DNA from: Minisyncoccia bacterium
GTDB lineage: Bacteria; Patescibacteriota; Minisyncoccia; UBA6257; GWB1-50-10
Length of the DNA stretch: 42,240 bases
Assembly: GCA_049997815.1 (NCBI GenBank)
Contig: JBEKVQ010000004.1
Location: 1-42,240 of the forward strand
Reading direction: 5' to 3'
In this document: positions 1-42,240 of the stretch, one piece after another
How the letters are laid out: every line of letters starts with the position of its first letter
How positions within the stretch are numbered: position 1 is the first letter of the stretch
Translations under genes and position numbers: made by a program
The notes under the pieces: generated by a model
Told to the model about the DNA's origin: nothing
Database searches by the model: none
Seen by the model: the letters and a program-made list of their open reading frames with translations, nothing else

Positions 1-371
1 TCCACCTTCTGGAGAGTGGAGGCGGGAGCGCAACCGTAGGACCACCCTCCGGGGAGGGTGGGGAGGCCCAGATTCAGACAGGTGGGAGAGGAGTCGGGAA
101 CTGATACATAGACTACGCTCGATGTTCCCAGGGAGCGGTTGTACTGGTCCGTCTGGAAGAGGGAGAGGGTCTGGTTCAATGAGGCCAGGTCCGAGAGACG
201 GGTACTGTCCCGGGCTTGTTTCAAGAGCTCGGCGGGGTTCAGGACCAAGACGACGGCTGTCGCGAGGACTCCCAGAATACCTATGACGACCAGGAGCTCT
301 ATGAGGGTGAAGGAAGCGGTGTTCCTTACCGAGAACTCAAAATTTCTTTTGCTGTTTCTTTTTCGTTCCAT
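1..371 (-). CDS. Type IV pilin-like protein (prepilin N-terminal cleavage/methylation domain), runs off the window edge; not in the ORF track
   Basis: Manual translation from ATG at 371: MERKRNSKRNFEFSVRNTAS|FTLIELLVVIGILGVLATAVVLVLNPAELLKQARDSTRLSDL... Basic leader, F1 and E5, hydrophobic helix; open to position 1; overlaps the murE 3' end by 46 nt. Confidence 0.9.
   Translation of the reverse strand, partial: MERKRNSKRNFEFSVRNTASFTLIELLVVIGILGVLATAVVLVLNPAELLKQARDSTRLSDLASLNQTLSLFQTDQYNRSLGTSSVVYVSVPDSSPTCLNLGLPTLPGGWSYGCAPASTLQKV
204..311 (-). repeat. Copy A of a 108-bp inverted repeat (pilin N-terminal coding region); partner at 42133-42240
   Basis: Manual alignment: 94/108 identical, 61/63 over the first 21 codons. 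Confidence 0.95.
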
Positions 372-1615
372 GGAATTGTTTTTCCCTTCGCGATGTGAAT
401 ACTCATCTCGCTGCCCTTCCCGGTTGCGATAACCGCGTCCCCGCTTCCCGCGAGACCGATGGCTTTTTCGAGCGCCTTCCGGCGGTCCAGAATCTTAAAA
501 ATATTCTCCGGTTTTACTTTTCTATTCTTGGTCTCATCTATTCCGTATTTTATCTGCTCCAAAATCTCATCCGGGTTTTCGTCATAGGGGTCTTCATCCG
601 TAAGAATGACTGCATCGCAATACTCCGCTGCGATTTTTCCCATTGCCGGACGCTTCCACTTGTCACGCCCACCGCCCGCCGAGCCCAGAACGCAGATGAG
701 CTTTCCGCCCGGCTTTCCGGACAGAACCTCGGGCCGCACGGCCTTATAGATCGCCTCGAGCGAATCCGGAGTGTGGGCATAATCCACGACAACCGCGAAT
801 GGCTCTTTCTGTACGAATTCAAACCGGCCCGGCACGCCCCGGAAATTCTCGAGTGCTTTTTTGATGACCAACTCCGGAATACCGAGTTTTTTCGACACCT
901 CGTAAGCTACCGCCATATTCTCCCGGTAAAAATCGCTGTTTAGGTTGGGGTTTTTGATCTGGAGACCTTCAAGTGTCATTTTAGAAAACGGATAAACCTT
1001 GTCTTCCGGCAAATTCTTGGAAAAGAATTCATAACTCTCGCTGTCCTTGTTCAAAAACGCCCGGGCGCCTGAACGCGCGGCCGCTTCCAGAAACTTGAGT
1101 TTCGCCGCCCGGTAATTTTCGAACGAGCCGTGAGCTTCGATGTGTTCCGGCGCCAAGTTCGTGAGAACGGCAATTCGCCAATTGATGAAACGGTGCCGGG
1201 AAAGCATCACACCCTGGGAGGTGACTTCGATGATTGCGTACTCGCATTTTTCTTTTGTGGCCTGGCTCAGGAAACTTTGAACAAAAAACCGCCCGGGCAT
1301 GGAGTTCCCGAAAGCGTTCTTTTCGCTCTTCTCGCCAATCTTCACTCTCAGAGAAGAGAGAAGCGCCGTCTTCTTGCCCGCCGCTTCCAGGATGGAGTTA
1401 ATGAGCTCTACGGTCGTGGTCTTTCCTTTGGTGCCGGTAACGCCGATGACTTTTATCCGCCGTCCGGGGAATCGGTAAATAACGACCCCAGCCAAACCCA
1501 GGAAAAAATGGTACGCCTTTGGTGCCCAAGAAAGGCGATAAAGCAGCTTAAACAGCGGGAATTTTTTAAAACTCTCCAATATTCCGTTCGCTTTGCTCCA
1601 AGTATCTTTTGCCAT
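326..1615 (-). CDS. murE: MurE-type Mur ligase (UDP-MurNAc-tripeptide synthetase)
   Basis: GTKGKTTT P-loop, EVTSQG, TNLAPEHIEAH, DYAHTPDSL, GKGSE motifs. Confidence 0.88.
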   Translation of the reverse strand: MAKDTWSKANGILESFKKFPLFKLLYRLSWAPKAYHFFLGLAGVVIYRFPGRRIKVIGVTGTKGKTTTVELINSILEAAGKKTALLSSLRVKIGEKSEKNAFGNSMPGRFFVQSFLSQATKEKCEYAIIEVTSQGVMLSRHRFINWRIAVLTNLAPEHIEAHGSFENYRAAKLKFLEAAARSGARAFLNKDSESYEFFSKNLPEDKVYPFSKMTLEGLQIKNPNLNSDFYRENMAVAYEVSKKLGIPELVIKKALENFRGVPGRFEFVQKEPFAVVVDYAHTPDSLEAIYKAVRPEVLSGKPGGKLICVLGSAGGGRDKWKRPAMGKIAAEYCDAVILTDEDPYDENPDEILEQIKYGIDETKNRKVKPENIFKILDRRKALEKAIGLAGSGDAVIATGKGSEMSIHIAKGKTIPWNEKETAKEILSSR

Positions 1616-1618
1616 GAC

Positions 1619-2197
1619 CTAGCGCCGCCCCAGGATCTTGAGCGCCTGACGCAAGCGGTCCTCAAGCGTTTTGAACTCCGGGGCAACTTTCGACATGATC
1701 TCCCGGACCGCAAGCCGGCTGTAACCCAAGCCAACGAGCGCTTCTTCCACTTCTTGGTTCACGTCCATCGCTTCGGTCATGCGCTTCGTTCCGCTCGGCA
1801 TTTTTATCCGGCTCTGGAGTTCCAATATTACCCGCTCGGCGGTTTTCAAGCCGACGCCCGAGGCGCGCGTCAGAATGTCCGGCCGCTTCCCTGCGATAGC
1901 CGCGATGATATTCTCGGTCGCATCTATATCCAGAATCGCAAGCGCGCTCTTCGGTCCGATGCCAGAGACGGAAATAAGAAGCTCAAAGAGCTTCAGGGCG
2001 CCTTCTTCCAAAAATCCGTAGAGTTCCAATTTATCCTCTCGGACATAGAGATGGGAAAAAAGTTTTACCTCTCCGCCAGCGGGCGCCCTTGACGCCGTCC
2101 TCGCATTCGTAAAAACCTTGAAGCCAATTCCGCCCGTTTCAACCACGATGTAGCCCTCCCCCCATTCCGTAAGTTTTCCCGACAAAGTGTGAATCAT
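1619..2197 (-). CDS. ruvA: Holliday junction branch migration protein RuvA (start reassigned to MIHTLSG at 2197)
   Basis: GYIVVETGGIGF, HLYVREDKLELYGF, LISVSGIGPKSA HhH, GVGLKTAERVILEL, EALVGLGY. Confidence 0.95.
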   Translation of the reverse strand: MIHTLSGKLTEWGEGYIVVETGGIGFKVFTNARTASRAPAGGEVKLFSHLYVREDKLELYGFLEEGALKLFELLISVSGIGPKSALAILDIDATENIIAAIAGKRPDILTRASGVGLKTAERVILELQSRIKMPSGTKRMTEAMDVNQEVEEALVGLGYSRLAVREIMSKVAPEFKTLEDRLRQALKILGRR

Positions 2198-2203
2198 ACA
2201 TCT

Positions 2204-2267
2204 ATTATAGCGCCGATCCATGAGGGTTTCATGTGGCATTGACAGAATATTATATTCATGGTACTCT
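2204..2267. promoter_or_regulatory. Divergent sigma70 promoters: minus-strand TATAAT (2204-2209) 6 nt before ruvA ATG; plus-strand TTGACA(2239-2244)-17-TACTCT(2262-2267) with extended TG
   Basis: Consensus hexamers and spacing read directly from the sequence. Confidence 0.75.
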
Positions 2268-2317
2268 TCAACCAGAAACTGCTGGAACTGAATATCAACC
2301 AATTCAAGGATACAGCC

Positions 2318-2710
2318 ATGAACACCGGACTTGATTTGCAGGTTTTGGGACCCGCCGGACTTAAAACGCTCCGGAAGGCTCCCCAAATCCAAGGTTTTTC
2401 ATATCCGCTCACACTTCTCTTCCTCAGACGGCTCAAGAAACTCCTGGAAGATAAGACACTATTTGAGAAAGAGGCAGGGATGAGGGGAGAAAAACTTCTT
2501 CTCAAACCAGAGGGATCTGCGCTGATTGCTAATCTATCACGTATGCTCTTTGGTATGGACATTTTGTCAGGTGTCATGCGTGGGTATGGTGGTGACTTCT
2601 GTTTCAATGGAGATGAACCCAGGATGAGCTTCACTGAGGTAGAGTACGTAGCTGAAGCGGCAGAAAAAATTCTTGCGTTATTCTCCTCAGAAGCACTGAA
2701 AGATGCGTAA
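2318..2710 (+). CDS. Hypothetical protein of about 130 aa (the track start at 2258 lies inside the promoter spacer)
   Basis: Open frame behind a near-consensus promoter; amphipathic helical composition; more T/A-ending codons than neighbours by eye. Confidence 0.55.
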   Translation: MNTGLDLQVLGPAGLKTLRKAPQIQGFSYPLTLLFLRRLKKLLEDKTLFEKEAGMRGEKLLLKPEGSALIANLSRMLFGMDILSGVMRGYGGDFCFNGDEPRMSFTEVEYVAEAAEKILALFSSEALKDA

Positions 2711-2726
2711 ACGAAACCAAATTAAT

Positions 2727-2926
2727 GCGCGGCACTAACCCCCGCGCCTTCCTTCTAACGAAGAGTGAAAGGGAACGAAAAGTGATTGGATTGGATTTCC
2801 TCTAACGAGGGAGTGAAAAGCCCAAACAAAACTCCGGTTGAACGGGCTCCGAACAAGGTGGGTAGTGGGAACCCCGCTTGGAACTGAAAGCTGCCTGCGG
2901 ACAGCCAAAACCCATAATACGAACTT
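2727..2926 (+). ncRNA. Candidate structured RNA or long structured 3' UTR of unknown family
   Basis: Several hairpins, two C(UAAC)G-capped stems in a 47-nt-spaced imperfect repeat, possible pseudoknot; closed by a terminator. Confidence 0.3.
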
Positions 2927-2957
2927 AGCTCCACAGAGACCCTGTGGAGCTTTTTTT
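2927..2957 (+). terminator. Rho-independent terminator
   Basis: AGCTCCACAG-AGACC-CTGTGGAGCT followed by a T-run. Confidence 0.85.
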
Positions 2958-2970
2958 CGCCTCCATCCTT

Positions 2971-2999
2971 TTGACATAAAAATCTAAAAAAGATAATAT
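2971..2999 (+). promoter_or_regulatory. rpsT promoter TTGACA-17-TAATAT
   Basis: Consensus -35 and 17-nt spacer, 12 nt before the ATG. Confidence 0.7.
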
Positions 3000-3011
3000 G
3001 AGACCACTTAA

Positions 3012-3278
3012 ATGCCAATTACCAAATCAGCCAAAAAGGCCTTCCGCCAAAGCGTCCGCCGGCGCGAGCTCAATCTGGGACGCAAGAAGAAGATGCACGA
3101 CGCCATGAAGGAATACAAAAAACTCGTGGCCTTGGGAAAGATGGACGAAGCCCAAAAGTACCTGCCCCAGGTCTTCAAAACCCTTGATAAGATGACAAAG
3201 GTGGGACTCATTAAGCGCGGAAAAGCCGACCGCTACAAGTCCCGCCTCTCCAAAAAACTGAATTCTAAGAAGCAATAA
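3012..3278 (+). CDS. rpsT: 30S ribosomal protein S20
   Basis: MPITKSAKKAFRQS...LDKMTKVGLIKRGKADRYKSRL; basic, 88 aa. Confidence 0.95.
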   Translation: MPITKSAKKAFRQSVRRRELNLGRKKKMHDAMKEYKKLVALGKMDEAQKYLPQVFKTLDKMTKVGLIKRGKADRYKSRLSKKLNSKKQ

Positions 3279-4074
3279 CGAAATCCAGAAGCGCTTCCTC
3301 GTAGTCCAAATTGCCGCCTTTTATGGCGGCATCGTAGTCCGCGAGCCGGATGAGTTCCCGCCCTCGGGCCGAATAGGCCAGGGAGTTAAAGATGTAAGCG
3401 GGCTCTTTTTTTTGCAAAAGGAGTTTTTCCAGAAGTTTTAATTTCTCCGCCCAATTCCGGGACCACATTATCTGCTTGGCGATGTCAAAGACCTCGTCAT
3501 TCGAAGCCGAGGCGATAACCCTCCTCAATTCTTCAAATTTTATCGGCTGAGCCAAGCCCAGAAGCGAAAATTTATCGAGTTCACTCACCGCAATCCAGCT
3601 TCGCTCGTTTAAGGCCGAAAGATAGCCCAGAAAGAAATCCTCGGCTTTCTTTTCGAAAACGAGTCCCCGCGCCCCCGCCTCTTTTTTTATGAATGCCTCC
3701 AGAAGCCGGCCATCCAACTCGCCGAAGAATTGGCTCTTGGCCGGGGGCTCCAGCAGAAACCCAAACGCCTTGAGCGGCTTTTTTTCGTCCGATACGAAGA
3801 TAAAAGTGTGCGGGGATTCAAGATTGGATTTCAAGACCTTCTGCCATCCCTTCTCCGAGACCTCTCCGCTGTTCCGGAGAACCAGAACCTTGGAATCAAC
3901 GAACATCGAGGGCTGGTTCAAAAAATCCCTAGCTTTCATCCAGTCATCCGGCTCTCCCGCGAGGTCGAGAACGGCCATGTCCGAGACCGGATATTTCTTT
4001 TTATACTCCGCAATGGAAGAATTCAGTTTTTGGTTCCGCCGGTACGAGTCCGGCCCGTAGAAGAAATAAATCAT
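3265..4074 (-). CDS. holA: DNA polymerase III delta subunit, short form (start reassigned to MIYFFYG at 4074)
   Basis: YFFYGPDSY start, LNQPSMF, ELDKF; adjacent to rpsT as is typical; ATGA overlap with the mutM stop. Confidence 0.8.
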   Translation of the reverse strand: MIYFFYGPDSYRRNQKLNSSIAEYKKKYPVSDMAVLDLAGEPDDWMKARDFLNQPSMFVDSKVLVLRNSGEVSEKGWQKVLKSNLESPHTFIFVSDEKKPLKAFGFLLEPPAKSQFFGELDGRLLEAFIKKEAGARGLVFEKKAEDFFLGYLSALNERSWIAVSELDKFSLLGLAQPIKFEELRRVIASASNDEVFDIAKQIMWSRNWAEKLKLLEKLLLQKKEPAYIFNSLAYSARGRELIRLADYDAAIKGGNLDYEEALLDFVIAS

Positions 4075-5027
4075 TTCAATTTTTGGCAGTGCGGGCAGAA
4101 GTGAGCCGAGCGCTGGCCGATTTTGATCCTCTTTATTTTCGTACCGCACCGGCGGCAGGCCTCATTCTCCCTATGATAGGCCTGATGCGCATTCTGGTAA
4201 AATCCGGCCCGGCCCGAGGGATCGCGATAATCGTCCACCGAGGAGCCACGCATTTTGACGGCTCTTTTTAAGACCTTCCGCAGGGCGTCGTAAAGCCCGA
4301 GCAGCTCCGTTTTCTTCAGGCCATCAACTCTTCTAAGTGGGTGGAGCTTGGCCTCCCACAAAGATTCGTCCGCATAGATATTTCCCACTCCGGAAAGAAT
4401 TTTCTGATCCAGCAGGACTTGTTTTATCTTGCCTTTCTTATTCCTGAAAAGCTCCAGGAATTTTCTGAACGTGAGCTTCGGATCTATCGGTTCCGGTCCC
4501 AGTTCTTTCAATTCCGGCAAATTCAATATCTCCTTTTCCGGGCCGAGCATGAGTTTCGCAAATCTTCGCAGATCCGAGAGCGCGAGCATCTCACCGCCCG
4601 AGAGAAAGAACATGAGCCGAATGAATCTGTTCCGGTCATTCCTAAGCGGGCCTTTCTCGTCTACGGGCACCCATTTCTGTCCCAGCCAAATTTCTTCTTG
4701 TCTCTTATCTCTTTTCTCTTGTCTCTTATTCTCCTTCCACTTCCCAACCAAAAAATGCCCGGTCATCTTTTGATGCGCGAGCATTATGTAACCGCCCGAG
4801 AGGCGGAAGAGGATGTTTTTACCCTTCCGGCCAACCGAAAGAATTTTTCGGCCGAGAACGGCTTTCCTGAAATTTTTCTCGCCTTTCATGGGTTTTCTCC
4901 CTTCGGGAGATCCACCGTAGGTGGAAAAATATTTGGGCCAGTCGGTCCAGAGGTCTTTTATGACCTTGTTTTTTACTTCTTTATTCAGATGGACGGCGGT
5001 CGTCTCCACCTCGGGCAACTCCGGCAT
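4071..5027 (-). CDS. mutM: Formamidopyrimidine-DNA glycosylase (start at MPELPEVET, 5027)
   Basis: PELPEVE catalytic N-terminus, GRKGK, LLDQKILSGVGNIYADE H2TH, C-terminal CRRC...CPHC zinc finger. Confidence 0.96.
   Translation of the reverse strand: MPELPEVETTAVHLNKEVKNKVIKDLWTDWPKYFSTYGGSPEGRKPMKGEKNFRKAVLGRKILSVGRKGKNILFRLSGGYIMLAHQKMTGHFLVGKWKENKRQEKRDKRQEEIWLGQKWVPVDEKGPLRNDRNRFIRLMFFLSGGEMLALSDLRRFAKLMLGPEKEILNLPELKELGPEPIDPKLTFRKFLELFRNKKGKIKQVLLDQKILSGVGNIYADESLWEAKLHPLRRVDGLKKTELLGLYDALRKVLKRAVKMRGSSVDDYRDPSGRAGFYQNAHQAYHRENEACRRCGTKIKRIKIGQRSAHFCPHCQKLK
4700..4727. repeat. Heptamer tandem repeat (N-TCTCTT x4) inside mutM
   Basis: g-tctctt a-tctctt t-tctctt g-tctctt; encodes KRQEKRDKRQ. 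Confidence 0.8.
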
Positions 5028-5095
5028 ATCTGTTATGTTAGCAAAAAACGCAGTGCGGCCAAACCCATTAAGGATTTGGCCGCGAAATATGCGAC

Positions 5096-5899
5096 TTACT
5101 TGATAACGAACCGATGAGCTTGAGGTCCCCAATTGGGATTGGGCCCGATGTTGACGATCGTGGGGTTGTTCCCGTTTCCCACCCAGTACATAGCACTTTG
5201 ATCGTACTGACCATAGGTGGAAATATGGACCTCGAATGACCCAAAGTCGAACGGCGCAATCTTCTTCTTGCGACTCTTCACGAGGCCGTTTTCCGTGTAG
5301 GTACTCGGATATACTTCGTACCTTGCCAGGTTTGATCCCATGGGGCCGACTTCCGTTACGGTGATCTCCGACGACGTCAGATTGACGAAGTCCACCACCG
5401 TCGAGAGTTCGCTCTGCATCGTGGGGATGTTCACCTTCCGAACCTTCTTCGGGTCCAACACGGGGTCATCCGACGAACTGTTTCTGGGACGATAACTTTC
5501 ATCCAAAAAATATATGTCGTTAACATCCAACCGATTAGTGGGGCGCCCCTTCTCGATCCGAAGAACGTCGCCTGCAAGCCCGATTAGATGCTCACGGGAC
5601 TCGTCCGAAAAGACCTTGATTTCTACCGGCATCTGGGAATAGTAAAAACCCACTCGCCAGTAGTCGAATATGATGTCACTTGGATCAATATCGAAGGACT
5701 CCCCCAATATCGATGCCCTCATGAAAAATGGGGTCGGGTTGGCCAAAACGACACTCGTCACCTGGCCGACTCCGATAAGTTCCGCGACAAGCCTCGGCGC
5801 ACCGGAGAAACGGAAGATTATTCCGTCCTCGTTCAACTGGGCCGGCAGTTCCTGAATAGCAGCAAAAAAGAAAAACAGTATGAAGAATGACTTTTTCAT
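5096..5899 (-). CDS. Hypothetical secreted beta-rich protein
   Basis: Signal peptide MKKSFFILFFFFAAIQELPAQ; AAGGA-type RBS; consensus promoter upstream. Confidence 0.7.
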   Translation of the reverse strand: MKKSFFILFFFFAAIQELPAQLNEDGIIFRFSGAPRLVAELIGVGQVTSVVLANPTPFFMRASILGESFDIDPSDIIFDYWRVGFYYSQMPVEIKVFSDESREHLIGLAGDVLRIEKGRPTNRLDVNDIYFLDESYRPRNSSSDDPVLDPKKVRKVNIPTMQSELSTVVDFVNLTSSEITVTEVGPMGSNLARYEVYPSTYTENGLVKSRKKKIAPFDFGSFEVHISTYGQYDQSAMYWVGNGNNPTIVNIGPNPNWGPQAHRFVIK

Positions 5900-5941
5900 G
5901 GTCGTTTCCTTGAACTGTGGCTGATAGTAGTTACTGGCACA

Positions 5942-5969
5942 ATTATACTATAAATATACTATTTGTCAA
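5942..5969 (-). promoter_or_regulatory. Promoter TTGACA-16-TATAAT for the 5096-5899 gene
   Basis: Both hexamers match consensus exactly. Confidence 0.85.
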
Positions 5970-5996
5970 TGTGAAGGGCCGGGAGGAGAAAAAGCG

Positions 5997-6025
5997 TTGA
6001 GTAGCCCGCCAAAAAAAGCTAGAAT
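5997..6025 (+). promoter_or_regulatory. pilB promoter TTGAGT-17-TAGAAT, 7 nt before the ATG (leaderless)
   Basis: Hexamers and spacing. Confidence 0.7.
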
Positions 6026-6032
6026 TAACCTG

Positions 6033-7703
6033 ATGTTTAAATCCCGAGATCTGGACAACCAGCTTCAAAAACAACGCCGCGAGGCGGAAGAAAAAGACGC
6101 CCAAAGGCGCGCCCAAAAGTACGACTTGGATTACCTGGACCTCGTCTCCTCCAAGGTACCCACCGAGATAAAGGCGATGGAGCTCGTGCCCGAGAAAGAT
6201 GCCAGGGCGGCTCTTCTCGCTCCCCTTCAAATCGTCCGGAAGACACTCGTGGTCGCGGCATTCGACCCGGAAGAAGAAAAAACCAAGAAGATCGTCGAGG
6301 CATTAAAAAAGAACTACACCGTGAAGGTGGTGGTCAGTTCTCTCTTCGGTCTCAATCACGCCTGGGAATATTACCAATACGTTTCATCCCAGAAAGAAAT
6401 CAGTGGAACGGTTGAGATAGACGAGGCCAAGCTCCACGAGACCCAGGCCATTATCAAAAGTCTGGACGACCTCACGAAGAGTATTCGGGATTTCAAAAGC
6501 CCGTACACTTCCCAAATACTAGAAATAATTCTGAGCGGGGCGATGGCTCTGGGCGCCTCGGATGTCCATCTGGAACCGAATGAGAAGGCCGGCGACCTGC
6601 GCCTCAGGATAGACGGCCTGCTCCATACGGTTTTCTCCGAGCTCAATCTGGTAGTCTATAAATCCATAATCACCCGCGTCAAACTTCTTTCGAATCTGAA
6701 GTTGAACATTCAGGACCAGCCGCAGGACGGGCGCTTCACGATCTCGCTCACGGACCGCGCAATAGAGATCAGAACCTCGATAATTCCCTCGGAGTATGGC
6801 GAGACCGCGGTTCTCCGAATTCTGGACCCGCTATCCTTGAAGGTGAATCTGGAGGAGCTGGGCTGGCGCGCCGACGACCTCGCTATCGTCGAAGCGGAGA
6901 TAAAGAAGCCCAACGGCCTGATATTGAACACGGGCCCGACGGGCTCTGGGAAGACGACGACCCTATACGCGTTCCTAAGGAAGGTAACCCGGCCGGAGAT
7001 AAAGATAATCACGGTCGAGGACCCCATTGAATACCACCTGCCGGGCATCTCCCAGACCCAGGTTGATGCCGAGGCCGGATATACTTTCGCTTCCGGCCTG
7101 CGCTCGATATTGAGGCAGGACCCGAACGTGATCCTCGTAGGCGAAATACGGGACAGGGAAACGGCCGAGATAGCGCTGAACGCATCCTTGACCGGCCACA
7201 TCGTTTTCTCAACACTCCACACGAACGACGCGGTGGGAGCAATACCGAGATTATTGGATCTGGGAATTCCGACCAATATTCTGGGGCCGTCGCTTAGCCT
7301 CGTGATCGGCCAGCGTCTGGTGCGCCGACTCTGCCCGAAGTGCAAGGTCAAAAAGAAGATTGACCCAAAGCTCGAAGCGAACTTAAAAAAATTGATAGCC
7401 AGTATGCCAAGCCGCGTGAATAAGGGCGACTATGCCAAGTTGGATATTTACGAAGCGAGGGGCTGCGACGCCTGCGGACATCTTGGCTACAAGGGCCGCA
7501 CATCGATATTCGAACTGCTACTGGTGGACGAGCCGATGGAGGCGGCGATCTATCAAAATCCGACCGAGATCCAGCTAAAAGACCTGGCGAAAAAACAGGG
7601 GATGGTCACGATGCAGGAAGATGGCGTACTCAAGATCGTTTCCGGCATCACAAGTTTCGAGGAAGTGGAACGGCTCACGGGCCAGATCGTCTGGGAAAAA
7701 TAA
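6033..7703 (+). CDS. pilB: Type IV pilus assembly ATPase (PilB/GspE family; start reassigned to MFKSRD at 6033)
   Basis: GPTGSGKTTT Walker A, TVEDPIEY, LRQDPNVILVGEIRD, HIVFSTLHTN, CPKC...CDAC zinc motif. Confidence 0.92.
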   Translation: MFKSRDLDNQLQKQRREAEEKDAQRRAQKYDLDYLDLVSSKVPTEIKAMELVPEKDARAALLAPLQIVRKTLVVAAFDPEEEKTKKIVEALKKNYTVKVVVSSLFGLNHAWEYYQYVSSQKEISGTVEIDEAKLHETQAIIKSLDDLTKSIRDFKSPYTSQILEIILSGAMALGASDVHLEPNEKAGDLRLRIDGLLHTVFSELNLVVYKSIITRVKLLSNLKLNIQDQPQDGRFTISLTDRAIEIRTSIIPSEYGETAVLRILDPLSLKVNLEELGWRADDLAIVEAEIKKPNGLILNTGPTGSGKTTTLYAFLRKVTRPEIKIITVEDPIEYHLPGISQTQVDAEAGYTFASGLRSILRQDPNVILVGEIRDRETAEIALNASLTGHIVFSTLHTNDAVGAIPRLLDLGIPTNILGPSLSLVIGQRLVRRLCPKCKVKKKIDPKLEANLKKLIASMPSRVNKGDYAKLDIYEARGCDACGHLGYKGRTSIFELLLVDEPMEAAIYQNPTEIQLKDLAKKQGMVTMQEDGVLKIVSGITSFEEVERLTGQIVWEK

Positions 7704-7734
7704 AGGCCCCGGCCTTTTACGACATCGCTCGGCT

Positions 7735-7881
7735 AAAACAAAAATCCCAAGGAAAGATCTGTGGGCAGGTTGCCAGATTGCAAAGGCGTTTAAGATTTTT
7801 TTGAGGAGTCACCCAGCCGAAACCAAATGATCCTGGGCTGAAAAAAACCTCGTTGCCCACAGGTCCCTCATTGGGATTATT
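7735..7881 (-). ncRNA. Candidate 6S-like long-hairpin ncRNA of about 145 nt
   Basis: Terminal stems AAUCCCAA/UUGGGAUU and GACCUGUGGGCA/UGCCCACAGAUC, inner CAGCCCAG/CUGGGUG stem, U-rich and A-rich unpaired centre, 3' U-tract, dedicated promoter, no ORF. Confidence 0.55.
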
Positions 7882-7886
7882 CGGCC

Positions 7887-7915
7887 ATCTTATCACAAAT
7901 GATTTTAAATGTCAA
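7887..7915 (-). promoter_or_regulatory. Promoter TTGACA-17-TAAGAT with extended TG, driving the ncRNA
   Basis: tgtcaa 7910-7915 and atctta 7887-7892 on the plus strand. Confidence 0.8.
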
Positions 7916-7999
7916 TAGCTCATATGACGGGCTATTGAAGGGTAAATCCATCCTAGGAATGGACAAGTTTAAGTAGTAAAATTAAGGAAAATCGGGTCC

Positions 8000-9001
8000 A
8001 TGGAAAAAGAAAACAAGAAAACCAAAAACGACGACATAAATCTCGAGCTTCTCCTGCGCCCATCCCGCTGGGACGAATATATCGGCCAGGAAAAAGTTAA
8101 AACCAATCTGCGCCTCATCATCGACGCGGCCCGGGGCCGGAACGAAGTCACCGACCACCTGCTGTTCTACGGGCAGGCGGGCTTGGGAAAGACCACCCTT
8201 GCGTATCTCGTGGGCAAGGAGATGAACGCGAATGTCCGCTCCACGTCCGGACCCGCACTCGAGAAAGCCGGCGACATCGCCGCCATCCTCTCGAATCTCG
8301 AACCGAACGAGATCCTTTTCATAGATGAGATTCATCGCATTAACAAGCTGGTGGAAGAAATTTTGTATCCCGCGCTCGAGAGCCGGAAACTCCATCTTAT
8401 CGTCGGCAAGGGCCCCTCGGCCAAGACATTCAGTTTGGACCTGCCGCCTTTTACGGTCATCGGCGCGACGACGAGGATCAATCCCCTTTCCGCTCCGCTC
8501 CGATCGCGCTTCGGGGCCATATTCCGGCTGGACTATTATCGGCCGGAGGACATCGAGAAAATAATCAAGCGATCGGCCCAAATTTTGGGCGTCAAGATAA
8601 CGGCTGAGGCGATAGAGAGGCTCGCCAAGGCATCGCGCTTCACTCCCCGCACCGCGAACCGCCTCCTGAAACGCACCCGCGACTATGCGCAAGTAAACGA
8701 GCAGGGGGCAATAAACGAGGAAACGGTCCGAAAAACGCTCGAGATGCTCGACGTGGACGAATTGGGTCTTGAGGAAACCGACCGGGAGCTTTTAAGGATA
8801 ATCGTGAAGAAGTTCAACGGCGGACCGGTGGGCCTGAAGACCCTTTCGGCCGCTTTAAATGAGGAGGTGGAAACCATCGAGGGCGTTTACGAGCCATTCC
8901 TCATGAAACTCGGGCTCCTTCACCGCTCCCCCCTCGGCCGGATCGCGACTCCGCTCGCCTACGAACACCTGAAGATCCCTCGCGACAAGAAACTGATTTA
9001 A
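8000..9001 (+). CDS. ruvB: Holliday junction helicase RuvB
   Basis: LRPSRWDEYIGQ, GQAGLGKTTLA, FIDEIHR, PLRSRFG, FTPRTANRLL, EGVYEPFL. Confidence 0.97.
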   Translation: MEKENKKTKNDDINLELLLRPSRWDEYIGQEKVKTNLRLIIDAARGRNEVTDHLLFYGQAGLGKTTLAYLVGKEMNANVRSTSGPALEKAGDIAAILSNLEPNEILFIDEIHRINKLVEEILYPALESRKLHLIVGKGPSAKTFSLDLPPFTVIGATTRINPLSAPLRSRFGAIFRLDYYRPEDIEKIIKRSAQILGVKITAEAIERLAKASRFTPRTANRLLKRTRDYAQVNEQGAINEETVRKTLEMLDVDELGLEETDRELLRIIVKKFNGGPVGLKTLSAALNEEVETIEGVYEPFLMKLGLLHRSPLGRIATPLAYEHLKIPRDKKLI

Positions 9002-9006
9002 AGACA

Positions 9007-9453
9007 ATGAGATTCGTGAGTGATTCTCCCGCCAAGACCAAACAACTGGGAATGCTTTTGGCGAAGGAGATCTTAAAAGACAGGGGTGGTGATTCCGCGA
9101 TCATCGCCCTTCGGGGAAATCTCGGCGCCGGAAAGACCACGTTCATTCAGGGCTTCGCTCGGGGGTTGGGATTGAAGAACAAGATAACGAGCCCAACATT
9201 CATAATCTTCCGGCACTACCGGCTCAGAAACAGGCATCGGAAACATCTTTTCCACGTCGATGCCTACAGAATAAAAAAGATTTCCGAACTCGGTCCGCTG
9301 AACCTCAAGGAGATATTTTCCATCCCAAAAAGCATCATCCTCATCGAGTGGCCGGAAAAGATAAAAGGGGCGCTCCCCCAAAAAACCGGCTGGCTGGAGT
9401 TCCGCCACAGCCGGAAAGAGAACGAGAGGATTATCAGTATTAACGTAAAATGA
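9007..9453 (+). CDS. tsaE: tRNA t6A biosynthesis ATPase TsaE
   Basis: GNLGAGKTTF, SPTF, HVDAYR, IEWPE. Confidence 0.95.
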   Translation: MRFVSDSPAKTKQLGMLLAKEILKDRGGDSAIIALRGNLGAGKTTFIQGFARGLGLKNKITSPTFIIFRHYRLRNRHRKHLFHVDAYRIKKISELGPLNLKEIFSIPKSIILIEWPEKIKGALPQKTGWLEFRHSRKENERIISINVK

Positions 9454-9454
9454 A

Positions 9455-9577
9455 TCCCGTTAGAGACAACTAAGCTATTAAAATTATGAACAATATGAAC
9501 TACCAATGGGTCGGAATAATCAAACCAAGCGATGTATTACGGATGCACTTTTTAAGCGCATCCTGTCTCTAACGGGA
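9455..9577. mobile_element. MITE-like 123-bp non-autonomous element
   Basis: Perfect 14-bp terminal inverted repeats TCCCGTTAGAGACA (9455-9468) and TGTCTCTAACGGGA (9564-9577); TGAA direct repeats at 9451-9454 and 9578-9581; AT-rich non-coding interior. Confidence 0.8.
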
Positions 9578-12051
9578 TGAAAAAACTTCTGCTCATTGAC
9601 GCCAATTCATTGATCCATAGATCGTTCCATGCCCTGCCGCCACTTACGGCCCCGGGTGGCATACCGACCGGCGCCCTTTATGGTCTGGCGGGAGCGCTCA
9701 TTAAAGTTTTGGACAGCGAAAAGCCGGATTACGTGGCGGCGGCATTTGACCGTCCCGAACCGACCTTCCGAAAAAAGATGTTTAAGGATTATAAGGCCCA
9801 TCGGCCCAAGGCGCCCGACGAACTCGTGAGCCAGATAATCGAGGCCCACAACCTTTTCGGACAGTTCGGCATCAACTTCTTCGAGGCGCCGGGCTACGAA
9901 GCAGACGACGTAATTGGAACTTTCGTCGAAAAATTCGGCGGCGGAAAAGACCTTAAAACGACGATATTGACCGGGGATTTGGATACGCTCCAGCTCGTGA
10001 AGGACAGGAGTATAGTCGTCGACATCCTGAAGAAGGGCGTGAGCGAAACGGCTCTTTACGATGAGGATGCGGTGATTGATAGGTACGGCCTGAAACCGGT
10101 TCAAATGACCGATTATAAAGGGCTCGTCGGCGACACCTCGGACAACATTCCCGGCGTAAGAGGCGTGGGACCGAAGACCGCCGGGGAGTGGCTCAAGAAA
10201 TACGGAACGCTAGAGAATCTTTTCAAAAAAATGCCCGCCTCCGACCCTTCCGCAAAGAAGATACTGCCATTCAAGAAAGAAGCCCTCTTCTCCAAAGAGC
10301 TCGCCACCATCAACCGCAAGGTGCCGGTCGGGGTGGCGATTAACGACCTTAAGTTCGAGGGGGTGAACAAGAACGCCCTTATTCCCTATTTCAAAAGTCT
10401 GGGCTTTGAAAGCCTGATAAGAAGAATGGACGGTGAAAAGAGAATGGCGGAGAAGCCGCTTACTCAAGGGCTCTTCACATTCGAACACGAGGGCGGGGAA
10501 AGTGAAACGAAAGCGATATTCATAAAAGATGAGAGCGACGCCGAGACCAAAGAGCAGGTGGGAGAAATTGAGGTAGCCTGGGAATGGAAACCGATGATAA
10601 AAAAGATGATTTTAGAGGAAAAAGAAATTCCGCTCCGCCTTTTCGATCTGGGAGTGGCCGGGTGGATCCTAAATTCCGGAGAGAGTGATTTTTCTCCCCA
10701 AGCGCTTAGAGAAAGATTCCTGAAACATGCCGGCGACGCCGACGGGAAGAGTTTAATGAGGCGCGTCTTTTCTGCACTAGAGGCCAGAATAAGATCTTCC
10801 GGGTCGGAAAACGTCTTCTACAGGATAGAGATGCCGCTCATTCCGGTTCTGGCTCAGATGGAACTCTGGGGAATAAAAACGGATAAAGCAAGATTGGAGA
10901 AATTGGGAGCAGAAATGGAAAAAGAACTCTCAAAACTCACCAAAAAGATCTACGCGGCTTCGGGCAGCCATTTCAACATAAACTCGTCCCAGCAGCTTGC
11001 CGAAGTTTTATTCGAAAAACTTAAGATAAAAACGGATAAGAATAAGAGAACGGGAACGGGCCGGCGCTCCACTTCGGAGGACGTCCTCATTCCAATCGAG
11101 GATTCCCATCCAATTGTAGGCGACATCCTCATCTATCGGGAAACATTCAAGATAAGGACGACTTACATCGAGCCGCTCCTATCGGCCCGAGGCAAGGACG
11201 GAAGAGTAAGAACGAACTTCATCCAGACCGGAACGACGACCGGGCGCTTGGCTTCCGAAAAACCAAATCTCCAGAACATCCCCCAGGAATCCAGGTGGTC
11301 CGAACCGCTCCGGCGGGCATTCGTGGCCGAGCCGGGATTCTCTTTTGCCTCGCTGGACTATGCCCAGGTGGAACTGCGGCTTCTGGCCCACATAACACTT
11401 GAGGATGAGCTTATAAAAGCCTTCGACGACAACCGGGATATTCATGCCCTCACCGCCTCGCGTATTCTCAGGGTTCCCCTCGATAAAGTAACCAAGCAGG
11501 AGCGCAGACTCGGAAAAACACTCAACTTCGGGGTCGTCTACGGAATGGGGCCGCGCGCCTTCAGTCAATCGGCCGGCGTGAGCTTTGCCGAAGCCAAAAA
11601 GTTCATCGCCGACTATTACCGGGAATTCCCGAAGGTAAAGAAGTGGCAGGACAAGGTAAAAGAGGAGGCCCGGAAGAGGGGCTTCGTAGAGAACCTGAAC
11701 GGGCGGCGGCGCTGGTTCTTTTCCGACACGGAACATCCCAAAGAATTGGGCGAAATAGAACGGGCGGCGGTTAATATGCCGCTTCAGAGCCTGGCGGCCG
11801 ACATCCTAAAGATGGCAATGATAAAATCGTTCGCGCTGCTTCGGGAGAGAGATTGGCTCGAAAATAAGGCCCGGCTGGTTCTTTCGGTCCACGACGAATT
11901 GCTCTTCGAAATTCGCGATGATATTCTAATGGAAGCTGTACCAATGATAAAAGGACTAATGGAGGGAATTTACTCCCTGGCATCGCCGCTTGTGGTCGAA
12001 GCCAAAACCGGCAAGAGCCTGGGGGAACTCAAGAAATACGAAAATGTTTAA
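9577..12051 (+). CDS. polA: DNA polymerase I (5' nuclease plus polymerase; proofreading domain shrunken)
   Basis: [74 protein letters not shown]. Confidence 0.96.
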
Positions 12052-13195
12052 TTTTCTCTCAATATTCAAAAAGAGTGCGGAGCCAGTGGACCAAGCTAAG
12101 AACTTCGAGCTTGAAGCAATCATGGAGAATATCCGCGACGGGGTTCTGGTTTACGATCCCAACTTCAAGATATTGAGCCTGAACCGGTCGGCGGAGAAAA
12201 TACTCGGGCTCGAGGCACGAGAGGTCCTCGGCCGAACGATGGAACCGGGACTCGTTAAGGACCCGCATTTTCGGGCCATTACGGAAATAATTTTCCCGTC
12301 CCTAGCGTCGTCAATGACAACCATATCCGACGCCGACTGGCCGAAGATAATCGACATTACCCTCGATGAACCGAAAATGGAACTGCGGACGGTCCTGAAC
12401 AGAATATCGAACGACAAGGGCGAGGTGGTGGGATTTTTGAAAATCGTCACCGATCTCACCCGCGAAAGGGCGATTATCGAGTCCAAGTCCGAGTTTATAG
12501 CTGTGGCCGCACATCAGTTACGGACCCCGCTTACCGCCCTAAATTGGTCTTTCGAGAGTCTGAACAAAATCTTGGCCGAGAAAAATCCTGACACAAGGGG
12601 AGCAGCCGACATAGTAAAGCAGGGCTGGCAACTGACCGAGCGATCGCTTCGAATCGTGAACGATCTCCTGAATGCGGCAAGAATAGAAGGGGGCCGCTCT
12701 GGTTTTAATTTCGAGCAAGTTGAGTTTTCCGACTTCCTGAGAACGATCGTAAAACAGGCAGAACCGATAGCGAAGGAATTGGGCATAAAAACGGAACTTA
12801 ACCCGGGAACGCCGGGACTTGTAGTCAAAATCGACAAAGAACTCATGGGTATGGCGCTCGCGAACCTTATAGATAACGGCATAAAATATAACATCAAAAA
12901 CGGCGAAGTTAAGATTACCGCGGGACCAGACGCGAATCCGGGATTCATAAGGGTGGATGTGAGCGACACGGGTGTGGGCATCCCCCAAGATGGGCTCTCG
13001 AAGATATTCCAAAAATTCTACCGGGGCTCGAACGTAGTTCAGATGGAACCGAACGGCAGTGGCCTGGGCCTTTATATCGCAAAGAACATCATCGAGGGCC
13101 ACGGCGGAAAGATAGCCGTTGAGTCCCAACTGGGCCGGGGTACGCACTTTTCGATAATACTGCCGATCTCGTCCGTTCCCGAAAAAAGAAACTAA
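12044..13195 (+). CDS. Cytoplasmic PAS-domain sensor histidine kinase (PhoR/WalK-like; start MFNFLS at 12044)
   Basis: PAS (DGVLVYD...[10 protein letters not shown]), H-box [11 protein letters not shown]-box [21 protein letters not shown]; no transmembrane segment. Confidence 0.9.
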
Positions 13196-13199
13196 ACCA

Positions 13200-13739
13200 A
13201 TGGCCGGCCACAGCCACTGGAAACAAATAAAAGTAAAGAAGGCCTCGAGCGACAGGGAACGAGGGCGGAATTTTTCAAAACTGCTGAATGCCGTCTCGAT
13301 CGCCGCGCGCGAAGAACCAAATCCGGATTTTAATCCCCGGCTGCGAGCGACCATCCAAAAGGCACGGGAAGCGCAGGTACCGCAGGAAAACATCGGGCAC
13401 GCCATAGAGAGGGCCAAGGAAGATTCTGCGAGCCTGACTGAATTAATCATGGAGGCCTTCGGACCCGGCGGCGCTTCCATTCTAATTGAGGCCATCACCG
13501 ACAGCAGCAACCGAACCGTGAATGAAACCAAACAAATCTTGAGGGGGGTCGGCGCGAAGTGGGCCGAGCCCGGCAGCGTCCGCTGGTCTTTCGAACCGCC
13601 ATCGAAAGATTCTCCGGGGTGGCGGCCGAAGTTCAAAAAGGAGCTGAACGAAATAGACAAAGATAAACTGAGATTAATCGTCGGCGCCCTGGGGGGTCAG
13701 AACGAGATCCAGGAAGTTCATACTAACGTCGACCTATGA
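13200..13739 (+). CDS. yebC: YebC/PmpR family protein, shortened
   Basis: MAGHSHWKQIK, NPRLRATI, EAFGPGGASILIE, TDSSNRT; directly upstream of ruvC. Confidence 0.9.
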   Translation: MAGHSHWKQIKVKKASSDRERGRNFSKLLNAVSIAAREEPNPDFNPRLRATIQKAREAQVPQENIGHAIERAKEDSASLTELIMEAFGPGGASILIEAITDSSNRTVNETKQILRGVGAKWAEPGSVRWSFEPPSKDSPGWRPKFKKELNEIDKDKLRLIVGALGGQNEIQEVHTNVDL

Positions 13740-14209
13740 TAATTCTAGGCATCGATCCCGGTAACGTTCGTGCGGGCTACGGGATAATCAAAAAGGAGAA
13801 GGGGAAGCTGACCCACATCGAGAGTGGCCTTATAAAGATTCCAACTGATGCTGATACTGGCGCTCAGCTCTTATTCCTTGAGAGCGGGCTTGAGTCGATA
13901 ATAAATAGGGTGCGGCCGGATATCGTGGGTGTTGAGAAGATATTTCTAACCAAGAACAAGAAGACCGGCGTCTTCGTGGCCCAGGCGCGGGGGCTCATAA
14001 TGAAGATTATCGCTTCTCACAAGCTCAATTTAGTGGAATTTTCCCCGCCCTCGATAAAGCTCGCGATTGCCGGTGACGGCCGAGCCGATAAGAGGGGCGT
14101 CGCAAAAATGGTCGGCCTATTCCTGGGTATTGATACCAGCGGGCTAATAGATGACGTAACCGATGCCCTGGCAACCGCTATCGCCGCCTCGAGTCAGACC
14201 CAGCGCTAA
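13736..14209 (+). CDS. ruvC: Holliday junction resolvase RuvC
   Basis: ILGIDPG, VGVEKIF, VAQARG, GRADK, DVTDALATA. Confidence 0.95.
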   Translation: MIILGIDPGNVRAGYGIIKKEKGKLTHIESGLIKIPTDADTGAQLLFLESGLESIINRVRPDIVGVEKIFLTKNKKTGVFVAQARGLIMKIIASHKLNLVEFSPPSIKLAIAGDGRADKRGVAKMVGLFLGIDTSGLIDDVTDALATAIAASSQTQR

Positions 14210-14227
14210 CGGCGTTTAATCTGGGGA

Positions 14228-14255
14228 TTGACATATCAAAATCGTCATTTATACT
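14228..14255 (+). promoter_or_regulatory. Promoter TTGACA-16-TATACT
   Basis: Near-consensus hexamers upstream of the 65-aa acidic ORF. Confidence 0.8.
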
Positions 14256-14299
14256 AACCCAAACTAAACGGAGAAAGGTCGCTTTATTCGAAAAAGATA

Positions 14300-14497
14300 A
14301 TGATTATTACAGAGCTAAAGCCGCTCACGCCGAGTCTTTCGACTTACGACGAAGACGAGGAGGAATCACTTGATGGAGACGAGGTGGCCCCGTTACCCGG
14401 AAAAGACGACGGCTCCGAAGATGGTGCCAATGGAGACGACGGCGGCTTCGGGCTGGAGGGCGACATGATAGAAACACCCGGCGAAGAGGAATTTTAA
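14300..14497 (+). CDS. Small, highly acidic hypothetical protein (65 aa)
   Basis: 22 D/E versus 2 K; bracketed by its own promoter and terminator. Confidence 0.7.
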   Translation: MIITELKPLTPSLSTYDEDEEESLDGDEVAPLPGKDDGSEDGANGDDGGFGLEGDMIETPGEEEF

Positions 14498-14509
14498 CTC
14501 TTGAGGAAT

Positions 14510-14541
14510 CCCCGCTTGAAATTCCTTTCGGGCGGGGTTTT
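14510..14541 (+). terminator. Rho-independent terminator
   Basis: CCCCGCTTGAAA-TTCC-TTTCGGGCGGGG-TTTT (12-bp stem with 2 GU pairs). Confidence 0.8.
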
Positions 14542-14585
14542 GATTTGCCCGAACCCGGGTCAGGTTATAGAATTTAAACATCGTC

Positions 14586-16778
14586 ATGAAAAGGTATGGG
14601 GGGAGAAGCGATATTTTGAAGAGAAGGAAACGGAAACGTTTCCTTGTATCTTCTTTTCTGGTCGTCTCTCTGGTCGCCGTAAGCCTTCTAATCCTCGGGG
14701 TGATATACGTGGCGGTATTGGTCCGCGAACTGCCCTCTCCAGAACAGTTTGAGACCCATCAGGTCAGCCAATCAACGAAGATCTATGACCGCACCGGCCA
14801 GACCCTGCTCTACGAGATACACGGGGAGGAAAAAAGAACCATCGTTCCGTTCGGCGACATCCCCGATAAGCTGAAACAAGCGACTATCGCCGCCGAGGAT
14901 GCCAATTTTTACACCCGGCCGGCCTTCGACTGGCGCGGCATTCTGAGAGCCCTCTGGGTGGACATAAGAGGACTTAGTCTCTCACAGGGTGGCTCCACAA
15001 TCACCCAGCAGCTCGCCCGAAACGTCTTCTTGTCGCCGGAAAAAACCATTACCCGAAAAATAAAAGAATTAATCTTGGCAATCGAATTGGAATCTAAATA
15101 TTCGAAAGATGAGATACTCGGCCTTTATTTGAACCAAATACCCTACGGTTCGAACGCTTACGGGGTCGAGGCCGCAAGCCAGACATTTTTCAATAAGTCA
15201 TCAAAGGATCTCGACCTGGCCGAATCGGCGCTCTTAGCCGGACTGCCTAAGGCACCGAGTTATTATTCTCCCTGGGGCAGCAATGTCCCGGACCTCTTGG
15301 CAAGAAAGGATTATATTTTGGACAGGATGCTTGAATTGGGCGATATCTCCCAAGCCGAGCACGACAAAGCTAAAAAAGAAAAGATCGTTTTCGCGCCGCC
15401 CTCCTTGGGTTCCATTAAGGCACCGCACTTCTCTCTCATGGTCAAGGATTATCTTATCAATAAGTACGGGGAAGATGCTGTGATGAACGGCGGACTCCGG
15501 GTCATTACGACGCTGGATTGGGAAATGCAGCAAGCAGCAGAGAAGGACGTTGACGATGGCGCCACGAGGAACGCGACTCTTTATGGGGGAAAGAACGCCA
15601 GCCTGGTTGCCCAAGACCCAAAAACTGGCCAAATCCTGGCCCTGGTGGGTTCTAAGGACTATTTCGACACAGATAACGAGGGTAACTTCAATGTGGCCGT
15701 CCAGGGCCTGCGCCAGCCGGGCTCGGCCCTAAAACCATTCGCATATCTCACTGCCTTCCAGGGGGGGTATACGCCTCAGACGATCCTCTTCGATGTCCCG
15801 ACCGAATTCGTTCCGAACAATCCGGCCTGCCCGATTGTTCCCACATTCAACGAACTTCAAGACACCAGCTCGTCGACCGACTGTTTTCACCCGCAGGATT
15901 TCGAATCATTCCAAGGGCCGATCCCCATGGAGCAGGCGCTGGCCCAATCGGTAAACGTTCCGGCCGTAAAGACCCTCTATTTGGTGGGTATCAAAAATTT
16001 TTTGGACACCGCCCATAATTTCGGAATCACGACACTGAACGAGCCTTGGCGCTATGGTCTTTCTCTCGTATTGGGCGGCGGAGAGGTAAAACTGATAGAT
16101 CTCACAAACGCCTACGGAACGCTTTCCCAAGACGGGGTGCGCCACAACCAGACCTCGATTCTTGAGGTTGATGACAGTCGCGGGGGCGTGCTTGAAACAT
16201 ATCACGACAACGCCACGAAGGTGGTCGACCCGCAGTATCCCAGAATGATAAATAAAATACTCTCCGATAAAGACCTGCGATCCGGCCTCTTCCTGAACAG
16301 TTTGGGGCTCACCGTGTTCCCGGGTCATGATGTGGCCCTCAAAACCGGGACCACAAACGACTACCGCGATGCTTGGTCGGTTGGATACACGCCATCACTG
16401 GTCGTGGGGGTTTGGGCCGGCAACAATGACAACACGCCAATGCAACGAAAGGGGACGAGTATCCTTGCCGCGGTACCGATATGGAGCGCCTTCATGAATC
16501 AGGTGATACAGAAGTATCCGTCGGAATCATTCAACGAACCGGACCCGGTCCCACTCCCGAATAAACCAATGTTGAACGGCCAGTACGCGATTCCGTCCAG
16601 TATTAGCGGGGTAACCCTGCCCCAAATTCACTCAATACTCTACTACGTGGATAAGAGTGACCCCCTGGGGCCGATCCCCCAAAACCCGTCGGACGACCCC
16701 CAATTCATAAACTGGGAAACGGCGGTGATGGATTGGCTGAGACAAAATCCGACCTACTTCCTAACGAGGGGAAATTAA
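14586..16778 (+). CDS. Class A penicillin-binding protein (PBP1A family, transglycosylase-transpeptidase)
   Basis: N-terminal TM; EDANFY, GGSTITQQL; QPGSALK (SxxK), SVN, KTGT; promoter TTGCCC-17-TAGAAT at 14545-14573. Confidence 0.95.
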   Translation: MKRYGGRSDILKRRKRKRFLVSSFLVVSLVAVSLLILGVIYVAVLVRELPSPEQFETHQVSQSTKIYDRTGQTLLYEIHGEEKRTIVPFGDIPDKLKQATIAAEDANFYTRPAFDWRGILRALWVDIRGLSLSQGGSTITQQLARNVFLSPEKTITRKIKELILAIELESKYSKDEILGLYLNQIPYGSNAYGVEAASQTFFNKSSKDLDLAESALLAGLPKAPSYYSPWGSNVPDLLARKDYILDRMLELGDISQAEHDKAKKEKIVFAPPSLGSIKAPHFSLMVKDYLINKYGEDAVMNGGLRVITTLDWEMQQAAEKDVDDGATRNATLYGGKNASLVAQDPKTGQILALVGSKDYFDTDNEGNFNVAVQGLRQPGSALKPFAYLTAFQGGYTPQTILFDVPTEFVPNNPACPIVPTFNELQDTSSSTDCFHPQDFESFQGPIPMEQALAQSVNVPAVKTLYLVGIKNFLDTAHNFGITTLNEPWRYGLSLVLGGGEVKLIDLTNAYGTLSQDGVRHNQTSILEVDDSRGGVLETYHDNATKVVDPQYPRMINKILSDKDLRSGLFLNSLGLTVFPGHDVALKTGTTNDYRDAWSVGYTPSLVVGVWAGNNDNTPMQRKGTSILAAVPIWSAFMNQVIQKYPSESFNEPDPVPLPNKPMLNGQYAIPSSISGVTLPQIHSILYYVDKSDPLGPIPQNPSDDPQFINWETAVMDWLRQNPTYFLTRGN

Positions 16779-16790
16779 TAGCAGCATCGC

Positions 16791-17897
16791 CTAACCCTTG
16801 ATGGGCATGGCGACGTAGATTTGCTGCGGTTCGGCGTTGCTTTTAATAATCACGGGGCGATCCGGGACATTCACCCCCAGAACGATCTCCTTGCCATCGT
16901 AAATCTTCAGACCGTCCAACAGGTAACGCCAGTTAAAAACGAGTGAGAATTTTTCGCCCTTCAGCTTAGTCGGTATTTTGTAGCGGTTCTCACCCAAAGC
17001 GCTGTCGGCGGAATATATCTCCAAGAATTTTTTGTTTTCACCAATGCTCAGGGTAACGTCATTAGCCCGGCCAGCGAAGGCGCTGGTCAATTTTAGGGCG
17101 TTAATCAGTTCGCTCCTATCAATGGTTGCTTCGTTCTGGAGCTGCCTGGGTATCACCGCCTTATAATCCGGGAATGTTCCGTCTATCAGGCGAGAGATTA
17201 TTTTCTTGTCGGGGATAGCGAAAAGTATCTGATTGGAATCAATCAAAATTTCCAACTCATCGTTTCCATTCGTCATTTTGGAAATCTCGGCGGCTGTTCC
17301 CAGAGGAATTATAACGGATGCATCGTCCAAATCCGAGTGGACCTGCTTCGAATCTATCTTTCTCTCCGATAAACGAAAACCGTCGGTGGCGGCCAGGGTC
17401 AGAATATTATCAGAGTAATTCAGATAAACGCCGCTTATCTCGGGGCGAATATCTGAGTATTGAGCGGCCACAATAACTTTGCCAAGGGCGTTTTTAAATT
17501 CCCCAGCCCTGATCTTTATGCTTCCCGCTTTCCCACCGATCGATGGGATTATTGGGAATTCCTTCGGATCCTGAATTTGGATGGTCGCTTCATAATTTTC
17601 CGTACTGACAATGAGTTTTTTATTCTTTTCCTCAAGGGTTATCCTCTCGGTATTAAGATTCCTAACAATGGAGCTAAAAACAGAGAATGGGGCGGTCGTT
17701 TCTCCGTTCTTGACCACTTTCCCGGGAATGGAACATTCGACTGCTAACTCAAGATTGGTCGATATGAAATCAATCTTGCTGCCGTGGGTTTTAATGAGAA
17801 CATTCTTTAAAATCGGGAGATTGGTGTTCTCGCTTACGGCCCGTTCAACGAGTGCGAGGGCCTCTAGTAGGTTAGTTCTTAATATAATTAACTCCAT
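16791..17897 (-). CDS. dnaN: DNA polymerase III beta sliding clamp
   Basis: LPILKNVLI, STNLELAV, LAATDGFRL, RLIDGTFPDY, AMPIK; follows dnaA. Confidence 0.97.
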   Translation of the reverse strand: MELIILRTNLLEALALVERAVSENTNLPILKNVLIKTHGSKIDFISTNLELAVECSIPGKVVKNGETTAPFSVFSSIVRNLNTERITLEEKNKKLIVSTENYEATIQIQDPKEFPIIPSIGGKAGSIKIRAGEFKNALGKVIVAAQYSDIRPEISGVYLNYSDNILTLAATDGFRLSERKIDSKQVHSDLDDASVIIPLGTAAEISKMTNGNDELEILIDSNQILFAIPDKKIISRLIDGTFPDYKAVIPRQLQNEATIDRSELINALKLTSAFAGRANDVTLSIGENKKFLEIYSADSALGENRYKIPTKLKGEKFSLVFNWRYLLDGLKIYDGKEIVLGVNVPDRPVIIKSNAEPQQIYVAMPIKG

Positions 17898-18078
17898 AGT
17901 AGTTTCAGTAGCTTTGTTGATAACTTCATTGGTGCCATCTTTTGTTTATAGGATTGAATGATTTCGATATTGCCGCCGATGAAAAACTGTTGATAATTTT
18001 TTCTAAACCCAACTCCCTTTATTAAACCCCACCCGTAATTTTTTTCTATCCCTAGGATATACCCAAGCCATCCACCGA
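17897..18078. other. Predicted replication origin (oriC) between dnaA and dnaN
   Basis: Two TTATCAACA boxes (minus strand; 17915-17923, 17988-17996); TAG-TAG-TTT-CAG-TAG trio array at 17897-17911; AT-rich. Confidence 0.75.
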
Positions 18079-19473
18079 TTATGATTTATACAACCTTTCC
18101 TTGATCAGCATTATCTTTTGGTTTAGGCCTGGGTTTTGGCCGATTTCCCGCTTTATCTTCTCACAGGCATGGATGGCTGTCGTGTGGTCACGCTTACCGA
18201 GCTTCTCTCCGATATGTGGGTAGGATACCTTGAGAATGTCCCGCATCAGATACATAGCTATTTGGCGCGGTTCCACCACCTCCTGTTTTCGGCTCCGGTT
18301 CGTCATGTCGGACGTTGGCACCTCGAAGAAATCGGCCACTGACTTTATAATGTCGTTCACGGTTATATTCCTGGGCAGGACCTGAACGGCCTCGCTGATT
18401 ATTTCCTCGAGTTTTTTGTCACTCATTTTTTCGTTCTTATACTGTTGGTAGAAAACTACCTTATTTAATACCCCCTCCAGTTCGCGGATGTTTTTCTGGA
18501 CCCTGGCGGCGATTTGCTCCAATATCTTATCATCGATAAAGACCCCACCTTGGTTGGCCTTTGCCTTCAATATCGCCAGCCTCGTTTCATACTCTGGGTA
18601 GGATATATCCACGATCATTCCCCCCTCGAACCTGGAACGCAGGCGCTCCTCAAGAATGGGTATGGCGGATGGCGGCCGGTCGGAGGAGATGATTATTTGT
18701 TTGCTGTTTTCGTAAAGCGTGTTGAAGGTATAGAAGAATTCCTGCTCCGTTGTTGGTTTTCCTCCAATGAACTGGATGTCGTCGACGATTAAGACATCGA
18801 TATCCCGGTATTTCTTTTTTACGTCGTCCATCCTTCTGTTTCTCACGGCCCAAACGACGTCGTTTATGAATTTCTCGGACGTTGTGTAGAGAACTCTCAC
18901 CGAATTTTTGTAGAGGTTGAGCATCTCGTTTCCCATGGCTTGAATGAGGTGGGTTTTTCCTAAACCTACGCCGCCGTATACAAAAAGAGGATTGTACTTT
19001 TTCCCAACATCCCTAATGACGGCTTGGGCGGCAGCATAGGCCATCTCATTTGATGGTCCTACGACGAATGAACCGAGAACATATCTCGGATTGAGGTTGG
19101 TCTTAGGATCGATTTTGAGCTCGATGAGTGAAGATTGCCCCACCGCCTCCTTCTCCGCCCCGTGTTTTTTAAGAACTACCCGCTCGCCCAGGTTCTGATT
19201 GGTGACGGTGTAGTCTACATTCTTTATCGATCCATCCAAATTTCTTAAGGAACCGAGAATTATCTTGTGATACCGGCTTTTGACCCATTCTTTTGCGAAG
19301 TTGTTGGGTAGACCGACCAAGACGACACCTTCTCTGTCGTTTTTTTCGATGAGTTGGCTGTTCTTCAGCCACGTAAGAAAATTTGGCCGTGAAACCTGTA
19401 GTTCGATTTCTCCCAAAACCGCTTGCCAGAGCTGGCTGGTATCCATTTTTGTTTCCAAGTTCCCGGATTCCAT
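18079..19473 (-). CDS. dnaA: Chromosomal replication initiator DnaA (alternative start at 19446)
   Basis: NPLFVYGGVGLGKTHL, LIVDDIQF, RLRSRFEGG, NIRELEG, RQIAMYL, RDHTT. Confidence 0.98.
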   Translation of the reverse strand: MESGNLETKMDTSQLWQAVLGEIELQVSRPNFLTWLKNSQLIEKNDREGVVLVGLPNNFAKEWVKSRYHKIILGSLRNLDGSIKNVDYTVTNQNLGERVVLKKHGAEKEAVGQSSLIELKIDPKTNLNPRYVLGSFVVGPSNEMAYAAAQAVIRDVGKKYNPLFVYGGVGLGKTHLIQAMGNEMLNLYKNSVRVLYTTSEKFINDVVWAVRNRRMDDVKKKYRDIDVLIVDDIQFIGGKPTTEQEFFYTFNTLYENSKQIIISSDRPPSAIPILEERLRSRFEGGMIVDISYPEYETRLAILKAKANQGGVFIDDKILEQIAARVQKNIRELEGVLNKVVFYQQYKNEKMSDKKLEEIISEAVQVLPRNITVNDIIKSVADFFEVPTSDMTNRSRKQEVVEPRQIAMYLMRDILKVSYPHIGEKLGKRDHTTAIHACEKIKREIGQNPGLNQKIMLIKERLYKS

Positions 19474-19544
19474 AATCTTTGGTTAATAATAGAGAGATTC
19501 CCGAAAAAAGCCAATATGTCCGGAGTGGGTTTTTGTGGCCTACT

Positions 19545-19564
19545 TGTGCATTAACTGTTGATAT
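19545..19564. promoter_or_regulatory. Degenerate DnaA boxes in the dnaA-rpmH intergenic region
   Basis: TAATGCACA (19545-19553) and ATATCAACA (19556-19564) on the minus strand. Confidence 0.5.
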
Positions 19565-19624
19565 CATTTTGAAGCATCATTCTCGGGATTGGACACCAAT
19601 TGTCCGCCATCCTATAATGATTTT

Positions 19625-19759
19625 ATGAAGAGAACGTATCAGCCAAAGAGAAGGAAACGGAGCCGTACTCACGGTTTTTTGAAGCGTAGCCGAACACCCG
19701 GGGGGAGAAACGTTCTCCGTCGTCGAAGACAAAGGGGCAGGAAGAAATTGTCCGTTTGA
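19625..19759 (+). CDS. rpmH: 50S ribosomal protein L34 (too short for the ORF track)
   Basis: [44 protein letters not shown]; promoter TGGACA-17-TATAAT 6 nt before the ATG. Confidence 0.97.
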
Positions 19760-20025
19760 ACGGGAATCTGATAATAAAGACCGGGCCATCCAGACAAGGC
19801 GGGAAGGCAGTCTCGGTGCTGGTCGGTAAAAACGTCTTTGGCTCAGCGGTTAAGCGCAACCTGCTAAAACGACGGATAAGGGCTATTCTCACCCCCCTCG
19901 TAAGGGGAACCGGCTCTAAATTTATCATCATCGCCAAGCCGTCCTCCGCGAGCGCCAGTTTTAAGGAGATTAAGGAAGAAATCCTGAACCAAATCGGAAA
20001 AATCAAAAATGACAGCACTCTTTAA
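19756..20025 (+). CDS. rnpA: RNase P protein component, short form (TTG start overlapping the rpmH stop)
   Basis: [15 protein letters not shown] motif; rpmH-rnpA-yidC synteny. Confidence 0.85.
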
Positions 20026-20698
20026 TGCCTACATTTATCAGCCTATCCTATGGCTTCTTATTTTTATTTATCAAAACCTCTCTTTCGGCGACCTGGGGCT
20101 AGCGATAATAATGTTGACAGTCCTCGTGAGGGTCGTTCTTTTGCCCATATTTTATAAAGGAGCGAGGGATCAGACCATTATCCAGAAAATTCAGCCCCAC
20201 GTGAAGAAAATACAGCTGGACCACAAGGACGACAAAGAAAGACAGGCCAAGGAGCTGATGGAGCTTTACAAGAAACATCGCGTAAACCCGTTCTCAAGCA
20301 TTCTGTTTCTCATCATCCAGCTTCCCATCTTTATTGCGCTCTTCCGGGTCTTCACGAAGGAGGTTGGTTCCTCGGTCTTTTTAAGTCACACTCTATTTGG
20401 TCTCTTGGATCTGAGCGGAAGAAGCGTGATTCTGGCCGTTGTGGCGGCGGCCATCCAGTATTTCCAGACAAGAATGATGCTCGCCTCAAAACCGGATGAC
20501 GGTTCCCGGAAGAAAGACATGATCGCCGGGAACCAGAAAATGATGATGTATCTAGGCCCGGCTCTGACACTCATCGTTCTTTTCAATCTTCCTTCCGCTA
20601 TCGGGCTCTACTGGACGGTCTCTAATGTTTTTTCGGTCGGTCAGCAATTCTTCATAAACAAGAAGATACCATCTCCGGAAGAAAAAGCCGGGAGCTGA
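20009..20698 (+). CDS. yidC: Membrane protein insertase YidC/Oxa1
   Basis: GLAIIMLTVLVR, IQPHVKKIQ, VNPFSSIL, IQLPIF, LPSAIGLYWTVSN. Confidence 0.95.
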   Translation: MTALFNAYIYQPILWLLIFIYQNLSFGDLGLAIIMLTVLVRVVLLPIFYKGARDQTIIQKIQPHVKKIQLDHKDDKERQAKELMELYKKHRVNPFSSILFLIIQLPIFIALFRVFTKEVGSSVFLSHTLFGLLDLSGRSVILAVVAAAIQYFQTRMMLASKPDDGSRKKDMIAGNQKMMMYLGPALTLIVLFNLPSAIGLYWTVSNVFSVGQQFFINKKIPSPEEKAGS

Positions 20699-20705
20699 AC
20701 CGGTA

Positions 20706-20753
20706 TCGGAGAAGTCCGTTCTTTCTAAGGTTCCGGACACCTCCGGTTTTTTT
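20706..20753 (+). terminator. Probable terminator after yidC
   Basis: CGGAG/CTCCG plus GTCCG/CGGAC interrupted stem, then T7. Confidence 0.55.
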
Positions 20754-20832
20754 ATTTCCGCTAACCGACCCTAATCGCATTTCGGCCGCGGGGGTTGAAA
20801 AAAGCCCCCGGGCGGTATAGAATCTCACAGTT

Positions 20833-21264
20833 ATGGAATTGAAAGAAAAAATCCAAAACTTCTTCAAGTTGATGGGCTTCCCGGAGGCCGAGATAACCAT
20901 CCAGGACGAGCACCATAAGGTTCTGGCCATAGTGGACGACGAGCTGATCCGATCGAACGTCGCAACGGTCCTTCCGGCCATTGAACACCTAGTCAACCTA
21001 ATGGTCCATCGGGATAATCTACCGGCGTATGTTCTGGACCTGAACTACTATCGGAGGGAACGAGAACGTCTAATTGTTGAACTCGCCAAGGCGGCGGCGA
21101 AGAAGGCAATGATAACGAAAGCCGAGGTTTCCCTCCCGGCTATGAATGCCTATGAAAGGCGCTTGGTTCACGTGGAAATTTCCACTCACCCGGACCTAAA
21201 AACCGAGAGCGTGGGTGCCGGCAAGGACCGCCACATCATCATTCAATTGATACCAAGTTCTTAA
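20833..21264 (+). CDS. jag: Jag/EloR-like R3H RNA-binding protein lacking the Jag_N domain
   Basis: LDLNYYR, LPAMNAYERRLVH R3H motif; follows yidC; promoter TTGAAA-17-TAGAAT at 20795-20823. Confidence 0.85.
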   Translation: MELKEKIQNFFKLMGFPEAEITIQDEHHKVLAIVDDELIRSNVATVLPAIEHLVNLMVHRDNLPAYVLDLNYYRRERERLIVELAKAAAKKAMITKAEVSLPAMNAYERRLVHVEISTHPDLKTESVGAGKDRHIIIQLIPSS

Positions 21265-21270
21265 GTTAAT

Positions 21271-21298
21271 AAAAACCGCTGCTTGAGCAGCGGTTTTT
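21271..21298. terminator. Bidirectional terminator between jag and the T4SS-like operon
   Basis: AAAAACCGCTGC-TTGA-GCAGCGGTTTTT. Confidence 0.9.
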
Positions 21299-21301
21299 AG
21301 T

Positions 21302-22492
21302 TTAATCGTTTCCCGGACCGGTATTTGGGGTGCCGCTTTCCGAACCAAAGTTCAGGACGTAGAGGGAATTGTCATACCGATTCACGAAGTAGAGATTTCC
21401 GCCCTGCGTAATGGGATCTTCGGCATCTATCGGGCCACTGACCCCGTTTTGGGGCATGGCGACCGGTGTTATTTCGTCTGTCCCCAAATCAATCTTAAAG
21501 AGTGAGTCCGAAGTGAAGAGTTTTCCCTCAAGATAGTCGTCTGGTAGGGTTGCGTTCTTGAAGCTGTCTCCTTGGGGAACGAAACAGTAGATGATTACCG
21601 AGTCGGGTGAACACTTGGATGGCAGGGTAGAAAATGGAACCGGTGATAGCGCACTAAGTGTTTTGGCGTCCAGAATCCGGAAGCCACCGCTATTCGAGAA
21701 AACAAATATGGTGGCTTTGTCTTGCGAAAGCCCCATTATTAGCCCGTTTTCCGGAGAGAACAGCGGATGAATCGAGGAGTCCTTTATATTCAGATCCCAG
21801 ATCCGACCTGAATAGTTTGCAGCCGGTTTCTCCTCAATTAAGAGATTATTAGGAGGAGAAAAATCAAGATTTATATCCTGAAAGCGTAGGTCTTTCGCAA
21901 TTATCTTAACCGATGGCTGACTCTGGGAAATATTTATGGTTGACAGATTCACATTGCTCCCGTTCTTCATGAACCCAATCAGGGTATCGGCGTTCCCACC
22001 CCAAGTGGCATTCACGATCCCGTCGGGCATGGGACGCCAGGTTTTATCTATAACATCGAAAACCCCCCACTGAGGAAGGCGAGGGTCGCCGAAAGCGGCG
22101 AGCACCCGCTGGCCATTAGGAGAGAGTCGGATGAAATTTGGGGCGTTGAGTTTTTGTTGGGTAACCTGGAGGTCCTGGCCGTTCTTAGCTGAAAAAACCT
22201 GGCCGTCTTGGTTCAAATAGTAGATCTCCTGCGTTTGGGGATCTATCCAGAAATCGAAGACGGAGTTCTCCGATATCTTGGTCAAGCTCGCAGCCGCCTG
22301 ATTTGGGGTTGTCCCATTTTGGGATTGCTCGCCTCCGCTCGAGGGTGGTGCGATAGGAAGAGTCGATGTGGTGGTTGGAATACTCGGGATTTCGGGCGCC
22401 GGACCAGCCAGGGCCGACCAAACGAAGTATATTATCAATCCGACAACGACGATTATAAGAGCGACCAAACCGATTTTTATGTAGGATTTCAT
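21302..22492 (-). CDS. Membrane-anchored extracellular protein, probable beta-propeller
   Basis: N-terminal TM helix, P/T/S-rich linker, LSPNGQRV-type blade motifs, one Cys pair. Confidence 0.7.
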   Translation of the reverse strand: MKSYIKIGLVALIIVVVGLIIYFVWSALAGPAPEIPSIPTTTSTLPIAPPSSGGEQSQNGTTPNQAAASLTKISENSVFDFWIDPQTQEIYYLNQDGQVFSAKNGQDLQVTQQKLNAPNFIRLSPNGQRVLAAFGDPRLPQWGVFDVIDKTWRPMPDGIVNATWGGNADTLIGFMKNGSNVNLSTINISQSQPSVKIIAKDLRFQDINLDFSPPNNLLIEEKPAANYSGRIWDLNIKDSSIHPLFSPENGLIMGLSQDKATIFVFSNSGGFRILDAKTLSALSPVPFSTLPSKCSPDSVIIYCFVPQGDSFKNATLPDDYLEGKLFTSDSLFKIDLGTDEITPVAMPQNGVSGPIDAEDPITQGGNLYFVNRYDNSLYVLNFGSESGTPNTGPGND

Positions 22493-22493
22493 T

Positions 22494-23807
22494 TTAGTTT
22501 GCGTCGCAACTTGGCGCGTTTACGTGGACGTGAGTCGCCTGCGGAGCCGAACAGTCAATAGTCGTCGCCGGAGAGTCGGTTTCGCATCTGGCGCTTTTGG
22601 CTCCGCAAGCCAAAGAGGCGTCCAATATCCTTTGCAAGACTTCGGCGGAAACCAGTCCGCCGCCGGTAAATTGCAATCGTCCGTAGTCGGCGGCCTCGGC
22701 GCCGTTTGTTCCGGTTCGCCCGCCATAATGGCAAGAATTGACGGCGTGGCTGCAAACGGTGTTCTGGGGATCCGAGGTGGGATTACCTCTGGTCTGATTG
22801 CAGAGAGGATGGGACTGGTCGATTGTGGATACTATTGCGTGGGCCGCCTCGGGGACCTTGGTGCCTATGCAACTAATGAGCGCGGTCAGGTCCGGAGCGT
22901 TTACCGCCGGATACTTCTCGTTGTACTTTGCGGCACAGGTTTGCGGATCGGAACATTCCGCCGTATTCTGGGCAACCGTGTTTTGCGGTTTCGGAGCGCA
23001 CAAGCTGAGAGTATCTTGTAGTTTAATCATGTAGGTGCTGGAACTGCTAGGACTATGGAAGGCATAGATAAGGCAGTCCTTTCCGCCACTGGCTCCGAGC
23101 CTGGTTGCATAGTAGGGATATTGCCACACCTTTGACCCGGGGGCGATTGAAACGGTTTCGTCATAATCTTGGTTTGAATTGACGATAATTGGGCTCGGTC
23201 CGGGTGCGAAAAACACCCGGTCGGAGCATGTTTCATCAACGCCGTTCACGGTTGTTCTGGGGTTGGTTGGAATAGATTTAAAATCACCGCAGTCATTGTT
23301 CACCTTTACTGATTCACCGGACAGACTGGAGGTTGTTGTCAGTTTTTGTACCGGTTGCCCGTTAATGTCGGTGAGACCCGAACCCGGGTTGGTTAGCTGT
23401 GGACTCAGGCTGACTATCTGGGGGTTTATGGTCCTTAGGATGAGATACGAGGCGAAGAGAAGGATCAATCCCCAAATAGCCGAAGTAATCATGCTTTTTG
23501 CCTCTCTCTGTTTGTCGCTGCTTCCGGCCGACACGGTGTAATAAACTCCCCCGGCCACTATCATCGCGACCGCCAAGGCGCCCGCAATACCCACCGCGAA
23601 TTTGTAAAGATTATTGAGATAACTGGGTATGTCCGTAGATGGTTGGCAGGCTCCCAGTTGCGAGCCGCTCGGGCACGGGAACGCCACATTCACAATGGTG
23701 CTGGTGGATGTGTTTGTTACCTGCGCCGAGACAACCTGCGTTATGGCAGGAAAAGCCAAGAGGCAAGCGACGAAAGACAGGGCGGCTATTTTTCCAAGAT
23801 GTCTCAT
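22494..23807 (-). CDS. T4SS pilin (TrbC/VirB2-like two-TM hairpin) fused to Cys-rich and M15-like peptidase domains
   Basis: YKFAVGIAGALAVAMIVAGGVYYTVSAG...EAKSMITSAIWGLILLFASYLILRTINP; C-terminal SCHYGG...EAAD and HVH. Confidence 0.75.
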   Translation of the reverse strand: MRHLGKIAALSFVACLLAFPAITQVVSAQVTNTSTSTIVNVAFPCPSGSQLGACQPSTDIPSYLNNLYKFAVGIAGALAVAMIVAGGVYYTVSAGSSDKQREAKSMITSAIWGLILLFASYLILRTINPQIVSLSPQLTNPGSGLTDINGQPVQKLTTTSSLSGESVKVNNDCGDFKSIPTNPRTTVNGVDETCSDRVFFAPGPSPIIVNSNQDYDETVSIAPGSKVWQYPYYATRLGASGGKDCLIYAFHSPSSSSTYMIKLQDTLSLCAPKPQNTVAQNTAECSDPQTCAAKYNEKYPAVNAPDLTALISCIGTKVPEAAHAIVSTIDQSHPLCNQTRGNPTSDPQNTVCSHAVNSCHYGGRTGTNGAEAADYGRLQFTGGGLVSAEVLQRILDASLACGAKSARCETDSPATTIDCSAPQATHVHVNAPSCDAN

Positions 23808-24502
23808 TGGGTTATAGAAAGATTAATGAACCCCCTGTTGAATTCGTAGGGATTGTTGGAATTTTGGGCGGTGACCGCAACGGGAATCGAATTCTGATAG
23901 ATTGATTGGGGGGTCCCCACGCTTATCGAAACCTGATTATCCTGATTGGCGGTCTGCTGATCGTTTATGAGCCAGGTGAATTTGAGGTCACTAAGAGAAT
24001 TCACGTTAAAGAAGAACGGTATGGCCACAAGATCGATTTGACTCCCCGCCCGCACTGTTTTATCCGGGGATGGGAAAGATATTACTACGGTCGGCTGGGA
24101 GATCGGAATCTGAATCGAGTTCTCGAACGGGGCGTTCCCCACGTTCACTGAGACGCGAAGGTTCTGATAGCCGCCCTGCTGTTGTTTGGCGGAGAAAGAG
24201 ATCGTTTTCATCCCCGTGCCGTTACCGACCAATTCGTTATCCACATACCAGCGGATGTCGGCTCCGGTCAAATCCGCCAGTTTGTTGTTCTGATATGTCT
24301 CTACTGAAGCCATCACCAATGTGCCGGGTGTTACCGCTGCCTTGCCGGTGTAGCTCGCGGGGAAATAGTTGTTCGCCTGCCAGGTTATGATGACGGGATT
24401 TGTAGTTTGGCCGATTACGACGAATGGGAATAAGAATAAGGCCCCAAGGAGCGTTCCCAGAGAGATTAACCCGGAGAGAAATTTTATTTTTTCACTCGTC
24501 AT
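23804..24502 (-). CDS. Hypothetical exported Ig-like beta protein in the T4SS-like operon
   Basis: Signal/TM segment, WYVD and FTWLIN beta motifs; tight operon spacing. Confidence 0.75.
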   Translation of the reverse strand: MTSEKIKFLSGLISLGTLLGALFLFPFVVIGQTTNPVIITWQANNYFPASYTGKAAVTPGTLVMASVETYQNNKLADLTGADIRWYVDNELVGNGTGMKTISFSAKQQQGGYQNLRVSVNVGNAPFENSIQIPISQPTVVISFPSPDKTVRAGSQIDLVAIPFFFNVNSLSDLKFTWLINDQQTANQDNQVSISVGTPQSIYQNSIPVAVTAQNSNNPYEFNRGFINLSITQ

Positions 24503-24504
24503 TT

Positions 24505-24849
24505 TTATATTTTACTTGCTATGCTGGCCACCTTGCCGACCGCGCCGATAAGATTTTGGTGGTTATGAATCACGGTCTTAATGATAAAGGATGCGACGAT
24601 TGCCGGGAGGAACGGAATTAGGTTTGAGGCGTACATGGCGAAATTAGCGCCAAACCTGCTGGAATGAGGGTCGCCGTGATTCTTGAAGAACCACCACATT
24701 CCGAATGTGAAGAAGCTCTCTATTATGGGGGAGACCACCAAACCGATTCCGACAGCGTCTAAAAGAGCGCATAGGAACCACACAAGAAGGGAAAATCCTA
24801 CCCCGATTGCGATTTCCACCTCATCTATCTTTTTGAAGTTCTCACCCAT
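24505..24849 (-). CDS. Small integral membrane protein in the T4SS-like operon
   Basis: Three hydrophobic segments; overlaps the VirB4 stop by 8 nt. Confidence 0.75.
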   Translation of the reverse strand: MGENFKKIDEVEIAIGVGFSLLVWFLCALLDAVGIGLVVSPIIESFFTFGMWWFFKNHGDPHSSRFGANFAMYASNLIPFLPAIVASFIIKTVIHNHQNLIGAVGKVASIASKI

Positions 24850-26602
24850 TTTTTTCTTTTAACCCCTTTATCTCGAGCATTTGTTCCGGATTTGTGGTGA
24901 TGATCTGGTCCTCGGTATATGAAGCGATGATTTTGATCGCGATGTGTTTGAGACCCGCAAAGAATAGGCCTTCCCCGACCCCGGACTCCAAAAGAAAGGT
25001 CTTCTCCCCTTCGGTGAGATCGAAGGCCTTCGCGACCGACTCGATCGAGGTTGGGGACTGCTTCAGGAGAAGTTGGATGGATGAATTCGTGATTATCGGT
25101 TTTCCGTACTCCGACTTCAGGAAGTCGTCCACATCTTGAGTGATGGTCGTAACGCCCAGATAATATTTACGGCATCTCTTGACCAGTCCGAAAAGGAAAG
25201 AGGCGCTGTCCCTGTATTTCATCATCCACCAGGCCTCGTCTATTATCATAAGCCTCTGTTTCAATTCCGAACGGATAAGACTCCAGACGAAGTTCAGGAC
25301 GATGTACATCGCAATGGGTCGCAACTCTTCCTCCAGGTCGCGGATGGAAAAAACTATCAAACGGTTCTTAATGTCCACGTTCGTCGGGGCATTCGTGAAA
25401 CCCGCATAGGAGCCATGGGTGAACTTGTCCAAACGCTGGGCGAGCGTTGTTCCGCCCTCGGTGTTCTGGAGCACGGTCTGCAGATCTTCGAGGAGCGGCG
25501 GCCTGAGTTCTTTGAGGGAGCCGAAGTTCTCGGCGGTTATGTCTCGCGAGGCGTAGGTCTCGGTAATGGCGCGGTCCAGAAGCGACTCCTCTTCCGGTTT
25601 TATCTCCCCGAGCATGAGTTTCACGAGGCCGGTAAGGTTAAGAATATGTGATTTGAAGACGTCGGCTGGCTCCTCTCCCTCCGGAATTATCGGGATATCG
25701 AAGGGGTTCACGTGGCTTTGAGAGGTGAGCGATATTTTGAAGTAACTGCCCCCGATGGCATTCGCCAGGTTTTGGTACTCGTTCTCCGGGTCGATAACGA
25801 TAACGTTCGTGCCCATCATCAAGGAGCGCAGAATTTGGAGTTTGGTGGCGTAGGACTTTCCGGAACCGGCCTTCGCGAAGACCACCATATTGGCATTTTC
25901 GAGCGAGAATCGGTCGAAGATAACCAGGCTGTTATTGTGCATATTCACGCCGTACATTATGCCATTGTCGGACGAGAGGTCGGGGGATATGAACGGGAAG
26001 AGGGAGGAAATTGGGCCGGTATTCAACGGGGTTTTTATTTCCAGTTCGTCCTTGCCGACGGGAAAGACCGAGGTGACGCCCTCTCTTTGTTTGAAAAGGG
26101 CCGGTTTTATGTAGACCAGCTTGCTTTCAAGAAGGTTTATCACCTCGTTTTCAAGCTTAGCCAGCTCCTCCTGGGTCCGACCGTAAAGGGTCAGATAAAC
26201 GCCGGCTTCAAAAAGTTTCTCCCGCGCCTGCTGGAGAGAATCGCGCAGGGATTCCACATCCTGATAGGCGGTTTCGAGAACCGGGTCCCTGACGATACCC
26301 TTTTCCTGTTTCTCGGAAATCTCGGCTTCAATCTGGGCAACTTTTTTCCTCAGGTTTCTTAAGGCAAGGGCGGTATCCATCGGATGGACGAATATCGAGA
26401 TGTCCATCATCTCGGGCAGGTTAATGAGCGGAGAAAACCATCCGGCGGAGAGAAATCGGGGGTAAGTAAAAACGAAGAATGTTTTCAGATAATAGTCCCC
26501 CAACTTCAGATAGTTGCTCGAGACCTCGAGACCGGCGGGCGCGATGACGTTCGGAATGTCCTCCGCTCCGGGTTTATACGCTTTGGGAATCTTGATATCC
26601 AT
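24842..26602 (-). CDS. virB4: VirB4-like secretion/conjugation ATPase
   Basis: FAKAGSGKS Walker A, VIVIDPENEY, VNPFD, MIIDEAW Walker B, RKYYLGVTTITQ. Confidence 0.9.
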   Translation of the reverse strand: MDIKIPKAYKPGAEDIPNVIAPAGLEVSSNYLKLGDYYLKTFFVFTYPRFLSAGWFSPLINLPEMMDISIFVHPMDTALALRNLRKKVAQIEAEISEKQEKGIVRDPVLETAYQDVESLRDSLQQAREKLFEAGVYLTLYGRTQEELAKLENEVINLLESKLVYIKPALFKQREGVTSVFPVGKDELEIKTPLNTGPISSLFPFISPDLSSDNGIMYGVNMHNNSLVIFDRFSLENANMVVFAKAGSGKSYATKLQILRSLMMGTNVIVIDPENEYQNLANAIGGSYFKISLTSQSHVNPFDIPIIPEGEEPADVFKSHILNLTGLVKLMLGEIKPEEESLLDRAITETYASRDITAENFGSLKELRPPLLEDLQTVLQNTEGGTTLAQRLDKFTHGSYAGFTNAPTNVDIKNRLIVFSIRDLEEELRPIAMYIVLNFVWSLIRSELKQRLMIIDEAWWMMKYRDSASFLFGLVKRCRKYYLGVTTITQDVDDFLKSEYGKPIITNSSIQLLLKQSPTSIESVAKAFDLTEGEKTFLLESGVGEGLFFAGLKHIAIKIIASYTEDQIITTNPEQMLEIKGLKEKNG

Positions 26603-27240
26603 TATTGTTTGGCTATGCCCAGTGTCTCTCTCTCGACGAGTTGGGGATTGTACAGGTTGTAGAACAACTCTATCGTTTCCTCGTTCGGCAGCGGCGCCGC
26701 CCGAAGTCCGATTTGGTTTAACCCCTCCGTTACTTGCACCGTTCGGTGCTGGAGTTGCTCCAAGTTCTCCTTTTCGCTCAGCGCTTTTTCGGCGGCTGGT
26801 GGCCCCTTTTTAAACAGTCCCAGAATGCTTTTGGTCGCATCGGGCACCGTTATCGGGTCATAGGGCACGGTTATGAAGAAGCTCTTGCTGATAATGGCAT
26901 TTTGGTCGACGAAAGAGCGGATGAAGTTCACATATTCTTCGATTTGGATCTTCAGAAGTTCGTTCTTTTCCTCCGCCTGCCGTTCGCCCATCTTCGCGAG
27001 GTAGTTATCCACATTCACCTTACGCGAATGGATGAAGAACTGGACCGAGAAATCAAGAGAATTGAGGAAGTTCTGGAAGCCGCCGAGGATCATGTTCTGC
27101 TCGGCCTCGGACTTTAGCTCGAAATTAATGCCGCTCACGATAAGGATCTGGCGCAATCCACCGCCCTTGAGATAGATCACGCCGTCCCTTACTTCCTTTA
27201 TCGGGACGAATTGTTGTGATGGCTGAGGTGTTTCTGGCAT
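26602..27240 (-). CDS. Conserved T4SS-associated protein resembling a split VirB4 N-terminal region
   Basis: INFELKSEAEQ, FQNFLNSLDFSVQF, LYNLYNP; lies between prgI and virB4. Confidence 0.75.
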   Translation of the reverse strand: MPETPQPSQQFVPIKEVRDGVIYLKGGGLRQILIVSGINFELKSEAEQNMILGGFQNFLNSLDFSVQFFIHSRKVNVDNYLAKMGERQAEEKNELLKIQIEEYVNFIRSFVDQNAIISKSFFITVPYDPITVPDATKSILGLFKKGPPAAEKALSEKENLEQLQHRTVQVTEGLNQIGLRAAPLPNEETIELFYNLYNPQLVERETLGIAKQ

Positions 27241-27277
27241 GATTCTTATTTTATCTTAGTTTGCTCGGTTTGACGAT

Positions 27278-27757
27278 TTAATAATCGACTCTCTTGGCCC
27301 TTCCTCTTTCGCCCGTAAGAAAAACGACCGTTTCAAATCTCTCTTCTTTCTCGCCCCCCGCCGTTGGTTTGAAAAACTTTCCGGTAGCGATGCTAAGAGT
27401 AATCGATTTCAATTTTTCCTGCAGGCTCATCTTGTTCCTTAGGTTTTCTATTTCGTCCAGCTTTATGGATTCCTGAAGTGCCTGCCTCTGCCAGGTGTAT
27501 ATCTTGGGCCCCCAGAGATAGCCGAAGATCGCTGCGATCGTCTTGGGGAATTCCTGTCCGTTTATCTTTACGAACGCGAAGGCGATGCCGAGCGCGCCGG
27601 CGATCAAGGTTACGAGGACCGCCAAGAGAATATTGAAGATTCTGAAGGATATATAGGCCACGAGCGCTGCGCCGGCGACGTAGAAGAACTGGTATAGGGT
27701 CAGGAAGCCGACTATCTTCGGTTTTTGCTCTATGAATTGGGGGACCTGGAATTCCAT
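27278..27757 (-). CDS. prgI: PrgI family membrane protein
   Basis: FQVPQFIEQKPKIVGFLTLYQF then two TM helices and KINGQ. Confidence 0.85.
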   Translation of the reverse strand: MEFQVPQFIEQKPKIVGFLTLYQFFYVAGAALVAYISFRIFNILLAVLVTLIAGALGIAFAFVKINGQEFPKTIAAIFGYLWGPKIYTWQRQALQESIKLDEIENLRNKMSLQEKLKSITLSIATGKFFKPTAGGEKEERFETVVFLTGERGRAKRVDY

Positions 27758-28738
27758 TTAGCTTAGGTCTATCACGTTACCCTCAACCTTGGGCTGGGTT
27801 TTCTTTATCATTCCTAAAATATCCCCTGTTTCCGGAATTTTTGTGGTGGCAATTCCACCTGGGGTCATCATCGTCTTTTTCTCCGGCATCGCTGCGGGCG
27901 CGGGTTCTGGAGCCCTTGGGATCTCTGCGGCGGGTATTGCCGGTGCCGCGGTCTCCGTTTGCATCTGGGGGATTGGGGCCGGTACCGGAGTCGCGTCCCC
28001 CGCATCGCTGGGTTTGATGTTTATGAAGCTCTGTTGCCCCTCAAATGGCGAGAGCGAAGTGCGGAGTTCGCTGTAATTTACCACTCGCTTTTCGGTCTTT
28101 TCCGGGGTTTCGATCTTGACCATGGATGAGTTGTCGGAACGAGTCGCCGGATTTTTTGGCTTGAAAAACCCGAGCGGTATGGAAAATCCCCTGAAGATGG
28201 ATTTCCCCCCGGACGCCGTCTCGGTTTTCTTTTCCTCGTGGAGAATGAAGGGGGTACCTGGTTCGAGGGGGGTTGTTTCCTGATATAATCCTTCTGTTTC
28301 CGATTTCTGAATCGGGACCAGAACGGGAGCATTCTCTCCCTCGCCGATTTCAGAAATTTCGACATTTTTTTCTTTCAGCCCCACCCCCACTTCCCTGGGC
28401 GCGATATCTTTAAGCGAAGGCGCATCATGAACCTTTATGTCACTGATATCTATGCCCCATTGGAAAAGGGCATAGCGCATCGATTCGAGAATCCTTTCCT
28501 TTATCTCTTTAGCAATTGATCCGGCCTCACTCTCGCTAATCTTAGCTTCTCGAACCAGTGACTGGACAAAATCATGGGCGGGTAATTTCTTGGTTTCCAA
28601 CAAGAAGAGAAGTCTTGAGATGGGTCGCGGATTGCCCAAGTTCAATCTATCGGATATTTCGGAAACCAGCGCCGAGGTCTGCTCGGAACCGAATAGTTCT
28701 TTTATCTCTTGGGGCACCCTTGATAATTCTACTGCCAT
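27758..28738 (-). CDS. Hypothetical protein with helical N-terminus and P/A/E-rich disordered C-terminus
   Basis: Open frame of 326 aa abutting prgI. Confidence 0.75.
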   Translation of the reverse strand: MAVELSRVPQEIKELFGSEQTSALVSEISDRLNLGNPRPISRLLFLLETKKLPAHDFVQSLVREAKISESEAGSIAKEIKERILESMRYALFQWGIDISDIKVHDAPSLKDIAPREVGVGLKEKNVEISEIGEGENAPVLVPIQKSETEGLYQETTPLEPGTPFILHEEKKTETASGGKSIFRGFSIPLGFFKPKNPATRSDNSSMVKIETPEKTEKRVVNYSELRTSLSPFEGQQSFINIKPSDAGDATPVPAPIPQMQTETAAPAIPAAEIPRAPEPAPAAMPEKKTMMTPGGIATTKIPETGDILGMIKKTQPKVEGNVIDLS

Positions 28739-28751
28739 AGGATTCTGGAGG

Positions 28752-30698
28752 TTACCATCTTACGCCTGACCAGTTGGCGTTGCTTTGAATATTTTGATAC
28801 ACATTGAATGCCTTTTGCTCATCGGTGGGTAGGTTGCCAATTGCTGCATTGAGAGCTGTTTTGGCTGCTTGGATTGTCGCGGCATTGCCGGTCGCCTTAG
28901 CTGCGGTAATGTCGTTCAGGAGACCGTCCATCCTGGCTAGGTTAGCGCCGAGAACATCTCTTACTGCATCGGCCACAGCCTGTCTCTGCCCCTCATTTCC
29001 GGAGTTGGCAAGTTGTACTATATGGGAATTTCTCAAATTAATGGCTATATTATTGTCGTAAGTCCCAGTTGTTGGATCTTGGTAGCGCAGATAACCAGGG
29101 TCTAACTTGGAAGCATCTTGAAGATATTTGCCCACAGCCTTCCCGGCGGCTTTTCCTGGGTCGGGATCTAAGCCAAAGCTTTGGTATAGATGGGGGGCAT
29201 TATTGAGTAGTTTATCTTGTGAATTGGTTCTCTTCACTGCATCAATAATCCGTTTCTGGATCTCCGGCTTTACGTCACCCCATTTCTGTTTCTCGGCTGC
29301 CTTGATTCCCCAAGCGGCCAAATCGGTGTCCGACATAAGTGTTCCACCAGTCAGTTGGCGATTGAGAATATTTGTCGCTTCTTCCCCAGATCGGTTCTCG
29401 GTCTTCTTTTGGGTTTCCTCAAGGTCTTTTTTATTGTTTATTCTGGCTCGTGCAGACATTCCGGCCAGACCAGTTAGAGCCGCACCGACGATGGGGACTC
29501 TGCCAGCAGCACTGGCACCCCACCTCTCAAATCTAGTTTTACCCTCGGTATCTACTCCGCCCGCGAGAACCCGGCGCCCGACATTTGTTGCTCGAGTTCT
29601 TCCGTACCTTCCAACAGCACCGAGGGTTGCATCTTTCCCCTTCTTCGCCAACTTCATTGCTCCGTCGGCCCCATGAATCCCGAGTTTTTGGGCGGCGATC
29701 AATCCGCCCAGGAGCAGGAACGTCAGAACGATCATCTGCGCTCCCTGGGACATTATCGAGGCCAAGCCGCTGGTCGTAAAGATTCCGCCCCCGAACATTT
29801 GTGTCTTACCGAGAGCCGTTGCCGACTGGACGGCTAAATAAAGGAAGAATGTGGAAGCGGGCAGAAAGAACGTCCATTTTATGAAATTTTTCCACCAGTC
29901 GGTGAAAAGATATTTCAAATCCGGAAAAACCCAAAAGAGCCAAGCCAGAGGCGCGAGCACCAGAAGAAGAGAAAGATACACATATCTGTACAGAAGCATG
30001 AGTGCAAGCGTGGCCATCGAGAGCGTGGCTATCGCGAGAAATACAATATTGAAAATGAGACCGGAAATACCGATCAGGACCGCGGATGAGAAACCAGTGA
30101 GGGCACCTCCCTGCGAGGCCGGATCCGGTGGCATCGGGTTATCGGTGTCTCTTAGAAGCAATCGTTGGGGATTGAAGGCGCCGGCCAGTGCGTCGGTTAT
30201 CGTCGAAGCGGTGAGCTTGTCCGTGAAGGTGGCTGACAGGGAGTCGGAGAAGGTGATAAGCACCCCCGCTATGGTTAAACTGAAATTCACCAAAATCGCG
30301 GCTCCAATGAGAAGAGGAAGCAGCTTCTGAACTGCATACTTCTCGTAGCGGACGATGGTGGCGACGGCCATCACTATCATAATGAGGACGAAGCCAAGAT
30401 TGGCTATATCCCGGCATATTCCCCACCCGACCTTCACCAACGCGTTTGAATCCATCAGGATCTGATGATTAAGTTCGGTTGCGATATTAACCATCCAACC
30501 AGCCAGCATGAAGATGTAGCCAAAAAAGAAATTGAAAATATTGGCGATCACCGAGAAGGCCGAGGTGACCACGCTCACACCAATACTGGTTACAATTGAG
30601 GTCTGTGCCCCGGCGAAATGGGGAACAAAAATCAGAGAGAGGACAAGAATTATGCTCCCGAGAGTCAGCAGCCCGCTTTTTTTCGTTAGTTTCTTCAT
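28752..30698 (-). CDS. TrbL/VirB6-like polytopic membrane protein
   Basis: Signal-like N-terminus, GWGICRDIANL, about 7-8 TM helices, LLLVLAPLAWL, WWKNFIKW, G/A-rich cytoplasmic tail. Confidence 0.8.
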   Translation of the reverse strand: MKKLTKKSGLLTLGSIILVLSLIFVPHFAGAQTSIVTSIGVSVVTSAFSVIANIFNFFFGYIFMLAGWMVNIATELNHQILMDSNALVKVGWGICRDIANLGFVLIMIVMAVATIVRYEKYAVQKLLPLLIGAAILVNFSLTIAGVLITFSDSLSATFTDKLTASTITDALAGAFNPQRLLLRDTDNPMPPDPASQGGALTGFSSAVLIGISGLIFNIVFLAIATLSMATLALMLLYRYVYLSLLLVLAPLAWLFWVFPDLKYLFTDWWKNFIKWTFFLPASTFFLYLAVQSATALGKTQMFGGGIFTTSGLASIMSQGAQMIVLTFLLLGGLIAAQKLGIHGADGAMKLAKKGKDATLGAVGRYGRTRATNVGRRVLAGGVDTEGKTRFERWGASAAGRVPIVGAALTGLAGMSARARINNKKDLEETQKKTENRSGEEATNILNRQLTGGTLMSDTDLAAWGIKAAEKQKWGDVKPEIQKRIIDAVKRTNSQDKLLNNAPHLYQSFGLDPDPGKAAGKAVGKYLQDASKLDPGYLRYQDPTTGTYDNNIAINLRNSHIVQLANSGNEGQRQAVADAVRDVLGANLARMDGLLNDITAAKATGNAATIQAAKTALNAAIGNLPTDEQKAFNVYQNIQSNANWSGVRW

Positions 30699-30704
30699 GG
30701 GGTT

Positions 30705-32249
30705 TTAGATGTGGCAGTCGTTCGTTTTGCGGGCATTGAGGTCGGAGAGGGTGTTTTGAATGCTGGTAAGAATGCTGCCCGAATCAGCATTTAAGGTGCT
30801 TGCGGTGCTCGCAGCGTCGTTCATATCTTGCTGGTTGATTTGGTTAAGGCAGGTGAGCCCACAGGCCGGAGAACTAACTTCTTCCATGAGAATACCTAAG
30901 GTTGATGTCGCTATTTTCCACTGGGTTGATTTGTTAGCGATGGTCTGAATCGTATTGTTAGCGTCGTCTATTGCGCCTTGGGCGAAAACACCATCCGGCG
31001 AGTTGATATTGGTTGGTCCCAAACATAAGAGCAGCTCATTCCCGGTTGCAATGATCTCCTGATTTGTACTTGATGCCACACCAAGCGTCGTCGAGGCAGA
31101 CGAAAGATCGTCCGCAGCCTGACTCAGTTGTCTAAGATAAACGTTTCGAGAACTTTCCGCGACTTGGTTAATGGAGTTTTGATAGCCGGTGGAAGCGCCC
31201 GCGACATCACTCTGTTCTTGCCCGGTCAACGTTCCGGATTCTGTTTTAGTGAAGTCCTGAAGACCCTTTACACCGCTTTTAATAATCCTATTGAATGCGG
31301 CGTCGGCGATGATCGCTAAGGAATTAGAAAGATCTTGGGAGTTTATGATGAAGTTGAAGTCCTTGCCGTACGTGGCCTCTTGGAGACCGGCGGCAAGTGT
31401 GCTACCCGGAGTGGTTACGGTGGCGCTGGTACACCTGTATTTGAAGGTGCTGCCTAACTCGGGAGGTAGTGGAGGAGGATTGTCTGGCGCGCGCGCTTTG
31501 TCCGGCGCCGTATGCGGTCCGTAGTCAACGCCACCAACGGTCACTTTTGCTGGCTTACCGTTTCTTGTATCGATCAAGTCCCATCCGCCGGTGCACTCTT
31601 CGGAATTGAACCCGACATTAACTTGTTGTTGTAAGATACTCGCATTCGTTTTCTGGGCGGTGCGGTTAACAATCTCGTTTTGGGTAATAACCTCCACCCC
31701 CCATTCATTGTTTTGGGGTTTGAGGAGCTCCTGATAACCTAACCAGCCGCCATCCGAAAAGTTGTCTCGGTAGGCCTTGAAGTTACTTATTACGCTCGTA
31801 AGGGAACAGCTCACCTGCTGAGAAAGCGGAGCCGGTTGCTGTAGCTGGAGAGTGACATCAAAAGCAAACGGTTGGCATAGTGCATTCGTCGCGCTATATT
31901 GCTGCAAAACATCACCCACAGCCTGATCGGCTGCGTCGGTGAAAACGCTCCCGAAATCTGTTGTGAATTTGGGCTTTCCCCCGTTATTTATCCAGTCAAC
32001 AATATTGTTGGTCATCATGGTCAGCAGTCTGTGTTTTAGGGCTGCAAGGAAACCATCTATCACATATTTTTGAATGAATTGTGCGGCGCTCTGAGAAATC
32101 CCAAAGGTTTCCTCGAGTATGCTCGCAACGTCTATGACGGGGAGGCCGGTGGCGCGCGTTTCTTTCACCACGGGGGCAAAAGGATAAAGAGCGGAAATAA
32201 TAATTACCGCTATTACTACCGCTACCGTTTTTTTAACCCCGTTTTTCAT
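30705..32249 (-). CDS. Exported T4SS-operon protein, possibly VirB5/TrbJ-like (start MKNGVKK at 32249)
   Basis: Signal peptide followed by GLPVID motif; several Cys; helical C-terminus. Confidence 0.7.
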   Translation of the reverse strand: MKNGVKKTVAVVIAVIIISALYPFAPVVKETRATGLPVIDVASILEETFGISQSAAQFIQKYVIDGFLAALKHRLLTMMTNNIVDWINNGGKPKFTTDFGSVFTDAADQAVGDVLQQYSATNALCQPFAFDVTLQLQQPAPLSQQVSCSLTSVISNFKAYRDNFSDGGWLGYQELLKPQNNEWGVEVITQNEIVNRTAQKTNASILQQQVNVGFNSEECTGGWDLIDTRNGKPAKVTVGGVDYGPHTAPDKARAPDNPPPLPPELGSTFKYRCTSATVTTPGSTLAAGLQEATYGKDFNFIINSQDLSNSLAIIADAAFNRIIKSGVKGLQDFTKTESGTLTGQEQSDVAGASTGYQNSINQVAESSRNVYLRQLSQAADDLSSASTTLGVASSTNQEIIATGNELLLCLGPTNINSPDGVFAQGAIDDANNTIQTIANKSTQWKIATSTLGILMEEVSSPACGLTCLNQINQQDMNDAASTASTLNADSGSILTSIQNTLSDLNARKTNDCHI

Positions 32250-32253
32250 GTAA

Positions 32254-33066
32254 TTAACTCTTTGCGAATGAATTGAAATAATCTCCCAGGACTTTTTGGA
32301 GGTCGTTAGTTTCGGTGATGACGTTATCAACCTCTTTCGCCGCCAGAACCGCTTTTAGCGGATCGGAGTCGAAGTTTAGGATGGCTCTATAAACCACCAA
32401 TTTCTTCTCCCAAAGGTTCAGATTTTGGATGTGCCAGACCTTCATTTGTTCCGGAACCTCAAGGGCCAGAAGCCCATTTACTTGGTTTCCGGCTATGTCG
32501 ACGTACTTCGCGAGCGGTGCAGAGTTGTTCTGTTTGAAGAAGTTATCCAGCATGTCAGTTACGGACACCTTGAATCCAGAAAAATTATTGTCGGTGACTT
32601 TTCCGAGGTTGTTAATGTAAGCCAATTGCGCGCCTACAGAATTATCCTTTCCGACCCTAATGTCTTTGTCGGTGAATATCGGGAATTGAAGACCCTGGTT
32701 CATTGAAGCGTCCAAAGCATTGCTCATATAATCCGACGACGGGAGCCTGATGGTAGATGTCCCGTTGGAAGTAACGCTCCCATTCGCCTGAAGAATATTC
32801 TGCGATAGGGTTTGGGCCAGTTGGTCGGTGAGATTATTCGCGTCTGCCGACGTTTCACCGGTTGGAGCCGGATTGGTTACGATGTTTCGGTTCTGATTGA
32901 CTTGGTATTGGAGGCCGGAGTCCAGTCCTACCGCACCTCCCGCGTCGTTTGGTGACTTTTGGACGCCACTTCCGGCGGGTAAATTTATTATCACGACGAA
33001 TAAAACTAGCCCACCCAAGACGATGGCGGCGGAAATAACCTTCCGTTTTCTAATATAATTGTGGAT
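32254..33066 (-). CDS. Membrane-anchored hypothetical protein, first gene of the T4SS-like operon; frame extends to ATC at 33066 (the track starts at TTG 33018)
   Basis: In-frame IHNYIRKRKVISAAIV precedes LGGLVLFVVII; -10 TATACT 6 nt before the ATC. Confidence 0.7.
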   Translation of the reverse strand: MHNYIRKRKVISAAIVLGGLVLFVVIINLPAGSGVQKSPNDAGGAVGLDSGLQYQVNQNRNIVTNPAPTGETSADANNLTDQLAQTLSQNILQANGSVTSNGTSTIRLPSSDYMSNALDASMNQGLQFPIFTDKDIRVGKDNSVGAQLAYINNLGKVTDNNFSGFKVSVTDMLDNFFKQNNSAPLAKYVDIAGNQVNGLLALEVPEQMKVWHIQNLNLWEKKLVVYRAILNFDSDPLKAVLAAKEVDNVITETNDLQKVLGDYFNSFAKS

Positions 33067-33106
33067 ACTATCAGTATACTATATTTGAAGCGGATTTTTT
33101 ACAGAT

Positions 33107-33889
33107 TTAGTCGTTAAACTCCTCAGCCAGTCGCTTGATTTGGGTGATATTAAGGTTTTGCGGACGACATTCGGCCTCAATCCCGATTTTTTTGAGTTTT
33201 TCATCGGCAAGTTCCCTATTCTTTGCGAGTGGAGAGAGGTTATTCAGAACGGTTTTCCGCGGTTGTTTGAACAATACCTTCACGACTGAATAGTATTTTG
33301 CCGTGTCGGCATCAACCCCTCTCGGGGTGAGTTTTATGATCGCCGAATCCACCTTCGGCTGAGGTGAAAAACAGGTTTTGGAAATCGTGCCTATGATTTC
33401 CGGCTCGGCCCAAAACTGGACGGTTGCGGCAAGAAGGTTCATCTTGGGCGGTTCGGCAGCGATTCTCTCCGCCACCTCTTTCTGGATGGCGAGAACAATA
33501 AGCCTCGGCTTGATTTTTAATTCCCCCAGGGTTCTCAGAAGGAAGCCGGTAATATAGTGCGGAATGTTCCCGACCACCTTGTGGTCGGAATCCCTAATCA
33601 ACGACGGGAGGATTTTTAAAGCGTCTCCCGTTATGATTTCTACCGAACCCCCGTACGTTTTCATTGAATTTCTAAGGGCATCTGCCAGTGCCTCGTCCTT
33701 CTCAATGGCGATTAATTTGGAATTTGGAATTTGAGATTTAAAATTCTCGACTATAATCCGGGTGATTTCTCCGTGTCCGGGGCCAATCTCCACTACCGTG
33801 TCGCCGTTTTTTAGTTCGAGCGCGCGAGCGATTTCCCTGATCTTGTTTTTGTCGGTCAAGAAATTCTGCCCCAAATTCTTTTTTATCAT
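33107..33889 (-). CDS. rsmA: 16S rRNA m6,2A dimethyltransferase RsmA/KsgA
   Basis: KNLGQNFL, VEIGPGHG, AIEKD, GDAL, VGNIP, IQKEVAER, FSPQPKVDSA. Confidence 0.96.
   Translation of the reverse strand: MIKKNLGQNFLTDKNKIREIARALELKNGDTVVEIGPGHGEITRIIVENFKSQIPNSKLIAIEKDEALADALRNSMKTYGGSVEIITGDALKILPSLIRDSDHKVVGNIPHYITGFLLRTLGELKIKPRLIVLAIQKEVAERIAAEPPKMNLLAATVQFWAEPEIIGTISKTCFSPQPKVDSAIIKLTPRGVDADTAKYYSVVKVLFKQPRKTVLNNLSPLAKNRELADEKLKKIGIEAECRPQNLNITQIKRLAEEFND
33714..33741. repeat. Heptamer tandem repeat (AATTTGG-like x3-4) inside rsmA
   Basis: aatttgg aatttgg aatttga gatttaa; encodes FKSQIPNSKL. Confidence 0.75.
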
Positions 33890-33998
33890 AATTTTGTAAA
33901 TTTTTAGCGAAGCGACGAAATTTATCTAAAATTTTGAATACCCCGTGAGATGGCGAGCTTGCGAACCCTATCTCATGGGGTGTGGCCATTATTTAATT

Positions 33999-34027
33999 TA
34001 GACAAAACCCGATGGGTTTTGTATAAT
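33999..34027 (+). promoter_or_regulatory. Promoter TAGACA-17-TATAAT with a perfect palindrome AAAACCC-GAT-GGGTTTT in the spacer
   Basis: Read directly from the sequence. Confidence 0.75.
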
Positions 34028-34075
34028 AACCACATTAGTACGATTCTAACCCAACTTAGAGACCTTTTTAAGGGG

Positions 34076-35092
34076 ATGTTGAAGACGGCCAGTTTCTGGT
34101 CGCTCCTTTTTGCGGTTTTGCTCGTCGGTTTAAGTGCCTTCTCCATATCGCTTTCTCATGGAGCCGGGGCCTACGAAAGATCCGTCGTTTGGAGTTCGGG
34201 CGGACCGGTGGCGAGACCGGAGCTGGAACGGTCGGCAGCGCAGGGAGGAACGGTCTACCCGGGAAGCGACAGCGCCTCATTGAATGACGGGCCGGCGCTT
34301 CTCGCCGACAACTCGGCCGTTTCCGGCGCGTCCGACCCGCTCACCAACCTCATCTCTTTGGGTGACGGTCTCAAAAGATACAAAATAAAGAAGGGTGATA
34401 CTTTCACAAACCTCGCAACCCGTTTCAACATATCTGCGGACACGATAAGGTGGGCGAACCCGGGCGTTACCTATTTAAAGCCGGGCGATACGCTCGTAAT
34501 CTTGCCGGTTTCGGGTGTTCTTTACAACGTTTCAAGTGGCGAGGCGATGGAGGATATCGGAAGCCGCTACCAAACCGATATCAGCCTCATCAAAACCTAT
34601 AATCCCAACTATCAGAAAATCTTGAGTGACGGCGGATATCTGGTTTTACCTTTTGCGAAGCCGATTTCCGCGAGAGTTTCCGCTCTTCCGGCCGATGCGA
34701 GCCTTCCCGACCTCAAAAATTATTTTTCTTTGCCGGCCATCGGGTGGAATTGGGGGCAGCTTCACAACTACAATGCGGTGGATATCGCGAACCAGTGTGG
34801 GACACCCGTTCAGGCCGCCGCCGAGGGGCTTGCGGTCTCGGATGAAAATTTTGGGGACGGCTCGAGCGGATGGAATGATGGTTACGGAATTTTCGTTCTT
34901 CTGGAACATCCGAATGGCACGAAGACGCGTTACGCTCATTTGGACAAAGCGCTCGTGAAGGTGGGCGATTATATTACGAGGGGAGAAGAGATTGGCTTAA
35001 TGGGAAACACCGGTAACACTCACGGTCCGACTGGCTGCCACGTTCACTTCGAAGTTTACGGCGCGAAAAATCCTTTCGCGGTGAGCAAGTAA
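34076..35092 (+). CDS. LysM-domain M23 family metallopeptidase (start MLKTAS at 34076)
   Basis: Signal/TM; YKIKKGDTF...IRWAN and YNVSSGE LysM repeats; HNYNAVD, YAHL, HVHFEV. Confidence 0.9.
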   Translation: MLKTASFWSLLFAVLLVGLSAFSISLSHGAGAYERSVVWSSGGPVARPELERSAAQGGTVYPGSDSASLNDGPALLADNSAVSGASDPLTNLISLGDGLKRYKIKKGDTFTNLATRFNISADTIRWANPGVTYLKPGDTLVILPVSGVLYNVSSGEAMEDIGSRYQTDISLIKTYNPNYQKILSDGGYLVLPFAKPISARVSALPADASLPDLKNYFSLPAIGWNWGQLHNYNAVDIANQCGTPVQAAAEGLAVSDENFGDGSSGWNDGYGIFVLLEHPNGTKTRYAHLDKALVKVGDYITRGEEIGLMGNTGNTHGPTGCHVHFEVYGAKNPFAVSK

Positions 35093-35095
35093 TTT

Positions 35096-36634
35096 TTACT
35101 CCCCGATCTTCAGTCTGTATTGGAACGCCTCCGCAAGGTGTTCCGTTTTTATTTCCGGCACATTGTCCAAATCGGCGATGGTTCGAGCCACCTTGAGAAT
35201 TCGGTAATAACCCCGAGCGGAGATGAAATTCTTTTCCAACGTTTCTTTCAAAAACATTTCTGCCTCGCTTTCCAATTTGATTACCTGGTCGGTTTGGCGG
35301 GAAGATAGTTCTGCGTTCGTGAAGATTTTGAAGCCGTTCTTTCTAAAACGTTCGCGCTGGATGCGGCGGGCAGTTTGGACGTTTCTTGTCTCGGTTTTCT
35401 CGCCGGACTCGTTTCCCCTTTCGCGCAGTTCGACTATCGATATTCTCGGCACCTCAAGCTGAATGTCGATCCGGTCCAAAAGCGGCCCAGATATCTTCTT
35501 GCGGTAACGGAACACTTCGTTCGCTGTACAGCGGCATTCTTTTTCCGGGTCGCTGAAATACCCGCAGGGACACGGGTTCATCGCCGCAACGAGTATGAAG
35601 CGGGCCGGAAAAACGAGAGCTTTTCTGGCCCGGGCAATCGAGATACAGCCGCTCTCCAAGGGCTGGCGGAGTCCCTCCAGAACATCGCGGTGGAACTCCG
35701 GCATTTCGTCTAGGAAGAGCACACCACGGTGGGCCAGGCTTATTTCACCCGGCTTGGGATTGGTCCCGCCGCCGATGACGGCTATCAAAGATGCGCTGTG
35801 ATGCGGAGCCCGGAAGGGACGGGAAGAAACGAAGGGTTCCTCCGCAGAAAGCAGCCCGGCAGCGCTCCAAATCTCGGTTATTTCGACTGCCTCCTCGAAA
35901 GACAGGGGTGGAAGGATGGAATTTATCGCCTGGGCGAGCATGGTTTTGCCCGTACCCGGTGGTCCCGAGAAGAGCAGATTGTGGCCGCCGGCCGCCGCTA
36001 TCGTAAGAGCCCTCTTCGCTGCCGCCTGTCCCTTGATCTCGCTCAACCTCACCGATGATTCGGAGTGTCCCGGCACCATTTCGGTTTTAGTTTGGGGAGT
36101 AATGTTCTTTTGTCCTTCCAAATGTCCGATAATCTCCTTAAGATTATTTACCGGTACGACTGATATCTTTTGGAGGACCGCGGCTTCCGCCGCATTCTCT
36201 GCCGGAACGAAAATCTCTTTCATATTCTTCCTTTCTGCCAAGAGCGCGGCGTTCAGAATGCCGGTTACCGGCCGAAGAGTGCCGTCGAGCGAAAGTTCGC
36301 CCAGAAACATTTTATCCGATGAGTCGAAGGGTTTCAGCTGTTCGCTCGCGAGAAGGTAGGCCAACGCTATCGGCAAATCGAAGCGCGAGCCAACCTTCTT
36401 CACGTCGGCCGGCGCGAGGTTCACGGTTATCTTGCGATTCTCTTTGGTCGGCGGTTTGATGCCGGAATTCTTTAGGGCCGAGTTCACTCTCTCTTTCGCT
36501 TCGGAGAGCGCCTTATCGGCGAGTCCCACGATGTTGAAAGAATGAAGGCCGACGTTCAGGTCGGCCTCCACCTCGATGAGTTCAGCGGCGATTCCGTCCA
36601 ATTCGGCTGAATATAATTTTGGAACCGCCTGCAT
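35096..36634 (-). CDS. comM: YifB/ComM Mg-chelatase-like AAA+ ATPase
   Basis: Lon-like N-terminus, GPPGTGKTMLA, FRAPHHS, GEISLAHRGVLFLDE, AMNPCPCG, SGPLLDRID. Confidence 0.95.
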   Translation of the reverse strand: MQAVPKLYSAELDGIAAELIEVEADLNVGLHSFNIVGLADKALSEAKERVNSALKNSGIKPPTKENRKITVNLAPADVKKVGSRFDLPIALAYLLASEQLKPFDSSDKMFLGELSLDGTLRPVTGILNAALLAERKNMKEIFVPAENAAEAAVLQKISVVPVNNLKEIIGHLEGQKNITPQTKTEMVPGHSESSVRLSEIKGQAAAKRALTIAAAGGHNLLFSGPPGTGKTMLAQAINSILPPLSFEEAVEITEIWSAAGLLSAEEPFVSSRPFRAPHHSASLIAVIGGGTNPKPGEISLAHRGVLFLDEMPEFHRDVLEGLRQPLESGCISIARARKALVFPARFILVAAMNPCPCGYFSDPEKECRCTANEVFRYRKKISGPLLDRIDIQLEVPRISIVELRERGNESGEKTETRNVQTARRIQRERFRKNGFKIFTNAELSSRQTDQVIKLESEAEMFLKETLEKNFISARGYYRILKVARTIADLDNVPEIKTEHLAEAFQYRLKIGE

Positions 36635-36641
36635 CTTTTTC

Positions 36642-36974
36642 CTAAAGCCCCCGCTTGCAGTTCTTGCAGTAAAGCGATTCGGGGTCCACGTCCAGTATCT
36701 TTCTTTCTATCGGACCGCCACATTTTTCGCAGACGCCGTACCTCCCTCTCCTAATCTTTTCGAGAGCTTTATTGATTTGTTCCAGACGGGCATCCTGGGT
36801 TTTCTTTATACCCAGGTACGTTCCTCTTTCCTCGGCTTCGTCGGTTTCTTCCTCGAAATTATCCACATCGTCGCCGAAATCCAGACCCTCTTTTAGTTTC
36901 GCCATTTCCCCCTCTATTTTGGTCTTCTCGGAGAGTAATTTTCCCTCAATTTCTTTGAGTTCCTCCTTTGTCAT
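36642..36974 (-). CDS. DksA/TraR C4-type zinc finger protein
   Basis: Coiled coil with ETDEA tip; ALEKI...YGVCEKC...CKNC. Confidence 0.9.
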   Translation of the reverse strand: MTKEELKEIEGKLLSEKTKIEGEMAKLKEGLDFGDDVDNFEEETDEAEERGTYLGIKKTQDARLEQINKALEKIRRGRYGVCEKCGGPIERKILDVDPESLYCKNCKRGL

Positions 36975-37008
36975 AGCAGGAATATTATCACAACGACCTT
37001 TCTAAATC

Positions 37009-42240: not shown

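What the first reader, a model, noticed from the sequence alone, without database searches (positions are those of the whole stretch)
9451..9581. MITE-like element inserted exactly into the tsaE/polA ATGA overlap, regenerating both stop and start
Seen: perfect 14-bp terminal inverted repeats (TCCCGTTAGAGACA), a 4-bp TGAA duplication, and an internal hairpin GGATGC...GCATCC beside the right repeat. Removing 9455-9577 plus one TGAA gives ...GTA AAA TGA overlapping ATG AAA AAA CTT, a perfect coupled junction. In the occupied state the last base of the right repeat supplies the A of the polA ATG. Inference: an element family whose ends target and rebuild start/stop junctions, so it inserts harmlessly in a streamlined genome while uncoupling translation. 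No transposase is in the window.
Basis: partly seen in the sequence, partly recalled or inferred. Interest (0 to 1): 0.72.

Follow-up and report, generated by a model that had tools for sequence, protein, structure and literature searches.

The report
Start-codon-landing mini nuclease transposon relic
The 123-bp insert between tsaE and polA is a gene-less copy of a tiny (about 275 bp) mobile DNA element of ultra-small CPR bacteria whose only gene is a 94-residue GIY-YIG nuclease, and which lands exactly on start codons and rebuilds them, so essential genes stay intact.

Summary
Window 9455-9577 is a 123-bp element with perfect 14-15-nt terminal inverted repeats, an inner hairpin and a TGAA duplication. 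It sits exactly in the tsaE stop/polA start overlap.

It is not unique. The 744-kb genome holds eight copies, seven of them abutting a start codon. One copy (275 bp) is an intact 94-aa GIY-YIG nuclease gene written between the same ends. The short copies are internal deletions of it.

More than 510 relatives of this gene exist, mostly in CPR bacteria. In 75 full-length copies, two nested inverted repeats covary, also at synonymous codon positions. The gene is under purifying selection (dN/dS about 0.2).

Three of four species of the same genus have the predicted empty ATGA junction. The fourth carries a full-length element at the same polA start. Of 22 sites occupied in relatives, 21 are empty in this genome.

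No classical transposase of three major families was found in the genome.

Mobility and start-codon rebuilding are well supported. That the nuclease is the mobilising enzyme, acting on folded single-stranded ends like the published Ssn nucleases, is inferred. I found no published description of this element family.

The parts
9007..9453 (+). tsaE (148 aa). Its stop TGA at 9451-9453 lies in the left copy of the duplicated TGAA.
   Evidence: ORF. Pfam TsaE E=2.3e-33.
9451..9454 (+). Left copy of the 4-bp target-site duplication, TGAA.
   Evidence: The empty site in congener G002 has a single ATGAA.
9455..9577 (+). 123-bp non-autonomous element (MITE), an internally deleted GIY-YIG element.
   Evidence: Homologous copies at C7, C10 and C11. 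Its 5' and 3' parts match the full-length 275-bp copy at G000:C2:116569-116843. It is identical in 4 independent assemblies.
9455..9468 (+). Left terminal inverted repeat, TCCCGTTAGAGACA. In full-length copies this sequence encodes residues 2-6 of the nuclease (NPVRD).
   Evidence: I1. Covariation with the right arm in 75 elements.
9450..9473 (+). 7-codon ORF, MNPVRDN*. It starts at the original polA start codon, which overlaps the tsaE stop, and runs through the left repeat.
   Evidence: Translation. The coordinates are read.
9486..9572 (+). 28-codon ORF (MNNMNYQWVGIIKPSDVLRMHFLSASCL*). It is in the same frame as the 7-codon ORF and ends at TAA 9570-9572, 4 nt before the polA ATG.
   Evidence: This frame is depleted of stop codons across 19 MITEs of the genus: 11 observed against 43.5 expected.
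9541..9563 (+). Inner hairpin (arms 9541-9550 and 9554-9563) that abuts the right repeat. It is the collapsed form of the nested 10-bp inverted repeat of full-length elements.
   Evidence: I6. (nested repeat GGAAGCGCTT/AAGCGCTTCC in 75 elements). (compensatory changes among MITEs).
9564..9577 (+). Right terminal inverted repeat, TGTCTCTAACGGGA. Its last base is the A of the polA ATG.
9578..9581 (+). Right copy of the 4-bp target-site duplication, TGAA.
9577..12051 (+). polA (824 aa), with its start codon rebuilt by the element.
   Evidence: ORF. Pfam DNA_pol_A E=4e-120, 5_3_exonuc_N E=1e-50. The orthologues start at the same [15 protein letters not shown].

Best explanation
Window 9455-9577 is a non-autonomous, internally deleted copy (a MITE) of a mobile element of about 275 bp. 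That element is widespread in CPR/Patescibacteria.

The full element is one gene for an 86-94-residue single-domain GIY-YIG nuclease. Its first codons (MNPVR, CCCGTTAGAG) and last codons (..LTG*, CTCTAACGGG) are the two arms of a 13-14-bp terminal inverted repeat. A second 10-bp inverted repeat is nested inside: GGAAGCGCTT near nt 88, and AAGCGCTTCC abutting the right arm. Deleting the roughly 155 nt between the inner arms gives the 120-nt MITE, with its tight inner hairpin.

Shown:
- The element inserts precisely, with a 4-bp duplication (mostly TGAN), on start codons and in one orientation.
- The host's original start codon then opens the element's reading frame.
- The element's last base plus the duplicated TGA rebuilds the host start. 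In full-length copies the nuclease stop overlaps it as ATGA.

Here the target was the tsaE-TGA/polA-ATG overlap.

Inferred:
- The nuclease is the mobilising enzyme.
- It recognises the folded single-stranded form of its own ends (outer stem with the inner hairpin stacked on it) and cuts at the base of the stem, as the related Ssn nucleases cut beside their hairpins.
- It acts in trans on MITEs that keep both stems. The genome's single intact copy is at G000:C2:116569-116843.
- polA stays expressed because this organism rarely uses Shine-Dalgarno sites, and because ribosomes leaving tsaE can restart at the captured ATG, melt the left arm and free the polA AUG held in the right arm.
For: Family and parent:
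- There are 8 paired copies in the 744-kb genome. Seven have (A/G)TGAAT on the left and ATGAA plus a host ORF on the right.
- The 275-bp copy is an intact GIY-YIG ORF (PF01541, E=1.3e-17). It carries all 32 near-invariant residues of the family.

Spread:
- The 15-mer occurs in 26 of 61 relatives.
- More than 510 protein relatives were found, mostly in CPR.
- Element length is 272-283 bp in 76 distinct loci.

Duplication:
- The 4-bp flanks are identical, with the outer repeat base paired, in 43 of 76 loci: TGAA 37, TGAG 3, TGAT 1, TTTA 1, TCAA 1.
- TGGA and TTGA cases also occur.

Mobility:
- The tsaE|polA ATGA junction is empty in congeners G002, G003 and G004. G001 has a full-length element at the same ATG.
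- Of 22 sites occupied in relatives, 21 are empty in this genome, with exact single-copy targets.
- This MITE is closest (86%) to a copy at another locus in another species.
- Tandem copies sit in each other's rebuilt target.

Selection on nucleic-acid structure:
- 97.7% of cells pair, 13 pairs have changes on both sides, 0 of 500 shuffles reach this, and slid controls reach at most 51%.
- The covarying positions are third codon positions.
- RNAalifold finds both stems in the MITEs.

The gene is functional: dN/dS is 0.22.

Start-codon bias goes beyond the target word: p=3e-6 for TGAA and 1.4e-4 for [AG]TGAA.

No Y1, rve or DDE_Tnp_1 transposase is present in the 99%-complete genome.

Ssn precedent: a 94-aa GIY-YIG enzyme cuts ssDNA beside hairpins that flank its own gene (PMC11893778).
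Against: - No transposition event, excision product or enzyme activity was observed.
- The copy at this locus is fixed and identical in 4 assemblies.
- The link between nuclease and mobility is only an association.
- Other transposase or recombinase families were not searched.
- A hydrolytic nuclease alone does not explain strand joining or a 4-bp duplication.
- 33 of 76 full-length loci lack a clean 4-bp duplication, mostly outside CPR. One congener copy has none (G004 L140).
- The start-codon bias rests on a rough ORF-based annotation. It could partly reflect selection against other intergenic insertions.
- The translation model is untested.
Confidence: 0.7

Rival explanations
1. The GIY-YIG gene is a passenger. 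The inverted repeats are ends recognised by an unidentified transposase or recombinase encoded elsewhere, or by a host repair pathway. The nuclease has another role.
For: A hydrolytic nuclease cannot by itself join strands. Only three transposase families were excluded. The MITE ends (AGAGACA) differ at one covarying position from the only full-length copy in this genome (AGAGGCA).
Against: The repeats are the gene's own first and last codons in more than 70 diverged copies. They covary with it while the ORF stays under purifying selection. A 275-bp unit has no room for another gene. No Y1, rve or DDE_Tnp_1 gene is present in a 99%-complete genome.
Confidence: 0.12
2. This is an Ssn/NTS-type host system, not a transposon. 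The hairpins are targets of a domesticated ssDNA nuclease that modulates DNA uptake or recombination. The repeats spread by recombination or repair, not by transposition.
For: It has the same protein architecture as the published Ssn family, and its gene is also surrounded by its own hairpin-forming repeats. The spacing of the catalytic residues Y, Y and E matches. CPR bacteria depend on DNA uptake (general knowledge).
Against: Insertions are precise, with 4-bp duplications, and the empty sites are exact. Copies occur in tandem in the rebuilt target. The published SRM motif is absent from the elements and not enriched in the genome: 2 matches against 2.6 expected. The repeats enclose the gene and do not flank it as separate hairpins.
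Confidence: 0.1
3. It is a free-standing GIY-YIG homing endonuclease gene that spreads by cutting empty alleles and being copied in by homologous repair. The short copies are decayed relics formed in place.
For: GIY-YIG enzymes are classic homing endonucleases. NCBIfam gives a weak hit to the group I intron endonuclease model (E=2e-4, below its cut-off). The polA site is occupied in two species.
Against: The protein is a single 94-aa domain with no DNA-binding module. The elements sit at dozens of unrelated loci with duplications. The MITEs share one deletion structure across loci and species, so they spread as MITEs.
Confidence: 0.05
4. It is a host regulatory hairpin (translational operator or terminator) that evolved in place upstream of polA.
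For: A strong stem sequesters the polA AUG in the RNA fold.
Against: Three congeners lack it and have a plain ATGA overlap. The same sequence sits upstream of unrelated genes. It is homologous to a nuclease gene. No Rfam family matches.
Confidence: 0.02

Closest known systems
Ssn nucleases with NTS/SRM hairpin repeats (Chenal et al. 2025, Nat Commun, PMC11893778)
   Same: Both involve a single-domain GIY-YIG protein of about 94 aa, with conserved Tyr, Tyr and Glu at the same spacing. In both, the gene is bracketed by its own hairpin-forming repeats, which also occur without the gene in many copies. The authors themselves note that NTS-ssnA-NTS looks like an insertion sequence.
   Different: Here the two arms are the gene's own first and last codons and enclose the whole gene, with a second nested repeat. 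They are not separate 20-50-nt hairpins on each side. The published SRM search motif does not match. A 4-bp duplication, exact empty sites and start-codon capture are seen here and are not reported for Ssn. The best solved-structure relative is UPF0213 BH0048. Assignment to cd10448 could not be tested.
Bacterial MITEs such as Correia/NEMIS elements of Neisseria, RUP, ERIC and Rickettsia palindromic elements (from my own knowledge)
   Same: All are short, gene-less, multi-copy elements with terminal inverted repeats and a short target duplication. They are co-transcribed with neighbouring genes and tolerated in compact genomes.
   Different: The parent here is not an insertion sequence with a DDE transposase. 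It is a 275-bp unit that encodes only a GIY-YIG nuclease. Insertion is on the start codon, in one orientation, and rebuilds the start.
IS200/IS605 elements and REP/RAYT systems (from my own knowledge, and as discussed in PMC11893778)
   Same: Both have hairpin-forming ends, a proposed single-stranded DNA substrate, a fixed orientation relative to a 4-nt target word, very small size, and gene-less hairpin derivatives.
   Different: Those elements use a Y1 HUH transposase, which is absent from this genome. They also make no target duplication, whereas this family shows one.
Free-standing GIY-YIG homing endonucleases (phage T4 Seg proteins, I-TevI) (from my own knowledge)
   Same: Both have a GIY-YIG catalytic domain in a selfish element that avoids harming its host gene.
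   Different: Homing enzymes carry extra DNA-binding domains, have one cognate site, and spread by homologous repair without inverted repeats or duplications.

Membership tests
MITE (miniature inverted-repeat transposable element) | Short, with no coding capacity for a transposition enzyme | tested here: met
   The element is 123 bp. The nuclease frame is interrupted by stop codons, and only short ORFs of 7 and 28 codons remain.
MITE (miniature inverted-repeat transposable element) | Terminal inverted repeats and a target-site duplication | tested here: met
   The inverted repeat is 14-15 nt and perfect, and TGAA stands on both sides. The empty site in G002 has a single ATGAA.
MITE (miniature inverted-repeat transposable element) | Multiple copies at unrelated loci, polymorphic between relatives | tested here: met
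   There are 4 close and 3-4 more distant copies in the genome. Of 22 sites occupied in relatives, 21 are empty here.
MITE (miniature inverted-repeat transposable element) | Derived from a longer element with the same ends that encodes the presumed enzyme | tested here: met
   The 275-bp copy at G000:C2:116569-116843 has the same ends and an intact GIY-YIG ORF. The MITE equals that element minus the stretch between the inner repeat arms.
Ssn family (cd10448) with SRM hairpins | Single-domain GIY-YIG protein of about 90-100 aa with catalytic Tyr, Tyr and Glu | tested here: met
   PF01541 is the only domain in the 94-aa protein. Y, Y and E are conserved in at least 96% of 72 proteins. In the alignment's numbering they are Y11, Y22 and E68, which matches the spacing of Y6, Y17 and E64 in SsnA.
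Ssn family (cd10448) with SRM hairpins | SRM-type hairpin motifs flanking the gene and enriched in the genome | tested here: not met
   The published degenerate SRM pattern matches an NTS example but none of the 8 elements. The genome has 2 matches against 2.6 expected.
Ssn family (cd10448) with SRM hairpins | Placement in the cd10448 clade of GIY-YIG proteins | not testable with these tools
   No CDD library or Ssn sequence was available here. The nearest solved structure is UPF0213 BH0048 (E=1.5e-10). B. subtilis YazA is 43% identical.
Ssn family (cd10448) with SRM hairpins | Site-specific cleavage of single-stranded DNA only | not testable with these tools
   This needs a biochemical assay.
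IS200/IS605 / REP-RAYT | Y1 (HUH) transposase | tested here: not met
   PF01797 is absent from the 99%-complete genome, while the control genomes give hits.
IS200/IS605 / REP-RAYT | Insertion without target duplication | tested here: not met
   A 4-bp duplication is present in 43 of 76 full-length loci and in 7 of 8 copies in this genome.
Free-standing GIY-YIG homing endonuclease | Extra DNA-binding domain and one cognate homing site | tested here: not met
   The protein has only the 78-position GIY-YIG domain in 94 aa. Insertions lie at many unrelated genes: polA, ftsH-like, secY-like, a sugar transferase and others.

The most novel reading that the evidence does not exclude
The unit of about 275 bp would be an autonomous transposable element of a new mechanistic class. 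Its only protein is a bare GIY-YIG nuclease of about 90 residues. The nuclease would act on the folded single-stranded form of two nested inverted repeats that are written into its own coding sequence. The element targets the translation start codon, borrows it for its own expression, and hands the host gene a rebuilt one. Its gene-less derivatives keep an open 'relay' frame, so that ribosomes are delivered to the host start. It would be the smallest autonomous mobile element known in cellular genomes.
Probability: 0.4. Interest if true: 0.92.

Novelty: new variant of a known kind. Interest (0 to 1): 0.75.

Why it matters
If the nuclease really moves the element, this would be a transposon reduced to one gene of about 90 codons. 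Its cis-acting structure would be superimposed on its own coding sequence, and it would represent a new way for selfish DNA to live in a streamlined genome: sit on the start codon, use it, and give it back.

It would connect the biochemically characterised Ssn ssDNA nucleases to a mobility function that their discoverers only suspected.

It would explain the many 'GIY-YIG domain protein' genes and hairpin repeats in CPR genomes, and their apparent horizontal spread to other phyla.

It would also offer a very compact, programmable DNA-insertion module.

For annotation, these inserts create false intergenic gaps, short spurious ORFs and altered C-termini of upstream genes.

Tried and rejected
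- **Rfam.** Scans of the locus and of the full-length copy found no known RNA family.
- **Exact-protein look-up of TsaE.** It found four other assemblies, all with the identical insert, so there is no polymorphism at strain level.
- **Published SRM motif of the Ssn paper.** It does not match these elements.
- **Supplements of the Ssn paper.** None are held as text, so no SsnA sequence was available for a direct comparison.
- **NCBIfam.** It gave only a sub-threshold hit to group I intron endonucleases.
- **Decay in place.** I considered that the polA copy decayed from a full-length insertion shared with G001. I rejected this because its deletion structure and sequence match MITEs at other loci and in other species.
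- **A 5-bp ATGAA duplication.** I considered this instead of 4 bp. The variants TGAG, TGAT and TGGA, and the C:G outer-base variants, fit a 4-bp duplication plus one paired terminal base.
- **Literature.** Three searches found no description of this family as a mobile element. One paper lists GIY-YIG genes among those transferred from Patescibacteria to other phyla.
Full report
**1. Observation.**
- A perfect 15-nt inverted repeat has arms at 9454-9468 and 9564-9578 (ATCCCGTTAGAGACA / TGTCTCTAACGGGAT).
- TGAA stands at 9451-9454 and again at 9578-9581.
- A 10-nt-arm hairpin (9541-9550 / 9554-9563) abuts the right arm.
- The ORF 9007-9453 is tsaE (Pfam TsaE, E=2e-33).
- The ORF 9577-12051 is polA (DNA_pol_A, E=4e-120).
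- The tsaE stop lies in the left TGAA. The A of the polA ATG is the last base of the right repeat.
- The 141-nt stretch folds into an outer 15-bp stem with the inner hairpin stacked on it. The z-score is -5.4 as DNA on either strand and -7.0 as RNA, and none of 200 shuffles folded as well.
- No Rfam family matches.

**2. It is a family, and the longer copy carries a gene.**
The window holds only this copy. The 744-kb, 99%-complete genome holds eight paired copies:
- four homologous elements of about 120 nt (C4, C7, C10, C11);
- a 101-nt variant (C1);
- two GC-rich hairpin forms of 66-67 nt (C14, C7);
- one 275-bp copy at C2:116569-116843.

In seven of the eight copies, the left arm is preceded by (A/G)TGAAT. 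The right arm is followed by ATGAA and a host ORF, among them polA, an FtsH-like protease, a SecY-like protein and a sugar transferase. These identifications are by eye from the translations, except polA.

The 275-bp copy reads MNPVRGNQFYYVYVIRS...KRFLPLTG*. It is an intact 94-residue GIY-YIG protein (PF01541, E=1.3e-17 to 1.6e-17).
- The left repeat is its codons 2-6.
- The right repeat is its last codons.
- Its stop TGA overlaps the host ATG.

The 120-nt copies keep the 5' end and the last 25 or so codons of this gene, but with stop codons in the nuclease frame. They are deletion derivatives.

**3. Spread and conservation.**
- The 15-mer TGAATCCCGTTAGAG, with at most 1 mismatch, occurs in 26 of 61 related genomes, spanning several families of the order. 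The reversed control gave three hits in all.
- A scan of one genome per species found more than 510 relatives of the protein (65-82% identity among the best 80). Most are in Patescibacteria/CPR lineages, and some are in Omnitrophota, Planctomycetota and others.
- In 76 distinct loci the element is 272-283 bp long.
- 72 of 75 ORFs are intact. dN/dS is about 0.22 for pairs not saturated at synonymous sites. The median pS over all pairs is 0.74, so these are old lineages.
- The Tyr, Tyr, Arg, His, Glu and Asn residues typical of active GIY-YIG enzymes are at least 95% conserved. The copy in this genome has all of them.
- The nearest solved structure is the UPF0213 protein BH0048 (E=1.5e-10), followed by SLX1. 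B. subtilis YazA is 43% identical.

**4. Two nested inverted repeats under selection as nucleic acid.**
Besides the 13-14-bp terminal repeat, every full-length element has a second repeat. It is GGAAGCGCTT at about nt 88 and AAGCGCTTCC directly before the right arm. It is perfect (10 of 10) in 56 elements and 9 of 10 in 19 elements.

On an alignment of 75 elements, the 24 pairs behave as follows:
- 97.7% of cells form standard pairs.
- 13 pairs show changes on both sides, in 134 cells.
- None of 500 shuffles reaches any of the five measures.
- Sliding the partner by 1-3 columns drops pairing to 31-51%.

The variable positions are third codon positions (GAC/GAT/GAA against CTG/CTA/CTT; AAG/AAA against TTC/TTT). 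Protein coding therefore cannot explain the match.

The MITE is the full element with the roughly 155 nt between the inner arms deleted. RNAalifold recovers both stems in 18 MITEs of the genus, with compensatory changes in 7 pairs.

**5. Insertion and mobility.**
The flanks behave as a true 4-bp duplication next to one paired terminal base (T:A in 56 loci, C:G in 17).
- The 4-mers are identical in 43 of 76 loci: TGAA 37, TGAG 3, TGAT 1, TTTA 1, TCAA 1.
- Congeners add TGGA. This genome adds TTGA, in what looks like a -35 box.

- At the tsaE|polA junction, congeners G002, G003 and G004 have the uninterrupted overlap. An example is ...aaattcaaaatATGAAAAAACTT, in which the tsaE TGA lies inside ATGA.
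- G001 carries a full-length element of another end subtype at the same ATGAAAAAACTT.
- More distant relatives (G009, G011, G022) also have the plain ATGA overlap.

The converse test is also positive.
- Of 22 start codons occupied in six related genomes, 21 are empty in this genome.
- Many are exact single-copy targets. G004 has atccatATGAAT[...]ATGAAACCAATC, and G000 has atccatATGAAACCAATC.

Three further points support mobility.
- The polA MITE is more similar to a copy at another locus in G002 (86%) than to its sister copies in its own genome (64-79%). It therefore arrived as a MITE.
- Tandem copies sit in the target rebuilt by a first copy (L027/L028, L038, L079).
- All 19 MITEs of the genus and all full-length copies at start codons point the same way relative to the asymmetric target and the host gene.

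At strain level the insert is fixed. It is identical in four independent assemblies.

**6. Is the start-codon seat just the target word?**
I used a rough ORF-based annotation of this genome.
- Only 16% of TGAA sites outside genes lie on start codons.
- Only 28% of [AG]TGAA sites outside genes lie on start codons.
- Seven of seven TGAA-flanked copies on starts then gives p of about 3e-6 and 1.4e-4 respectively.

This does not separate active targeting from selection against other intergenic insertions.

**7. Consequences for the host (inferred).**
- The left arm supplies stop codons in both other frames: TGA from the target, and TAG in CCCGTTAG. An upstream gene that reads into the element ends within four codons. 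This is seen for tsaE in G001 and for the gene upstream of the C11 copy.
- The genome makes little use of Shine-Dalgarno sites. 21% of starts have an SD-like 4-mer, against 16% of internal controls. Losing the native upstream sequence may therefore cost little.
- Across 19 MITEs, the frame that ends at the TAA in the right arm, 4 nt before the host ATG, has 11 stop codons. Shuffling gives 43.5 on average, and none of 2000 shuffles was as low. The other two frames have 72 and 30.
- In 7 of the 10 copies where this frame is in phase with the captured start codon, it is open from end to end (about 40 codons). The peptide sequence is not conserved.
- This fits selection for ribosomes to transit the element, opening both stems, and terminate just before the rebuilt start.
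- At the polA copy the frame is split into a 7-codon ORF (9450-9473) and a 28-codon ORF (9486-9572).

I therefore consider 'uncoupling translation' unproven and possibly the reverse of what happens.

**8. Who moves it?**
No Y1 (IS200/IS605, RAYT), rve or DDE_Tnp_1 transposase is detectable in the genome, while the control genomes give hits.

The closest published system is Ssn/NTS (PMC11893778).
- It is a 94-aa single-domain GIY-YIG enzyme that binds a hairpin as ssDNA only and cuts a few nucleotides upstream.
- Its gene is flanked by its own hairpins.
- Its authors remark on the IS-like architecture.

Our family shares the protein architecture and the spacing of the catalytic residues. However, it fails the published SRM motif, and it has a different, gene-enclosing nested-repeat layout.

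I therefore file it as working like an Ssn/hairpin system with a demonstrated mobile-element behaviour, and not as a proven Ssn member. Strand joining and the origin of the 4-bp duplication remain unexplained.

**9. Literature and earlier notes.**
Three full-text searches found no description of this family as a transposon. One paper lists GIY-YIG genes among those transferred out of Patescibacteria.

Earlier AI notes of this scan describe the same family many times, with the same reading. I treated them as leads and re-derived each claim used here.

**10. Verdict.**
- The locus is one fixed, non-autonomous member of a widespread family of start-codon-inserting GIY-YIG mini-elements that, as far as I could find, has not been described in the literature.
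- Its mobility is well supported by comparative evidence.
- Its mechanism is inferred.

Noticed in passing
L010:1501-1698 (G000:C2:78333-78530, outside the window): This is a second, different GIY-YIG ORF (MFYVYVLKNKFRQIYIGYTGDLR*RFKDHN...SLNG*) with one in-frame TGA. It stands alone in an intergenic region and lacks the CCCGTTAGAG ends. It is probably a decaying relative or another subfamily.
   Followed up: partly
G000:C7:2553-2619 (outside the window): This is a 67-nt GC-rich hairpin form with the same termini (CCCCGTTAGAAG...CTTCTAACGGGG). It is flanked by TTGA on both sides. The right copy is part of TTGACT-N17-TACAAT, which looks like a sigma-70 promoter. The family can therefore also land in a -35 box and rebuild it.
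   Followed up: partly
L093 (G001:C2, polA upstream region) compared with window 9450-9581: The same polA start codon is occupied by a full-length element of end type AGAGAT in one congener and by a MITE of end type AGAGACA here. Three other congeners are empty. This is either a repeatedly hit site or a replacement of one element by another.
   Followed up: partly
L140 (G004:C4:128405-129419): One MITE copy has no duplication. Removing TCCCG...CGGGA leaves ...aatcaATGACCAAG, which is a perfect empty site. This does not fit the 4-bp duplication rule.
   Followed up: no
Whole genome G000 (window included): Shine-Dalgarno-like 4-mers upstream of long ORFs are barely enriched: 21% against 16% inside genes, with a weak peak at -14 to -8. 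This suggests mostly SD-independent initiation.
   Followed up: partly
19 MITEs of the genus (alignment), including window 9455-9577: The frame that would read in phase into the host ATG carries an excess of stop codons: 72 against about 43 expected. This would prevent N-terminally extended host proteins, or it may be a by-product of the open neighbouring frame.
   Followed up: no
window 8000-9001: The gene upstream of tsaE is ruvB (Pfam labels given by the contig look-up). Further upstream is a type II/IV secretion ATPase gene (T2SSE). The order ruvB-tsaE-polA is kept in four assemblies.
   Followed up: no
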